A DNA stretch of 64,000 bases, taken from assembly GCF_016717175.1 (NCBI RefSeq), contig NZ_JADKFZ010000004.1; one strand, 5' to 3'. The notes under the pieces were generated by a model, which worked only from the letters and a program-made list of their open reading frames with translations, did no database searches and was not told the DNA's origin. Numbering within the stretch: the first letter of the stretch is position 1; each line of letters opens with the position of its first letter. This stretch comes from Nannocystis sp. (lineage in GTDB: Bacteria; Myxococcota_A; Polyangia; Nannocystales; Nannocystaceae). The translations under genes were made by a program, and so were the position numbers. Below, piece after piece: positions 1-64,000 of the stretch.

Positions 1-246
1 CACCAGCGGCCATAGAGCGCCTCGCGGGTGAGGCCGGGTTTGGCGGCCGTCTCGACGATCTGGTCCATCACGCGGGTGAAGGTGAAGCCGGCGAGCAGGG
101 CCTCATCGGTGACGGCGAGCGAGCGGCGCGGGTCGAGGTCGAAGGTGTCGCCGCAGACCTGCGCGGAGGGATCGGGGGTGGTGAAATCTGAGGGGCCGGC
201 GGGGACCGGTTTGGGGACCGCGATCGGATCTGTCCTTGCGGACATG
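1..246 (-). CDS. hypothetical protein, partial (N-terminal part only; gene runs off the window start)
   Basis: Minus-strand ATG at 244-246 lies inside the palindrome GGACATGTCC. The downstream translation (MSARTDPIAVPKPVPAGPSDFTTPDPSAQVCGDTFDLDPRRSLAVTDEALLAGFTFTRVMDQIVETAAKPG...) is non-repetitive with GC3-rich codon use. It is absent from the ORF track only because there is no stop inside the window. Confidence 0.35.
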
Positions 247-460
247 TCCTCGGGGTCACACGCGGACAGGGCCAGGATCGCGGGGGCGCACGAGGCTAAA
301 ATTAGGGTGAGCCGGAGCGGAGCTGCGTACACGGGGCCAGGATAACCAAGCGCCTAAGTCTCCGCCAGCGCGGGGATTGCCGGGATCGGGGCGCGCCCTG
401 GAGGCAGCGCGGAGGGACGTGGCCGCGGGGGGCGATGCCGTCGCTGTGCGAGCCCGTGGG

Positions 461-1516
461 TCAGCGGGGCTGCTTGCGGGCGGTGCGGGCGGCGAGGCGG
501 GTCTTGACGCGCTCGGCCTTGGCCTCCTCGGCGGCGAGGAGCTCGGCCTCGTCGCTGGCCTGGGCGGCCTCGAACTCGTTCCACAGGCCGGTGAGGAGCT
601 GGTCCTGATCGGTCCACGGGGTGCCGTCGAGGCCCTTGTCGGGCTCGACGCCCAGCATCTTGAGGGTGACGGCCTGGTCGGGGTTGAGGCCGACCTTCTG
701 GGCCCGGCCGCGGAAGAAGCGCTTCATCGTGGCGGCGGTCTCCTCGTACTTGCTGGGGCACAGCTTGCCGCCGCTGACGGCGCGGTGGACGGTCTCCCAC
801 GTGGCCTTGGTGGTGTAGTTGAAGGGCTTGCCCTGCTCGTCCTTGCAGACGATGTTGCCGCCGGCCTTGCGGATCATGCGGGCGGCGGCGCGGCGGTAGA
901 CGAGCACGTCGACGATCGCGTCGCAGAGGATGCGGGGGTCGGCGGTCTTGTCCCAGACCAGGGTGAAGTAGTTGGAGTTCATCCCGAACAGGCCGTAGGT
1001 CTGCCACACCGATGGGTCGGCGGCGTGGGGGTTGCCCTCGTAGGTCTTCTGCATCTTGCGCCACGCGGAGTAGCTGCCCTCGAGGTCGGGCGAGAGGCGG
1101 TGCACGAGGCCCTGCTGCAGGCTCGACTCGCGGGCGGCGACCAGCTGGAGCAGCTTGTGGAACTCGTCGCTGGCCTTGAGCCGCTTGGCGACGTGGGCGA
1201 TGACGCGGTGGGTCCGGACCTGCTCGGTGCGGGTGAGCTTGGGGCGCTTGTCGTTGACGCCGTGGACGCAGGCGCGGGGCAGCAGGCCCTGCACGGCGGC
1301 GCGGTCGTCGATGAAGCTGCCTTCAGGATCGCGGTCGACGCGGACCGGCATCAGAGGCGCCGGAGCGCTGATGGCGTCGTCGAGGTTGTCGGCGGCGATG
1401 TGCCGACCGGGCAGCGTCCCATCCGCTTCATCCATCTTCGCACTGGCTCCATCGTCGAAGACATCGGTCAAGAAGCCGATGCAGTAGGCCAGGGCTGTCA
1501 GTTGCACCAATCGCAT
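461..1516 (-). CDS. secreted protein, possibly with a lytic transglycosylase (SLT-like) domain
   Basis: 351-aa ORF with an N-terminal signal peptide (MRLVQLTALAYCIGFL). The ARESSLQQG...YGLFGMNSNYF segment resembles the ES...GLMQ catalytic motifs of SLT domains. Composition is non-repetitive. Confidence 0.5.
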   Translation of the reverse strand: MRLVQLTALAYCIGFLTDVFDDGASAKMDEADGTLPGRHIAADNLDDAISAPAPLMPVRVDRDPEGSFIDDRAAVQGLLPRACVHGVNDKRPKLTRTEQVRTHRVIAHVAKRLKASDEFHKLLQLVAARESSLQQGLVHRLSPDLEGSYSAWRKMQKTYEGNPHAADPSVWQTYGLFGMNSNYFTLVWDKTADPRILCDAIVDVLVYRRAAARMIRKAGGNIVCKDEQGKPFNYTTKATWETVHRAVSGGKLCPSKYEETAATMKRFFRGRAQKVGLNPDQAVTLKMLGVEPDKGLDGTPWTDQDQLLTGLWNEFEAAQASDEAELLAAEEAKAERVKTRLAARTARKQPR

Positions 1517-2087
1517 TCCGGCACTCTCCCTTCGGCGGCAACCGCCGACGTGTTCCAGGACACCAAGGAGAAACCGATCCAGTGTCTCCAGTCCATAGCC
1601 ACGCGAAATTTTTTGCCGATCGCGGAGGGTTTAGATGCGCCCGCAGGGGCCCAAAGACGCGCTTATGCGGGACATTCCCGCCCGGCTCGCGGGCCCTGTT
1701 TCACTGTCAGATTGTGTGTGCGCGCGGGCTCGATCGAATGTGCCAGCCACAAGTTGTGGACCGCGATCGCGGCGCGCTCGCAAGATGTAGTGGTGTCACT
1801 GCCAGCCCCCGCGCGAGCTCGAGAGTCGCGCGCACTGGCAGGGTCGATGTCGCTTGCGGCGTCGTCGCGCGGCGCGAAACGGCCGCGTGCACGCGTGCTC
1901 CGGCGCAGATCAAGCGGGGCGGGTGATCGACGCGGTGGGTCGGCGCGCCTGATCGCTACGCGCGGCGCGCTCGCGGCGCTCGGGCCGGCGCCGCGGCGCG
2001 CCGCAGATGTCCTTGTCGACATGTCCCAAGCGCCAGGCTGTGCGCGGCGTGGACGGTGAGCGAGGCTGGCCTTCGGGACAGCTTTGA

Positions 2088-3086
2088 TCACAGCTCGCGG
2101 AGGCCGCGGCGGCGCAGCAGCCACAGGAACAGCGGGGCGCCGAGCAGGCTGGTGAGCACGCCCGGCGGGAGGACGACGTTGGTGAAGGCGCGGGCGAGGG
2201 TGTCGACGAGGAGGACGAGCACGGCGCCGAGCAGGGCGGCGCGCGGCAGCAGGTGGCGGTGACCGGGGCCGCCCTGCATGCGCGCGAGGTGGGGGACCAG
2301 CAGGCCGACGAAGGCGATGACGCCGCTGATCGCCGTGGCGGCGCCGACCAGGAGGCCGACGGCGAGCACGGTGCGGCGGCGCAGGCGGACGAGGTCGACG
2401 CCGAGCGAGGCGGCGACGTCGTGGCCGAGGTGGAGGGTGTCGAGGTCGCGGCGCAGCCAGGCGGCGAGGGCGAGGCCGGCGGCGCAGGGCGGCAGGGCCC
2501 AGGCGAGGTGGATCCACGTGCGGCCCTCGAAGCTGCCGAGGCTCCACTGCATCACGCGCAGGCCGAGGTCCCAGCGCTGGGCGCCGAGGGCGAGGCAGAG
2601 GGTCGCGATCGCGGCGCAGAGGGTGCCGAGGGCGAAGCCGGAGAGCAGGAGGGTGGCGAGGCTGTGGTTGGCGCGGTGGAGGGCGAGGAGGATGACGAGG
2701 ACCAGGCCCGCGCCGGCGGCGGCGAGCAGCGGGGTGACCCACAGGCCGCTGGATTCGGCGCCGAGGAGGAAGCCGATGACGGCGGCGAGCATGGCCCCGG
2801 CGCTGACGCCGAGGACGCCGGGGTCGGCGAGCGGGTTGCGGAACAGGCCCTGGGTGAGGGCGCCGGCGCAGGCCAGGGCGGCGCCGACGAGCGCGGCGAG
2901 CAGGGCCCGGGGTAGGCGCAGCTGCCAGACGATCGCGTCGCGCAGCGGTGGGAGCGGGTCGCCGAGGCCGAGGTGGGCGAGCAGGCTGCGCAGGGCCTCG
3001 CCGAGGCCGACCTCGCCGGGACCTGTCCCGAGGGCCAGGAGCAGGGCGGCGGGGAGGAGCAGGGCGGTGAGGTGGCGCAGGCGCAT
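2088..3086 (-). CDS. btuC: ABC transporter permease, FecCD family (cobalamin/iron-siderophore type)
   Basis: 332 aa with multiple TM helices and FecCD/BtuC-like conserved blocks (GAALACAGALTQGLFRNPLADPGVLGVSAGA..., LVDTLAR...PPGVLTSLLGAPLFLWLL). It is the last gene of the riboswitch-controlled operon. The btuC name is inferred from the B12 riboswitch context. Confidence 0.8.
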   Translation of the reverse strand: MRLRHLTALLLPAALLLALGTGPGEVGLGEALRSLLAHLGLGDPLPPLRDAIVWQLRLPRALLAALVGAALACAGALTQGLFRNPLADPGVLGVSAGAMLAAVIGFLLGAESSGLWVTPLLAAAGAGLVLVILLALHRANHSLATLLLSGFALGTLCAAIATLCLALGAQRWDLGLRVMQWSLGSFEGRTWIHLAWALPPCAAGLALAAWLRRDLDTLHLGHDVAASLGVDLVRLRRRTVLAVGLLVGAATAISGVIAFVGLLVPHLARMQGGPGHRHLLPRAALLGAVLVLLVDTLARAFTNVVLPPGVLTSLLGAPLFLWLLRRRGLREL

Positions 3087-3120
<34 letters not shown>

Positions 3121-3139
3121 CGAGGCGGAGGTCAGCGGG

Positions 3140-4045
3140 TCAGCGGGCGAGGACGCGGGCCTGCAGGAGCTCGGCGCTGACGATCATACCCTCGCCGGTG
3201 CCGCCGAGGTCGCGGGCGGGGATGGCGATGATGCGGCCGTCGCGGGCGGCGCGGGTGGCCGCGATGCCGGGGCCGGCGGCGAAGCGGGCCTCGGCGGCGG
3301 GGCAGGCGGGGTCGTCGGCCTCGGCGGCGGGGCAGGCGATGACGATGACCTCGGGGTCCCAGGCGACGAGGCGCTCCATGGCCACAGGGACATGTCCCGA
3401 GAGACCTGCGCTTTCGGGCAGGTTGACGAGGCCCGCGGCGGCGGCGACGTCGGCGAAGGTCGTGGCGCCGGCGCTGGTGTGGCCGTCGCCCCAGGCGACC
3501 GCGGTGGGCGCGGGGTCGGGCCTGTGGGCGGCGAGGGCGGCGAGGCGGCGGTCGAGGTTGGCGATGCTGGCCTCGGCGGCGGGGCTGGCCTCGACGGCGG
3601 CGGCGAGCAGGCGGAGCTGACGGCGGTAGTCGGCGAAGCCGGTGAAGCTGTCGAGCTCGAGCAGGCGGACGCGGTGGGCGGTGAGGAGGGCCTTGATCTC
3701 GGGGGCGCTGAAGCTGGCGATGACGACGAGGTCGGGGTCGCGGGCGAGCAGGCCCTCGCTGGTGACGGCGAGGCGCGGGAGCTCGGGCGGCCACTGGCCG
3801 GCGACGCGGCTGTAGCGGGGGTCATCGGCCATGCTGCTGACGCCGACGACGCGGGCGCGGGCGGCCGGGCCGAGGCTCCACAGGATCTCGTCGCTCAGCA
3901 CGGTCTGCGAGACGACGCGGTGGGCCGGGCCGGTGCTGGGGGTCGGGGTCGGGGCGCAGGCGGCGAGCAGCAGCGCGGCGAGGAGCGGGGCGCGACGAGG
4001 CTGTCCTGAGGGACAGGTGATCTGGCCGGAGGGACAGGTGGTCAT
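3140..4045 (-). CDS. btuF: periplasmic substrate-binding lipoprotein of a cobalamin/siderophore ABC importer (PBP type 8, BtuF/FhuD-like)
   Basis: The C-terminal 300 aa of ORF 3140..5410 carry a lipoprotein signal (PLLAALLLAACAP) and BtuF-like blocks (VVGVSSMADDPRY..., PDLVVIASFSAPEIKALLTA..., RIIAIPARDLGG). ATG at 4043-4045. Confidence 0.75.
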   Translation of the reverse strand: MTTCPSGQITCPSGQPRRAPLLAALLLAACAPTPTPSTGPAHRVVSQTVLSDEILWSLGPAARARVVGVSSMADDPRYSRVAGQWPPELPRLAVTSEGLLARDPDLVVIASFSAPEIKALLTAHRVRLLELDSFTGFADYRRQLRLLAAAVEASPAAEASIANLDRRLAALAAHRPDPAPTAVAWGDGHTSAGATTFADVAAAAGLVNLPESAGLSGHVPVAMERLVAWDPEVIVIACPAAEADDPACPAAEARFAAGPGIAATRAARDGRIIAIPARDLGGTGEGMIVSAELLQARVLAR

Positions 4046-5281
4046 GGGAGCGGGGTGGCGGCGTAGGGGGCCAGGCCGGTGGCGGCGGCGGTGTGGGCGA
4101 GGCCGGGGGGGGCCGGCGAAGCGCGGGGTCGGCGGGTCGGCGCGCAGGTCCCACGCGCGCATGCCGGCGGCGGTGGGGGTGACGTCGCCGAACCATAGCG
4201 TGTCGCCGACGATCTCGAGGGTGGGGCCGACCGACTGGAGGCCGCGGGCGACCTCGACGATCGGCGCGTCGTCGTCGAGGCTGGCGCGCAGGAGCAGCAC
4301 CTGGGACAGGTCGGCGCTGTAGCTGGCGATGTAGGCGTGGCGGTGCTCGGCGTCGAGGTCGAAGGCCTGGGGCAGCTGGTAGTCGGCGAGGCCGATCGCG
4401 GCGAGTCGGGCGGGGTCGACGGCCCAGGTGGAGGTGCGCTGGGCCAGGTCGACGCGCTCGAGGCCGGTGGTGAGGATCAGGACGCTGTGGCCGGTGGGGT
4501 CGGCGGGGTCGGGGCGCCACTGCCGGGCCCACAGGCCGAGCAGGGGCATGGCTTGCACGCCGGGGCTCGCGGGATCGAGGTCGTGGAGGCGGCGGCTCGG
4601 GAGGTCGATCGGGGCGAGGTGGTCGCGGGTGTCGGTGGGCGCGAGCAGCTGGTTCTGGTCGAGGCGCTGGACGCTGACGAAGAGCGTGTCGCCGCAGCGG
4701 ATCGCCAGGTGGGCCTCGGGGTTGCCGTCGGCGTCGGCGAGCGGTGCGAGGTCGATGTGGCCGGCGAGGCTCGGGCGGGCGGGGTCGGCGATGTCGACGA
4801 TCTGCACGCGCGGGGCGCCGAACAGGGTGACGTGGGCGAGGTCGCCGACGACGGTGACCGCGTGCGGGTTGCTGCTCTGGACGCCGGGGACGGCGAGGCT
4901 CTGCTGGCCGAGCAGGGCGAGGCTGTCGGGCGCGAGCAGGTCGAGGGCGTCGAAGGTGTAGCGGTGGAGGACGATCAGGCGGCCGTCGCTGAAGACGGGG
5001 AGCGAGTCGGTGGTGGTGAGGGCGAGGTCCTTGTGGACCTCGCCGGTGGCGAGGTCGAGGATGCTGAGCGCGCCGGTGCTGAAGTCGGTGGTGGTGATGG
5101 CGAGGCGGGTCGGGTCGCTGAGCTCGCCGACGCAGGCCTCGTCGAGCTCGGGTGGGCCCGCGAGCGGGGGGGCGGCCCCGGTGTCGCCGGTGTCGCTGGC
5201 GGCGGAGCTGGCGTCGTCGTCGGGTGGGGCGCAGGCCAACACGAGGCTGGCCGCGAGGACAGGTGCGAGGGGGCGGCGCAT
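4046..5281 (-). CDS. surface/periplasmic lipoprotein, beta-propeller-like, paralog 1. C-terminus uncertain: it reads through into btuF with no stop.
   Basis: Signal peptide plus lipobox (MRRPLAPVLAASLVLACAPP). About 45% identical to the next gene: ALLGLWARQWRPDPADPTGHSVLILTTGLERVDLAQRTSTWAVDP versus ALLGPWPKQARLDPADPSGHTILVLTSGIERVDLAHGTSSWAVDP. The last ~30 codons are Pro/Arg-rich, which looks like out-of-frame sequence. Confidence 0.55.
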
Positions 5282-5283
5282 GG

Positions 5284-6567
5284 TCAGGGGATCGCGAGCA
5301 GGAGGTAGGGGTCGCCGGGGGTGGCGATCGGGTCGGTCTCGACCGGGGGATCCTCGCTGAGATCGAAGCTGCGCAGGCGAGGGGTGCCTGGGGCGGCGTC
5401 GCCGACCCACAGGAGCTCGCCGACGCGCTCGATCGCCTTGTCGCGGGCGGTGAGGCCGGGGATCAGCTTGTGCGCGCTCGGGGCTTGCTCGCCCAGGCGG
5501 ACGCGGAAGACGGCGGCGGCCGGGTAGTCGCCGTCGGTGGCGAGGAGGTCGATGCTGGTGGCGTCGGCGGCGACGCTGAAGCCGATCGGATCGAAGCCAT
5601 CGACGCCGGCGGCGGCGAGCACCGTGGGGTCGACCGCCCAGCTGGATGTCCCATGGGCCAGGTCGACGCGCTCGATGCCGGAGGTGAGGACGAGGATGGT
5701 GTGGCCGCTCGGGTCAGCGGGGTCGAGGCGGGCCTGCTTGGGCCAGGGGCCGAGGAGGGCGATCGCCTGCTCACCGGGGGTGCTCGGGTCGACGTCGATC
5801 GGCTCGCCGGTGCCGAGGTTCATGGCGACGAGGTAGCTGAGGTCGACGGGGTTGAAGTTGACGAGGCGCTGGACGCCGACGAACAGGGCCTCGCCGCAGG
5901 TGAAGGCGAGGCCGGGCTCGGGGCTGCCGTCGCGGTCGGCGAAGTCGATCAGGCTAAGGGCGTCGACCTTGGCCTCGGCGGCCGGGAGGTCGAGGTCGTA
6001 GACGGGGAGCTGCGCGCTGGCGAAGGCGGTGAGGTGGGCGCGGCCGTCGGGGCCGAAGGCGAGGGCCTGCGGGTTGGGGTCGGCGACGCCGTCGACGCTG
6101 ACCATGAGCGTGGGCTTGGCGGCCCAGGTGTCGCCGTCGAGGATGTCGAGGCTGTTGAAGCCGAAGCGGCCGATGATGACCAGCTTGCCGTCGCCCCACG
6201 CGAGCGCGGAGTCGGCGGGGGCGGGCGCGATGTCGGGGGTGAGCTTGTTGCTGGCGAGGTCGAGGACGTGGACGCTGGCGGGGTCCATGAGGTTGTTGGT
6301 GAGGATCGCCAGGCGGGTCGCGGTGGTCGGGCCGAGCGCGCAGGGGGCGTCGAGCTCGATGACGGGGGCCGGGTCGCCGGTGGTGGCGGTGTCGGTCGTG
6401 GCGTCGGTGCTCGTCGGTGCGGTGGTGGGCGCGCTGGTCTGGCTGGTTTCACCTGTGCTTTCGGACATGTCTGTTGTGCCAGCTTCGGCGCTGTCGCCGG
6501 TGCCGTGACCGGTGTTGGTGTGGCAGGCGGAGAGGAGGAGGAGGACGGGGAGGGTGGGGCGGAGCAT
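5284..6567 (-). CDS. surface/periplasmic lipoprotein, beta-propeller-like, paralog 2
   Basis: 427 aa with a lipoprotein signal (MLRPTLPVLLLLSACHT). After a Thr/Ser-rich linker come repeated ~45-aa blades consistent with a beta-propeller. The stop lies 3 nt before the paralog-1 start, so it is an operon member. Confidence 0.7.
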   Translation of the reverse strand: MLRPTLPVLLLLSACHTNTGHGTGDSAEAGTTDMSESTGETSQTSAPTTAPTSTDATTDTATTGDPAPVIELDAPCALGPTTATRLAILTNNLMDPASVHVLDLASNKLTPDIAPAPADSALAWGDGKLVIIGRFGFNSLDILDGDTWAAKPTLMVSVDGVADPNPQALAFGPDGRAHLTAFASAQLPVYDLDLPAAEAKVDALSLIDFADRDGSPEPGLAFTCGEALFVGVQRLVNFNPVDLSYLVAMNLGTGEPIDVDPSTPGEQAIALLGPWPKQARLDPADPSGHTILVLTSGIERVDLAHGTSSWAVDPTVLAAAGVDGFDPIGFSVAADATSIDLLATDGDYPAAAVFRVRLGEQAPSAHKLIPGLTARDKAIERVGELLWVGDAAPGTPRLRSFDLSEDPPVETDPIATPGDPYLLLAIP

Positions 6568-6570
6568 GGA

Positions 6571-8807
6571 TCAGGTCTCGTGGCGGGCCGGGGCGTCGAG
6601 CTCGACGCGGAGGGTGGTCCACAGGCTGGTGCCGGGGAGCGGGTAGAAGAAGAAGTCGGAGACGGGGACGGTGATCGCGGGGGCGCCGGCGATCGGCGGG
6701 CGCCAGGTGGTGGTGCGGAGGTTGAAGAGGTTGCGCACCTCGGCGGCGAGGTGGACGCGGCGGGCGAGGTGCAGCTCGACGGCGAGGCCGTGGAGGGCGC
6801 GGCTCGGGACCTCGTAGCGGCCGCTCGGGTCGAGGAAGGTGCGGGCTGCGTAGTCGAAGCTGTAGACCAGGCGCGGCTCGAGATCGGTGCGCCTGGCCTT
6901 GAAGACATGTCCGAAAGAACCTTGCGCGAACAGCTCGTGGCGCGGGCGACCGGGCAGGGGCTGGCCGCGCTGGGAGGGGTCGTCGCCGAGGTTGACGGGG
7001 GCGAGCAGGGTGTAGTTGGCGGACAGGCGGATGTCGCCGCGGAGCAGGCGGAGCGCGGCGCTGGTCTCGAAGCCGGAGACGCGGGCGCGGGCGACGTTCA
7101 CGGGGCGCAGGCTGGGACCGGCCTGCTGCCACTGGATCAGGCGGTCGCTCCACGTGACGAAGCCAGCGGCGTGGGCGTAGAGGGATGTGCGGGCGCGGGT
7201 GAGGTCGAGGATGAAGCCGCCGTCGAGGCTGCTGCCGCGCTCGGGTCGCAGGCCCTCGTTGCCGACGATGTAGCCGCGGTCGCCGAACAGCTCGAGCAGG
7301 CTCGGGGGACGGAAGTAGCGGCCGCCGGCGAGGCGGAGGGAGAGGCCGTGGACGAGGCCGAGGCGGGCGGCGAGGCGCGGGCTGGCGCCGAGCTCGAGGT
7401 GGTCGGCGCCCTGGTCGTTCTGCTCGCCGCTGCCGGCGGGGACGGCGAAGCGGCTGCGGAGGACGTCGAGGCGGACGATCGGCTGGAGGTGGAGACGATC
7501 GCCGGCGAGGTGTTGATCGAGCTGGAGGCCGAGGCCGAGGTTGACGCGCTGGCGGTTGCTGTCGCCCTGGGGCGGCGTGAGCAGGCGCTGGTCGACGCGG
7601 CTCCACTCCTGGCGGGCGTCGGCCATGGCGAGCAGCTGGGCGCCGCGCCACAGATCGAGGGTGAGGCGCGGCGAGAGGTAGAGGTCGAGGTTCCGGGTGC
7701 GCTGGTCGTCGATGCCGAGGCCGACCTCGCCGAGCGGGTCGCGGTAGCGGGTGCGCTCGACGGCGAAGCCGGCGACCAGGTCGATGTGGCCGGGGCGACC
7801 GCCGTCGTCGCCGAGCTCGCGGCGCACCCGGGCGACGCTGCGGGCGACCAGAGTGTCCAGCCTGGTGGCACGCGCCTGCTGGCCGGTGGCGAGGCCGGGG
7901 ATGCCCTGGTGCTTGTTGAGGAGCAGCTCCTGGACGCTGTAGCGCCACGCGCCGGCGCGGCCGTGGACGGCGAGCTGGGCGAGCAGGCGGTCGTAGTCGT
8001 TGTTCTGGCGCCGCTCGTTGCGGTCGTCGCGGGGGTCTTGCAGGGTCTCGCCGAGGTTGTGGAAGCGGAAGTCGCCGGTGGCGCCGGCGTGGCCGATGCG
8101 GAGGTCGAGGCAGGGGCCGCGGCGGCGCGGGGCGAGCGGGAGGGAGGTGCTGGCGCGGGCCTCGCTAGCGCCGAAGGAGCCGAGGCCGAGGACGGCGCCG
8201 AAGCGGCGGCGGGTCGGGTCGCAGCGCAGGTCGCTGCCTAGATCGAGGGCGCCGCCGATCGCCGCGCCGCCGTACGCGACCGGGACCAGGCCGCGGTGGA
8301 TCGTGACGCGGCCGAGGCTGTCGAGCGGGAGGTCGCCGAGGTTGACGACCCCGCCGCTGCCGCCGATCGGGACGCCGTCGAGGAAGACCGACACCTGCTG
8401 GGCTGAGGAGCCGCGCAGCGAGAGGGCGGAGAACTGGCCGAGGCCGCCGAGTGAGCGCACGGTGGCGCCGGCGCTGCGACCGAGCAGCTCGGGCAGGCCG
8501 TCGGCCGGGCGGGCGCCGGTGGGGTTGGCGAGCTCGATGCTGGTGGCGAAGCCGGGGCTGGCGGCGTCCTGCCGGCGCTGGGCGTCGAGGCCGTCGCCGC
8601 GGCCGTGGGCGACGACGGTGCGGTAGGGCGGGCTGGTCTTTGGGACAGGCTGGTCTTTGGGACAGCGGGGCTGGTCTTTGGGACAGCGGGGCTGGTCTTT
8701 GGGACAGGTGGCGCGAGGGCGCGGAGCTCGCGGGTGGTCAGCAGGGCGGCCGCGCAGGCGCACGCAGGCGCGAGGCGCACGCAGGCGACACGTATCGCGA
8801 GCCGCAC
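6571..8807 (-). CDS. btuB: TonB-dependent outer-membrane receptor (BtuB-like), reading frame interrupted inside an N-terminal tandem repeat
   Basis: The plug domain (DGVPIGGSGGVVNLGDLPLDSLGRVTIHRGLVPVAYGG) and barrel are in the frame of ORF 6571..8895. The signal peptide (MRLAIRVACVRLAPACACAAALL) and three VPKTSPA repeats are in the frame of ORF 8238..8807. The two frames meet inside the 21-nt repeat array, where one unit spacing is 17 nt. The gene is downstream of a cobalamin riboswitch. Confidence 0.8.
8633..8707. repeat. tandem array, 4 x CTGGTCTTTGGGACAG core (spacings 17, 21, 21 nt) inside the btuB 5' coding region
   Basis: Direct reading of the sequence: ggctggtctttgggacag / gctggtctttgggacagc / ggggctggtctttgggacagc / ggggctggtctttgggacag. 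It encodes VPKTSPA repeats and belongs to the dispersed CTGTCC/GGACAG motif family. Confidence 0.9.
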
Positions 8808-8949
8808 GTAGGCGACGCGAATGAAGCTGCGGCGCCCGTGGGCGCGCGAGGGCGTGGGGGTCGTGGGGACGATGGCGAGTGAACTCCCGTCTCACCGAGG
8901 TCGTCCGCGCCGGTGGGCGCAGGGACCTGCCGCCTTGTCAGGGCGGGGG

Positions 8950-9110
8950 AGCGCAGGGCAGGTCTCCTGGCTAAAGGGTCATCCTCGATCGACGCCTTCC
9001 CACGGTCCTGCGGGTGCAGGAGCTCGCAGTGGCTGCGTGTCGATCTCGTCGCCTCTCACAGTGGCGGGAGCCGCGTCGGTGTTGCACCGACTTCCCTCTT
9101 TCGCGTCCTG
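8950..9110 (-). ncRNA. cobalamin (AdoCbl) riboswitch in the btuB leader
   Basis: The minus-strand read gives ...aGGGAAgtcGGTGcAAcaCCgacgcggctCCCGCCACTGTgag...GGGAAGG...AGCCAGGAGACCTGCC. This matches the conserved cobalamin-riboswitch core (GGGAA..GGTG.AA..CC...CCCGCCACTG) and shows a perfect B12-box (AGCCAGGAGACCTGCC) at 8958-8973. It sits ~150 nt upstream of the btuB start. Confidence 0.85.
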
Positions 9111-9365
9111 GGCCCTGGGCCCGGGACGACCGTGCGCTCGAGTCTGTTTGTCAGGGAACGGCGCACTTGTCGCTCGCAAGCGCGCGCTTGTCAACGACGC
9201 ACGCGCGGACTTGCTGGGATTCTCACGCGCGCATGCGTACGGGGACGGAGAAACGTGCTGGCTGGCCCGTGGGAGCCGACATTAGTGGCATTTCGAGTGA
9301 GGATCGGACCCGGGTCGGACCTGTGGCGGGTTGCAATACCCACAAAACAAAAATAAGGTCAGTAG

Positions 9366-10979
9366 ATGAGAAACGCGCTCTCTGCTTCCTGTATTTTCAT
9401 CACCGCGTTCGCCACCGGGTGTGGCGACGACAAGGCCGGGGACGAGGCGGGCGGCACGACGGAGGCCGCGAGCACGAGCGGCGGTGAGGACCCGACGACC
9501 GGCGAGCCCTTCGTGCCGTTTCCGGCGCGCGGCGGGATCGTGATCACGGCGGTCGAGGCCAACCCGGGGGTGGCGGTGCCGATCGGGAAGGAGGGCGCGC
9601 CGGTCGGCGGCAAGGACCGCACCTCGTATATCCCGAAGGGCCGCGACACGCTGATCCGGGCCTTCGTCGACGTGCCCGACGATTGGACCCCGCGGCCGAT
9701 CGAGGCGCGCCTGATGCTGAGCGGCGGAGGCGTGGACCAGACGCTGCAACAGACAGTGACGATCAGCGAGGACTCGTTCGTGGGCGACCTGACCTCGACC
9801 TTTTACTTCGGCGTGCACGCGGACGTGATCGTGCCGGGGCTCAAGTACCAGATCGAGCTGTGGGAGGCGGCGCCGGGCCAGGAGGGGCTGCCCGAGGCGC
9901 CGACGCCGGTGGCGCTCAAGGACGGGCCGGGCCCGGTCGGGGTGGAGTCGGCCTTCACCGAGATGCGCGTGGTGTTGGTCCCGATCGACTACAGCTACGA
10001 GAGCTGCAACCAGAAGGTCGATGGCGAGGCGCAGCGCAAGGCCTTCGAGGACGCGCTGTTCCAGCAGAACGGCATCGCGTCGCTCGAGCTCGAGGTGCAC
10101 GCGCCGTACAAGGTCGACTACGACATGGTCAGCTTCGGCGGCCTGAGCCAGCTGGTCAACGAGATGAGTCAGCTGCGCACGGTCGAGGCGGCCGACGACA
10201 ACGTCTACTACTACGCGCTGTTCGACAGCTGCCACGGCTGCATCGGCGACGGCGGGATCCAGGGCGGGTGCACGGTCGGGCTCGCGGCCGACATCACCGG
10301 GCCCGATCCGGGCGACGCCCACTGGCGCGCCGCGGCCGGGCAGCTCATCGGGAACGCGGCCGAGACCTTCGTCCACGAGATCGGACACACGCAGGGGCGG
10401 CAGCACGTGTACTGCGCCGGCGCTGGCGTGCAGGCGCAGGGCACGGATCCGACTTATCCCCACGAGGACGGGCGCATCGGCGTGTGGGGCTTTGGCGTCC
10501 GCGACTACAAGCTGCGCCATCCGACGGCCAACTCGGACTACATGAGCTACTGCGGGCAGGTCTGGGTCTCGGACTGGCAGTGGAACGCGACATACAACCG
10601 CATCGTGACGCTGAGCCAGTGGGAGAAGTCGGGCGCGGGGCAACCGGCGGGCGCCGGTGGCGGCGTGCTCATCGCCGCGGTCGACCCCGACGGCAAGCAG
10701 ATGTGGTGGACCGGCCCCGGCGGGCTGAGCTCGTCGCGCGAGGCGAGCGCGACGCACTCGGTGATCTTCGAGTTCACGGACGGCGAGGTCGAGGCGCAGG
10801 CGCAGGTCAGCGTGCGCCCGCACTACGCGACCCGGAACATCGTCGCCGCGTTGCCGGCGGGCTTCGACGAGCGCGAGCTCGTGAGCGTGAAGCTGCGCGA
10901 CGAGCAGGGTGAGCGCCGCGTGGAGGCGGCGGCGATCCGTCGCCTCCACCACCCGGATCGCCTGCGAGACGCGCGCTAG
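9366..10979 (+). CDS. secreted lipoprotein zinc metalloprotease, metzincin family
   Basis: Lipoprotein signal (MRNALSASCIFITAFATGCGDD). Zinc-binding consensus HEIGHTQGRQH (HExxHxxGxxH). The 5' end is AT-richer than the surrounding DNA. Confidence 0.8.
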   Translation: MRNALSASCIFITAFATGCGDDKAGDEAGGTTEAASTSGGEDPTTGEPFVPFPARGGIVITAVEANPGVAVPIGKEGAPVGGKDRTSYIPKGRDTLIRAFVDVPDDWTPRPIEARLMLSGGGVDQTLQQTVTISEDSFVGDLTSTFYFGVHADVIVPGLKYQIELWEAAPGQEGLPEAPTPVALKDGPGPVGVESAFTEMRVVLVPIDYSYESCNQKVDGEAQRKAFEDALFQQNGIASLELEVHAPYKVDYDMVSFGGLSQLVNEMSQLRTVEAADDNVYYYALFDSCHGCIGDGGIQGGCTVGLAADITGPDPGDAHWRAAAGQLIGNAAETFVHEIGHTQGRQHVYCAGAGVQAQGTDPTYPHEDGRIGVWGFGVRDYKLRHPTANSDYMSYCGQVWVSDWQWNATYNRIVTLSQWEKSGAGQPAGAGGGVLIAAVDPDGKQMWWTGPGGLSSSREASATHSVIFEFTDGEVEAQAQVSVRPHYATRNIVAALPAGFDERELVSVKLRDEQGERRVEAAAIRRLHHPDRLRDAR

Positions 10980-11120
10980 GCGGCGATGTCCGCGAAGTCG
11001 CGGGATCTCCCCGGGGGCGGTCGCGGCTGCCCCGATCGGGCCCTGATCGGGCCCGTGTCGCCGTGCTAGGCAGCGCAGGCGACTTGGGATAGCCTCTAGG
11101 CCGGAGCTGGAGAAAGCCAG

Positions 11121-11552
11121 ATGCTCGACTTCCCGATCGCAGAGCTCATCACCCCCGAGGAGCAGGTGGCCGTCGCCCGTGCCGTGGCGATCATGGCCTC
11201 GCGCGACAACCAGGTCTCGGACAGCGAGAAGCACTTCGTCGAGGAGCTGATGGGCCAGATGATGCTGCTCCCCGAGGAGCGCGATCTGGTGCGTCGGGAG
11301 TTCTCTACGCCGAACGACTTGATGCAGGTCGCTCGCGCCGTGCAGCACCGCGAGGCTCGCCTCTTCCTCTTTTACCAGGCGGTCTGCGCGGCGCTCGCCG
11401 ACAACAAGCTTGTCGATGGCGAGATGGACGCGTTGCTGTCGCTCGCGGACGCCTTCAACTTCCAGACCGAGCACGCCAAGGGCTTCATCCGCTGGGTCCG
11501 CGACAGCCTCGAGCTGCGTGACCGCGGGCAACAGCTGCTCGTCGAGATGTGA
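11121..11552 (+). CDS. hypothetical protein, TerB-like helical domain
   Basis: 143-aa non-repetitive ORF. ASRDNQVSDSEKHFVEEL...ALADNKLVDGEMDALLSLADAFNF resembles TerB / tellurite-resistance-like domains. Confidence 0.5.
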   Translation: MLDFPIAELITPEEQVAVARAVAIMASRDNQVSDSEKHFVEELMGQMMLLPEERDLVRREFSTPNDLMQVARAVQHREARLFLFYQAVCAALADNKLVDGEMDALLSLADAFNFQTEHAKGFIRWVRDSLELRDRGQQLLVEM

Positions 11553-11717
11553 GCCGCGGGGATCGCTTCCTTGAGCGTTGCGAGGGGCTCGCGGCGCTGG
11601 GTTGTGCTCGCGTCGGCTCGGGCGATGGTGCGAGGCGCCGGGATCGGCCCGCAGGGCGGCGAGCGAGGTTTCCAGGGACTTGCGCTGGCGCGCGCAGGCC
11701 CGCATACTCCGCCGCCC

Positions 11718-12278
11718 ATGGCTCGCGTCACCGTCGAAGACTGCCTCGAGAGAATCCCCAATCGCTTCGCGCTCACCATCCTCGCGGCCCGGCGCGCGCG
11801 GGCCCTGCTCGAGAATCGCGGCACGCCGCTGATCGACTGCGAGAACAAGGGGGCCGTCACCGCGCTGCGGGAGATCGGGGCCGGGTCGGTGCGCTACAAC
11901 GAGGATGTCGCCGAGGTGATGACCGAGTTCATCGAGGAGCAGCGGCAGAAGCTCAAGCTCACCAGCAGCGACAACACCTTCCTCGAGGCCGCCGCCTTCA
12001 GCGTGATCGAGGGCGAGGAGGCCGATGAGGAGGGCGACGTGATCCCCGAGCTCTCGGCCGACTTCGAGAAGGTGGGCCTGGCCCCCGTCGAGACGACCGA
12101 CAGCGACGAGCCGGTCGACGTCGAGGACGCCGACACCGAGGAGGAGGCCCCGGCCGACGACGAGGAGGCCGACCTGGTCGCCGCCGCCGACATCGACGAC
12201 GAGGCCGCTGGTCTCGAGGATCTCGACGCTGGCCTCGAGGACGAGGTCGAGCCCGTAGAGGCCGAGGACGAGGAATAG
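11718..12278 (+). CDS. rpoZ: DNA-directed RNA polymerase subunit omega with a long acidic C-terminal tail
   Basis: [30 protein letters not shown] is the canonical RpoZ N-terminus. ATG is at 11718, and the C-terminal ~100 aa are D/E-rich. Confidence 0.85.
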
Positions 12279-12592
12279 TGGGCGCCAGGTCGCGCCGCCG
12301 CCTGGTCGGCGTGGCCGGCGGGCTGCTGTTGTGCGGGTGCGTCGACAAGGCGCCGCCGCCCCTGTGGCCCGCGCCGCCGCCCCCGGCGGTGGCCGAGTTG
12401 CTGGGTGATCCAGAGCAGCGGCCGTCGCCTCCTGGGGTCGCGGTGGTCGGGGCGTCTTCGCTGGCGGGGCCGCCGAGCAAGCTCGACCAGATGCCGGGCA
12501 GCAAGGCCAGTGTCCTCGAGCCCCCCAAGGCTCCGAGCGCGGGCCAGGGCGATCCGGCCACGTCGCCGCGACCGGTGCCGGGCCACCGCTAG
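12278..12592 (+). CDS. small putative lipoprotein (hypothetical)
   Basis: GTG start overlaps the rpoZ stop. LLLCGC lipobox, Pro-rich. Could be a spurious GC ORF. Confidence 0.3.
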   Translation: MGARSRRRLVGVAGGLLLCGCVDKAPPPLWPAPPPPAVAELLGDPEQRPSPPGVAVVGASSLAGPPSKLDQMPGSKASVLEPPKAPSAGQGDPATSPRPVPGHR

Positions 12593-12645
12593 CCGTGGTT
12601 TTGCCGCCGCGGTCGGCCGCGCCTGTGCTAAGGCGGGGTCGCGCC

Positions 12646-14166
<1,521 letters not shown>

Positions 14167-14181
14167 GCCAGCCGCCGGTGA

Positions 14182-15870
<1,689 letters not shown>

Positions 15871-16029
15871 GGCGCCCGCGGGCGCGGCGGTGGCGATGCC
15901 GCGCGGGACCGATCTCCGCGGCGCCACAAATCCCGCAAGTAACGCCGTACTGCCGGGCAAGCCAGGTGTTTGAGCCTTGGCCCGGTTGTTGCTGCTCTGG
16001 TACCGTGGTGGCTCAGCGAGGCGAGTTCC

Positions 16030-17493
<1,464 letters not shown>

Positions 17494-17511
17494 AGTCCCC
17501 TCACCAAGAAG

Positions 17512-18168
17512 GTGCCGCCGATGCAGACCCACTTCGTGTTTCGCCAGATGGAGTCCTCCAACGCCCTGCGGGGCTACGCAGAGGAGCGCCTGGAGAAGAT
17601 CAAGCGCTACTTCGCCGACCCGCTGCGGATCAGTTGCACGTTCAGCGTCGACAAGATCATGCACAGCGCCTCATTCGACGTCACGCTGCGCAACGGCCTC
17701 CAGCTCCACGCCTCGGAGGCGACGGAGAACATGTACTCCTCCGTCGACATGGCCCTGGCGAAGATGGAGCGGCAGGTCCGGCGCTACAAGGCCCGGATCA
17801 AGCACCACAAGGCTGATGAAGGCCGCACCGCCAAGGTCAAGCTCGGGGTCATCGCCGCCGAGAGCGTGACCGACCGGCACATCGAGGAGGACGAGGCCCA
17901 CCTCCCCGCCGCGAACAACCACGCGGCCACCCACGAGTCCGCCGCGCCGCCCGAGAGCTCGCCGCACATCATCCGCCAGAGCGAGTTCCACGCCGAGCGC
18001 ATGACGGTCCACGCCGCGATCATGCAGATGAACCTGCTGCACAAGCAGTTCTACGTGTTCACCAACGCCGCCAGCGGCAGCATCACGATCGTCTACGCGC
18101 TCGAGGACGGCAACTTCGGCCTCATCGAGCCGCAGCCCGAGGGCCAACAGGGCCAACAGGGCCAATAG
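17512..18168 (+). CDS. hpf: ribosome hibernation promoting factor (long form; sigma-54 modulation protein)
   Basis: The N-terminal domain (MQTHFVFRQMESSNALRGYAEERLEKIKRYF) plus a C-terminal dimerisation domain. It lies immediately downstream of rpoN, as in the conserved locus. Confidence 0.85.
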   Translation: MPPMQTHFVFRQMESSNALRGYAEERLEKIKRYFADPLRISCTFSVDKIMHSASFDVTLRNGLQLHASEATENMYSSVDMALAKMERQVRRYKARIKHHKADEGRTAKVKLGVIAAESVTDRHIEEDEAHLPAANNHAATHESAAPPESSPHIIRQSEFHAERMTVHAAIMQMNLLHKQFYVFTNAASGSITIVYALEDGNFGLIEPQPEGQQGQQGQ

Positions 18169-18305
18169 AGGCCAATACGGCAGGTGCCGCGGCAGGCGCC
18201 ACGGACGGGCCAGTCGACGCGTGGTAGGACCAGGCCCGTCGCAGCGGGCGCAGCGGACGCGCGCAGGAGCTTCGATGCGGGGCCCCGGCGTGTCCGCCTG
18301 CTGGT

Positions 18306-19364
18306 ATGCTCGCGACGATGCGCCGTGAAGCCTCCATCGAGGTCAGCCGATTGCTCGAGGCCTCGTCGGAGACCTTGCACCTCACGCTCCTGTCGGACTG
18401 GGGCTCGCTCGACCGCAAGATCGCCCACATGCGGATCCAGAAGCCGGGCCTCGCCCTGTCCGGCTTCGTCAAGCACGTCTACCCCGACCGCATGCAGATC
18501 CTCGGTCTCACCGAGATCGACTATCTGTTGTCGACCCCGCGCGAGGTCGTCGACGCCGGCCTCGAGGCTTATTTACAGCGGCCGATCTGCGCTCTGGCGA
18601 TCACCCGCGGGCTCGACCCGCCGGACTTCCTGATGGACGCGGCGCGCCGCCACGGCGTGCCGGTGCTGCGCACCTCGCTGATGAGCTCCACCTTCATCTC
18701 GCGACTGGTGCGCAGGCTCGAGGAGCTGCTCTCGCCGCGGGCCACGCTGCACGGGGTGCTCATCGACGTGCTCGGCGTCGGCCTGCTGCTCATCGGCCGC
18801 AGCGGGGTCGGCAAGAGCGAGGCGGCGCTCGACCTCATCCTCAAGGGCCATCGCCTGGTCGCCGACGACATCGTCGAGGTCACGGTGCGCGCGCCCGACA
18901 CGGTGTGGGGCTCGGCGCTGGAGATGCACCAGCACCACATGGAGATCCGCGGGATGGGCATCCTCAACATCACCCACCTGTTCGGGGTCGCCGCGGTCCG
19001 CGACAACAAGAAGATCGAGGTCGTCGTCGAGCTCAGCGAGATCCAGGAGGACGACTACGATCGCCTCGGCACCGAGCAGCAGGTGTGGCCGATCCTCGGC
19101 GTCGACGTGCCGCTGGCCCGCATCCCGCTGCGGCCCGGTCGCAACATCGCCTCCTTGATCGAGGTGGTCGCGCGCAACCAGCTGCTCAAGTACCGCGGCC
19201 ACGACAGCGCCCGCGAGTTCCAGGAGAAGATCAACGCCCGCATCGCCGCCAGCGCCCGTGGCGTGGCGATCCGCGGCACTGGCACGATCCCCCCGCGGGC
19301 CGACGTCCCGGTCGCCCAGCCGCGCCAGAACTCGCAGGCGATGCCGATCCCGGAGGTTGAGTAG
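18306..19364 (+). CDS. hprK: HPr kinase/phosphorylase
   Basis: GVLIDVLGVGLLLIGRSGVGKSEAALDLILKGHRLVADD is a P-loop, and the HprK C-terminal domain is present. Confidence 0.85.
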   Translation: MLATMRREASIEVSRLLEASSETLHLTLLSDWGSLDRKIAHMRIQKPGLALSGFVKHVYPDRMQILGLTEIDYLLSTPREVVDAGLEAYLQRPICALAITRGLDPPDFLMDAARRHGVPVLRTSLMSSTFISRLVRRLEELLSPRATLHGVLIDVLGVGLLLIGRSGVGKSEAALDLILKGHRLVADDIVEVTVRAPDTVWGSALEMHQHHMEIRGMGILNITHLFGVAAVRDNKKIEVVVELSEIQEDDYDRLGTEQQVWPILGVDVPLARIPLRPGRNIASLIEVVARNQLLKYRGHDSAREFQEKINARIAASARGVAIRGTGTIPPRADVPVAQPRQNSQAMPIPEVE

Positions 19365-19365
19365 G

Positions 19366-20304
19366 GTGGAGCTTCTGGTCGTCACGGGCATGAGCGGCGC
19401 CGGCAAGTCGACCGCCCTCGCGGCGCTCGAGGACCTCGGATTTTACTGCGCCGACAACGTGCCCGTGCCGCTGCTGCCGCAGCTCGCCCAGCTGCTCGCG
19501 CAGACCGACGCCGAGCGGCGCACCGCGGTCGGCGTCGACGCCCGCGAGGACTCGCTGCTGCGCCACTTCTCCGGCGTCCACCAGCAGCTGCTCGCCGCTG
19601 GCCACCGCGTCGAGATCCTGTTCCTCGACGCGCCCGACGACGTCCTGCTGCGCCGCTACTCCGAGACCCGGCGCAAGCACCCGATGGGCGAGCTGCCGGC
19701 CGCGATCCAGCGCGAGCGCGAGCTGATGACGGCCTTCCGCGCGCGCACCACCGCCACGATCGACACCGGCACCCTCCGCGCCCGCGAGCTGCGGCACATG
19801 ATCCGCGACCGCTACGGCAGCGACGGCGGCCTGCTGCACCTGGTCCTGATGTCCTTCGGCTTCAAGTCGGGCATCCCGAGCGTCGCCGACATCGTCTTCG
19901 ATCTCCGCTTCCTGCAAAACCCCTACGACGTGCCCGAGCTGCGCCCCCGCACCGGCCTCGACGCCCCGGTCGCCCGCTACGTGCTGGATCAGCCCGACGC
20001 CCAGACCCTGCTGGATCACCTCGAGGCCCTGCTGCGCTTCGTCGTGCCGCGCAGCGTGCGCGAGGGCCGCTCCCATCTGACCGTTGCGCTCGGCTGCACC
20101 GGCGGGCAGCATCGTTCGGTGGCGATGATCCAAGCCCTCGCCGATCGCCTGCAGTCGCCGGCTGGTGGTGAGCCGCTGACCCGGCCGCCGCCGCGGATCG
20201 TGGTGCGCCACCGTGAGCTGTCCGCGGAGACGGGCAGCGATCACGCGGGCGAGCCGACGGGCGAGGGGAGGGCAGGGTATGGAGGAGTCACAGACCGTGG
20301 CTGA
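19366..20304 (+). CDS. rapZ: RNase adapter protein RapZ (YhbJ-type P-loop NTPase)
   Basis: GTG start 2 nt after the hprK stop. LLVVTGMSGAGKSTALAALEDLGFYCADNVP is the RapZ N-terminus. Confidence 0.85.
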   Translation: MELLVVTGMSGAGKSTALAALEDLGFYCADNVPVPLLPQLAQLLAQTDAERRTAVGVDAREDSLLRHFSGVHQQLLAAGHRVEILFLDAPDDVLLRRYSETRRKHPMGELPAAIQRERELMTAFRARTTATIDTGTLRARELRHMIRDRYGSDGGLLHLVLMSFGFKSGIPSVADIVFDLRFLQNPYDVPELRPRTGLDAPVARYVLDQPDAQTLLDHLEALLRFVVPRSVREGRSHLTVALGCTGGQHRSVAMIQALADRLQSPAGGEPLTRPPPRIVVRHRELSAETGSDHAGEPTGEGRAGYGGVTDRG

Positions 20305-20755
20305 TGCGTCTCAGGGGGTGACCGTCGGGGTGGTGCTGGTCGGGCACGGGCGCAGCGCCAGCGCGCTGCTCGGCGCGGCCGAGGGCATCGTCGGCGACGC
20401 GCTCACCGGGGTCGTCGCGGTCGACGCGGGCGCGGGCGAGGACGCCGACCTGCGCACCCGTATGTGCGCCGCCGTCGTGGCCGCCGACCACGGCGCCGGC
20501 GTGCTGCTGATCGCCGACATGTTCGGCGCGAGCCCCTGCGCCTGCGGGATCCGCATGGCCGAGGGCCACCCGCTCGCGGTCCTGGCCGGCTTCAACCTGG
20601 CGATGCTGCTCAAATTGGCCACCCTCGACCGCCGCACGCACACGCCCGCCGAGCTCGCTGAGGCCTGCGGCGCCTCGGCCCGCCGGGCGATCACCGTGAC
20701 CTCCCCGAAGCCTCCGCAACCCCCCCAGCACGCTGCAAGCAAGGAGCCCGCATGA
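20279..20755 (+). CDS. PTS EIIA component, mannose/fructose family (regulatory PTS)
   Basis: VGVVLVGHGRSASALLGAAEGIV... is an EIIA-Man fold. It lies between rapZ and ptsH, and no EIIC/EIID permease is present. Confidence 0.75.
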   Translation: MEESQTVADASQGVTVGVVLVGHGRSASALLGAAEGIVGDALTGVVAVDAGAGEDADLRTRMCAAVVAADHGAGVLLIADMFGASPCACGIRMAEGHPLAVLAGFNLAMLLKLATLDRRTHTPAELAEACGASARRAITVTSPKPPQPPQHAASKEPA

Positions 20756-21026
20756 GCAAGCCGCGGATGAACGGCGAATTTGAGATCGTCAACCCGCTCG
20801 GACTGCACGCCCGCGCGGCCAGCAAGTTCGCGTCCATGGCCAACAAGTACAAGGCCGACGTGTGGATCTCGAAGGACGGCACCGAGGTCAACGCCAAGAG
20901 CATCCTCGGCGTGCTCATGCTGGCCTGCTCGCAGGGCAGCACGATCGGCCTGCGCTGCGAGGGCGTCGACGCCGACAAGGCCTACGACGCCCTCTCGAAG
21001 CTCATCTCCAGCGGGTTCGGCGAGCT

Positions 21027-21030
<4 letters not shown>
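20752..21030 (+). CDS. ptsH: phosphocarrier protein HPr
   Basis: 92 aa, with IVNPLGLHARAASKF carrying the active-site His region. Confidence 0.85.
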
Positions 21031-22963
<1,933 letters not shown>

Positions 22964-22967
<4 letters not shown>

Positions 22968-23872
22968 GGGATCCGGGCTTCTCGCTCAGCCTCCGGGACG
23001 CCTCGCGCCTGGTCGAGCTCTCCTTCGGCCGCGTCTTCCTCCGCGACCACGGCCCGGCCGCCCCCGCCGCGCCCGGTGGGCCGCCGGTGCTGCTGTTGCA
23101 CGGCCTGCTGGTGACCAGCCACAGCTTCACCCGCCTGATCCCCGAGCTCGCCAGCGACCACCGCGTGCTCGCGCCGGACCTGCCTGGCTGCGGCGACAGC
23201 GACCGCCCGCCGCCGGTGCTGTGCGCCGACTACAGCCCGCGCTGGCTGGCCGCCGCGCTGCAGGAGCTGCTCGATCGCCTCGGGCTCGCGCAGGTCGACC
23301 TCGTCGGTCACTCGTGGGGCGGGGCGATCGCCGTCTGCCTCGCCGACGCCGCGCCCGCGCGGGTGCGTCGCCTGGTCCTCGTCGACCCGACCCTGTTCGC
23401 CATGCCGGTGCCGATCGAGGGCCGCCTGGCGACGGTGCCCCGCATCGGCCCTTACATGTTTCACAACATGTACCGCCGCAACGAGCTGCGCCGCTACCTC
23501 GGCCGCGCCTTCTCCAGCGAGCGGCTGGTCGACGAGGCCGACGTCGACATCTACTGGGACCGGCTCGCGCGCAGCGGCGGGCGCGAGGCGGCCCACGCGA
23601 TGCTCATGCAGCTGCTCGGCGCCGACACCATGGCGGGCATGCTGCCGCGGATGCGCGCGTTGACTGCTCCGACGCTGGTCGTGTGGGGTGACCGCGACGG
23701 CATCGTCCCGCGCGAGCACGCCGATCGCGTCGCTGCCGCGATCCCCGGGGCGACGCTGCGGTGGCTCGAGGGCTGCGGCCACACGCCGCCCGAGGAGCAG
23801 CCCGAGGCCCTCGCCGCGCTGCTGCGCCAGCACCTGGACGGCGCTGGCGTGGGCGCCTCCGCCCATCCCTGA
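22964..23872 (+). CDS. alpha/beta-fold hydrolase
   Basis: Nucleophile elbow GHSWGG, HGLLVTSHSF, and a C-terminal His (GCGHTPPEE). GTG start. The stop is 14 nt before the next gene. Confidence 0.8.
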
Positions 23873-23886
23873 TACCCTCGCTCGCG

Positions 23887-26800
23887 GTGCGTCTCGCCCG
23901 ACCGACGTCGCCTCGCCGGGCCCGGCCAACGCCGCGCTGGCTGTGGCTGTGCTCGGCGCTGTGGCTGCTGCTCTGCTGCCTGTCCCCGGGGACAGCCGCC
24001 GCCAACAGCCGCGACCTGAAGTGGAAGACGCTGACCACCGAGCACTTCCAGATCCACTACTACGCCGGCGCCGAGGCGGCCGCGGATCGGGCCGCGATGG
24101 TGCTCGAGCGGGCCCACGCGCGCCTCAGCGTCGGCCTCGGCCACAGCCCGAGGATCCGTACCCACGTCGTGATGACCGACGCCACCGACTCGGCCAACGG
24201 CCGGGCCACCGTGTTCAGCTTCCCGCGCATCGACGCCAACGTCACAGCCCCCGACTCGCTGTCCGTGCTCGAGAGCTACGACGACTGGCTCGACGCCCTG
24301 CTCAGCCACGAGTACACGCACATCGTCCACAACGACACGATCCACGGGCTGCCGCGGGTGCTCAACACGATCCTCGGCTTCGGCGTGATCGGCCGGGTCT
24401 GGCCGCCGAACGGCCTCCAGCCGCGCTGGGTGCTCGAGGGCCTGGCGACCTACGAGGAGTCGCGCCTGACCAGCCAGGGCCGCCACCGATCGACGCAGTT
24501 CGACATGATGCTGCGCATGGCCGTGCTCGAGCAGGGCTTCCCGACGCTCGACCGCATCTCCGCGCCGGCCACGATCTTCCCGCAGACGACCACCGTCTAC
24601 CTCTACGGCCTGCACTTGATCCACTACCTCGGCACCCGCTACGGCCACGACAAGCTGCGCGAGCTCAGCCACCGCTACGGCGGCCGGGCGATCCCCTACA
24701 GCCTGAACCGCACCGTGCAGGAGGTCTATGGCGTCGACTTCCAGCAGCTCTGGCAGGACTTCCAGCTCGACATCACCCGGCGCTTCGAGGCCCAGGCGCG
24801 GGCGATCCGCGGGCGAGGGATCCGCGAGGGTCGACGCCTCACCTTCTCCACCGCCAGCGAGGCCTCGAGCTTCAGCCGCCACCCGACCTGGTCGCCCGAC
24901 GATCAGTACCTCTACTTCTACGAGGACGACGGCCACAGCAACCCTGGCGTGCGCCGGATCGCCGCGCGCGGCGGACAGATCCGCGAGGGCATCGGCGTCG
25001 GTCGCCAGGGCATGACCCGCGGCATCGAGCGCGTCATCGAGGCCCAGGGTTCGTGCACGCCGAACCTCGTGCCGGGCTCCGGCGGCGACATCGTGTTCGA
25101 GCAGGGCAACCTGCACGACCTCCGCTACAGCTGGAACGAGCTGTTCCTGTGGCACCCCGCCGACCCCGACGCCCAGGCCGCCCGTCAGAGCCCGGGCGAG
25201 CTCATCCAGCTGACCTCCGGCCTGCGGGCGCGCGACCCCCACGTCAGCCCCGACGGCCGCAGCGTCGTGTTCATCCGCAACGACATCGCCCAGTCGCGGC
25301 TCGCCTTCCTCGATCTCCCGACCCGCGAGGTCCGCGAGCTGGCCCCGGCTGGCCGCGTCGAGCAGCTGTACAGCCCGCGCTTCTCGCCGGACAGCCGCAG
25401 GGTCGCCTTCTCGGCGCACCGCGACGGCTATCGCGACATCTACATCCACGATCGTGACACCGGCGCCCGCGAGCGGGTCACCGCCGACCGCTTCCTCGAC
25501 ATGTCGCCGACCTGGACCCCCGACGGCCGTTACCTGCTGTTCGCCAGCGACCGCGACGATGTCTTCAACATCTACGCCTATGACCTCGAGGCCGGCCGGG
25601 TGCAGCAGGTGACCAACGTGATCGGCGGCGCCTTCGACCCGGTGGTCAGCAACGACGGCCAGCGCCTGGCCTACGTCGGCTTCTCCTCCACCGGCTACGA
25701 CCTGTGGGTGATGAAGCTCGACCCGGCCGAGTTCTTCACGCCGCTGCCGATCTCCGAGGACCTGCCGCAGGCCGACGACCCGACCCCCGAGTTGCCGGCC
25801 CTGCACCGCCGGGCGCCCTCGCTGCGCGCCCGTCGCTACCAGCCGATCCGCACCTTCTTCCCGCGGGTCTTGCTGCCGGCCTCGTTCGACTTCGGCAACA
25901 GCGGTCAGGGCGTCGACCTCGGCCTCAAGCTCGACATCGCCGACGTCGTCGGCTTCCACAGCCTGAGCGCCAGCTTCCGCGACTACCTCCGCTACCGCGA
26001 GCCGGTCGGCGCCGTGAGCTACAGCTACAGCCAGCTGCTCCCGACCTTCAGCCTCGCCTTCGTCCGCGACCTGAGGGTCTACGACGACCGCGGTGTCCGC
26101 TACAACTACGACCACGCGTCGCGCGACGGCGTCTTCGAGCCCTACCTGCTCACCGGCTACCGCGAGCGCCAGACGGTGGTGCGCGCCTCGGTGTCGGTGC
26201 CGATCGTCCGCCACGCGATCCACAGCGCCAGCGCAGCCGCGACCTACGAGTTCTCGCGGCTGCGCGACCTCAACGAGGATCGCGAGGCGATCGACCCCAA
26301 CGCGCCGACCTCGGTGCCGCCCGCGGTCGGCGATGTCGGCAGCCTGAGCCTGTCGCTGCGCTACGACAACCTGCGCAGCGTCACCTACGGCTACGCCAGC
26401 GAGACCGGCCGCCACGCCGCGTTCAACCTGTCGATCGTCGACCGTCACCTCGGCGGCCAGTACGGCGACATCAAGGCGTCGGCGAGCTACGGCGAGCGGA
26501 TCCGCATGCCCTGGCGCGGTCATCAGGTGCTCGCGCTGCGCCTCGGCGGCGGCGCCTCGGCCGGCGGCCTCGGTCGCCTCGGGGCCTTCCGCCTCTATGG
26601 CACGCCGCTGCCGAACCGCGTGATCCAGGACTTCCTGCTGCGCAGCCCCTTCGCCGAGGCCGGCACGCTCCGCGGCTTCGTCCCCGCGGGCACCGCGGGC
26701 GCCTACTACCTCGTGCTCAACGTCGACTACCGGATCCCGCTCGCCGACGTCGAGCGCGGCATGGGCTCGCTGCCGCTGTTCATGCGCCGCGTCACCGCGA

Positions 26801-27000
26801 TCCCCTTCCTCGACTACGGCGGCGCCTGGTCCGGGAGGCTCACCCGCGACCTGCTCAAGGTCGGCGCCGGCGCGTCGCTGGTGTTCTCGTTCCGCATCGG
26901 CTACCGCGAGACCATCGACCTGTTCCTGACCTACGCGCACGGCTTCGATCCCACGATCGGCGGCGATCTGCTGCGCGTGCTGGTCGCCCGCAGCTTTTAG
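23887..27000 (+). CDS. secreted/outer-membrane multidomain protein, paralog 1: HExxH metallopeptidase-like N-domain, PD40/TolB-like beta-propeller, C-terminal beta-barrel-like domain ending in Phe
   Basis: GTG 23887 gives a signal peptide (MRLARPTSPRRARPTPRWLWLCSALWLLLCCLSPGTAAA). Domains seen: LSHEYTHIVH...EGLATYEES (HExxH + E); PD40-like repeats (YSPRFSPDSRRVAFSAHRDGYRDIYIHD, PTWTPDGRYLLFASDRDDVFNIYAYD, DPVVSNDGQRLAYVGFSSTGYDLWVMKLD); and a C-terminal ~430 aa of alternating-hydrophobic strands ending ...LRVLVARSF. Confidence 0.8.
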   Translation: MRLARPTSPRRARPTPRWLWLCSALWLLLCCLSPGTAAANSRDLKWKTLTTEHFQIHYYAGAEAAADRAAMVLERAHARLSVGLGHSPRIRTHVVMTDATDSANGRATVFSFPRIDANVTAPDSLSVLESYDDWLDALLSHEYTHIVHNDTIHGLPRVLNTILGFGVIGRVWPPNGLQPRWVLEGLATYEESRLTSQGRHRSTQFDMMLRMAVLEQGFPTLDRISAPATIFPQTTTVYLYGLHLIHYLGTRYGHDKLRELSHRYGGRAIPYSLNRTVQEVYGVDFQQLWQDFQLDITRRFEAQARAIRGRGIREGRRLTFSTASEASSFSRHPTWSPDDQYLYFYEDDGHSNPGVRRIAARGGQIREGIGVGRQGMTRGIERVIEAQGSCTPNLVPGSGGDIVFEQGNLHDLRYSWNELFLWHPADPDAQAARQSPGELIQLTSGLRARDPHVSPDGRSVVFIRNDIAQSRLAFLDLPTREVRELAPAGRVEQLYSPRFSPDSRRVAFSAHRDGYRDIYIHDRDTGARERVTADRFLDMSPTWTPDGRYLLFASDRDDVFNIYAYDLEAGRVQQVTNVIGGAFDPVVSNDGQRLAYVGFSSTGYDLWVMKLDPAEFFTPLPISEDLPQADDPTPELPALHRRAPSLRARRYQPIRTFFPRVLLPASFDFGNSGQGVDLGLKLDIADVVGFHSLSASFRDYLRYREPVGAVSYSYSQLLPTFSLAFVRDLRVYDDRGVRYNYDHASRDGVFEPYLLTGYRERQTVVRASVSVPIVRHAIHSASAAATYEFSRLRDLNEDREAIDPNAPTSVPPAVGDVGSLSLSLRYDNLRSVTYGYASETGRHAAFNLSIVDRHLGGQYGDIKASASYGERIRMPWRGHQVLALRLGGGASAGGLGRLGAFRLYGTPLPNRVIQDFLLRSPFAEAGTLRGFVPAGTAGAYYLVLNVDYRIPLADVERGMGSLPLFMRRVTAIPFLDYGGAWSGRLTRDLLKVGAGASLVFSFRIGYRETIDLFLTYAHGFDPTIGGDLLRVLVARSF

Positions 27001-27105
27001 GCGCCCGCCGCAGGCCCAGGGCCGAGGAGCAGCGTGCGGCTGGCTGCCGGGGGCGACCCGCCGGGGCCGTACCGGGCCCGCCGGGCGTGTTAAGCTGGCG
27101 CCCGC

Positions 27106-30100
27106 GTGCCCGTCCTCCGCCTCGCACTCGCGTTCCTGGCGCTGCTGCTCGGGCTCGGGCTGGCGCCGCGCGAGGCGGCCGGCCAACAGCCGCGACCAGA
27201 AGTGGCGCACGCTGCAGACCGAGCACTTCTACATTCACTACTACCAGGGCAGCGAGGACGCGGCCTCACGCGCCGGGATGCTGCTCGAGCGGGCCCACGC
27301 GCGGCTCAGCGTCGGCCTCGGGCACGCGTCGTTCCTGCGCACCCACGTGACGCTCGTCGACAGCACGGACGAGGCCAACGGGGTCGCCAACGCGGTGCCG
27401 TTCCCGCGGATCAGCGCCAACATCACCGCGCCGAACTCGATGTCGGTGCTCGAGAGCTACGACGACTGGCTCGACATCCTCCTGACCCACGAGTACACGC
27501 ACGTGGTCCACCTGGACACGGTGCACGGCATCCCGCGCCTGGTGAACGCGGTGGTCGGCTTCGGCGTGCTCGGCAAGGTGTGGTCGCCGAACCTGATCCA
27601 GCCGCGCTGGATGGTCGAGGGCCTGGCCAGCTACGAGGAGTCGCACCTGACCGCGATGGGCCGCCACCGCTCGACGCAGTTCGACATGATGCTGCGCATG
27701 GCGGTGCTCGAGCACGGCTTCCTCCCGCTCGACCGCGTCTCGAGCGGGGCCAACGTGTTCCCGCACGGCACCTCGGCCTATCTCTACGGCCTGCACTTCA
27801 TGCACTACATCGCCGCCCGCTTCGGCGAGGACAAGCTGCGCGAGCTGAGCCACGTGTTCGGCGGCCAGGCGATCCCCTTCGCGATCAACCGCGCGATCGA
27901 GAAGGTGCTCGGCGTCGACTGGCATCAGCTGTGGCAGGAGTTCCAGCTCGACCTGACCCGCCGCTTCGAGGGCCAGGCCCGGGCGATCCGCGCCCGCGGC
28001 ATCCGCGAGGGCCGGCGCCTGACCTACCAGACCAGCAGCTCCGCCTCCGGCCAGTTCAACCGCCACCCCTTCTGGTCGGCCGACGACCAGCACGTCTACT
28101 TCTATCAGGACGACGGCCACAGCAACCCCGGCATCCGCCGCATCCGATCGACCGGTGGTCGCATCCGTGAGGGCATCGGCGTCGGCCGCCAGGGCATGAA
28201 CCTCGACATCGAGCGCGTGGTCGAGGTCCAGGACGCGGCCTCTGGATCGTTCATCCTCGGCACCCAGGAGATGGTCTACGAGGTCTCGCACCAGTACGAC
28301 TTCCGCTACTCGTGGAACGACCTGGTGCTGTGGCGGGGCGGCGACCGCAACAACGTCGAGTCGCTCACCCGCGGCGCCCGCAGCCGCGACCCGCACGTCG
28401 CTCCGGACGGCCGCACGGTCGTGTTCTCGCGCAACGACGCGGCCCAGTCGCGGCTCGCCTTCCTCGACCTGAACACGCGGGTGATCAGCGAGGTCACGCT
28501 GGGCGACGATCGCATCGCCCAGGTGTTCTCGCCGCGCTGGGCCCCCGACAGCCGGCGCGTCGCCTTCTCCGGCTGGCGCGAGGGCGGCTATCGCGACATC
28601 TACGTCTACGACCGCGAGTCGCAGCAGACCACGCGGATCACCGCTGACCGCTTCCTCGACACCGAGCCCTGCTGGACCCCGGACGGCGCGTACATCCTGT
28701 TCGCCAGCGATCGCGACGACGTGTTCAACATCTACGCCTACGAGGTGGAGAGCGCGCGGGTGCAGCAGGTCACCAACGTGATCGGCGGCGCCTTCGAGCC
28801 GGTGGTCAGCAACGACGGCCAGCGCGTGGTGTACATCGGCTTCTCCGCGCAGGGCTACGACCTGTGGGTGATGAAGCTCGACCCGGCCGAGTTCTTCGCG
28901 CCGCTGCCGGTGACCGACGACTTGCCGGCCATCGACGATCCGACGCCAGCGCTGACGCCCGGCCAGGAGCGGCCGCTGTCGCCGCGGAGCCGGCGCTACC
29001 AGCCGATCCGCACCATGTTCCCGCGGACCCTGCTGCCGGCCGTGGCCGACATCAGCTCGTCGCTGTTCGGCACCGAGATCGGCGCGACCTTTCAGGTCAC
29101 GGACGTGCTCGGCTTCCACGCCCTCACCGCGCGCGGCGGCTACACGACGGCCTTCCACGCGCCGGTCGGGTCGGTGGCCTACAACTACAGCCAGCTGCTG
29201 CCGAGCTTCGGCGTCGGCTTCGGCCGCGCCTTCGCCCAGCGCAACGGCTTCCAGCGCTACAACTACGACAGCCCCGAGGGCGAGTCCGGCTACCGGGTGA
29301 GCGGCTACCGCGAGCAGGTGACGCGCTTCAACGCCAGCATGAGCGTGCCGGTGATCCGCCACCCGATCCATAACGCGAGCGCGCGGGTCGAGTACAACTA
29401 CAGCCACTTCAAGAACCTCGACGCCGCCGATCCGGTCGACCCCAACGCGCCGGCCTCCCAGCAGCCCGAGGTCGGCGGCCTCGGTCAGGTCGACCTCGCG
29501 TTCAACTACGACAACCTGCGCACGGTGAAGTTCGGCTACGGCAGCGAGACGGGCCGCTCCGCCGGCGCGCGCCTGTCGATCGTCGACCAGCACCTGGGCG
29601 GCCGCTTCGGCGACCTGCAGGTCAGCGGCAGCTACGCGGAGGTCATCCGCATGCCGTGGCGCGGGCACCAGAACCTCGCGCTGCGGATCGTCGGCGGGGC
29701 CTCGGCGGGCGGTCTGGCTCGCCGCGGGGCCTACTACGTCGGCGGCTACTCGCAGCAGGAGGACGTGATCCGCACGCTGCTGGTGCGCGACCCTTACAGC
29801 GAGGCGGGCGTGCTGCGCGGCTTCCAGCCCGGCGCCTTCGCGGGCCGCTACTACGCCGTCCTGAACGGCGAGTACCGCATCCCGATCGCCGACGTCGAGC
29901 GCGGCGTCGGCACGCTGCCGCTGTTCATGCGCCGCATCACCGCGATCCCCTTCGCCGACCTCGGCGGGGCGTGGAGCGATCGCTTCACCCGTCAGGCGCT
30001 CAAGTGGGGCGTGGGCGCGTCGCTCGTGCTGTCGTTCAAGGTCGGCTACCTCGACAGCATCGACCTGTTCCTGCAGTACGCCCACGGCTTCGACACCAAG

Positions 30101-30145
30101 TACGGCCTCGACACCTTCCGGGCGATGGTCGCGCGCAGCTTCTAG
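27106..30145 (+). CDS. paralog 2 of the peptidase / beta-propeller / beta-barrel protein; signal peptide is out of frame with the body (1-nt indel near 27180)
   Basis: The signal peptide (MPVLRLALAFLALLLGLGLAP) is in the frame of ORF 27106, and the mature protein is in the frame of ORF 27278. Removing one G from gcggccGgccaacagc restores AAANSRDQKW in frame, as in paralog 1 (AAANSRDLKW). About 65% identical to paralog 1 over its full length, with HEYTHVVH...EGLASYEES. Confidence 0.75.
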
Positions 30146-30234
30146 CGCGGCCGCGACGCGCCTCATGAGGCGCCGGCGCTGCCTTGCCGGATCGGCGATC
30201 TGGCGCACGCTTGTGGGTCGGAAGAGAGGTACCC

Positions 30235-30702
30235 ATGACCAGCACCACTCCGATGCCTGCCGCCGCCGACTTCATGAGCCGTACGGTTCACACGCTGCGG
30301 CCCGAGGCCGAGATCAGCGACGCCGTCGGCGTGCTGACCCGCTACCTTTGTTCTGGCGCCCCGGTGCTCGACGCAGAGGGCGGCATCCTCGGCGTGCTCA
30401 CCCACGAGGGCTGCATGCAGGCCCTGTCCGGCGCGGTGTTCAACGGCGAGGAGCCTGGCCGCGTCGCCGATCACATGGCCCGCGAATTTGCGGTCGTCGA
30501 GCCCACGGCCGACCTGTTCCGTGTGGTCTCGATGTTCAGCAACCAATGCGGGCGGCGCGTGCTGGTCATCGACGGCGGGCGCGTCGTCGGCATCGTGACC
30601 CGCTCCGACACCTTGCGCGCGCTTCATCAGCTGCGCCAGCCTCGCACCAGCGACATCACGATCGAGTCGGTGGCGCTCGGCTGGTCCGCGCTTACGCCCT
30701 GA
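30235..30702 (+). CDS. CBS-domain pair protein
   Basis: ATG at 30235 is preceded by an agagagg SD-like sequence. Two CBS motifs are present (SRTVHTLRPEAEISDAVGVL... and VIDGGRVVGIVTRSDTLRAL). Confidence 0.7.
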   Translation: MTSTTPMPAAADFMSRTVHTLRPEAEISDAVGVLTRYLCSGAPVLDAEGGILGVLTHEGCMQALSGAVFNGEEPGRVADHMAREFAVVEPTADLFRVVSMFSNQCGRRVLVIDGGRVVGIVTRSDTLRALHQLRQPRTSDITIESVALGWSALTP

Positions 30703-30726
30703 TCGCCCAGTATCGCGTGGCCGACG

Positions 30727-30755
30727 CACGAACACCCCGCGCCAGAGACCTGGGC
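30727..30755. terminator. putative bidirectional terminator hairpin between convergent genes
   Basis: CACCCCGC-N13-GCGGGGTG is a perfect 8-bp stem, located between the CBS gene stop (30702) and the vWA lipoprotein stop (30808). There is no U-tract, which is usual in high-GC genomes. Confidence 0.4.
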
Positions 30756-30807
30756 GGGGTGCCGAACGGGGAGCGCCCCCGGGGAGTATGCGAGCGACCG
30801 GCGGCGA

Positions 30808-32127
30808 TCAGCCGGCGCTGCAGTAGAACTCGACGTCCGCGGCCTTCTCCATCTTGAGCTTGTCGCACGCGGTGCCGCACAGGCGGATGCCGGTGTAGAG
30901 GCCCATGCCGTCGTCCTCGTAGACCCAGCCGTTCTCGGTGTTGCAGTCCATGACGTGGGGGATCTCCATCATGGCGATCTTCACCTTGGTCTCGTCGGGG
31001 AAGCCCGGCTGCGACTCGAGCGGGATGAAGCACGACAGGGCGTCGGCCGCGATCGCGTCGAGGGCGGCCTTGAGCTGGATCTGGTTGACCGCGTTGTAGA
31101 ACTTCTCGTTCGGGTCGTCCTTGGGCTTGCCGCCGTCGACCGCGAGCTCATTGAGCTTCTGGTAGGTGTTGGTGGCGTTGGGGTTGCCGTCCTGGGCGTT
31201 GTCGCTGACGACGTCCTTGGTGTCGATGCCGACGACGTAGGTCGCGATGTTGTCGTTGGCCAGGGCGTTCTGGACGATGGTGTGCAGGTTCTGGTCGTAG
31301 CTCTCGAACAGCGGCGGGGGCTGGGCCCCCATCGCGCAGTTGGCCGCGCCGTCGGTGACGAGCAAGATCGCGGCGGGCACCTGCGGGTCGAGGGTCTTGA
31401 GGTGGTTGAGCGCCGCGGTGATGCCGGCGGCGGTCGGCGTGCCGCCCTTGAGCAAGGTGTCGCCGGCCTGCGGGATGCCGTTGAGGATCGCGTCCTTGTT
31501 CTTCGCCGCGACCGGGATCTCGACGTTGGCGTTGACGACGCAGGCGGAGGCGTCGTACTTCTGCTGGGCGGCGGTCGACGGGAACAGGTTGGCGCCGAAG
31601 TTGATCGAGTCGTTGTAGTCGGTGACGACCAGCTGAACGACCTGGTAGAGGCTGTTCCAGCGGGTGATCTTCGGCGTGTTGGGATCGGCGTCGTGGTCCC
31701 ATAGACCGGCCGGGTTGGCGACCATCGAGCCGGACTTGTCGAGCACGAGCATGATGTTCGGCGGGATCGGCATGAGCGTGGCCTTGATCTCCTCGCAGGG
31801 CGGACCCCCGGTGCTCGAGCCGCTCGGGTCGGTGGTGGCGTTGGTCGGGTCGGTGGTGCTGCCGACCGGGTTCGTCGTGCTCGCGTCGGTGGTGGGCGTG
31901 TCGGTGGTGGCCGTGTCGGTGGCGCCGCCGCTGCCGCCGGTCGCGTCGGTGGCGCTGCCAGTGGGGGCGGCCTCGGTCGTGTCCCCGGTGGTCAGGGGCA
32001 CCGTGGTCAGCGAGGTCGCGGTCTGGGTGGTCGTCTGGGACTCGGTGCCGGACCCATTGTCGCCGCACGCCAGGGTTAGAAGAGAGGTCGCAAGGATCAG
32101 GGAAACCGACGCGATTCGCATGGCCAT
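30808..32127 (-). CDS. lipoprotein with a von Willebrand factor A (vWA) domain and a Cys-rich C-terminal domain
   Basis: Lipoprotein signal (MAMRIASVSLILATSLLTLACGDNG). After a Thr/Ser-rich linker comes the MIDAS motif (IMLVLDKSGSM). The C-terminal Cys-rich segment is NGWVYEDDGMGLYTGIRLCGTACDKLK...EFYC. The 5' end is AT-richer than the surrounding DNA. Confidence 0.8.
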   Translation of the reverse strand: MAMRIASVSLILATSLLTLACGDNGSGTESQTTTQTATSLTTVPLTTGDTTEAAPTGSATDATGGSGGATDTATTDTPTTDASTTNPVGSTTDPTNATTDPSGSSTGGPPCEEIKATLMPIPPNIMLVLDKSGSMVANPAGLWDHDADPNTPKITRWNSLYQVVQLVVTDYNDSINFGANLFPSTAAQQKYDASACVVNANVEIPVAAKNKDAILNGIPQAGDTLLKGGTPTAAGITAALNHLKTLDPQVPAAILLVTDGAANCAMGAQPPPLFESYDQNLHTIVQNALANDNIATYVVGIDTKDVVSDNAQDGNPNATNTYQKLNELAVDGGKPKDDPNEKFYNAVNQIQLKAALDAIAADALSCFIPLESQPGFPDETKVKIAMMEIPHVMDCNTENGWVYEDDGMGLYTGIRLCGTACDKLKMEKAADVEFYCSAG

Positions 32128-32269
32128 ACTCCGTAAAGCTCGTGTCTGTAGAACCCCGCGACTATACAGCACCGCTATCGCCGCGGCGGGCCAAAGTTCG
32201 GCCCCAGAACGCCGCTGTGCGGGGTCGCTGTGGCCGCCGCTGCGGCCCTCGCATCGCGGTGACGGGACT

Positions 32270-32725
32270 TCAGCTCGGTGCGGCCGAGGTGTGATCGTGG
32301 ACGATGCGCCAGCCCGCGTCGGTGCGCAATAATGCCAGGCTGAAGACCCCTCCACGGGTCTCGTGCGAGGGCTCGAGTGTGAGGCGCCAGCGGCCGAGGA
32401 CGACGGCGCCGCCCGGGCCGAGGGCGCGGACGTCGAGGATCGCGAACTCGAGCCGGCCCATCGTCTGTCGGTCCGCGCCGTAGCGGGCCTGGTAGCGGGC
32501 CCGCGTCTCGGCGAGGCCGCGACGGATCTGGCCGCCCGAGGTGAACACGAGATCGGGGCCCGGATCGTAGCCGCGCAAGAAGCCCTCGAGATCGCCGCGG
32601 TTCCACGCGTCCTGCTGCGCGCGCAACAACTCGAGGATCGCGGCCCGGTCGCGTTGCCAGTCGGACCCTCGCGTGGCGTGGGCGCAGGCCAGGCCTGCGG
32701 CGAGCACGAACGCGAGGCCTCGCAT
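32270..32725 (-). CDS. secreted SnoaL-like / DUF4440-like (NTF2-fold) protein
   Basis: Signal peptide (MRGLAFVLAAGLACAHA), followed by ILELLRAQQDAWNRGDLEGFLRGYDPGPDLVFTSGG..., which is typical of the NTF2-like fold. Confidence 0.6.
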   Translation of the reverse strand: MRGLAFVLAAGLACAHATRGSDWQRDRAAILELLRAQQDAWNRGDLEGFLRGYDPGPDLVFTSGGQIRRGLAETRARYQARYGADRQTMGRLEFAILDVRALGPGGAVVLGRWRLTLEPSHETRGGVFSLALLRTDAGWRIVHDHTSAAPS

Positions 32726-32847
32726 GGCCGGGGAGGATACCGCCTGGGCGGCCGAATGCCGGGGTCTGTGCCGAGGTGTGCTGCATGTCACACGCGCGGA
32801 GACAGGCTGCGGGGGCCCTCCTACCCTGGTATAGCTAGGTCCCCGCG

Positions 32848-35532
32848 ATGGCTGTGCCGCTCGCTACACGGATCCTCTCTCGCATCGTCGCGGTGCCGCT
32901 GCAGCGGCCCCTGTTGGTGCTCACGGTTTCGGGCGTGCTGGTCGCTGTCGCGGCTTACATCGCCTCGGGGCTCGGGGTCAGCACCTCGCGCTTCGGGCTG
33001 GTGTCGGCCGAGAACCCGGACCAGGCGCGGATGCTCCGCTTCTATGAGCGCTTCGGCAATCCGGACGCGCCGGTGCTGTTGATCTCGGGCGGCACGCCGG
33101 AGCAGCGGCAGGCGCTGATCGATCCGCTGACGACGCGGCTCGAGCAAGATCCCGGGCTCGCGGGTCGCGTGCTCGCGCGGGTCGGCCCGGAGGAGGTCGC
33201 CGAGGTGCTGATGTTGCAGCAGCCCGAGGCGCTGGCCGAGGTGGCAGCGGGTCTGCCAAAGGGTCTGCCGCTCGCCGATCTGATCGAGGGTGGCGCGCCG
33301 GCGTGGTTCGGGGCGATCGAGCAGCAGATCCAGGCCGGGCTCGACGGCAGCGCGCCGGCGCAGGCGCCCGCGAAGGTGGCCGAGGGCCTGCGCGGGCTGG
33401 CGAGCATGGCGAGCAGCTTCGACGCCTATCTCGCTGGCGAGGACGTCATGGCTCGCCTCGCGGGCCAGGCCCCGGCGGTGCGCGGCCGGGACGCGCGCGG
33501 CTACCTGACCACCGTCGACGGCGAGCACCACGTCGTCACCATGTTCCCGCGCTTCGCCGGCGACGAGGTCTCGGACGTGGCGCCGACGGTGCAGCGCATC
33601 GAGGCGATCAAGACCGAGGTGTTGGCGGATGCGCCGGCGGGCGTGACGATCAAGCTCACGGGTCTGCCGGCGATGATCGTCGACGAGCAGAAGATGCTGC
33701 AGCGGGGCATGCTCAAGTCGAGCGTCGCGTCGGCGCTGGCGATCGTGCTGCTGTGCCTGGTGATGCTGCGCTCGCTGCGGCAGATGTTCATCTCGCAGGT
33801 GCCGCTGATCTACGGCGTGGCGTTGACGCTGGCCTACGTGCGCCTGGCGTACAGCAACCTGAACCTGATCACCTCGAGCTTCGTCGCGGTGCTGCTCGGG
33901 CTCGGCATCGACTTCGCGGTCCACGTGATCTACCGCTTCAACGAGGAGCGCCGGGCCGGGGCCGACAATCGCGCGGCGATCGAGGCCTCGGTGGTCCAGA
34001 CCGGACCGGCGATCGTGGTCGGCGCGCTGGTCACCGCGGTCGCGTTCCTGTCGACGCTGCTCACCGAATTCACCGCCTACGCGGAGCTCGGCCTCATCAC
34101 CGTGATCGGCCTGGTGTGCATGGTCCTGACCTCGCTGCTGGTGCTGCCGGCGCTGCTGCTGCGCCGCGCCGGTATGGGCGTCGCCAAGGTGCAGAAGGAG
34201 CCGCCGGGCTTCGCGGCGCTGACCCGCTTCATCGCCAGGTTCCGCGTGCCGCTGCTCCTGCTCGGCCTGGCCGGCGGGGTCGCGGGGGCGATCGGGCTGC
34301 CGCGGATCGGCTTCAACTCGCGCTACTTCGACTTCCTGCCGCCGGGCACCGAGAGCGCCCAGGCGATCGACGTGCTCGAGCACGACCCGCTGATGAGCCC
34401 GGTCTACGCCGAAGTGACGGCGCCCGACGTCGCCACGGCGCAGGCGATGGCGACCCGGCTGCGGGCCCTGCCGGAGGTCGGCGGCGTGCAGACGGCGAGC
34501 GACCTGCTGCCGGTGCTCGACGAGGCCCGACTCAAGGCCCTGCGCGGCGGCCTCGCGGCGCTCGACCGGGCGCCCGACTTCGCCAAGCTGGCGGCCGTAC
34601 GGACCACGCCGGAGCAGCTCGCGCCGAAGGTCGGCGCCATCGTCGACGCGCTCGACGAGGTCCGCTTCGGGGTCGACCAGGCTGGGCAGCCGACCGCCGA
34701 CGTCGACGCCGCGATCGCGGCGTTCCGCGGGCTCAAGCAGCGGCTCACGTCGCTCGACGAGGCCGGCAAGCAGCGGCTCGCCGACGTCGGTCCGCGGCTC
34801 GCCGGGCCGCTCGGACGGGCGGTGACGACGGCCCGCGCGGTCGCCGAGCGCGGCAGCTACGCCGCCTCGGACCTGCCGCTGCTGTTCCGCGAGCGCTTCG
34901 TCGCCCGCGACGGCTCGGCGCTGGCGCTCTACGTGATCCCGTCGGGCTCGGCCTGGGACGGCGCGAACGGCCGGGCCTTCCACGCGGCGGTCGCCGCCGT
35001 GGACCCCGACGTGTCGGGCCTGGCGATCAACATCAACTTGCACGAGACGATGATCGTCACCGGCTTCCGCCAGGCGGCCGGACTGTCGGCGGTGCTCATC
35101 TTCCTCATCGTCGTGGTCCAGCTCCGCGGCCTGCGCGACGCGGCGCTGGCCCTGATGCCGACCGCGCTCGGCTGGCTGTGGATGCTCGGCGTGATGGCGG
35201 CGATCGGGCTCAACTTCAACGTCGCCAACATCGTCGCGCTGCCGCTGGTGATCGGCATCGGCACGGCCTTCGGCGTGCACCTGATGAACCGCGCGCAGGG
35301 CAGCGCCGCGGCCCACGGGGTCGCTCGCCTCGAGGATCTGATCCGCGGGACCGGCGGGGCCGTGGTGCTCTCGGCGCTGACGACGATCGCCAGCTTCGCC
35401 GCGCTGATGCTCGGCGACTACGGCGGGCAGAGCCTGTTCGGCCTGACGATGGTCATCGGCATCAGCGCCTGCCTGCTCGCCAGCCTCATCGTCCTGCCGG
35501 CCCTGCTCGCGGTGCTCGGGCGCGCGAAGTGA
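32848..35532 (+). CDS. RND-superfamily MMPL-type exporter (HpnN-like)
   Basis: 894 aa with two ~6-TM blocks, each following a large periplasmic loop. The MMPL signature region is GLGIDFAVHVIYRFNEERRAG, and a second is GIGTAFGVHLMNRAQ. Confidence 0.85.
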   Translation: MAVPLATRILSRIVAVPLQRPLLVLTVSGVLVAVAAYIASGLGVSTSRFGLVSAENPDQARMLRFYERFGNPDAPVLLISGGTPEQRQALIDPLTTRLEQDPGLAGRVLARVGPEEVAEVLMLQQPEALAEVAAGLPKGLPLADLIEGGAPAWFGAIEQQIQAGLDGSAPAQAPAKVAEGLRGLASMASSFDAYLAGEDVMARLAGQAPAVRGRDARGYLTTVDGEHHVVTMFPRFAGDEVSDVAPTVQRIEAIKTEVLADAPAGVTIKLTGLPAMIVDEQKMLQRGMLKSSVASALAIVLLCLVMLRSLRQMFISQVPLIYGVALTLAYVRLAYSNLNLITSSFVAVLLGLGIDFAVHVIYRFNEERRAGADNRAAIEASVVQTGPAIVVGALVTAVAFLSTLLTEFTAYAELGLITVIGLVCMVLTSLLVLPALLLRRAGMGVAKVQKEPPGFAALTRFIARFRVPLLLLGLAGGVAGAIGLPRIGFNSRYFDFLPPGTESAQAIDVLEHDPLMSPVYAEVTAPDVATAQAMATRLRALPEVGGVQTASDLLPVLDEARLKALRGGLAALDRAPDFAKLAAVRTTPEQLAPKVGAIVDALDEVRFGVDQAGQPTADVDAAIAAFRGLKQRLTSLDEAGKQRLADVGPRLAGPLGRAVTTARAVAERGSYAASDLPLLFRERFVARDGSALALYVIPSGSAWDGANGRAFHAAVAAVDPDVSGLAININLHETMIVTGFRQAAGLSAVLIFLIVVVQLRGLRDAALALMPTALGWLWMLGVMAAIGLNFNVANIVALPLVIGIGTAFGVHLMNRAQGSAAAHGVARLEDLIRGTGGAVVLSALTTIASFAALMLGDYGGQSLFGLTMVIGISACLLASLIVLPALLAVLGRAK

Positions 35533-35539
35533 GGCGGGC

Positions 35540-36043
35540 TCAGGCGCCCAGCAGCTCGCGCGTGGCCGCGATGATGCGATCGATGCTGCCGGCGAGGGTG
35601 TGACCGTCGTCGACGAGCTCGAGGCGGACCTCGGGGTACTCGGCGGCGAAGTCCTCGCTGACCCGCGCCGGCACGACCTCGTCGCCGCGCCCGTGGATGA
35701 TGATCGTCGGCGCCGGCGGGTAGAGGCGCATGCGGTCGGCCGGCGGCTCGAAGCGCAGCAGCGCCGGGGCGCACAGCAAGAGGCCGCGGACCCGCCCGCC
35801 GGCCTCGACGTGCTGGATCGCGGCGCACAGCGCCGCGATCCCGCCGTAGCTCGAGCCGACCACGACGGCGTCGTCGTGGGCGCGCAGCACCGGAAGCAGG
35901 GTGGCGACCCGGGCCGCGAGGTCCTGGCCCTGACAGTCCGGTGAGATCGGGGCGAGGCCGGCGGCGAGCAGGGCCTGGTACTTGCGCCCGTGCGGGCTGC
36001 TCTCGAGTCCGTGGCAGAAAATGACAGGCACCTGGACAGGCAT
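35540..36043 (-). CDS. small alpha/beta hydrolase (YqiA-like esterase)
   Basis: It occupies only the 3' end of the long ORF 35540..38347. MPVQVPVIFCHGLESSPHGRKYQ..., nucleophile GSSYGG, and IIIHGRGDEVVP. The exact start is within 1 nt of 36043. Confidence 0.65.
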   Translation of the reverse strand: MPVQVPVIFCHGLESSPHGRKYQALLAAGLAPISPDCQGQDLAARVATLLPVLRAHDDAVVVGSSYGGIAALCAAIQHVEAGGRVRGLLLCAPALLRFEPPADRMRLYPPAPTIIIHGRGDEVVPARVSEDFAAEYPEVRLELVDDGHTLAGSIDRIIAATRELLGA

Positions 36044-36109
36044 GCGCGCCCCAGTGTGCCGGAGTTCGGGCGCGCCGGGTGCTGACCCGCGGGCGCCGGA
36101 CTTGTTACT

Positions 36110-38260
36110 GTGGGCGCTGCGATGGACCCGTCCGAGCCCACGCCCGCGAAGCCGCGGCCCGAGGTCGACCTGCAGGCGACGGGCTACTTCAAGGCGCTGC
36201 CGACGAGCTCGCGGGTGGCGGGGCTGTGGTCGCAGCTGGGCCTGCTGATCGGCGACCGCCTGGCCCTCGTGATCCGCGACGACCACGTGTTCCTCATCCT
36301 GATGGCGGCGGTGGTCGGCGTCACCAGCGGGGCGGCGGCGGGCGCCCTGCTCGCGTGGATCGGCTACGCCTTCGAGCTGTTCCCGCGCGACGAGGGCGGC
36401 GACCCGCTGCTGCGCTGGGCCGTGGTGCTCGGCGTACCCGTGCTCGGCGGGCTTCTCGCGGGCGGGCTGCACTTGCTGCTGCGCCGGGTGATCCGCCAGC
36501 CGACGGTGCTCGGGATCCCGGCGGTGATCGAGGCGATCGCCCGCGGCGGCGGTCGCATCGGCGGGCGCCAGGCGGTGGTCGTGGGGGTCGGCACCGGCAT
36601 CACGATCGGCAGCGGTGGATCGTGCGGGCACGAGGGGCCCTCGGTCGCGATCGGGGCCGCGGTCGGATCGGTGCTGGCGCGCTTCTTCGGCCTGCGGATG
36701 CGCTGGCACCTGTCGATGGTCGGGGCCGGCTGCGCGGGCGGCCTGGCGGCGGCCTTCAACGCGCCGCTGGCGGGGGTCATCTTCACCGTCGAGATCGTGT
36801 TCGGCGGGGCGATCGGCGGCAACGTGGGCACGATGTCGGTGTTCGTGCCGCTGATCGTCGCGGCGGTCGCGGGGACCCTGACCTCGCACGCGATCCGCGG
36901 CGAGCACCTGACCTTCCACGCGGTCCAGCACGGCGACGGCATGCTCGCCGAGATGCTGTTCTTCGTGGCCCTCGCGGCGATCGCCGGGGTGGTCGGCACG
37001 GCCTTCGGGCGGGCCATGATCGTGACCACCCGCTGGTTCGATCAGCTGCGCGCGCCGCTGTGGGTCAAGCCGGCGATCGGTGCGCTCGGCGTCGGCTTGC
37101 TGGCGGCGCTGGTGTCGAACGAGCTGCTCGGCGCGGGCCACTCGACGCTGGCGCGCGCGCTCGACGGCAGCCTCGGCTGGAAGCTGGCGCTGACCCTCGG
37201 CGGGCTCAAGCTGGTGACCACCGCGATGACGGTCGGCAGCGGCGGCTTCGGCGGGGTGTTCATGCCGTCGCTGTACGTGGGGGCGTGCCTGGGCACGGTG
37301 GTCGCGGTGATCGCCGAGGCGGCGCTGGGGCCCGGGGTCGAGAGCGCGGGGGTCTACGCGCTGGTCGGGATGGGGGCGATCTTCGCGGCGACGATGCACG
37401 CGCCGCTGACCCCGATCGTGATGATCTTCGAGCTGACGCAGGACTACGCGGTGATCCTGCCGCTGATGTTGGGCTGCATCCTGGCGGTGTTCGTGGCCCG
37501 CCGGACCTACCCGCTCAGCTTCTTCAAGGACACGCTGCGCAGCCGCGGGGTGATCCTCGGGCACGAGGCGGAGGTCGAGGTGATGAAGCGCGGCCACGTC
37601 GCCGACCTGATGCTGCCGGCCCCGGCCGTGCTCGCGTCGGCGGCCGACCTCGAGACGATCCGCAAGGCCAGCCTCGAGGCCGACATGCGCGCGACCTTCG
37701 TGGTCGACGACGGCGGCGCGGTGATCGGCTTCATCAACGGCAACCAGCTGGCGCGCCGCATGCTGACCGGCGAGCTGCACGCGGGCTCGACCGCGATCGA
37801 CGTGATGGGCACCGCCGGCCTGCCGTACCTGTACACCAGCGACACCCTCGCGGGCGCCATGCTGGCCTCGGCCCGCTCGGGGATGGAGGTGCTGCCGGTG
37901 GTCGACGACGAGCGCCACCTGCTCGGCGTGCTGCGGCGCGGCGACCTGCTCGCGCACTACAGCGACAAGGTGCTCGGCGAGCAAGAGGAGGCGGTGCACC
38001 TGCACGGCGAGGGCGCGCCGGGCCACGAGGTCGGGCTCGGCAAGGGCATCATCCTCGAGCACCTGGTGGTCAGCCGGCGCTGGGCCGGGCGCAGCCTCGC
38101 GGCGCTCGACCTGCGCGGCGAGACCGGGGTCACCGTGCTCGAGTGGTTGCGTGGCGACGCGGTGCTGCCGGTCGACCCGAACGCGGCGCTGCGCGAGGGC
38201 GACGTGCTCGCGGCGGTGGGGACGCGCGAGCAATTTCTCAAGGCGCGGCGGCTGCGGTGA
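36110..38260 (+). CDS. ClC-family voltage-gated chloride channel / H+-Cl- antiporter with C-terminal CBS pair and TrkA-C domain
   Basis: ClC motifs GSGGSCGHEGP, GVIFTVEI and GGFGGVFMPSL, followed by CBS domains and a C-terminal RCK_C-like VVSRRWAGRSLAALDLRGETGVTVLEWLRG. Confidence 0.85.
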   Translation: MGAAMDPSEPTPAKPRPEVDLQATGYFKALPTSSRVAGLWSQLGLLIGDRLALVIRDDHVFLILMAAVVGVTSGAAAGALLAWIGYAFELFPRDEGGDPLLRWAVVLGVPVLGGLLAGGLHLLLRRVIRQPTVLGIPAVIEAIARGGGRIGGRQAVVVGVGTGITIGSGGSCGHEGPSVAIGAAVGSVLARFFGLRMRWHLSMVGAGCAGGLAAAFNAPLAGVIFTVEIVFGGAIGGNVGTMSVFVPLIVAAVAGTLTSHAIRGEHLTFHAVQHGDGMLAEMLFFVALAAIAGVVGTAFGRAMIVTTRWFDQLRAPLWVKPAIGALGVGLLAALVSNELLGAGHSTLARALDGSLGWKLALTLGGLKLVTTAMTVGSGGFGGVFMPSLYVGACLGTVVAVIAEAALGPGVESAGVYALVGMGAIFAATMHAPLTPIVMIFELTQDYAVILPLMLGCILAVFVARRTYPLSFFKDTLRSRGVILGHEAEVEVMKRGHVADLMLPAPAVLASAADLETIRKASLEADMRATFVVDDGGAVIGFINGNQLARRMLTGELHAGSTAIDVMGTAGLPYLYTSDTLAGAMLASARSGMEVLPVVDDERHLLGVLRRGDLLAHYSDKVLGEQEEAVHLHGEGAPGHEVGLGKGIILEHLVVSRRWAGRSLAALDLRGETGVTVLEWLRGDAVLPVDPNAALREGDVLAAVGTREQFLKARRLR

Positions 38261-38264
38261 GGCT

Positions 38265-38894
38265 TCAGCGGGCGCGCGCGCAGCCGAGGAGACCGGGGCG
38301 CACGACGATCGGGAGGTCGAGCGGCTGCTCGCGCAGCTCGCTGACATCGAAGCCCGCGGCGATCAGGTCGGGCCGCGGGTCGCGGGTCGGATCGCAACCG
38401 CCGAGGCACAGCTGCCAGGCTGGACGGAGCAGGCGCTGAGCCAGGCGCAGCGGGCCGCGGGCGGCGGCGATGTGCTCGGCCAGCAGCAGCGGCGCGCCGG
38501 GTCGCAGCAGGCGGCGGGCCTCGGCCAGCAGCGCCGGGACGCGGCGGGCCGAACACAGCACGAAGGTGATCACGACGGCGTCGAAGGACGCGTCGGGCAG
38601 CGGCAGCGGGCGCGCGCCGGACTGCACGATCACGGTGGAGGGGCGGCCCCATTCGGCCAGGCGGGCGCGAGCGTGGGCGGCGAGGCCCTCGCTCGGCTCG
38701 ACCGCGACGAGCGAGGTGACAGCGGCGGGGTAGTGCGGGAGGTTGGCGCCGGTGCCGAAGCCGATCTCGATCACGCGGCCCGAAGCGGGGGCGAGCAGCT
38801 CGCCGCGCAGCGGATCGACGCCTCGCATCCCGCGATCGAGGATCCGCGCCAGGAGCTGGCGCTCGTACCACACGCCGAATCGTCCCCGGGCCAT
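38265..38894 (-). CDS. class I SAM-dependent methyltransferase
   Basis: Motif I VIEIGFGTGANL and DAVVITFVLCS. It lies at the 3' end of ORF 38265..39443. ATG is near 38894. Confidence 0.75.
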   Translation of the reverse strand: MARGRFGVWYERQLLARILDRGMRGVDPLRGELLAPASGRVIEIGFGTGANLPHYPAAVTSLVAVEPSEGLAAHARARLAEWGRPSTVIVQSGARPLPLPDASFDAVVITFVLCSARRVPALLAEARRLLRPGAPLLLAEHIAAARGPLRLAQRLLRPAWQLCLGGCDPTRDPRPDLIAAGFDVSELREQPLDLPIVVRPGLLGCARAR

Positions 38895-38908
38895 GCGCGA
38901 GGCTACGG

Positions 38909-39223
38909 CTAGGCGCGCGTGACGTGCAAGGCCGCGGCGCGCAGGCCCACGGCCAGGAGCACGAGGCCGGTGCCGGCGATCGCCCAGTCGAGGCCAGTGG
39001 TGCTGCCGGCCGCGCTGCCGGCCGCGATCGCGGGCAGGAAGCCGAGCAAGGCGAGCGCTCCGCCGAGGCCGGCGCCCACGTGGAGCAGGACGTCGCTCGG
39101 TCGGCGCAGGCGAGTGGAGGGCAGGGCGCCGAAGCGACGGCGCCGGAGCCAGCGCAGGCCGAGCACCAGCGCGGCGATCAGCGCGAGCTGGGCCGCGAGC
39201 CAGAGGGCGATGTGACCGATCAA
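38909..39223 (-). CDS. small hypothetical membrane protein
   Basis: 104 aa with 3 predicted TM helices (MIGHIALWLAAQLALIAALVLGL...). It ends 15 nt before the methyltransferase start. Confidence 0.3.
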   Translation of the reverse strand: MIGHIALWLAAQLALIAALVLGLRWLRRRRFGALPSTRLRRPSDVLLHVGAGLGGALALLGFLPAIAAGSAAGSTTGLDWAIAGTGLVLLAVGLRAAALHVTRA

Positions 39224-39435
39224 CGCGGCGGAGCTGCCAGTCGAGCGCGGGGCGCTGTGGGTCGCACCGACCAGCGCAGCGAGGCCGAGCAGGACGAGCA
39301 GGGCGAGCGACAGCCGCAGCTGACGCAGACGCTCGCGCAGGGCGGCGTGGCTCCCAGGTTGCTGCGCTGCGGCGGTCAGGGCGTGAGCATAACGCCAGGA
39401 TGGTCAAGCGCGGCCCCCGGTGGTAAAGCGCGGAC

Positions 39436-42243
39436 GTGAGCACCCCCGCGAAGCCTCAAGGCGGCCCTGGCAGCGTCTTCCTGATCGACGGCAGCAACTT
39501 CATGTTCCGGGCCTTCCACGCCCTGCCGTCGCTGACCTCGCCCGCGGGCGTCCCGGTCAACGCGCTGCACGGCTTTGTCCGCATGATCCAGGCGCTGCGC
39601 AAGGAGTTCGCGCCGGAGGTGTTCGTCGCGGTGTTCGACCATAGCGGGCCGACCTTCCGCAACGCGCTGTTCCCCGACTACAAGGCCCACCGTCCGCCGC
39701 CGCCCGAGGACCTGATCCCGCAGATGCCGCTGGTACGCGGGGCCACCACGGCGCTCGGGCTGCCGGCGATCGAGGCCGTCAACTACGAGGCCGACGACAT
39801 CATAGCGACCTACACGATGCAGGCGCAGAAGCTCGGGCGTCGCGTCGTCATCCTGTCGTCCGACAAGGACCTCATGCAGCTGGTCGACGACGGCAGCGAG
39901 ACGCGCCCGCCGGTGCTGCTCTACGACACGATGAAGCAGAAGCTGCTCGGGTCGGCGGAGGTGCTGGAGAAGTGGGGCGTGCCGCCGGCCCAGCTCGGCG
40001 ACCTGCTCGCGCTGACCGGCGACAGCTCTGACAACATCCCCGGGGTGCCCGGCATCGGCCCCAAGACGGCGGCTGGGCTGCTCGCCGAGTTCGGGTCACT
40101 CGAGGCGCTCCTGGCCGCGGCCGGATCGATCAAGCAGGCCAAGCGCCGCGAGGTGCTGCAGGCCAGCGTCGCCGCGGCCCGCCTCAGCCGCAAGCTCGTG
40201 GAGCTGGTGCGCGACGTGCCGGACCTGCCGCCGCTCGAGAGCCTGGTCGACCATGGTCCGAACGCCGAGGTGATGGACGCCTTCTTCGCGCCGCTTGGGG
40301 TGCGCTCGCTGTCGGGTCGCTCGGCGCGGGCCGTCGCGGCGCAGGCGGGTCGCGGCCCCGAGGGCCCGCTCGAGCTGCGGCCCGGCGCGCCGCTGGTCCT
40401 CGATCGCACGCGGCTGCGGCTGTTCCGCGCCGCCGACGAGGCCGCGCTGAAGGTGTGGATCGCCGCGGCCCTGGCGAAGGCGAGCGAGCTGGCGCTGCAG
40501 GTCACGGTCGACGTCGGCGACGCGACCCAGGCGCATCTGGTCGGTCTGGCGATCGCTCCGCACGCGGCCGCGGCCGATGAATCGGGCGACGAGATGTGGC
40601 CCGCCTACATCCCGGTCGGGCACACCGGCGACGCGCTGCTGGCCGGGCAGTTCACGCGCGAGCGGGCGCTGGAGCTGCTGCGGCCGCTGTTGACGGCGCT
40701 GCCGGTGTGGGCCCACGCGGCCAAGTTCCAGGCGATCGTGCTGCGCCGCTTCGGCGTCGAACTGCCGCGGCTCGCGGGCGACCCCAAGCTGGCCTCGTAC
40801 ACCCTCGATCCGGCGCGCACGACCCACACGCTGGCGGAGCTGGCCAAGGACCTGTTCGCGCACGTGACGCTCACGCACGAGTCGGTGCTCGGCAAGGGCA
40901 AGAAGGCGGTGTCCTTTGCCGGCGCGCAGATCGATCAGGCGGCCGCGTACGCGTGCGAGCGGGCGCTGCTCACCGGCCAGCTCGGGCGCCACCTGCGGGC
41001 CTCGCTCGACGCGGCCGGGCCCGCGATCGCGGCGCTCTTCGACCAGCTCGAGATGCCGCTGTCGCGGGTGCTGGAGAAGCTCGAGGAGCGCGGGGTCGCG
41101 GTCGACATCAAGGTGCTGGCGGCCCAGGGCAAGGCGATCGGCGCCGAGATCGACAAGCTGCGCGCCGAGATCGAGGCCGAGGCCGGCCACCCGCTGAACC
41201 CCGACTCGCCGCTCCAGCTGCAGAAGTTCCTGTTCGAGGAGCGCGGGCTCGAGGCGACCAAGAAGACGAAGACGGGCTACAGCACGGACGCCGCGGTGCT
41301 CGAGGAGCTGGCGCAGCTCGACCCGATCGTCGGGCCGATCCTCGAGTACCGGACCCTCACCAAGCTGAAGGGCACCTACATCGACACGCTGCCGCAGGCC
41401 GTCAACCCGCGCACCGGTCGGCTGCACACCAGCTTTCGCCAGGCGGTGGCGCAGACCGGGCGGCTCTCGAGCAAGGACCCGAACCTGCAGAACATCCCGG
41501 TCCGCACCGAGATCGGCCGGCGGATCCGCGAGGCCTTCGTCGCCGGACCGGGCAAGGTCCTGGTCGCGCTCGACTACTCGCAGATCGAGCTGCGGATCCT
41601 GGCGCATCTCTCGGGCGACAAGAACTTCGTCTCGGCCTTCCGCGATGGCGTCGACGTCCACCGGCGCACCGCCGCCGAGGTGTTCGCGGTGCCCGAGGCC
41701 GAGGTCACGCCGGAGCAGCGGCGCGTGGCCAAGGCGGTCAACTTCGGCGTGATCTACGGGCAGACGGCGTTTGGCCTGTCGCGCTCGCTCGGCATCCCGC
41801 GCGGCAAGGCGGGCAGCTACATCAAGGCGTATCTCGAGAAGATCCCCGGCATCACGCGCTACCTCGACGAGCTGGTCGACATCGCCGACCAGCGCGGCTA
41901 CGCCGAGACCATCTTCGGGCGGCGGCGGCGGATCCCGGAGCTGGCCCGCAAGGGCGCGTCGCGCAACTACGGCGAGCGGATCGCCCGCAACACGCCGATC
42001 CAGGGCAGCGCGGCCGACATCATGAAGCGGGCGATGATCGCGGTCGAGGCCAGGCTCGGCGAGGTGACGTGGGCGCAGATGCTGCTCACGGTCCACGACG
42101 AGCTGATCTTCGAGTGCGAGGCGGCCCGCGCCGACGAGCTCGTGGCGATCGCGCGGCCGCTGATGGAGCAGGCCGCCGAGCTCAGCGTGCCGCTCCACGT
42201 CGACGCGGGGCGCGGCACGAGCTGGGCGGCCTGCAAGGGCTGA
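39436..42243 (+). CDS. polA: DNA polymerase I
   Basis: 5'-3' exonuclease N-terminus (VFLIDGSNFMFRAFHALP), polymerase motif A (LVALDYSQIELRILAHLS) and motif C (LLTVHDELIFE). Confidence 0.9.
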   Translation: MSTPAKPQGGPGSVFLIDGSNFMFRAFHALPSLTSPAGVPVNALHGFVRMIQALRKEFAPEVFVAVFDHSGPTFRNALFPDYKAHRPPPPEDLIPQMPLVRGATTALGLPAIEAVNYEADDIIATYTMQAQKLGRRVVILSSDKDLMQLVDDGSETRPPVLLYDTMKQKLLGSAEVLEKWGVPPAQLGDLLALTGDSSDNIPGVPGIGPKTAAGLLAEFGSLEALLAAAGSIKQAKRREVLQASVAAARLSRKLVELVRDVPDLPPLESLVDHGPNAEVMDAFFAPLGVRSLSGRSARAVAAQAGRGPEGPLELRPGAPLVLDRTRLRLFRAADEAALKVWIAAALAKASELALQVTVDVGDATQAHLVGLAIAPHAAAADESGDEMWPAYIPVGHTGDALLAGQFTRERALELLRPLLTALPVWAHAAKFQAIVLRRFGVELPRLAGDPKLASYTLDPARTTHTLAELAKDLFAHVTLTHESVLGKGKKAVSFAGAQIDQAAAYACERALLTGQLGRHLRASLDAAGPAIAALFDQLEMPLSRVLEKLEERGVAVDIKVLAAQGKAIGAEIDKLRAEIEAEAGHPLNPDSPLQLQKFLFEERGLEATKKTKTGYSTDAAVLEELAQLDPIVGPILEYRTLTKLKGTYIDTLPQAVNPRTGRLHTSFRQAVAQTGRLSSKDPNLQNIPVRTEIGRRIREAFVAGPGKVLVALDYSQIELRILAHLSGDKNFVSAFRDGVDVHRRTAAEVFAVPEAEVTPEQRRVAKAVNFGVIYGQTAFGLSRSLGIPRGKAGSYIKAYLEKIPGITRYLDELVDIADQRGYAETIFGRRRRIPELARKGASRNYGERIARNTPIQGSAADIMKRAMIAVEARLGEVTWAQMLLTVHDELIFECEAARADELVAIARPLMEQAAELSVPLHVDAGRGTSWAACKG

Positions 42244-42251
42244 TCAGGAGA

Positions 42252-42809
42252 TCACAGGCCGCAGTCGGCGCCGCAGCTGCCCATCACGCACATGTACGCC
42301 GCGAGGACGACCGGGTTCATGAACGGGTCGACCATGCACTCGCCCAGGCAGGTCATTGGATCGCCGCCCATGCCGACGCACTCGAACACGCAGGCGCAGT
42401 CCTGATCGGCCTGGCAGGCCGTGGCCTGGTCGCAGCAGTTGGCCTTGGTGCAGCTGGTGCAGGGGTCGTCCTGGGGGTCGGGCATGCACTGGTCGATGTT
42501 GCCGGTGCTGCCGCCGCCGGTGCTGCCGGGGTCGGTGTCGGGGCCGCTGGTGGTGACCGGGTCGGTGCCCGCCGAGGTGCTGTCGCCGCTGGTCGACTGA
42601 CCCTCGCTGACGCCCGACGTGCTCGCCGATTCGCCGGTGGTGGTCGGCACGTCGGTGGTGCTGGAGGCCGAGGCGCTGGTGGTGCTCGCAGCTTCGGTGG
42701 CGCCGCTGGTCGAGCCGGCGCTGCTGGTGTCGCCGGAGTCGCCGCAGGCGCCGAGGCAGACCAGAGCAGCGAGGGTGGAGGCTAATCGGTAGGAAGATAG
42801 AACATGCAT
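42252..42809 (-). CDS. small Cys-rich secreted lipoprotein
   Basis: Lipoprotein signal (MHVLSSYRLASTLAALVCLGACGDSG). After a Ser/Thr-rich linker comes a 16-Cys C-terminal domain (CMPDPQDDPCTSCTKANCCDQATACQADQDCACVFECVG...CGADCGL). Confidence 0.6.
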   Translation of the reverse strand: MHVLSSYRLASTLAALVCLGACGDSGDTSSAGSTSGATEAASTTSASASSTTDVPTTTGESASTSGVSEGQSTSGDSTSAGTDPVTTSGPDTDPGSTGGGSTGNIDQCMPDPQDDPCTSCTKANCCDQATACQADQDCACVFECVGMGGDPMTCLGECMVDPFMNPVVLAAYMCVMGSCGADCGL

Positions 42810-42872
42810 GCGGCGAGTGTACGGGTCCGGACCCGCCCAGACCACTGCCACGATCGCAGGCCGGTGCCAGCG

Positions 42873-44198
42873 TCACGCCTCGCGCGCCCACTCGCTCTCG
42901 AGCGCGGCCCAGTCGACCTCGGCCTGGAGGCGCGCCAGCACGGCGTAGAGTCCGAAGCGCAGGCGAAACAGGAACAACATGCGACCGGGGAGGCGAAGGT
43001 TGATGATGGCCCGCTTGTCCCGCATGACGCCGGGGCCGGCGAGGCCCGCGTCGGGCGCGATGCGCCGCTTGCCTGGCGCCAGCAGCGGGGCGAAGAAGGC
43101 GCGCAGCAGCTGGCGCACGTGATCGCGACCGTGCCTGTCCTTTGGGGCATGTCCGCCGATCGCCGCGATCGCGGCCAGGAGCTCCGGCTCGTCGTCGTCG
43201 CGGGTCGCCGCGGCCAGGCGAGCGAAGCCTCGCCGCATCGCGGGGTCGAAGCGGCGGACGCAGCCGAAGTCGTAGACGACGATGCGGCCGTCGGGGAGGA
43301 AGGCGAAGTTGCCGGGGTGGGGGTCGGCGTGGAACAGGCCGTCGCGGTAGAAGCTGCGCAGCCAGAAGCGGAACAGGGCCGCGCCGGCGGCGTCGCGCTC
43401 GGCCTGCGTGGGTGCGCCGGCGAGGAAGTCGGCGAGTGAGCGCCCGGGCGTCCAGCGGGTGACGAGCACCGACGCGGCGCACAGCTCGGTGATCACCTCG
43501 GGCACCACGATCACCGGGTCACCGGCGAAGGCGCGGGCGAAGTGCCGCTGCTGCTCCGCCTCGCCCAGGAAGTCGCACTCGCCGAGGAAGGCCTCGCGCG
43601 CCTCCTCGATGCAGTCGCGGATCGACGCGGCGCCGGAGACCGCGGCGAACAGCTTGCCGACGCCGGCGGCGCGGAAGTCGGCCGCGATCGCGGCCTCGAT
43701 GCCGGGGTGGCGCACCTTGATAGCGACCTCGCGGCCGTCGGGGAGCCGACCGCGGTGGACCTGGCCGATGCTGGCGACGGCGATCGGGGCCCGCTCCATG
43801 CCCGCGAGCAGCAGGTCGGCGCGCTCGCCCAGGGCCTCGCGGAGGCGGGCCTCGACCGCGGAGAACTCGGTGCAGGGCGCGGCGGTCTGCAGCAGCGAGA
43901 GCATGCCCTGCAGCTCGGGCGGCAGGCTGGCGTCGACGTAGCCGAGCATCTGCCCGGCCTTCATCGCCACGCCCTTGAGCCCGCCGAGGCGGGCGACCAG
44001 CTCGGCGATCGCCTCGGGGTCGAGGTCGTCGCCCCGGCGCCCGCGCAGCAGCGCCGAGCCGAGGCCCACCGCGCTGCGGCCGGTCCGCCACATGCGCCCG
44101 ATCGTCGAGGTCGGCACCGCCTCCGCCTGTCCAAGCATCCGCGCCCGCAACTCCGCCGTGAAATTTTCGCTGGTCATGCGTCCTCCTGATGTTCCCAA
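42873..44198 (-). CDS. ABC1/UbiB-family atypical protein kinase
   Basis: AVASIGQVHRGRLPDGREVAIKVRHPGI (kinase VAIK), HADPHPGNF (catalytic loop) and VYDFGC (DFG-like). Confidence 0.8.
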   Translation of the reverse strand: MGTSGGRMTSENFTAELRARMLGQAEAVPTSTIGRMWRTGRSAVGLGSALLRGRRGDDLDPEAIAELVARLGGLKGVAMKAGQMLGYVDASLPPELQGMLSLLQTAAPCTEFSAVEARLREALGERADLLLAGMERAPIAVASIGQVHRGRLPDGREVAIKVRHPGIEAAIAADFRAAGVGKLFAAVSGAASIRDCIEEAREAFLGECDFLGEAEQQRHFARAFAGDPVIVVPEVITELCAASVLVTRWTPGRSLADFLAGAPTQAERDAAGAALFRFWLRSFYRDGLFHADPHPGNFAFLPDGRIVVYDFGCVRRFDPAMRRGFARLAAATRDDDEPELLAAIAAIGGHAPKDRHGRDHVRQLLRAFFAPLLAPGKRRIAPDAGLAGPGVMRDKRAIINLRLPGRMLFLFRLRFGLYAVLARLQAEVDWAALESEWAREA

Positions 44199-44839
44199 GA
44201 TGTGATAGTCACTATCATGTGAGAGTGACTACCAAAAGTCCAGACGAGAAACCGGCGGCGAAGATCGACGGTCGGGCGCGGCGGCGGCTGGAGTCGATGG
44301 CGCGGATCCAGGCCGTGGCGCTCGATCTCTTCGAGGCGCAGGGCTTCGAGCAGGTCCCGATCGAGGCGATCGCCCGCGCGGCGGAGGTCGGCCCGGCGAC
44401 CATCTACCGCAACTTCGGCAGCAAGGAGCGCCTGGTCCTGTGGGACGAGTACGACCCGATGCTGCTCGAGGCGATCGCGGCCGAGCTGGCCGAGCACGAG
44501 GTGCTCGCGGCGGTGCAGCGGGCGCTGGTCGGGTCGCTCGCCGCGATCTACCGCGACGAGCGGGCCCGCATCCTGCGCCGGGGACGGCTCATCCGCGCGA
44601 CGCCGGCGCTGCAGGTGGTCGCGGCCGCCGACGCGGTCATGCTGCGAGTGGCGCTCGAGCAGGTGCTGCTGGCGTCGCGCCGCGCCGCCGACCCGCTGGC
44701 GGCGCGGGTGTTCGCGGGGGCGATCGTCGCCACGATCGTGGCCGGGGTCGATCGTTGGCTCGACGGCGAGGGCCGCGAGCCGCTCGCGCGCTGCTTTCAG
44801 CGGACCATCGCCCACCTGCGTCGACTCGCCCTCGCCTGA
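44189..44839 (+). CDS. TetR-family transcriptional regulator
   Basis: The HTH is ARIQAVALDLFEAQGFEQVPIEAIARAAEVGPATIYRNFGSKERLV. The true start is probably the GTG at ~44219-44225, which would place the operator palindrome upstream of or over the start. Confidence 0.8.
   Translation: MFPRCDSHYHVRVTTKSPDEKPAAKIDGRARRRLESMARIQAVALDLFEAQGFEQVPIEAIARAAEVGPATIYRNFGSKERLVLWDEYDPMLLEAIAAELAEHEVLAAVQRALVGSLAAIYRDERARILRRGRLIRATPALQVVAAADAVMLRVALEQVLLASRRAADPLAARVFAGAIVATIVAGVDRWLDGEGREPLARCFQRTIAHLRRLALA
44203..44228. promoter_or_regulatory. putative TetR operator: 8-bp perfect inverted repeat TAGTCACT-N10-AGTGACTA in an AT-rich divergent promoter region
   Basis: Direct reading: gatagtcactatcatgtgagagtgactacc. 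It is the only AT-rich stretch locally and sits between the divergent UbiB-kinase and TetR genes. Confidence 0.5.
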
Positions 44840-44942
44840 GCGCAGGCGTGGTCGTTGGCGAGGGCCCGGGCCGCGACTCCGCCCATCGCCCGCGTTCGCT
44901 GTTCTGCGGGCACGCACGGGCACGTGGCCGCGCCACTGGCAG

Positions 44943-45518
44943 ATGCGCCGCGCTCCTGATAGAGCGCTCTGCATGATGATGGAGATGTTCGGCGGCGTGT
45001 TCGTGATGATGCTGTTCGCCTACAGCCTCGTGCCCCTGTTCCCCTTCGTGTACGTGCTGCTGCGCTGGCGGCAGGCGCGAGAGGGCGGCGCCCCGGATCC
45101 GCAGCTCGGGCTCAAGGTGGCGGTCTACTACTTCATGACGATCGGCCTGCACGTCGTGCTGATGGCGCTGGCGCTCGGGCTCTACGGGCTCATCGTCGAT
45201 CGCGCCCCGGAGAGCATGATGCGCGCGGCGGCCGGTCTGCTGCTCGGCGGCGGGATCGTGTACGGCCTGCACCGGGCGATCCTCAGCCGCGTGGTCGATG
45301 CGGCGCGGCGGGCCAACGTGGCCCGCGTGTTCGCGGGGCTCAACGTGGTGCTCTGCGGGCTCATCGGCATGGGCGCGTTGATCGGCACCAGCGTGCTGCT
45401 GCTGCAGGAGCACGTGCCGGAGGAGGCCTTCAAGGTCGCCGGTGTGGTGATGGTCGTGTACCTCGGCGCGTGGGCGCAGCAGGCCCGCGTCCTGATCGGG
45501 ATGAGCGAGGCTGCCTGA
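44943..45518 (+). CDS. hypothetical integral membrane protein
   Basis: 191 aa with 4-5 TM helices (MMMEMFGGVFVMMLFAYSLVPLFPFVYVLL...). Function unknown. Confidence 0.5.
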   Translation: MRRAPDRALCMMMEMFGGVFVMMLFAYSLVPLFPFVYVLLRWRQAREGGAPDPQLGLKVAVYYFMTIGLHVVLMALALGLYGLIVDRAPESMMRAAAGLLLGGGIVYGLHRAILSRVVDAARRANVARVFAGLNVVLCGLIGMGALIGTSVLLLQEHVPEEAFKVAGVVMVVYLGAWAQQARVLIGMSEAA

Positions 45519-45585
45519 TCGCGCGCGACGCGGGCGAGGTCCAGCGGGCTCGCAAATTCCTCGCGCGCCCGCTAGCTTCGGGCGC

Positions 45586-46848
45586 GTGAGAAGCCCGCAG
45601 GACCTGCCCGTCACCGTCGAGGCCGCCGCCGCCGTGTTGTCGCGGGTGGCGATCCCGGACGCGCTGCTCGAGGTGGCGCAGATCCTCCACGACGCCGGGC
45701 ACGAGGCGGTGCTGGTCGGCGGGGCCGTGCGTGACGCGTTGCTCGGGCGCACGCACGGCGACTGGGACCTGGCCGCGAGCGCCACGCCGGCCGAGGTGCA
45801 GGCGTTGTTTCGCCGGACGATCCCCACCGGCATCGAACACGGCACCGTCACTGTCGTGCACGGCCGCGGCGACCTGCGCCTGCACATCGAGATCACGACC
45901 TTCCGCGGCGAGGGCAGCTACGAGGACGGCAGGCGCCCGAGCGAGGTCCGCTTCCTGCGCGCGCTGGCCGACGACCTGGCCCGCCGCGACTTCACGATCA
46001 ACGCCTTCGCCTGGAACCCGATCACGCGGGTGTTCACCGACTGCTTCGCCGGCCTCGCCGACCTGCGCCGCGGGCTGCTGCGTGCGGTCGGCGATCCGGC
46101 GGCCCGCTTCGGCGAGGACGGCCTGCGGGCGATGCGGGCGGTGCGGCTGTGCGCGACCCTCGAGATGCGCCTCGAGGAGGGCACGGCTGCGGCGATCGGC
46201 GGGGCGCTCGAGATCCTCGACCGGGTCAGCCGCGAGCGGGTGCACGTCGAGCTGTTCAAGCTGCTGGCCGCGCGCCGGCCCTCGCTGGGCCTCGAGCCGA
46301 TGTACGAGACCGGCATCTGGCCGCGCGTGCTCGGGCCGGTGTCGCGGGTCGAGGCCGACGCTGCGATCTCGGCGATCGAGCTGATGCGGCCCGACCCGGT
46401 GGTCCGCCTGGCGCGGCTGCTGTGGCCGCTGCGCGAGGAGCGGGGGCAGATCGAGGCGATCGTCGACGGGCTCAAGCCGAGCCGCGACGAGCGGGCGCGG
46501 CTGCTCTCGCTGACCGACCCGGCGATCGCGCCGCTCGGCCGCCTGCGCGACCCGCTGGCGATCCGGCGGCTCGCCGCGGCGCTCGGCCGGCGTCACCTCG
46601 CCGACGCCACCGACCTGCTGGCGCGCGAGTGGGCCCAGCTGGTCACGATCGAGGAGGCGGTCCGCGGCGCGGCGCTGGCGGTCGGCGAGCTGGCGATCGG
46701 CGGCAAGGAGCTGGTCGCGGCCGGCATCGCCGCGCCGGGGCCCGGGCTCGGCCAGCTGCTCGCGGCGCTGCTCGACTGGGTGCTCGAGGAGCCGGCGCGC
46801 AACACCGCGGACCTGCTGCTGGCTCGGGCCCGCGCGCTCGCGGCGTGA
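45586..46848 (+). CDS. cca: CCA-adding tRNA nucleotidyltransferase (Pol-beta superfamily)
   Basis: VLVGGAVRDALLGRTHGDWDLA (GG..RD..DxD), RRDFTINA, and the C-terminal tRNA-binding HD-less body. GTG start. Confidence 0.8.
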   Translation: MRSPQDLPVTVEAAAAVLSRVAIPDALLEVAQILHDAGHEAVLVGGAVRDALLGRTHGDWDLAASATPAEVQALFRRTIPTGIEHGTVTVVHGRGDLRLHIEITTFRGEGSYEDGRRPSEVRFLRALADDLARRDFTINAFAWNPITRVFTDCFAGLADLRRGLLRAVGDPAARFGEDGLRAMRAVRLCATLEMRLEEGTAAAIGGALEILDRVSRERVHVELFKLLAARRPSLGLEPMYETGIWPRVLGPVSRVEADAAISAIELMRPDPVVRLARLLWPLREERGQIEAIVDGLKPSRDERARLLSLTDPAIAPLGRLRDPLAIRRLAAALGRRHLADATDLLAREWAQLVTIEEAVRGAALAVGELAIGGKELVAAGIAAPGPGLGQLLAALLDWVLEEPARNTADLLLARARALAA

Positions 46849-46849
46849 C

Positions 46850-47000
46850 AGTCGACGAGCGCTGCTGCGAGGTGTCCCCAAGGCCCGCGTGCGAGCGGCG
46901 GCATTCGACCCTCGACGCTCGCTGCTGCGAGGTGTGCCCGGGGTGTGCGCTCGCGGCGTGACATGTCGGTTGGGACATGTCCGCCGGGACATGGCCTTCG
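46850..47000. repeat. convergent intergenic repeat cluster: two ~26-nt direct repeats (GCTGCTGCGAGGTGTSCCC) plus three GACATGTC / GGGACATGTCC palindromes
   Basis: Direct reading between cca (+) and the ACS-like gene (-). It is REP-like in organisation. Confidence 0.7.
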
Positions 47001-47011
47001 GCGCAGGCGTG

Positions 47012-48757
47012 TCAGCTGCCCTCGAGGTGGGCGCGCTGGACGATGCGGGCGTCGAGGGTGAGGTAGCCGCGCGGCGGGCCGATCAGGCGCAGGGGGCTGA
47101 GTTCGACGCTGATCAGGCGGCCGGATGTCCCCGGGGACAGGTCGCGGTCGAAGTGCTGGACGAGGGCGTCGAGGCGCAGCAGCAGCGCGGCGAGCTCGGC
47201 GACGCCGGGGTCGCTGGCGCGGCGCAGGGCGGGCACGCGGGCGAGCACGGCGTGGGCGAGCAGGCGGGCGTCGGCGGGGGCGAGCGGGGCGAGGGCGAAG
47301 CAGGGCTCGGCCGGCGGCGACAGGCCGAGGGCGCGGCCGAAGATCGCCATCTCGCCGGTGTGCAGGCGGATCGCGCCGCAGTGCAGCTCGAGGCCCTCGG
47401 GGGCCTGCTCGGCGACCAGCACGCCGTCGAGGTGGGCGGTCGGCGCGTGGGTCTCGACGTTGTGGACGATCGTCGCGTAGGCGCGGCGGACCGCGGCGCT
47501 GGTGGTGAGGCCGAGGACCACCGCGCCGAGCTCCTGCTTGCGCCGCAGGTCGGGGCTGACGGCCTTGAGCACGACGGGGTAGCCGATCGTGTCGGCGTAC
47601 TGGGCCGCGCCGCTGGCCGAGCTGGCGACCGCCTGGCGCGTGATCTCGACGCCGAAGCCGCGGAGCACGACCTTGCTCTCGTGCTCCGAGAGCACCTGAC
47701 CGGCGCCGCGCAGGACCTCCTCGGCGCGGGCGATCGCGGCGGGGTCCTGCTGCGGGGCTGCGAGCTCGGGCGCGGCGGCCAGGAGGGCGCGGGTCTGCCG
47801 GCGCCGCAGCAGCGCGGCCTGGGCGAGGAAGGCGGCCGTCGGCGCGGCGAGGCCTGGGCCTGGCAGCGGCGCCTCCATGCCGACGGCGGCGCCGAGGGTC
47901 GGCAGGGCGCGGCGGGCCTGGGCCCAGCGGGCGAGCAGGCCCGGATCGTGGCTGTCCTCGGGGACAGGTGCAGGCGGCGCACACAGCAGGGCCAGCAGCT
48001 GCGGGCTCGGGAACAGCGGGCCGGTGAAGCGCTCGAGCGCGTGGGCGGCGACGGCGGCGGCGAGGCTGGGGTCGCGGGGGAGGTCGAGGCGGGCCGGCGG
48101 GAGCCCGAGCGGGACGATCGCGTGCTCGGCCGCGTCGCCGGCCGCGCGGGCCCAGCGGGCCCAGCCCGGGTGCAGGCTGGCCGCGGCGACGAAGCCGAGC
48201 GCGCGGGTGCCCGCGAGCTGCGGGTCGGCGAGCCACAGCGGCCACCACGGCGGGGTCGGGCAGGCGGCCAGGCGCACGCCCGCGGGCAAGGCTGGCGCTT
48301 GGGACAGGTGATCTGTCCGCGGGGACAGGTCGGTGGAGGCTGGCGCTTGGGACAGGTGGCTGGACAGGTCGGAGGCGGAGGCGAGGGCGGCGAGCAGGGC
48401 GGCGAGCTCTGCGGGGGCTGTGGCGCAGGCGACGGTGTCGCCGGTGGGGCCGATCTGCAGGCGGGCGTCGGGGCCGAGGAGCAGGGTGTCGGGGAGGGCG
48501 GGGAGCGAGCCGGGCTCGGCGGGGCCGGTGACGACCAGGAGGGCAGGGGGGCGCTCGCGGAGGGCGCGGAGCAGGGCGGGGCCGAGGCTGTGGACGACGA
48601 CGACGAGGGCGCCGTGGTCGCGCACGCGGCGGGCGAGCTCCGCGTCGCGCAGCAGCTCGCCGGGCAGGCGCACGTGCGGGGCGGCGGCCTCGGCGATGAG
48701 CGTCGCCGTCGCGGCGGGCGCGAGCAGGGCCTGGAGCGCTGTCGCCGGCGGCGTCAC
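47012..48757 (-). CDS. acetate--CoA ligase (ADP-forming) family protein (CoA-binding flavodoxin-like N-domain + ATP-grasp)
   Basis: C-terminal ATP-grasp_5-like region GYPVVLKAVSPDLRRKQELGAVVLGL. An internal linker (DLSSHLSQAPASTDLSPRTDHLSQAPA) is encoded by tandem copies of the GGGACAGG repeat. Confidence 0.65.
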   Translation of the reverse strand: MTPPATALQALLAPAATATLIAEAAAPHVRLPGELLRDAELARRVRDHGALVVVVHSLGPALLRALRERPPALLVVTGPAEPGSLPALPDTLLLGPDARLQIGPTGDTVACATAPAELAALLAALASASDLSSHLSQAPASTDLSPRTDHLSQAPALPAGVRLAACPTPPWWPLWLADPQLAGTRALGFVAAASLHPGWARWARAAGDAAEHAIVPLGLPPARLDLPRDPSLAAAVAAHALERFTGPLFPSPQLLALLCAPPAPVPEDSHDPGLLARWAQARRALPTLGAAVGMEAPLPGPGLAAPTAAFLAQAALLRRRQTRALLAAAPELAAPQQDPAAIARAEEVLRGAGQVLSEHESKVVLRGFGVEITRQAVASSASGAAQYADTIGYPVVLKAVSPDLRRKQELGAVVLGLTTSAAVRRAYATIVHNVETHAPTAHLDGVLVAEQAPEGLELHCGAIRLHTGEMAIFGRALGLSPPAEPCFALAPLAPADARLLAHAVLARVPALRRASDPGVAELAALLLRLDALVQHFDRDLSPGTSGRLISVELSPLRLIGPPRGYLTLDARIVQRAHLEGS

Positions 48758-48769
48758 TCCTCAGCCCCT

Positions 48770-49582
48770 CTAGGCCAGGACGGGCTTCCACAGGTCGCTG
48801 TGGAGCTGCTTGATCGCCTCGGGCCAGGGGCCGGGGACGACCCAGTCGGCGGCCGACCAGCTGGCGTTGAACTGGCCGTCGGCGCCGGGGAAGTACATCA
48901 CGCGCGCCCCGGGGCCGCGCTGGCGCAGCACCTCCGGCAACCCGCTGGCCGCGTTGCTGAGCCACAGCAAGGTGCCGCTGTCGTGGTGCTCGAGGTACTC
49001 GGCGGGGGCCTGGCGCGCGCCGAGCGAGCCGAGCTGGGCGCGGGTGCTGGCGTCGAGGTCGTGGCTGGCGAAGAAGCGGAGCGGGCCGCGGCCGGCGTGG
49101 CCGTCGAGGCGGGCGACCCAGTCCGGGAGGTCGACGAGGCTGGCCTCGTTGTCGTACTCGGCGTCGATGATCGAGGGCAGCTCGTACCAGGGCAGGGTGC
49201 CGGCGACGATCGAGGTGACGGCGGCGAGGTTGTCCCACTCGATCGCGGGGTCCTGCAGCCAGGTGGTCTCGGTGGGGCCGCCCGCGAGGCCCTCGGCGGC
49301 GGCCAGGCCCTCCTCGGTGTGCGGCACGAACACGACCAGCGGCCGCAGGCGCTCCTGCAGCGGGCGCATGCCGGCGGGGCCGCAGAAGGTCAGGAGGTCG
49401 GCGCCGTAGCGGCTGACCGCGCCGATGACGAACTGGTCCGCGCGACCGGCGTCGCCCGGGCAGACGGCGGTGATCGAGGCGCCGCGATCGCTGGCGATGT
49501 CGCGGGCCAGACACAGCGCGGCGGCGCTGCCGGGGTGGATCCCCTGAGGAGTTCGCTGCGCGTAGACCAGGATGTGAGCCAT
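48770..49582 (-). CDS. hypothetical protein (alpha/beta Rossmann-like)
   Basis: 270-aa non-repetitive ORF, co-oriented with and 10 nt upstream of the ACS-like gene. No confident family assignment from sequence alone. Confidence 0.45.
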   Translation of the reverse strand: MAHILVYAQRTPQGIHPGSAAALCLARDIASDRGASITAVCPGDAGRADQFVIGAVSRYGADLLTFCGPAGMRPLQERLRPLVVFVPHTEEGLAAAEGLAGGPTETTWLQDPAIEWDNLAAVTSIVAGTLPWYELPSIIDAEYDNEASLVDLPDWVARLDGHAGRGPLRFFASHDLDASTRAQLGSLGARQAPAEYLEHHDSGTLLWLSNAASGLPEVLRQRGPGARVMYFPGADGQFNASWSAADWVVPGPWPEAIKQLHSDLWKPVLA

Positions 49583-50094
49583 TACTCTAGACCGTGTTTG
49601 CGCTTGATGAGCTCGAGCTGCCGGGCGTACTCGATCTCGAAGGTGCTGGTGTTCTCGCTGAGGTGCTTGAGGTGGCGGCGGACCTCGCGGTCGATGTCGT
49701 CGTCGGCCTGCATGTGCCTGCGCAGCAGCTCCTTGAGCTTCTTGCGGATCGCGGTGTCCTCCGCATAGACCTCGCTGACGAAGCTCGAGCGCATGAACAG
49801 CTCGAGGAGCTGGCTGCAGATCCAGGTGACCGACTCGTCGCCGATGCCGAAGTCCTGCTCCTCGGCGATCGTGCGCTTGGTCTTGAACAGATCGGAGTAG
49901 GGCAGGTGGCGCCGCTCGAGCTCGTCCTTGGCCCGGTTGGTGATCTCGCGGTCCTTGCGGAGGTACTCCTTGAGGATCGACTCCACGTCGCGCTTGAACT
50001 CGTCGCGGTCGCTGACCTCGAGGTCCCCGGAGTCCACGAGTGTCTTGTTCACGGCTTCGACGATGGTGTTGATCTTCGCTGGAAAGAGGCGCAT
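49582..50094 (-). CDS. DUF507-family protein
   Basis: MRLFPAKINTIVEAVNKTLVDSGDLEVSDRDEFKRDVESILKEYL... is a charged helical protein with comparatively AT-richer codon usage. An alternative start is at 50160. Confidence 0.55.
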   Translation of the reverse strand: MRLFPAKINTIVEAVNKTLVDSGDLEVSDRDEFKRDVESILKEYLRKDREITNRAKDELERRHLPYSDLFKTKRTIAEEQDFGIGDESVTWICSQLLELFMRSSFVSEVYAEDTAIRKKLKELLRRHMQADDDIDREVRRHLKHLSENTSTFEIEYARQLELIKRKHGLE

Positions 50095-50158
50095 GGGGAT
50101 GGCCCGCAGGATAGGCGCTGCTTTTCCGAGCGTCCAGCTTGGGCTACTGAGCTCCGAC

Positions 50159-50656
50159 ATGCCCACGCTCCCCTCCCAGCCCCGCCTCGTCGTCGTCGCC
50201 GGGCTCGTCTGGATCGGCCCCGGTCGGCTGCTCGTGCAGCGTCGGCCCGCGAGCGCCAGCCACGGCGCCGGCCGCCTGGAACTCCCCGGCGGAAAGGTGG
50301 AACACGGCGAGGCGCCGCGCGCCGCATTGACCCGCGAACTCACGGAAGAGTGGGGCCCGGACGCCCGCCTCCTCACGCCGCTCGCTGTCGCCGAGGTGCT
50401 CCACCACGTGTATCCGCCGCCAGGCCCGGAGGTCCTGCTTGTGGTCTATCACGTCGACGCGTCGGCGTGGGGCGAGCGCTGGCCGAGCCTCGTGCGCGCC
50501 GCCGACGGAGCCAGCGTCCACGCCTTCGATCGCACGGCGCTGCCGCTCGCCGAGTTTCTCGCGGCGGATCGTGGTTTCCTGGCCGAGCTGGCCGCGGGCA
50601 AGCACACGCCGGCGTTCGTGGCCGGAGCCGAAAAACCGAGGCAGACGGGCCCCTAG
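50159..50656 (+). CDS. NUDIX hydrolase (MutT-like)
   Basis: Nudix box GGKVEHGEAPRAALTRELTEEWG. It is divergent from the DUF507 gene. Confidence 0.75.
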   Translation: MPTLPSQPRLVVVAGLVWIGPGRLLVQRRPASASHGAGRLELPGGKVEHGEAPRAALTRELTEEWGPDARLLTPLAVAEVLHHVYPPPGPEVLLVVYHVDASAWGERWPSLVRAADGASVHAFDRTALPLAEFLAADRGFLAELAAGKHTPAFVAGAEKPRQTGP

Positions 50657-50775
50657 ACGCCTGGAGATCGGTCCCGCGCGGGTCCGGCGGCGGCGAGGCG
50701 AGACGCCGCGCGCTCACCGCGAGCGCCGCGGTCGCGCGAGGGCGCGCCCGTGCGAGGCCCGCGGGCGCGCCTGGC

Positions 50776-51315
50776 TCAAGGGACAGCCTGGTAGGTGGCG
50801 ACCAGGACGATGAAGCCGAGCAGCAGCGGGAGGTAGATGGCGAGGTAGATCCGGCCGAATCTCTTGCGGTCCCCGCGGAGCTTGTCGGCGGTCCGACGCA
50901 CCAGATCGTCGGCGTCGATCGTGGCGACCAGGCGCCCGCGCTCGGGCTCAGCGATGCCGAGGTCCTGAAGCAGCGGCGCGAGCAGCTGCTCACGCATGCG
51001 ATCGAGGGCGGCGATGCTGGCCCGGCGCAGCGGTCCGTCGGCGCCGTGCAGGTTGCGGACCAGCAGCGGCGGGTCGTAGTAGTTGAAGGCGACCAGGCTC
51101 GAGAGGCCGGTGGCGATCGCGGCGAGGTTGACGGTGATGTAGAAGGGGGCGTCCTTGCCCTCGATGATGAGGATCTCGAGGTACCAGGCGGCGAAGGCCA
51201 GCCCGCCCAGGCGTGCGCCCAGGATCCACGCTCGCCGACGCCGCAGCTCGCGGCGCTGGGCGGCGATCAGGGCGCTGACTTCGGGCTCCGGGATCGTGGA
51301 TGGCGCTTCGGACAT
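50776..51315 (-). CDS. hypothetical membrane protein
   Basis: MSEAPSTIPEPEVSALIAAQRRELRRRRAWILGARLGGLAFAAWYLEIL... with 2-3 TM helices. Three 15-nt tandem repeats sit immediately upstream of the ATG. Confidence 0.5.
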   Translation of the reverse strand: MSEAPSTIPEPEVSALIAAQRRELRRRRAWILGARLGGLAFAAWYLEILIIEGKDAPFYITVNLAAIATGLSSLVAFNYYDPPLLVRNLHGADGPLRRASIAALDRMREQLLAPLLQDLGIAEPERGRLVATIDADDLVRRTADKLRGDRKRFGRIYLAIYLPLLLGFIVLVATYQAVP

Positions 51316-51362
51316 GGTGGAAAGGACAGGGTGGAAAGGACAGGGTGGAAAGGACAGGCCGG
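51316..51362. repeat. tandem repeat 3 x GGTGGAAAGGACAGG (sense strand CCTGTCCTTTCCACC) immediately 5' of a start codon
   Basis: Direct reading: ggtggaaaggacagggtggaaaggacagggtggaaaggacagg. It is intergenic, between the glk stop and the membrane-protein start. Confidence 0.9.
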
Positions 51363-51365
51363 CGA

Positions 51366-52343
51366 TCACGTGATCAGGCCGGCGGCCGCGAGCGCGGCGC
51401 CTCGCAGGCCGACCTCGGGGTCGAGCACGAGGGCGACGGGGATCCGGTGCAGCAGGCCCGACATACGGCCCTTGGCGAGGAAGCCGGCGAGGAAGCCGGC
51501 GCGCAGGCGCGGGCGCAGGCGCAGGCTGACACCGCCGGCGAGGTAGAGGCCGCCGCCCGGCAAGGTCTTGAGCGCGAGGTTGCCGGCCTCGGCGCCGTAG
51601 AGGCCGGCGAAGAGGTCGACGGCGCGGGCGCAGGCCGGGTCGTCGCCGCCGACGCCGAGCGTGCCGATGACGGCGGCGGGGTCGCCCTGGGCCATGTGCT
51701 CGCGCGTCGCGGGCAGCTCGGGGGCGTGGCCGCGGGCGATCAGAAATTCGTAGAGGGCGACCAGACCGGGGCCGGACAGGACGCGCTCATAGGAGACGTG
51801 GGCGTGGCGGGCGAGGAGGTGGCGCAGGAGGTCGATCTCGAGGTCGTCGCGCGGGGCGAGGTCGGCGTGGCCGCCCTCGCCGCTGATGATGCGGGCGCCG
51901 CCCGGGCCGGGGACGAGGATCGCCTCGCCGAGGCCAGTGCCAGCGCCGAGGACGGCGACGACGCCGTGGGGGTCGCGCTCGCCGGGCTGGAACCAGTCGA
52001 GCTGATCGTCGGCGAGCGTGCCGACGCCGAGAGCGACGCCGTGAAAGTCGTTGATGAGGGCGACAGGCAGGCCGAGCGCGCGCGAGAGGTCGTCGGCGTC
52101 GAGCTGCCACCCGAGGTTGGTGAGCTCGCAACGCGTGGCGAGCACCGGGCCGGCGACCGCGAACACGGCGGCGCGCACCGACTCACGCCCGGCGCTGAGA
52201 AAGTCACGCACGATCGGCAGGAGGCCGGGACCCTGGCTCGGGTAGCGGGCGGCGCGGAGCATGGTCGGCGGTTGGCCGCGCTGCTGCGCGTAGATCGCGA
52301 GCGATGTCTTGGTGCCGCCGATGTCCCCGGCCAAAACCTGCAT
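51366..52343 (-). CDS. glk: glucokinase
   Basis: MQVLAGDIGGTKTSLAIY is the Glk N-terminal ATP-binding motif, and GVALGVG...GTGLGEAI is also present. The start is approximate (±1 nt). Confidence 0.8.
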   Translation of the reverse strand: MQVLAGDIGGTKTSLAIYAQQRGQPPTMLRAARYPSQGPGLLPIVRDFLSAGRESVRAAVFAVAGPVLATRCELTNLGWQLDADDLSRALGLPVALINDFHGVALGVGTLADDQLDWFQPGERDPHGVVAVLGAGTGLGEAILVPGPGGARIISGEGGHADLAPRDDLEIDLLRHLLARHAHVSYERVLSGPGLVALYEFLIARGHAPELPATREHMAQGDPAAVIGTLGVGGDDPACARAVDLFAGLYGAEAGNLALKTLPGGGLYLAGGVSLRLRPRLRAGFLAGFLAKGRMSGLLHRIPVALVLDPEVGLRGAALAAAGLIT

Positions 52344-52463
52344 GCGGGTGCTTACATCGATCTCGGGCGAGGGGGCAAGGCATCGCCGGTGCGGAGGCCC
52401 GATCGCCACACTGGCGCCGCAGGTTGTTCGCGGATACCTCTTCGCGTGACCGAGAGTTGTGTG

Positions 52464-53534
52464 TCAGGCGAGCCCGGGGCCCGCGACTGGCAGCATGCGG
52501 CGCCCGTGCGGCGCCGTCTCGCGGATCAGGGCCGCCGCGCTGCGGACCCACGCGGGGTGCGCGTTGAGGCTCGGCACCAGGCGCAGCGCCTCGCCGCCGG
52601 CCGCCTTGAAGTCGGCCTCGGCGCGGATGCCGATCTCCTCGAGGGTCTCCAGGCAGTCGGCCACGAAGGCCGGGCAGAACACGGCCACGCGCTTGACCCC
52701 GCGGCGCGCCAGCTCGGGCAGCACGATGTCCGTGTAGGGACGGATCCACACCGCACGACCGAGCCGCGACTGGAAGCTCAGCGAGGTGCTCGCTGGATCG
52801 AGGCCGAGGCGGGCCGTGAGCGCCGCCGCGGTCGCGTGGCACTGCGCGCGGTAGCAGTGGCGGTTGGCGGCGACGATCTGCGCGCAGCAGTCGTCGCGGC
52901 GCAGGCAGTGCTGGCCCGACACGTCGCTCTTGTGCATGTGCCGCTCGGGCAGGCCGTGGAAGCTGTAGAGCACGTGATCGGGGCGCAGCTCCGCGAGCAC
53001 CGGGGCGCCGACCTCGGCGAAGGCGTTGATGAAGCCGGGGTCGTCGTAGAAGGGCGGCACGACGCTGAGGTAGGGCGTGTTCCACAGCCCGGCGGCCTCG
53101 CGATACACCGCCTCCACCGTCGAGCCGGTCGAGCTCGCGGCGTACTGCGGATACAACGGAAACACGACGATGCGATCGCAGCCGCGGTCACGCAGCGCGG
53201 TGAGGCCGGCGCGGATCGACGGGTTGCCGTAGCGCATCGCCAGCTCGACCTGCAGGTCCGGCAGCGCGGCGCGGACCTGCTCGCACAGCGCCCGGCTGTG
53301 CGAGAGCAGCGGCGAACCATCGGGGCCCCAGATCTTGCGGTAGGCCTCGGCCGAGCGCGCCGGGCGTCTGGGCAGGATGATGAGGTTCAGCAGCAGCCAG
53401 CGGCCGATCGCCGAGATGTCGAGCACGCGTGGGTCCGACAGGAACTCACGCAGGTAGCGGCGCACCTCCGGCGCCTGCGGGGCGTCGGGGGTGCCGAGGT
53501 TGACGAGGAGGACGCCGACAGTCGAGCTGGGCAT
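52464..53534 (-). CDS. hemH: ferrochelatase
   Basis: VGVLLVNLGTPDAPQAPEVRRYLREFLSDPRV, MRYGNPSI, and a conserved His/Glu region. Confidence 0.85.
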   Translation of the reverse strand: MPSSTVGVLLVNLGTPDAPQAPEVRRYLREFLSDPRVLDISAIGRWLLLNLIILPRRPARSAEAYRKIWGPDGSPLLSHSRALCEQVRAALPDLQVELAMRYGNPSIRAGLTALRDRGCDRIVVFPLYPQYAASSTGSTVEAVYREAAGLWNTPYLSVVPPFYDDPGFINAFAEVGAPVLAELRPDHVLYSFHGLPERHMHKSDVSGQHCLRRDDCCAQIVAANRHCYRAQCHATAAALTARLGLDPASTSLSFQSRLGRAVWIRPYTDIVLPELARRGVKRVAVFCPAFVADCLETLEEIGIRAEADFKAAGGEALRLVPSLNAHPAWVRSAAALIRETAPHGRRMLPVAGPGLA

Positions 53535-53590
53535 GGCGAGGCGCGCCATGGTGGACCTGCGCGGCCGGCCCTGCAACCATCGCGCGCGGC

Positions 53591-54364
53591 TTGACCGCGG
53601 CCCGCGCGGCCTGCCACCGTGCGCGCGTGGCGGACCTGATCCCGCTCGCCCCTGGCGACGTGCACGTGTGGCTGACGACCCCGGAGTCGATCACCGACCC
53701 GGCGCTGCTCGCAAGCTACGCCGGGTGGATGAACGCCGACGAGACGGCCCGTCACGCCCGCTTCCTGTTCGACCGGCACCGCCACCAGTTCCTGGTCGCC
53801 CGCGCCCTCGTGCGCAGCACCCTGTCCCGCTACGCCGCCGTCGAGCGCCCCGACTGGCGCTTCGTCAAGAACCAGTGGGGCCGCCCGGACATCGACCCGG
53901 AGCACGGCCTCGGCGACCTGCGCTTCAACCTCTCGCACACCGACGGCCTGGTCGCGGTGGCGGTCGCCCGCGGCCCCGAGCTCGGCGTCGACGTCGAGGA
54001 CACCTGGCGTCGCTCGCACACCGACCAGATCGCCGAGCACTTCTTCGCCCCGGCCGAGGTCCAGGCCCTGCGCGCGCTGCCTGCAGATCGCCAGCACGGC
54101 CGCTTCTTCGAGCTGTGGACGCTCAAGGAGGCGTACATCAAGGCCCGCGGCATGGGCCTGGCGATCTCGCTGCACGCCTTCGCCTACGCGCTCGACGACG
54201 CCGCGATCGGCCTGACGATCGACCCCAGCCTCGGCGACGACGCGAGCGGCTGGCAGCTGTTCCTGCACGCGCCGACGGAGCGCCACAAGCTCGCGCTCGC
54301 GGTGCGCGACCCCGGTGGTACGCCGGCGCAGCTGCAGATGCGCTGGGTCGTGCCCGGGCCCTGA
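53591..54364 (+). CDS. 4'-phosphopantetheinyl transferase, Sfp type
   Basis: FNLSHTDGLVAVAV, GVDVE and WTLKEAYIKARG are Sfp/PptT motifs. The start may be the GTG at ~53633. Confidence 0.8.
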   Translation: MTAARAACHRARVADLIPLAPGDVHVWLTTPESITDPALLASYAGWMNADETARHARFLFDRHRHQFLVARALVRSTLSRYAAVERPDWRFVKNQWGRPDIDPEHGLGDLRFNLSHTDGLVAVAVARGPELGVDVEDTWRRSHTDQIAEHFFAPAEVQALRALPADRQHGRFFELWTLKEAYIKARGMGLAISLHAFAYALDDAAIGLTIDPSLGDDASGWQLFLHAPTERHKLALAVRDPGGTPAQLQMRWVVPGP

Positions 54365-54510
54365 GCGACTCGCCGGCCAGCGCCGCGGCGATCGCCGCGA
54401 CCAGAGCGGAGCGACTCGCCGGCCAGCGCCGCGGCGATCGCCGCGACGAGAGCGGAGCGACTCGCCGGCCAGCGCCGCGGCGATCGCTGTGGCCAGGCGC
54501 CGGGCCTGAG

Positions 54511-56973
54511 CTACTCGCCGGCCAGCTCCGAGGCGATCGCCGCGGCCACGCGGGCGACCCGCGCGGCGGCCTCGGCGGCCTCACGTGCCGCTTCAGCCGT
54601 TGCCTCCGCGGCCTCGGCCTCGCGCGCCAGATCTTCGGCCGCGGCCGCCGTCTCGCGGGCGATTCGCTCGGCCCGGTGGCGCTCGGCCGCGACGCGCAGC
54701 TCGCCCGCCTCCGGCCCGCGCAGCAGCAGGCAAGTCAGCGGGGGCAGGGTGATGCGCAGCGAGAAGGGCCGATCGTGGGCTGGCTCGGGCTCGGCCTCGA
54801 AGCTGTCTGCCAGCGACACGATCGCCGTCTGTTCATCGCCGCTGTAGGCCGCCGCGTCGCTGCGATCGATCAGGGTCCAGCGCCCCTCGGCGGGCACGCC
54901 GATGCGCTGCTCCGTCCACGTCACCGGGGTGAAGTTCAGGGCCACGAGCATCACCGGTCCGCGGCTCGGCAGGCGCATGTACACCGCCAGGCTGCGCTGG
55001 CGATCGTCGACCACCATCCACTCGAAGCCCGCGGGATCGTGGTCGAGCTCGTGCAGCGCCGGGTCGGCGCGGTAGAGCTGGGCCACGCGACGCAGCCAGC
55101 GCAGCGCGCCCGCGTGCGCCGGCGATCGGAGCAGCTCCCAGTCGAGCTCGCGCTCGTGGCTCCACTCGCGCACCTGGCCGAACTCGCCGCCCATGAACAG
55201 CAGCTTGCGGCCCGGCGTGCTGAACATGTACCCGAGCAGCAGGCGCAGGCCGGCGAACTTCGCGGGCGTGTCCCCGTACATCTTGCGGATCAGCGAGCCC
55301 TTGCCGTGCACGACCTCGTCGTGCGACAGCGGCAGCATGTAGCGCTCGTTGTACGCGTACCACATGCGAAAGGTCAGCTCGTTGTGGTGCTGCGCGCGCG
55401 TGACGGGGTCGCGGCCGAGGTAGCGCAGGCTGTCGTGCATCCAGCCCATGTCCCACTTGAGATCGAAGCCGAGGCCGCCGCGCTCGACCGGGCCGGTGAC
55501 CAGCGGCCACGCCGTCGACTCCTCCGCGATCGTGATCACGCCCGGGTGGCGCGCGTGGATCGTCTGGTTCAGCGCCCGCAGGAAGGCGACCGCCTCGAGG
55601 TTCTCGCGCCCGCCGTGCGCGTTCGGCTGCCACTGGCCGGGCTGACGCGAGTAGTCGAGGTAGAGCATCGAGGCCACCGCGTCGACCCGGATCGCGTCGA
55701 CGTGATAGCGCTCGATCCACATGGACGCGGAGCTGAGCAGGAAGGCCCGCACCTCGTGGCGCCCGTGGTTGAAGATCAGCGTGTTCCAGTCCGGGTGCAC
55801 GCCGCGGCTCGGGTCGCGGTGCTCGTAGAGATAGGTGCCGTCGAAGCGGTGCAGCCCGTGCGCGTCGCCCGGGAAGTGGCCCGGCACCCAGTCGAGGATC
55901 ACCCCGATCTCGGCGCGGTGCAGCTCGTCGATCAGGTACATCAGCGCCTGCGGCCCGCCGTAGCGGGCGCTCGGGGCGAAGTAGCCGCTGGTCTGGTAGC
56001 CCCACGATCCGTAGAAGGGGTGCTCGGTGAGCGGCATGAACTCGACGTGGGTGAAGCCCAGCGCCCGCACGTGCGCGACCAGCTTCGCCGCGATCTCGCG
56101 GTAGCCGAGCCACGCGCCCTCGGGCCCGCGCAGCCACGAGCCGAGGTGCAGCTCGTAGACCGAGATCGGCGCGTGTCGACCTTGCCGCGCGGCCCGCTCG
56201 CGCAGCCACGCGTCGTCGCGCCAGGCGTACTCGAGGTCGGCGATCCGCGAGGCCGTGTGCGGCGGCAGCTCCGTGGCCAGCGCGCAGGGGTCGGCCTTGT
56301 CGAGCACCTCGCCGCGCATCCCGATCACACGGTACTTGTAGAGCATCCCGACCGCCGCCTCGGCGACGCGCCCGATCCACAGCCCGCCGCCGCCGCGCGC
56401 GAGCGGGTGGCGGAAGGGGTCCCAGTCGTTCCACTCGCCGATCACGCTGACGTGGCGCGCGTTCGGGGCCCACACCGCGAACTGCACGCCGCCCTCGGCG
56501 AGCAGCTGCGCGCCGAGCTTTTCATACAACCGCAGGTGCGTGCCCTCGGCGAGGTAGTGCAGGTCGTCGGCGCTGATGCTGGGGTCTTGGGTCGGCCGCG
56601 CGAGGTAAAGCCGCGGATCTGCGGGCGCCTCGGGCACCTCGGGCACCTCGGGTACCTCGTCGGGCAGATACAAGATGGCGTCCGCGCTGGCCGCGAGCAC
56701 CTCGGCGGGGCTGTCCTTCGGGACAGGTACATCGTCGCCGAGGTACACGATCGCCTCGGTCTGCACGGCCACCTCATCGCCCGAGACGTCGACTGTCACC
56801 GCGGCCTCGGCCTCGGCCTCGGCCTGCTCCGGCCTGGCCTTCGGGACAGGTGCATCGTCGGGCAGGTACAGGATCGAGTCGGCGTTGCTGGCCAGCACCG
56901 CCGCTGCCCTGGGCTTCGCCCGCGCCGTGCCCTGCTTCGTCTCCCTCGATGGTTGCCGCGGACGCTTGCTCAT
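54511..56973 (-). CDS. glgB: 1,4-alpha-glucan branching enzyme with ~130-aa repeat-containing N-terminal extension and a coiled C-terminal tail
   Basis: GH13 GlgB core (VYELHLGSW..., GFTHVEFMP, DAVASMLYLDY). The N-terminal extension carries 3 x ILYLPD(D/E)xPVPK repeats. Confidence 0.9.
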   Translation of the reverse strand: MSKRPRQPSRETKQGTARAKPRAAAVLASNADSILYLPDDAPVPKARPEQAEAEAEAAVTVDVSGDEVAVQTEAIVYLGDDVPVPKDSPAEVLAASADAILYLPDEVPEVPEVPEAPADPRLYLARPTQDPSISADDLHYLAEGTHLRLYEKLGAQLLAEGGVQFAVWAPNARHVSVIGEWNDWDPFRHPLARGGGGLWIGRVAEAAVGMLYKYRVIGMRGEVLDKADPCALATELPPHTASRIADLEYAWRDDAWLRERAARQGRHAPISVYELHLGSWLRGPEGAWLGYREIAAKLVAHVRALGFTHVEFMPLTEHPFYGSWGYQTSGYFAPSARYGGPQALMYLIDELHRAEIGVILDWVPGHFPGDAHGLHRFDGTYLYEHRDPSRGVHPDWNTLIFNHGRHEVRAFLLSSASMWIERYHVDAIRVDAVASMLYLDYSRQPGQWQPNAHGGRENLEAVAFLRALNQTIHARHPGVITIAEESTAWPLVTGPVERGGLGFDLKWDMGWMHDSLRYLGRDPVTRAQHHNELTFRMWYAYNERYMLPLSHDEVVHGKGSLIRKMYGDTPAKFAGLRLLLGYMFSTPGRKLLFMGGEFGQVREWSHERELDWELLRSPAHAGALRWLRRVAQLYRADPALHELDHDPAGFEWMVVDDRQRSLAVYMRLPSRGPVMLVALNFTPVTWTEQRIGVPAEGRWTLIDRSDAAAYSGDEQTAIVSLADSFEAEPEPAHDRPFSLRITLPPLTCLLLRGPEAGELRVAAERHRAERIARETAAAAEDLAREAEAAEATAEAAREAAEAAARVARVAAAIASELAGE

Positions 56974-57115
56974 GCCACCTCGTCGGACGCGCTTTTACCG
57001 GGGAGCCGCCGCGAAGAGAACCCTGACGCGTGAATTTTCGGTCACGGCCTCGCCGCGGTCTGCGGACGGGCGCCCCCAACGGCGCCGGCAGCTGTGCCCC
57101 ATCGGTGTGGGCGGC

Positions 57116-59230
57116 TCAGGTCGCCGCGGTGATCCACAGCACCACCAGCGAACGCGGCGCCATCTCGTAGTGCGTCTGTCCAGCGTTCAGCGGCAGCGCG
57201 ACGGTCTCGGCGACGCGGGTGTCGATCAGCCGCGCCCACGCCGACGCGACCGGCGGCAGGGCGAAGTGCAACGGTTTGGCCGATCCGTTGATCAACACGA
57301 GGAAGCTCTCGCCGTGCAGCGTCGCGCCCGGACCGATCGCGTCGCCGATCGCGTCGCCGCCGAGCAGCATCCCGAGCGCCTTGCCCGTCGACCAGTCCTC
57401 CGGGCGCAGCTCCCCGCCCTCGGGTCGCAACCAGCACAGGTCGCGCAGGCGACTGCCCGGCAGGCCCGCGCCGGTGAAGAAGTGGCCGCGGCGCAGCACC
57501 GCCGCCTGGCGCAGGCGCAGCGCGTGGCGGAAGAACGCCAGGGTCTCCGCGTCGGCCGCGGCCCAGTCGATCCACGACACCCGGTTGTCCTGACAGTAGG
57601 CGTTGTTGTTGCCGCCCTGGCTGCGACCCAGCTCGTCGCCCGCGCACAGCATCGGCACGCCGAGCGACACCGCCAGGGTCGCCGCGAAGTTGCGGACCAT
57701 CCGCGCCCGCGTGGCGGCGATGTCCGGATCGTCGCTCGGACCCTCGACGCCCCAGTGGGCCGCCAGCTCGTCGTCGCGGCCGTCGCGGTTGCCCTCGCCG
57801 TTGGCCTCGTTGCGCTTGCGCGTGTACGAGACCAGGTCGCGCAGGGTGAAGCCGTCGTGACAGGTCACGTAGTTGATGCTCGTGTGCGGCCCGCGTCCGG
57901 GTCGCTGGAACAGGTCGGACGATCCGCTGAGGCGGTACGCCAGCTCGCCGAGCTGGCCCGGATCGCCGCGCCAGAACCGGCGCACGCCGTCGCGGTAGCG
58001 GTCGTTCCACTCGCGCCACGGCGGCGGGAAGCCGCCGAGCTGGTAGCCCCCGGGGCCTGTGTCCCACGGCTCGGCGATCAGCTTCACCCCGCGCAGGACC
58101 GGGTCCTGATGCAGCGCCGCCAGGAAGGCGCTGGCCCGCTCGACCTCCGCGCCGCGCCGCGACAGCGCCGGCGCCAGGTCGAAGCGAAACCCGTCGACGT
58201 GCATCTCGGTCACCCAGTAGCGCAGGCTGTCGAGCACCAGCTGCAGCGTCTGCGGGTGGCGCAGGTTCAGGGTGTTGCCGCAGCCGGTGAAGTCGATCGT
58301 CCGCCGCGGGTCGTCGGGGTCGAGCAGGTAGTAGCTGCGGTTGTCGAGCCCGCGCAGCGACAGCATCGGACCGTTCGCCCCGCCCTCGCAGCTGTGGTTG
58401 TAGACCACGTCGAGCAGCACCTCGATGCCCGCGGCGTGCAGCGCCTTCACCATCGCCTTGAACTCATGCACGGCTGCCCCGGGCCGGCGATCGTGCGCGT
58501 AGCGGGCGCTCGGGGCGAAGAAGCCGAGCGTGCTGTAGCCCCAGTAGTTGACCCGCCCGCGCTGCTGCAGGTGCGGCTCGTCGAAGATCTCGTGCACCGG
58601 CAACAACTCCACCGCCGTCACCCCGAGCGATCGCAGGTGCTCGATCACCGGCGTCGTCGCCAGCCCCATGTAGCTCCCGCGCAGCCGCGGTGGCACGCCG
58701 GGGTGCAGCTGCGTCATGCCCTTCACGTGCAGCTCGTAGATCAGCGTCTCGCTCCACGGCCGTCGCGGCGGCCGGTCGTCGCCCCAGTCGAAGTCGTCGG
58801 CCAGCGCGACGCACTTCGGGGCCATCGCCGCGTTGCAGCGCTCCAGCAGCGTCGGCTCGGGGCCACCCGCCAGCACCGGCGGCGCCTCGCTCGGCCAGGC
58901 GATCGCCCGCGCGTAGGGATCGACCAGCAGCCGCTGCGGGTCGTGCAGCAGCCCCGCCTCCGGCGCGAAGGTCCCGTGCGCCTTGAGCCCGTACAGCTGG
59001 CCGGCCACCAGCCCCGGCAGAAACCCGTGGTGCACGTGCCCGCTGCGCCCCGGCAGGGCGATCGTCGCCGAGGGTGCCGCGTCGACCCCGGTGAACAGGC
59101 ACACGTCGATCCGCGAGGCCGTCGACGAGTAGACGGCGACGTTGATCCCACCCGCCTCACAGTGCGCCCCCAGCGGCTGGTCTGCGCCCGGCAGCGCCCT
59201 CAACACAGGTCCTGACATCGTGGCGAGCAC
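57116..59230 (-). CDS. glgX: glycogen debranching enzyme
   Basis: GlgX/isoamylase blocks YELHVKGMT, NYWGYSTLGFFAP and VVYNHSCEG. Confidence 0.9.
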   Translation of the reverse strand: MLATMSGPVLRALPGADQPLGAHCEAGGINVAVYSSTASRIDVCLFTGVDAAPSATIALPGRSGHVHHGFLPGLVAGQLYGLKAHGTFAPEAGLLHDPQRLLVDPYARAIAWPSEAPPVLAGGPEPTLLERCNAAMAPKCVALADDFDWGDDRPPRRPWSETLIYELHVKGMTQLHPGVPPRLRGSYMGLATTPVIEHLRSLGVTAVELLPVHEIFDEPHLQQRGRVNYWGYSTLGFFAPSARYAHDRRPGAAVHEFKAMVKALHAAGIEVLLDVVYNHSCEGGANGPMLSLRGLDNRSYYLLDPDDPRRTIDFTGCGNTLNLRHPQTLQLVLDSLRYWVTEMHVDGFRFDLAPALSRRGAEVERASAFLAALHQDPVLRGVKLIAEPWDTGPGGYQLGGFPPPWREWNDRYRDGVRRFWRGDPGQLGELAYRLSGSSDLFQRPGRGPHTSINYVTCHDGFTLRDLVSYTRKRNEANGEGNRDGRDDELAAHWGVEGPSDDPDIAATRARMVRNFAATLAVSLGVPMLCAGDELGRSQGGNNNAYCQDNRVSWIDWAAADAETLAFFRHALRLRQAAVLRRGHFFTGAGLPGSRLRDLCWLRPEGGELRPEDWSTGKALGMLLGGDAIGDAIGPGATLHGESFLVLINGSAKPLHFALPPVASAWARLIDTRVAETVALPLNAGQTHYEMAPRSLVVLWITAAT

Positions 59231-59328
59231 TGTATCGTCGGCGCAGCGCCGCCGCGCGTGAGCGCCGCGACGCCGCCGACCCCCGCTTTTTGCTTGCGGG
59301 CCATGGCCCAGCTGATACCTCCGTCGCC

Positions 59329-60958
59329 ATGAACGCCTCGCCCTCCCCCGCGCGCCGGATCGTCGGCGTCACCGTGCCGCTGTTCTCGCTGCGCAGCGCC
59401 AGCTCGTGGGGCATCGGCGAGATCGGCGACCTGCCGGCGCTCGCCCGCCTGCTCGCGCCCGCCGGCGTCGGCCTGATCCAGCTGCTCCCGATCAACGAGA
59501 TCGCCGGCGGCAACAGCTCGCCCTACGGCGCCCTCTCGGCCTTCGGCATCGACCCGATGTACATCAGCCTCACCGCCGTCGACGACCTGCGCGCGCTCGC
59601 CAACGTCGAGGCGCTCGGCCACGACGGCGCGCGCCGCCTCGACGCCCTGCGCGCCGCCCCCGGCGTCGACTACGAGGCCGTCCGCGAGCTCAAGCGCCAC
59701 GCCCTGATCGCCGGCCTCAAGCGCTTTCATCACCACGAGCTGCGGGCCCACACCCCGACCCCGCGGGCCCGCAGCTTCCACGCCTTCGTCGCCGCCCACC
59801 AGGGCTGGCTCGACGACTACGCCCTCTACCGCGCGATCAAGGACGACCAGCACGGCAAGCCGTGGTGGGAGTGGCCGGCCCCGCTGCGCGAGCGCGAGGC
59901 CGCGGCGCTGCGCCAGGAGGAGGCCCGCCTCGGCGACGCGGTCCTCTACTTCAAGTACGTCCAGTGGCTCGCGCACAGCCAGTGGGCCGACGCCCGCGCC
60001 GCGCTGCGCCACCAGGGCGTCGAGATCATGGGCGACCTCCCCTTCATGGTCGACCGCGACTCCGCCGACGTCTGGGCCGAGCGCCGCGAGTTTCGCCTCG
60101 ACATGTCGGTCGGCTGCCCCGCCGATCAGTTCGACGAGGACGGCCAGGACTGGGGCCTGCCGCCCTACTACTGGGGCGTCATGGCCGGCAACGACTTCGC
60201 CTGGCTGCGCCGCCGCGCCCGCTACAGCGGCGAGCTCTACGACCGCTTCCGCGTCGACCACCTGGTCGGCTTCTTCCGCACCGCGATGCGCCCCTACGAC
60301 GCCCGCCGCGACGCCAAGGGCAAGCTGGTCCCCGCCCGCTTCGACCCGCCCGACGAGCACAGCCAGCGCCTCCACGGCGAGCGCGTGGTCGGGGCCATGA
60401 TCGCCGCGGCCGCGGAGACCGGCGCCCGCCTGGTCGCCGAGGACCTCGGCTCCGTCCCCGGGTACGTCGGCCCCGCGCTCGCCAAGCTCGGCGCCCCCGG
60501 CTACCGCGTGCTCATCTGGGAGAAGGACGGCGAGGTCTTCCGCGACCCCGCCAGCTACCCCGCCCGCAGCGTCGCCTGCTTCGGCACCCACGACACCGCC
60601 CCGGTCGCCGCGTGGTGGACCCACCTCTCGGAGCCCGAGCGCGCCGCGGCGCTCCAGCTACCTGTCCTTCGCGACATGTCCCCGGCGCCAGGCAAGCGCT
60701 TCAGCGTCGACCTGCACGCCGCGCTCTTGCGCCTGATCTGTGGCGCCGGCTCCGAGCTGGTGCTGCTGCTCCTGCAGGACCTGCTCGGCACCCGCGACCG
60801 CATCAACGTCCCCGGCACCGTCAAGCCCGAGCAACTGGACCTACCGCCTGCCCAAGCCGATCGAGGCGATGGCCAGCGACCGCAGCGTCCGCGCCGCCCT
60901 GACCCGCCTCGGCGCCGCCATCGACGCCACCCACCGCGACCGCCCGCGCCCACACTAG
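59329..60958 (+). CDS. malQ: 4-alpha-glucanotransferase (amylomaltase, GH77), with a frameshift near 60828
   Basis: GVTVPLFSLRS...WGIGEIGDL and PGYRVLIWE. The authentic C-terminus (NWTYRLPKPIEAMASDRSVRAALTRLGAAIDAT...) is in the +1 frame (ORF 60740..60958), which indicates a 1-nt indel after ...NVPGTVKPE. Confidence 0.8.
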
Positions 60959-60995
60959 GCGCGGGGGTCGACTGCGCCGCTCACACGAACGCGAA

Positions 60996-61916
60996 TCAGC
61001 CCGGCAGCGCGCAGATCCCCAAGTTCTCGAAGCCCGGCTGGACCTCCATGAAGAACGGCAGGCACTCCTCGCCGCCGGTGCAGGTCATCTCGTCGAGCGC
61101 GCAGAACGGGGCGCAGCAGCCGAACTCCGCCGTCATGCAGCCCTCCTGGGTGTCGGCCTGGGCGCAGTTGAGGCCCTTGAGGCAGGCGTTGGTGAAGTCG
61201 CAGGCGTCGCCGTCCATGCCGCCGTTCTTCGGGTCCGGGTTGAAGCAGATGAAGGGCGGGCCCGCCGGGTCGCCGTAGCACGCGCCCTGGCCGGCGCAGT
61301 CCTGCAGCAGCGGGTCGCAGATCGCGAGGCAGATCGGCAGCGCCCCGTCGTTGGTGACGATGCAGATGCCGTCGCCGCCCGAGGTGTTCGGGCAGGTCAT
61401 CTCGGGCGAACAGAACTCGATGCACGCGCCGTTCTTCTGCTCGGCGTCGACGTTGAGGCAGATGTTGCCCACCGCGCAGTTGTCGATGCCGGTGAACATG
61501 TCGTCGCCCTCGATGGCGCACGGGTCCCCGGTCTGGCCGCCGCCCTGCGGCTCCGGCACGCACTTGTTGGCGTTCCACTCGTCGCCCGGGAGCTTGCCGT
61601 AGGCCGTGCACTTGAGGCCCGGCGGGCAGTCCTGGGCCACCGGATCGCACTCCTGCAGCCCACCGGTCGGATCGTCGGTGGTCGGCGAGTCGGTGGTCGA
61701 CTCGTCCGTGGTCACCCCGCTGGTGCTGGCGGGCGTGTCGGTGGTGGTGCCCGCGTCGCCGGTGGTGCCGGGCTCGCTGGTCGGGGTGCTGGTGGCGCCG
61801 TCTGTGGCGCCGCCGCTCGACCCCTCCGACGCTGTCATCCCCTTGTCGTCGCCGCACGCAGCCGCGACCAGACAGACCAACCCAAACGCGCGTAAATGCC
61901 CAATTTTATTCATCAT
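60996..61916 (-). CDS. secreted lipoprotein with Myxococcus-type cysteine-rich repeats
   Basis: Signal peptide plus lipobox (MMNKIGHLRAFGLVCLVAAACGDD). Repeated C-x(4-6)-DC-x2-G-x2-C units (ECDPVAQDCPPGLKC, CAIEGDDMF...CAVGNIC, ...). The 5' end is AT-rich. Confidence 0.65.
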   Translation of the reverse strand: MMNKIGHLRAFGLVCLVAAACGDDKGMTASEGSSGGATDGATSTPTSEPGTTGDAGTTTDTPASTSGVTTDESTTDSPTTDDPTGGLQECDPVAQDCPPGLKCTAYGKLPGDEWNANKCVPEPQGGGQTGDPCAIEGDDMFTGIDNCAVGNICLNVDAEQKNGACIEFCSPEMTCPNTSGGDGICIVTNDGALPICLAICDPLLQDCAGQGACYGDPAGPPFICFNPDPKNGGMDGDACDFTNACLKGLNCAQADTQEGCMTAEFGCCAPFCALDEMTCTGGEECLPFFMEVQPGFENLGICALPG

Positions 61917-62005
61917 CCCAATCCCTTTCGCCGGCCCTCAGATCATCACGCCGGACCCCGCCGCGTCAACCCGGCTGTCCTTCCCGCCAGCCTCGACCCC
62001 CGTGT

Positions 62006-62075
62006 CCCCCATGACCCCCATGACCCCCATGACCCCCATGACCCATGACCCCATGACCGCATGACCAAAGTGACA
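62006..62075. repeat. 9-nt tandem repeat (CCCCCATGA x4, then degenerate copies) in a divergent promoter region
   Basis: Direct reading: cccccatgacccccatgacccccatgacccccatgacccatgaccccatgaccgcatgacc. Confidence 0.9.
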
Positions 62076-62351
62076 GGCCCCGACGACTCGCCCGACCGCC
62101 CCGCAGCTCAGTCGTCCGATCCCTGAAGCCCACGACCGGCATCCCGTCCAGCCGCGATCTCCCGGCCCTTCCGAGGTCCACGGCCATCATTCCTCGCATC
62201 TTCGTTTCACATGCAGATATTTACGTAGTTCATCGCACGATGCTGGGCCTCACTGCGCTCCGCCCATGCACCCGTCCCGCTGGAAGCCAGCGTGAAGCCC
62301 TCTTGAAGTGGGCGAGCGACTGACGTATGCGCGGTGCTGGAGTCTCCGCCC

Positions 62352-63647
62352 ATGTCGCTCGCGCACCGCCTCCCGCTCATCCTCACCGCACCGCTCCTCC
62401 TCCTCGCCTGCGCCGACGGCGGTGATTCGAGCCACTCCGGCGGCCAGGGCAGCAGCCCCACGGTCGCCACCTCGGTCACCACCGTCAGCGGCAGCGCCAG
62501 CGCCAGCGACACCAGCGACAGCGCCCCCGAGCCGACCGGCGGCAGCGGCAGCGCCGAGGCCGGTGAGACCGGTCCAGCGACCACCGCTCCGATGACCGGC
62601 GAGGCCACCAGCGACGACCCCGGCAGCACCAGCGCGGTCACCAGCGCCAGCAGCACCACAAGTCCGGTGACGACCGTCGACCCCGACACGGGCGGCAGCA
62701 CGGGCGACTGCGCCGAGATCGCCGAGAAGGCGATGAACAAGAAGCAGCCCGCCGACATCATCTTCGTGATCGACAACTCGGGCAGCATGCAGATCGAGGC
62801 CGCCAGCGTGAAGGCCAACATGAACGCCTTCTCGACCAAGATCATCAACAGCGGCATCGACGTGCACGTGGTCCTGATCTCGGCCATCAGCGGCAGCACC
62901 GGCATGTGCATCGATAAGCCGCTCGGCAGCGGCGGCTGCCCGGCCAAGGACACCAACCTGCCCAAGTTCCTCCACATCAACGACGAGGTCGGGAGCAACA
63001 ACCCGCTGCAGAAGCTGCTCGACCACCACCCCGACTGGAAGGACCAGATGCGGGTCGACGCCAGCAAGCACATCGTCGTCGTCTCCGACGACGACAGCGA
63101 CCTCGCGGCCAACGCCTTCGACACCGCCTTCAAGGCGCTGGACCCCAGCTACAAGGACTACAAGTTCCACGCGATCGTCGGCGCGAAGGACTCCGGCGAC
63201 GTGCTGTGGTGCGTCAGTGACCCGGTCTGCTGCGCCTTCACGGCCGCGGCCGGCAAGGTCTACCTCGAGCTCATCAACAAGACCGACGGCGTATACGGCG
63301 ACCTGTGCAAGCAGGACTTCACCCCCGTGTTCAACACCCTCTCGACCGAGGTGATCCAGAACGCGGGCCTGGCCTGCGAGTGGGCGATCCCCAAGCCGAT
63401 GAACGAGGACGTGATCGACTACGACAAGGTCAACGTCGACTTCAACGACGGCATGGGCAACGTGCTCCCGATCGGCAAGGTCGACAGCCCGGCCGCCTGC
63501 GCCGACGTGGTCGACGGCTGGTACTACGACGACCCGAACATGCCGACCAAGATCCTCGTGTGCCCGCAGACCTGCGCCAAGATCCAGCTCGCGCCGATGG
63601 CCAGCATGGCGATCAAGTTCGGCTGCGAGACGATCATCGCCCAGTGA
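62352..63647 (+). CDS. lipoprotein with vWA-like domain and Cys-rich C-terminal domain (paralog of 30808..32127)
   Basis: MSLAHRLPLILTAPLLLLACADGG, a MIDAS-like motif IIFVIDNSGSM, and a C-terminal CADVVDGWYYDDPNMPTKILVCPQTCAKIQ...FGCETI that resembles the C-terminus of the other vWA lipoprotein. Confidence 0.8.
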   Translation: MSLAHRLPLILTAPLLLLACADGGDSSHSGGQGSSPTVATSVTTVSGSASASDTSDSAPEPTGGSGSAEAGETGPATTAPMTGEATSDDPGSTSAVTSASSTTSPVTTVDPDTGGSTGDCAEIAEKAMNKKQPADIIFVIDNSGSMQIEAASVKANMNAFSTKIINSGIDVHVVLISAISGSTGMCIDKPLGSGGCPAKDTNLPKFLHINDEVGSNNPLQKLLDHHPDWKDQMRVDASKHIVVVSDDDSDLAANAFDTAFKALDPSYKDYKFHAIVGAKDSGDVLWCVSDPVCCAFTAAAGKVYLELINKTDGVYGDLCKQDFTPVFNTLSTEVIQNAGLACEWAIPKPMNEDVIDYDKVNVDFNDGMGNVLPIGKVDSPAACADVVDGWYYDDPNMPTKILVCPQTCAKIQLAPMASMAIKFGCETIIAQ

Positions 63648-63726
63648 CCGGGCGCCCGCGTGGGGCCGGACGAAGCGCGACCGCGGCGAGGGACTGCGCC
63701 TCGCACCGCGGCGAGGCGCCTCCCGC

Positions 63727-64000
63727 TCACAGGCCCACGAACTGCTGCATCGGCACGCCGACGCGCTGGGCCCACGCGTCCTCGTTGTGCATCGCCCCGG
63801 GCTCGTAGACGTACCAGAGGTCGTCGCCCTCGCTGTAGCCGAGCCCGGTCAGGACGTCGCGCAGCTGGGCGTTCTCGCAGTAATTGTCGGCCGCGCCCGG
63901 GTCGTCGTCGTCGACGCCGTCCATGTCCGCGTCGCCGCAGGTGCCCTGGCCGCCGGAGTCGATGTAGATCGCGAAGTCCCGCTTCCCGGCGGCCGCGTAG
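63727..64000 (-). CDS. hypothetical protein, C-terminal fragment (gene begins beyond the window end)
   Basis: The in-frame read extends upstream of the listed Met (…DFAIYIDSGGQGTCGDADMDGVDDDDPGAADNYCEN…YVYEPGAMHNEDAWAQRVGVPMQQFVGL*). It is non-repetitive. Confidence 0.45.
   Translation of the reverse strand, partial: YAAAGKRDFAIYIDSGGQGTCGDADMDGVDDDDPGAADNYCENAQLRDVLTGLGYSEGDDLWYVYEPGAMHNEDAWAQRVGVPMQQFVGL

Follow-up and report, generated by a model that had tools for sequence, protein, structure and literature searches.

The window, a 64-kb stretch of DNA from a Nannocystis sp. MAG, carries a gene for a TonB-dependent receptor on the minus strand, directly downstream of a cobalamin riboswitch. 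All features of this locus lie on that strand. The riboswitch aptamer (RF00174; 8940..9149) matched its model over the full length (1-189) with 98.4 bits, against a gathering score of 31.5 (E 2.4e-23). The receptor gene opens a B12-type uptake operon. The downstream genes span 2088..6567 and encode a 427-aa protein of unknown function (5284-6567), a second such protein of ~410 aa (about 4060-5281), a BtuF-like Peripla_BP_2 lipoprotein (3140-4045; Peripla_BP_2 5.9e-15) and a FecCD permease (2088-3086; FecCD 3.7e-83), in the same order as at the related loci L003 and L167. The mature part of the receptor (6571..8646; stop codon 6571-6573) comprises the last unit of a repeat linker, the TonB box YRTVVAHG (8602..8625), a plug and a 22-strand-type barrel. 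Across 20 orthologs, V66 and V67 of the TonB box are invariant, and R64 and T65 nearly so.

The name btuB, given to the gene in an earlier note made from the DNA alone, is a functional label, drawn from the riboswitch and the operon context. A cobalamin riboswitch in the 5′ leader and BtuF/BtuC-like neighbours mark the product as a putative riboswitch-controlled corrinoid receptor. By contrast, the protein scored far below the thresholds of both curated BtuB equivalog models, with 71.3 bits against a cut-off of 599.7 for TIGR01779 (TonB-B12) and 51 bits against 836 for NF007926. The locus shares with the Escherichia coli BtuB/BtuFCD system the upstream cobalamin riboswitch (RF00174), a Shine–Dalgarno (SD) sequence able to pair with the 3′ end of the aptamer, the TonB box, plug and barrel, and linkage to Peripla_BP_2 and FecCD genes. 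It differs in that the receptor is not a BtuB equivalog, carries a repeat linker ahead of its TonB box and has a putative AUC start, and in that two unknown genes separate the receptor from btuF.

The receptor reading frame is broken inside the repeat linker. In frame A lie the N-terminal region and signal peptide (8708..8870), which end in ...RLAPACACAAALLTTRELRA followed by LAPP. We assigned the signal peptide from hydrophobic segments and the ortholog alignment; signal peptides are homologous across the orthologs. The linker, of VPKTSPx units, joins the signal peptide to the TonB box and is encoded by a four-core tandem array (8631..8707) with units of 21, 21, 17 and 21 nt. Tandem Repeats Finder reported it as 8630-8707 with a period of 21, 3.9 copies and a score of 128. 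The 17-nt core TGTCCCAAAGACCAGCC occurs in four exact copies (0.07 expected by chance), with minus-strand starts at 8706, 8685, 8664 and 8647. These are spaced 21, 21 and 17 nt apart in minus-strand order, in agreement with the spacings originally measured. The 17-nt unit (8648..8664) abuts the next core, CCAGCC running directly into TGTCCC, and units 3 and 4 form a perfect 2 × 17-nt tandem (8631-8664). At this junction, frame A gives way to frame B.

The frame A ORF 8238-8807 reads MRLAIRVACVRLAPACACAAALLTTRELRALAPP-VPKTSPA-VPKTSPA-VPKTS, and past the short unit continues as nonsense to a stop codon at 8238..8240, 211 codons from an ATC at 8873. Frame B, the −1 frame of A (ORF 6571-8895), reads VPKTSPP-YRTVVAHG and continues through plug and barrel. 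A GC3 phase plot shifts phase at about 8650-8680, which is the expected pattern for a real change of coding frame. The ORFs, the core spacing and the GC3 plot thus bear out the exact position at which the earlier note had placed the break, within a 21-nt tandem repeat, and the two frames correspond to its division of the gene into a signal peptide with three VPKTSP units on one side and plug and barrel on the other. Insertion of 4 nt after the 17-nt unit yielded a single 746-aa ORF, whose product matched Pfam Plug (PF07715, 3.6e-12) and TonB_dep_Rec_b-barrel (PF00593, 2.5e-29). Separately, the DNA encoding the signal peptide contains an in-frame, imperfect 27-nt tandem duplication (8753..8818; VRLAIRVAC / VRLAPACAC; period 27, 2.5 copies, 78% matches in Tandem Repeats Finder), which is missing from the related loci L167 and L004.

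Upstream of the signal peptide lies a box, GGTGAGACGGGAG (8884..8896), that is conserved across Nannocystaceae loci and includes the SD sequence GGGAG (8884-8888). The minimum-free-energy fold joins GGGAG to a CUCCC at the aptamer's 3′ end. Among relatives, in-frame starts at +8 to +12 are ATG at 5 loci, TTG at 8 and GTG at 1. A further 16 loci have no canonical start in the tabulated range of +3 to +17, and all of these have an in-frame ATC at +9 or +10; two others, L008 and L036, combine an ATC at +10 with an in-frame TTG at +13. These loci include all the tabulated Nannocystis loci except the mis-anchored L011. From this comparison of relatives, AUC appears to be a conserved start codon of the gene family, which in the window would be the frame A ATC at 8871..8873, 10 nt after GGGAG. 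Alternative GTG starts in frame A lie at 8807 and 8780. A conserved AUC start behind a cobalamin riboswitch, at no fewer than 16 loci, would, if real, offer a natural test case for near-cognate initiation controlled by a riboswitch.

The deposited gene model takes a different course. From GTG 8763 onward, the window receptor is identical to the NCBI MAG protein MBK9754245.1 (915-kb contig), a 730-aa model in frame B. Frame B runs uninterrupted from 8895 to 6571 and the 730-aa form is the one annotated by NCBI, so the gene might be read as unbroken, with 730 aa from 8763 or 774 aa from 8895. We give this reading an essentially negligible probability. The frame B N-terminus (MRREFTRHRPHDPH...RGRPADHPRAPRPRATCPKDQPRCPKDQP) has no hydrophobic segment, and an outer-membrane receptor that began in this way could not be exported. 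GC3 favours frame A upstream of about 8660, and in the orthologs a single frame covers the signal peptide, PVPKxS and YRTVV. We also considered GTG 8895 as the true start of an 'intact' 774-aa ORF and rejected it: it lies within the conserved SD box, does not share the receptor's frame in most relatives and leads into no signal peptide. For practical purposes, the ortholog comparison already refutes the deposited model, which starts in the wrong frame. Several gene calls of relatives (in the Logan, ENA and JGI collections, and the NCBI N. exedens model) are N-terminally truncated. The frameshift itself is of little consequence, one more indel-broken gene in a MAG; its lesson is one of annotation, and the by-products of the analysis may outweigh the main finding.

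Comparison with orthologous N-termini, which had been suggested as a check, found all orthologs in a single frame. The intact allele nearest to that of the window belongs to a sister MAG (P0121); across 684 residues, counted from the TonB box, the two proteins share 99.3% identity. The sister N-terminus begins MRLAPACACAAALL in the NCBI model and, as in all orthologs, its signal peptide shares a frame with the mature protein, whereas the present assembly has the two in frames A and B. The sister linker reads VPKTSPA-VPKTSPA-VPKTSPTQP-VPKTSPP (...VPKTSPAVPKTSPAVPKTSPTQPVPKTSPPYRTVV). In other assemblies (Logan, NCBI), L004 and L169 are in frame with core spacings of 21 and 27 nt, and L167 and L168 are in frame with a core spacing of 27 nt. 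In the 90% cluster, five of the six alleles are in frame and the window allele is the only broken one. Arrays of close strains contain 2, 3 or 4 cores, and their intact units measure 21 or 27 nt.

The 27-nt units contain two CCAGCC repeats 10 nt apart. In the close alleles the DNA reads GA[CCAGCC]CCGT[CCAGCC]TGTCCC, and removal of one 10-nt period gives exactly the junction found in the window. Taken together, the protein of P0121 and the DNA of L004, L167 and L169 suggest, as the best explanation of the lesion, that 10 nt were deleted between the two directly repeated CCAGCC copies in a unit of 27 nt. At the DNA level, we infer that the sister junction (MBK7826625.1) would read CCAGCC[CCACCCAGCC]TGTCCC. 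The earlier note's repair, addition of 4 nt, is right in its arithmetic, as an insertion of +1 modulo 3 restores the 746-aa receptor, but in the intact alleles this place is occupied by a 27-nt unit and not by a fourth one of 21 nt. The 4-nt loss that this repair implies is contradicted by the sister allele, which reads ...VPKTSPTQPVPKTSPP..., and by the 27-nt units of close Illumina-assembled alleles. A scan of genome contigs gave a best match of 81% identity; the window's own MAG and the sister were not among the matches.

Most likely, the break is an error of the sequencing consensus or an isolated null allele, and not an evolved ON/OFF switch. The earlier note had offered an assembly error or slipped-strand variation, which is the right pair of alternatives, although collapse or slippage by whole units would remove 21 or 27 nt and keep the frame. 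Between the two, we give a modest preference to an indel error in the consensus, at a C-rich local direct repeat, of a MAG presumably built from long (Nanopore) reads. The third unit has 17 nt in place of the 27 nt of the closest intact allele, probably through omission of 10 nt between the CCAGCC repeats, and everything from the TonB box onward stands in the −1 frame. In the sequence as written, ribosomes that translate the signal peptide terminate at 8238, and the barrel frame has no export signal; if the break is a consensus error, the true gene would be intact and read like the sister allele. The window contains two more indel frameshifts in conserved genes, one of them of homopolymer type, and these point to consensus errors. 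A C8 homopolymer (G8 on the plus strand) at 4105..4112 shifts the C-terminus of the ~410-aa gene of the operon and fuses it to btuF. Orthologs of this gene end in ...GLAPYAA(T/V)P(L/M)P*, an end that the window reaches only via a frame change at C8. In malQ, repair of a frameshift near 60820 raised the Glyco_hydro_77 score from 388 to 402 bits and moved the profile end from 451 to 460. Indels at homopolymers are the error that classically remains in Nanopore consensus sequences.

The present MAG probably comes from a Nanopore-based project, to which we presumptively assign it by its accession series. That project, on MAGs from Danish activated sludge, assembled Nanopore reads with CANU, polished the result with Racon, medaka and Illumina-based Racon, and includes g__Nannocystis MAGs (PMC8012365). 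Across the 2.1 kb of the receptor, we found no other lesion that would signal decay. The broken copy also gave no sign of relaxed selection in outgroup distances or dN/dS: the window and sister receptors are equidistant from the outgroups (661/684 and 647/684 for both), and the receptor dN/dS is 0.22-0.25. On balance, we infer an artefact in preference to a real mutation.

Several observations speak against a consensus error. A 10-nt deletion is atypical of Nanopore reads, in which errors are typically 1-2 nt. Direct repeats of 6 nt flank the missing stretch, within a demonstrably unstable array, and a real deletion by replication slippage would occur at just such a place; natural core-to-core 17-nt junctions exist in a JGI metagenome contig (L065), which contains three perfect 17-nt copies. 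Moreover, the ~50 genes of the window are intact apart from the three lesions, so the assembly is not grossly error-ridden. A tentative alternative, to which we give clearly less weight, is that a recent slippage deletion between the CCAGCC repeats, or a duplication of the 17-nt core, produced an unselected null allele, either a young pseudogene or a loss-of-function variant segregating in the strain or population. Besides the flanking 6-nt repeats and the L065 junctions, the hypervariability of the array among close strains (2, 3 or 4 cores) favours such an event, and the absence of further decay would fit one that is very recent. Against it, the lesion is present in one allele out of six and is reproduced by no independent assembly, the other two indel frameshifts point to consensus errors, and the remainder of the uptake operon is maintained. 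Were the deletion real, a predator living in wastewater would have lost, perhaps reversibly, one of its corrinoid receptors.

A programmed switch or −1 frameshifting is, even taken jointly, unlikely at best. The earlier note had raised an ON/OFF switch of the receptor. As a contingency locus, the 2 × 17-nt tandem (8631-8664) would gain and lose copies by slipped-strand mispairing; 17 is not a multiple of 3, and loss of one copy from the present allele (−4 − 17 = −21) would give an in-frame three-unit allele of the kind found in nature. Tandem arrays of the 17-nt core exist (L065), and the array sits just past the signal peptide, like the CCAA tracts of the Haemophilus influenzae hgp genes, which are located right after the signal peptide. 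We nevertheless consider such a locus quite improbable. The sole unit whose length is not a multiple of 3 is present twice, compared with 4-39 CCAA units in known tracts (PMC2651432). All other alleles have 21- or 27-nt in-frame units and would be ON; no second OFF allele was found among the six alleles and the orthologs, every more distant ortholog being in frame, and neither an ecological rationale nor a precedent for such a switch is known in myxobacteria. The likeness to H. influenzae hgpA/B/C (CCAA) and Neisseria meningitidis hmbR/hpuAB (poly-G) is that of a TonB-dependent receptor with a frame-setting repeat in its 5′ coding region (PMC2651432, PMC3352162). Those tracts, however, are extended runs with a unit of 1 or 4 nt, and many strains have them out of frame, whereas the window array has 2-4 imperfect copies of 21- or 27-nt units, its length varies among alleles, and only one allele in six is out of frame. 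Ribosomes might instead compensate for the break by −1 frameshifting at C_CCA_AAG, some of them slipping so that a complete receptor, its linker changed a little, would still be made and exported. E. coli copA is an example of programmed −1 frameshifting on this heptamer. The window has the same X_XXY_YYZ site in the zero frame of each of the first three units of frame A, and the productive downstream ORF lies exactly in the −1 frame. The heptamer has been described as highly shift-prone in E. coli (PMC5009743). Its proline codon, CCA, is unusual for a genome of 72% GC. Unlike the copA type, the window has no correctly spaced downstream stimulator: the fold of 8560-8660 gave z = +0.51, and the sole strong hairpin lies ~36 nt beyond the last usable heptamer. 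Neither the site nor the need to shift is conserved, as L001 has CCCGAAG and L003 has CCAAAAG, and the orthologs are single-frame. High-GC bacteria normally have tRNA-Lys(CUU), which disfavours slippage on A_AAG. We rejected programmed frameshifting, a highly improbable reading, because stimulator and conservation are both missing. The two ideas can be combined: the 17-nt junction would be real and a revertible switch, loss of a copy from the 2 × 17-nt tandem would turn the receptor ON, the three C_CCA_AAG sites would allow a trickle of exported receptor, and a dispersed 16-17-nt hairpin motif, found at cistron 5′ ends in this Nannocystis lineage, would be a source of frame-changing length variation in surface-protein genes. 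This, too, we hold to be unlikely.

The repeat core is not specific to btuB. It belongs to a dispersed family of ~16-nt imperfect palindromes, CTGTCC-N4-(G/C)(G/A)(A/C)CAG, with 22 matches at 17 sites in the 64 kb, against 0.13 expected. Copies are intergenic, tandem or inside coding regions in all three frames, and one inverted pair lies at about 2020-2081. Intergenic copies include those at 2066 and in L053, L063, L065 and L165; many others lie inside coding 5′ regions, and many copies fall within the first ~260 nt of cistrons. A hairpin motif that is dispersed, clusters at the 5′ ends of cistrons and is translated in three frames is apparently undescribed; a limited literature search found no published REP-like elements in Nannocystis or other myxobacteria. 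REP elements are characterized by GTAG and RAYT, and Rickettsia palindromic elements are 100-150 nt long. The window motif resembles REP/BIME and REPIN elements in that many dispersed copies of a short imperfect palindrome occur, but it has no conserved GTAG and is not strictly extragenic. Rickettsia palindromic elements lie in frame inside genes, and some copies of the window motif are likewise within coding regions, although the motif is much shorter. Canonical copies fold into a hairpin with a 6-bp stem (−8.2 kcal/mol; z −2.6 to −4.4), whereas the btuB variant (GACCAG) folds poorly, at −1 kcal/mol. A metagenome scan with the 16-mer GTCCCAAAGACCAGCC recovered no further btuB allele and gave mostly single matches, by our estimate about as many as chance would produce in a large collection. 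The same scan revealed the dispersed family in other high-GC contigs, a handful of which carry multi-copy arrays.

The receptor gene is split between two reading frames inside a tandem repeat. A full-length cobalamin riboswitch aptamer lies at 8940–9149 on the minus strand (Rfam; 98.4 bits, E 2.4e-23) and is followed downstream by a period-21 array at 8630–8707 (Tandem Repeats Finder; 3.9 copies, score 128). The array holds four exact copies of a 17-nt core, TGTCCCAAAGACCAGCC, with minus-strand starts at 8706, 8685, 8664 and 8647 (0.07 chance matches expected) and hence spacings of 21, 21 and 17 nt; units 3 and 4 together make a perfect 2 × 17-nt tandem at 8631–8664. Frame A (ORF 8238–8807) encodes a signal-peptide-like N-terminus, ...RLAPACACAAALLTTRELRALAPP, followed by VPKTSPA, VPKTSPA and VPKTS, after which it is nonsense until the stop at 8238. 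Frame B (ORF 6571–8895), −1 relative to frame A, encodes VPKTSPP, the TonB box YRTVVAHG, the plug and the barrel. GC3 periodicity switches phase at about 8650–8680, so each frame is truly coding on its own side of the break. The split described in the earlier note, with signal peptide and repeats in one frame and plug and barrel in the other, was thus borne out in every detail. Adding 4 nt after the short unit yields a protein of 746 aa in which Pfam recognises Plug and TonB_dep_Rec_b-barrel domains.

The same operon encodes a Peripla_BP_2 binding protein and a FecCD permease. Riboswitch control and this operon context agree with the name btuB used before, but the receptor scores 71 bits against a cut-off of 599.7 in the BtuB equivalog models. 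We accordingly assign it to the TonB-dependent receptors of the B12 regulon without calling it BtuB proper; its predicted function is that of a BtuB-like, riboswitch-controlled corrinoid receptor.

Comparison of orthologous N-termini, a check named in the earlier note, placed the signal peptide, PVPK units and YRTVV of intact alleles in one frame. The sister MAG protein P0121 (MBK7826625.1, 739 aa) belongs to the same 90% cluster, shares 99.3% identity with the window across the 684 residues that begin at the TonB box, and reads MRLAPACACAAALLTTRELRALAPP-VPKTSPA-VPKTSPA-VPKTSPTQP-VPKTSPP-YRTVVAHG... in a single frame. Other members of this cluster likewise read through, with VPKTARP-VPKTSPVQP-VPKTSPAP in L004 and L169 (spacings 21 and 27) and VPKTSSAQP-VPKTSPAP in L167 and L168 (spacing 27). 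Distant orthologs (loci L001, L002, L003, L006 and L022; proteins P0005–P0036) carry one to several PVPK[A/T]S units, in frame from signal peptide to YRTVV. Judged from these sequences, the array is a strain-variable in-frame linker of two to four units of 21 or 27 nt. The window is the single out-of-frame case among the six cluster alleles with N-terminal information and all orthologs. Natural 27-nt units read GA[CCAGCC]CCGT[CCAGCC]TGTCCC, and if one 10-nt period is lost between the CCAGCC repeats, exactly the window junction CCAGCC|TGTCCC results. Because of this match, the lesion is best read as the loss of 10 nt from a 27-nt unit, an event inferred from the sister's protein and the DNA of L004, L167 and L169. 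The 4-nt restoration proposed previously works arithmetically (10 ≡ 4 ≡ 1 mod 3), but natural alleles do not match it.

The frameshift also affects the deposited gene model. From GTG 8763 on, the frame-B ORF agrees at 730/730 residues with NCBI MBK9754245.1 ('MAG: TonB-dependent receptor [Nannocystis sp.]'), which accordingly starts in the wrong frame and without a signal peptide. This 730-aa model (6571–8763, minus) is an annotation artefact that the frameshift produced in GC-rich, stop-poor sequence. The signal-peptide coding region contains an imperfect in-frame 27-nt tandem duplication (8753–8818, minus; VRLAIRVAC/VRLAPACAC); it is not present in the close alleles L167 and L004, and creates GTG codons at 8807 and 8780 that gene callers can use.

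Upstream, the box GGTGAGACGGGAG (8884–8896) is kept across Nannocystaceae, with a GTG that in most loci is not in the receptor frame. The GGGAG within this box can base-pair with CUCCC at the aptamer 3′ end, as expected for an expression platform that sequesters the Shine–Dalgarno sequence. In frame with the receptor, 8–12 nt past GGGAG, stands ATG in 5 loci, TTG in 8 and GTG in 1, and these relatives belong to other genera. In 16 loci (L001–L006, L014, L022, L023, L027, L031, L035, L037, L043, L167 and L169), including all tabulated Nannocystis loci except the mis-anchored L011, the codon 9–10 nt past GGGAG is ATC and the tabulated window contains no canonical start codon. L008 and L036 have ATC at +10 and then an in-frame TTG at +13. 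The window's own ATC is at 8873–8871 (minus), in frame A. From this conservation, the receptor family appears to start at an AUC codon. Loci L001, L002, L004, L006, L167 and L169 have no ATG, GTG or TTG in frame upstream of the TonB box. For lack of a canonical in-frame start, the gene calls of L001, L002 and L004/L169 (P0003, P0004 and P0123/P0125) begin at VRSLGG, and those of P0012, P0014 and P0033 after the TonB box. Public gene calls of several Nannocystis receptor alleles are thus N-terminally truncated.

We lean slightly towards a consensus error (indel) as the origin of the lesion. A whole-window GC3-based frame HMM with inspection of gene ends revealed two further indel frameshifts in conserved genes. 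At a C8 run (4105–4112; G8 on the plus strand), a ~410-aa gene of the receptor operon, upstream of btuF, loses its C-terminal frame and fuses to btuF; its orthologs end ...GLAPYAA(T/V)P(L/M)P-stop, an end the window has only in another frame. A miscounted homopolymer in the consensus is the probable cause. In malQ (4-alpha-glucanotransferase, from 59290, plus strand), the frame changes at about 60815–60830 (near 60820), just before the conserved NW motif, and the true C-terminus, NWTYRLPKPIEAM...RPH-stop, is encoded in frame +1. With the frame mended, the Glyco_hydro_77 match reaches profile position 460 instead of 451, and its Pfam score climbs by 14 bits, from 388 to 402. Three lesions in ~50 genes, one a homopolymer miscount, is the look of a partly polished Nanopore consensus. 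The 915,480-bp MAG contig that carries MBK9754245.1 suggests a long-read assembly, and its accession series probably belongs to the Danish activated-sludge MAG project. That project lists g__Nannocystis MAGs and used Nanopore reads, CANU assembly, and Racon, medaka and Illumina Racon polishing (PMC8012365). Over 2.1 kb the broken receptor carries no further lesion; it differs from the sister at only 5/684 residues, and both alleles are equidistant from outgroups (661/684 and 647/684; dN/dS 0.22–0.25). With no sign of decay, the lesion is either of very recent origin or an artefact. A genuine, unselected null allele is the less likely but serious possibility, favoured by the 10-nt size of the deletion, the direct repeats that bound it and the demonstrably unstable array. 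The sequence feature itself is real; the biology beneath it is most likely absent, given a consensus indel, or trivial, given a young null allele.

Repeat collapse and slipped-strand variation, suggested previously as causes, fail where they act by whole units, because steps of 21 or 27 nt keep the frame. The ON/OFF switch raised in the earlier note finds no support either, the window being the sole out-of-frame allele. Evolved phase variation of receptor expression at the array is very improbable: loss of one copy from the perfect 17-nt tandem would restore the frame (−4 − 17 = −21), and the same core occurs in natural 17-nt tandem arrays on a JGI contig (L065), but there are only two 17-nt copies, no second OFF allele was found among cluster alleles and orthologs, and changes of 21/27-nt units leave the frame as it is. 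Known phase-variable TonB-dependent receptors, such as HmbR and HpuAB (PMC3352162) and the H. influenzae hgp genes with 4–39 CCAA units (PMC2651432), carry long tracts of 1- or 4-nt units, whereas the window array has few copies of 21/27-nt units; the receptor locus shows neither the many copies of a unit indivisible by three nor the alleles toggling between frames that mark an SSR contingency locus. Programmed FRAMESHIFTING (−1) at C_CCA_AAG is very improbable too, and would be at most adventitious leakiness. This heptamer, described as highly shift-prone in E. coli (PMC5009743), stands in frame A in each of the first three units with the barrel in the −1 frame, and a slip at any one of the three would give an exported receptor. 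Yet no stimulatory structure lies at a useful distance (fold of 8560–8660, z = +0.51), the sole strong hairpin begins ~36 nt past the last usable heptamer, the heptamer varies (CCCGAAG in L001, CCAAAAG in L003) and no ortholog needs the shift; despite the in-phase heptamers, the locus does not qualify as a programmed −1 site. A combination of a revertible 17-nt switch with leaky −1 frameshifting is also improbable.

The repeat core is not specific to the receptor. A relaxed CTGTCC-N4-SRMCAG pattern has 22 matches (17 sites) in the window against 0.13 expected, and CCTGTCCC alone has 15 against 3.3. The dispersed motif is an imperfect palindrome of ~16 nt, (c)ACCTGTCC-N4-GG(A/C)CAGCC, mostly on the sense strand. 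Canonical copies have a perfect 6-bp palindrome and a free 4-nt loop (CTGTCC-CTCA/CCGG/CGAA/CCGC-GGACAG) and fold at −8.2 kcal/mol (z −2.6 to −4.4); the receptor-array variant (GACCAG) folds weakly, at −1 kcal/mol. Copies cluster just after start codons or within the first ~260 nt of cistrons, and in intercistronic DNA. Besides the receptor linker array (8631–8707, minus), they occur, mostly on the minus strand, at 2066–2081 (intercistronic, with an inverted partner near 2020), in the 5′ regions of the permease gene (3023–3038) and of the gene preceding btuF (5247–5262), in btuF at 4001–4037 (copies 4001/4022), read as MTTCPSGQITCPSGQP before the lipoprotein signal, in cistron 5′ regions at 23980–23995 and 56711–56849 (copies 56711/56834), and mid-gene at 47952–47967 and 48292–48355 (copies 48292–48340). 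The motif is translated in all three frames (PVPK, TCPxGQ and LSQAPA). At the btuF start the stems are kept between strains but the loop varies, so that the residue it encodes is S, P or W; this points to constraint at the nucleotide level.

Tandem core arrays also lie between genes in high-GC metagenome contigs (L053, L063, L065, L117 and L165; spacings 17, 36 and 38 nt). This motif family explains the repeat-prone linker, and the 17-nt core-to-core junction as a natural configuration. The motif resembles REP-like elements, but is shorter and often intragenic; a limited search of the Nannocystis literature found no description of it. Core copies further occur at gene 3′ ends, in L095 and at the MutM C-terminus in L091 and L157. 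There the core supplies the final stretch of the MutM/Fpg C-terminal zinc finger, translated as ...FCPKDQPRPRTRLL-stop (L091 1917–1934, L157 5540–5557), and motif insertion may have remodelled this C-terminus.

Two very long homopolymers were also noted. G34 at 3087–3120, which is C34 in the coding sense, immediately precedes the permease ATG (3086); G40+C+G10 occupies 22872–22922, at the 3′ end of a gene ending at 22967. Apart from these, such tracts turned up only in L165 and L125, at contig ends or close to them; they are artefacts, or else genuine tracts on which short-read assemblies break.
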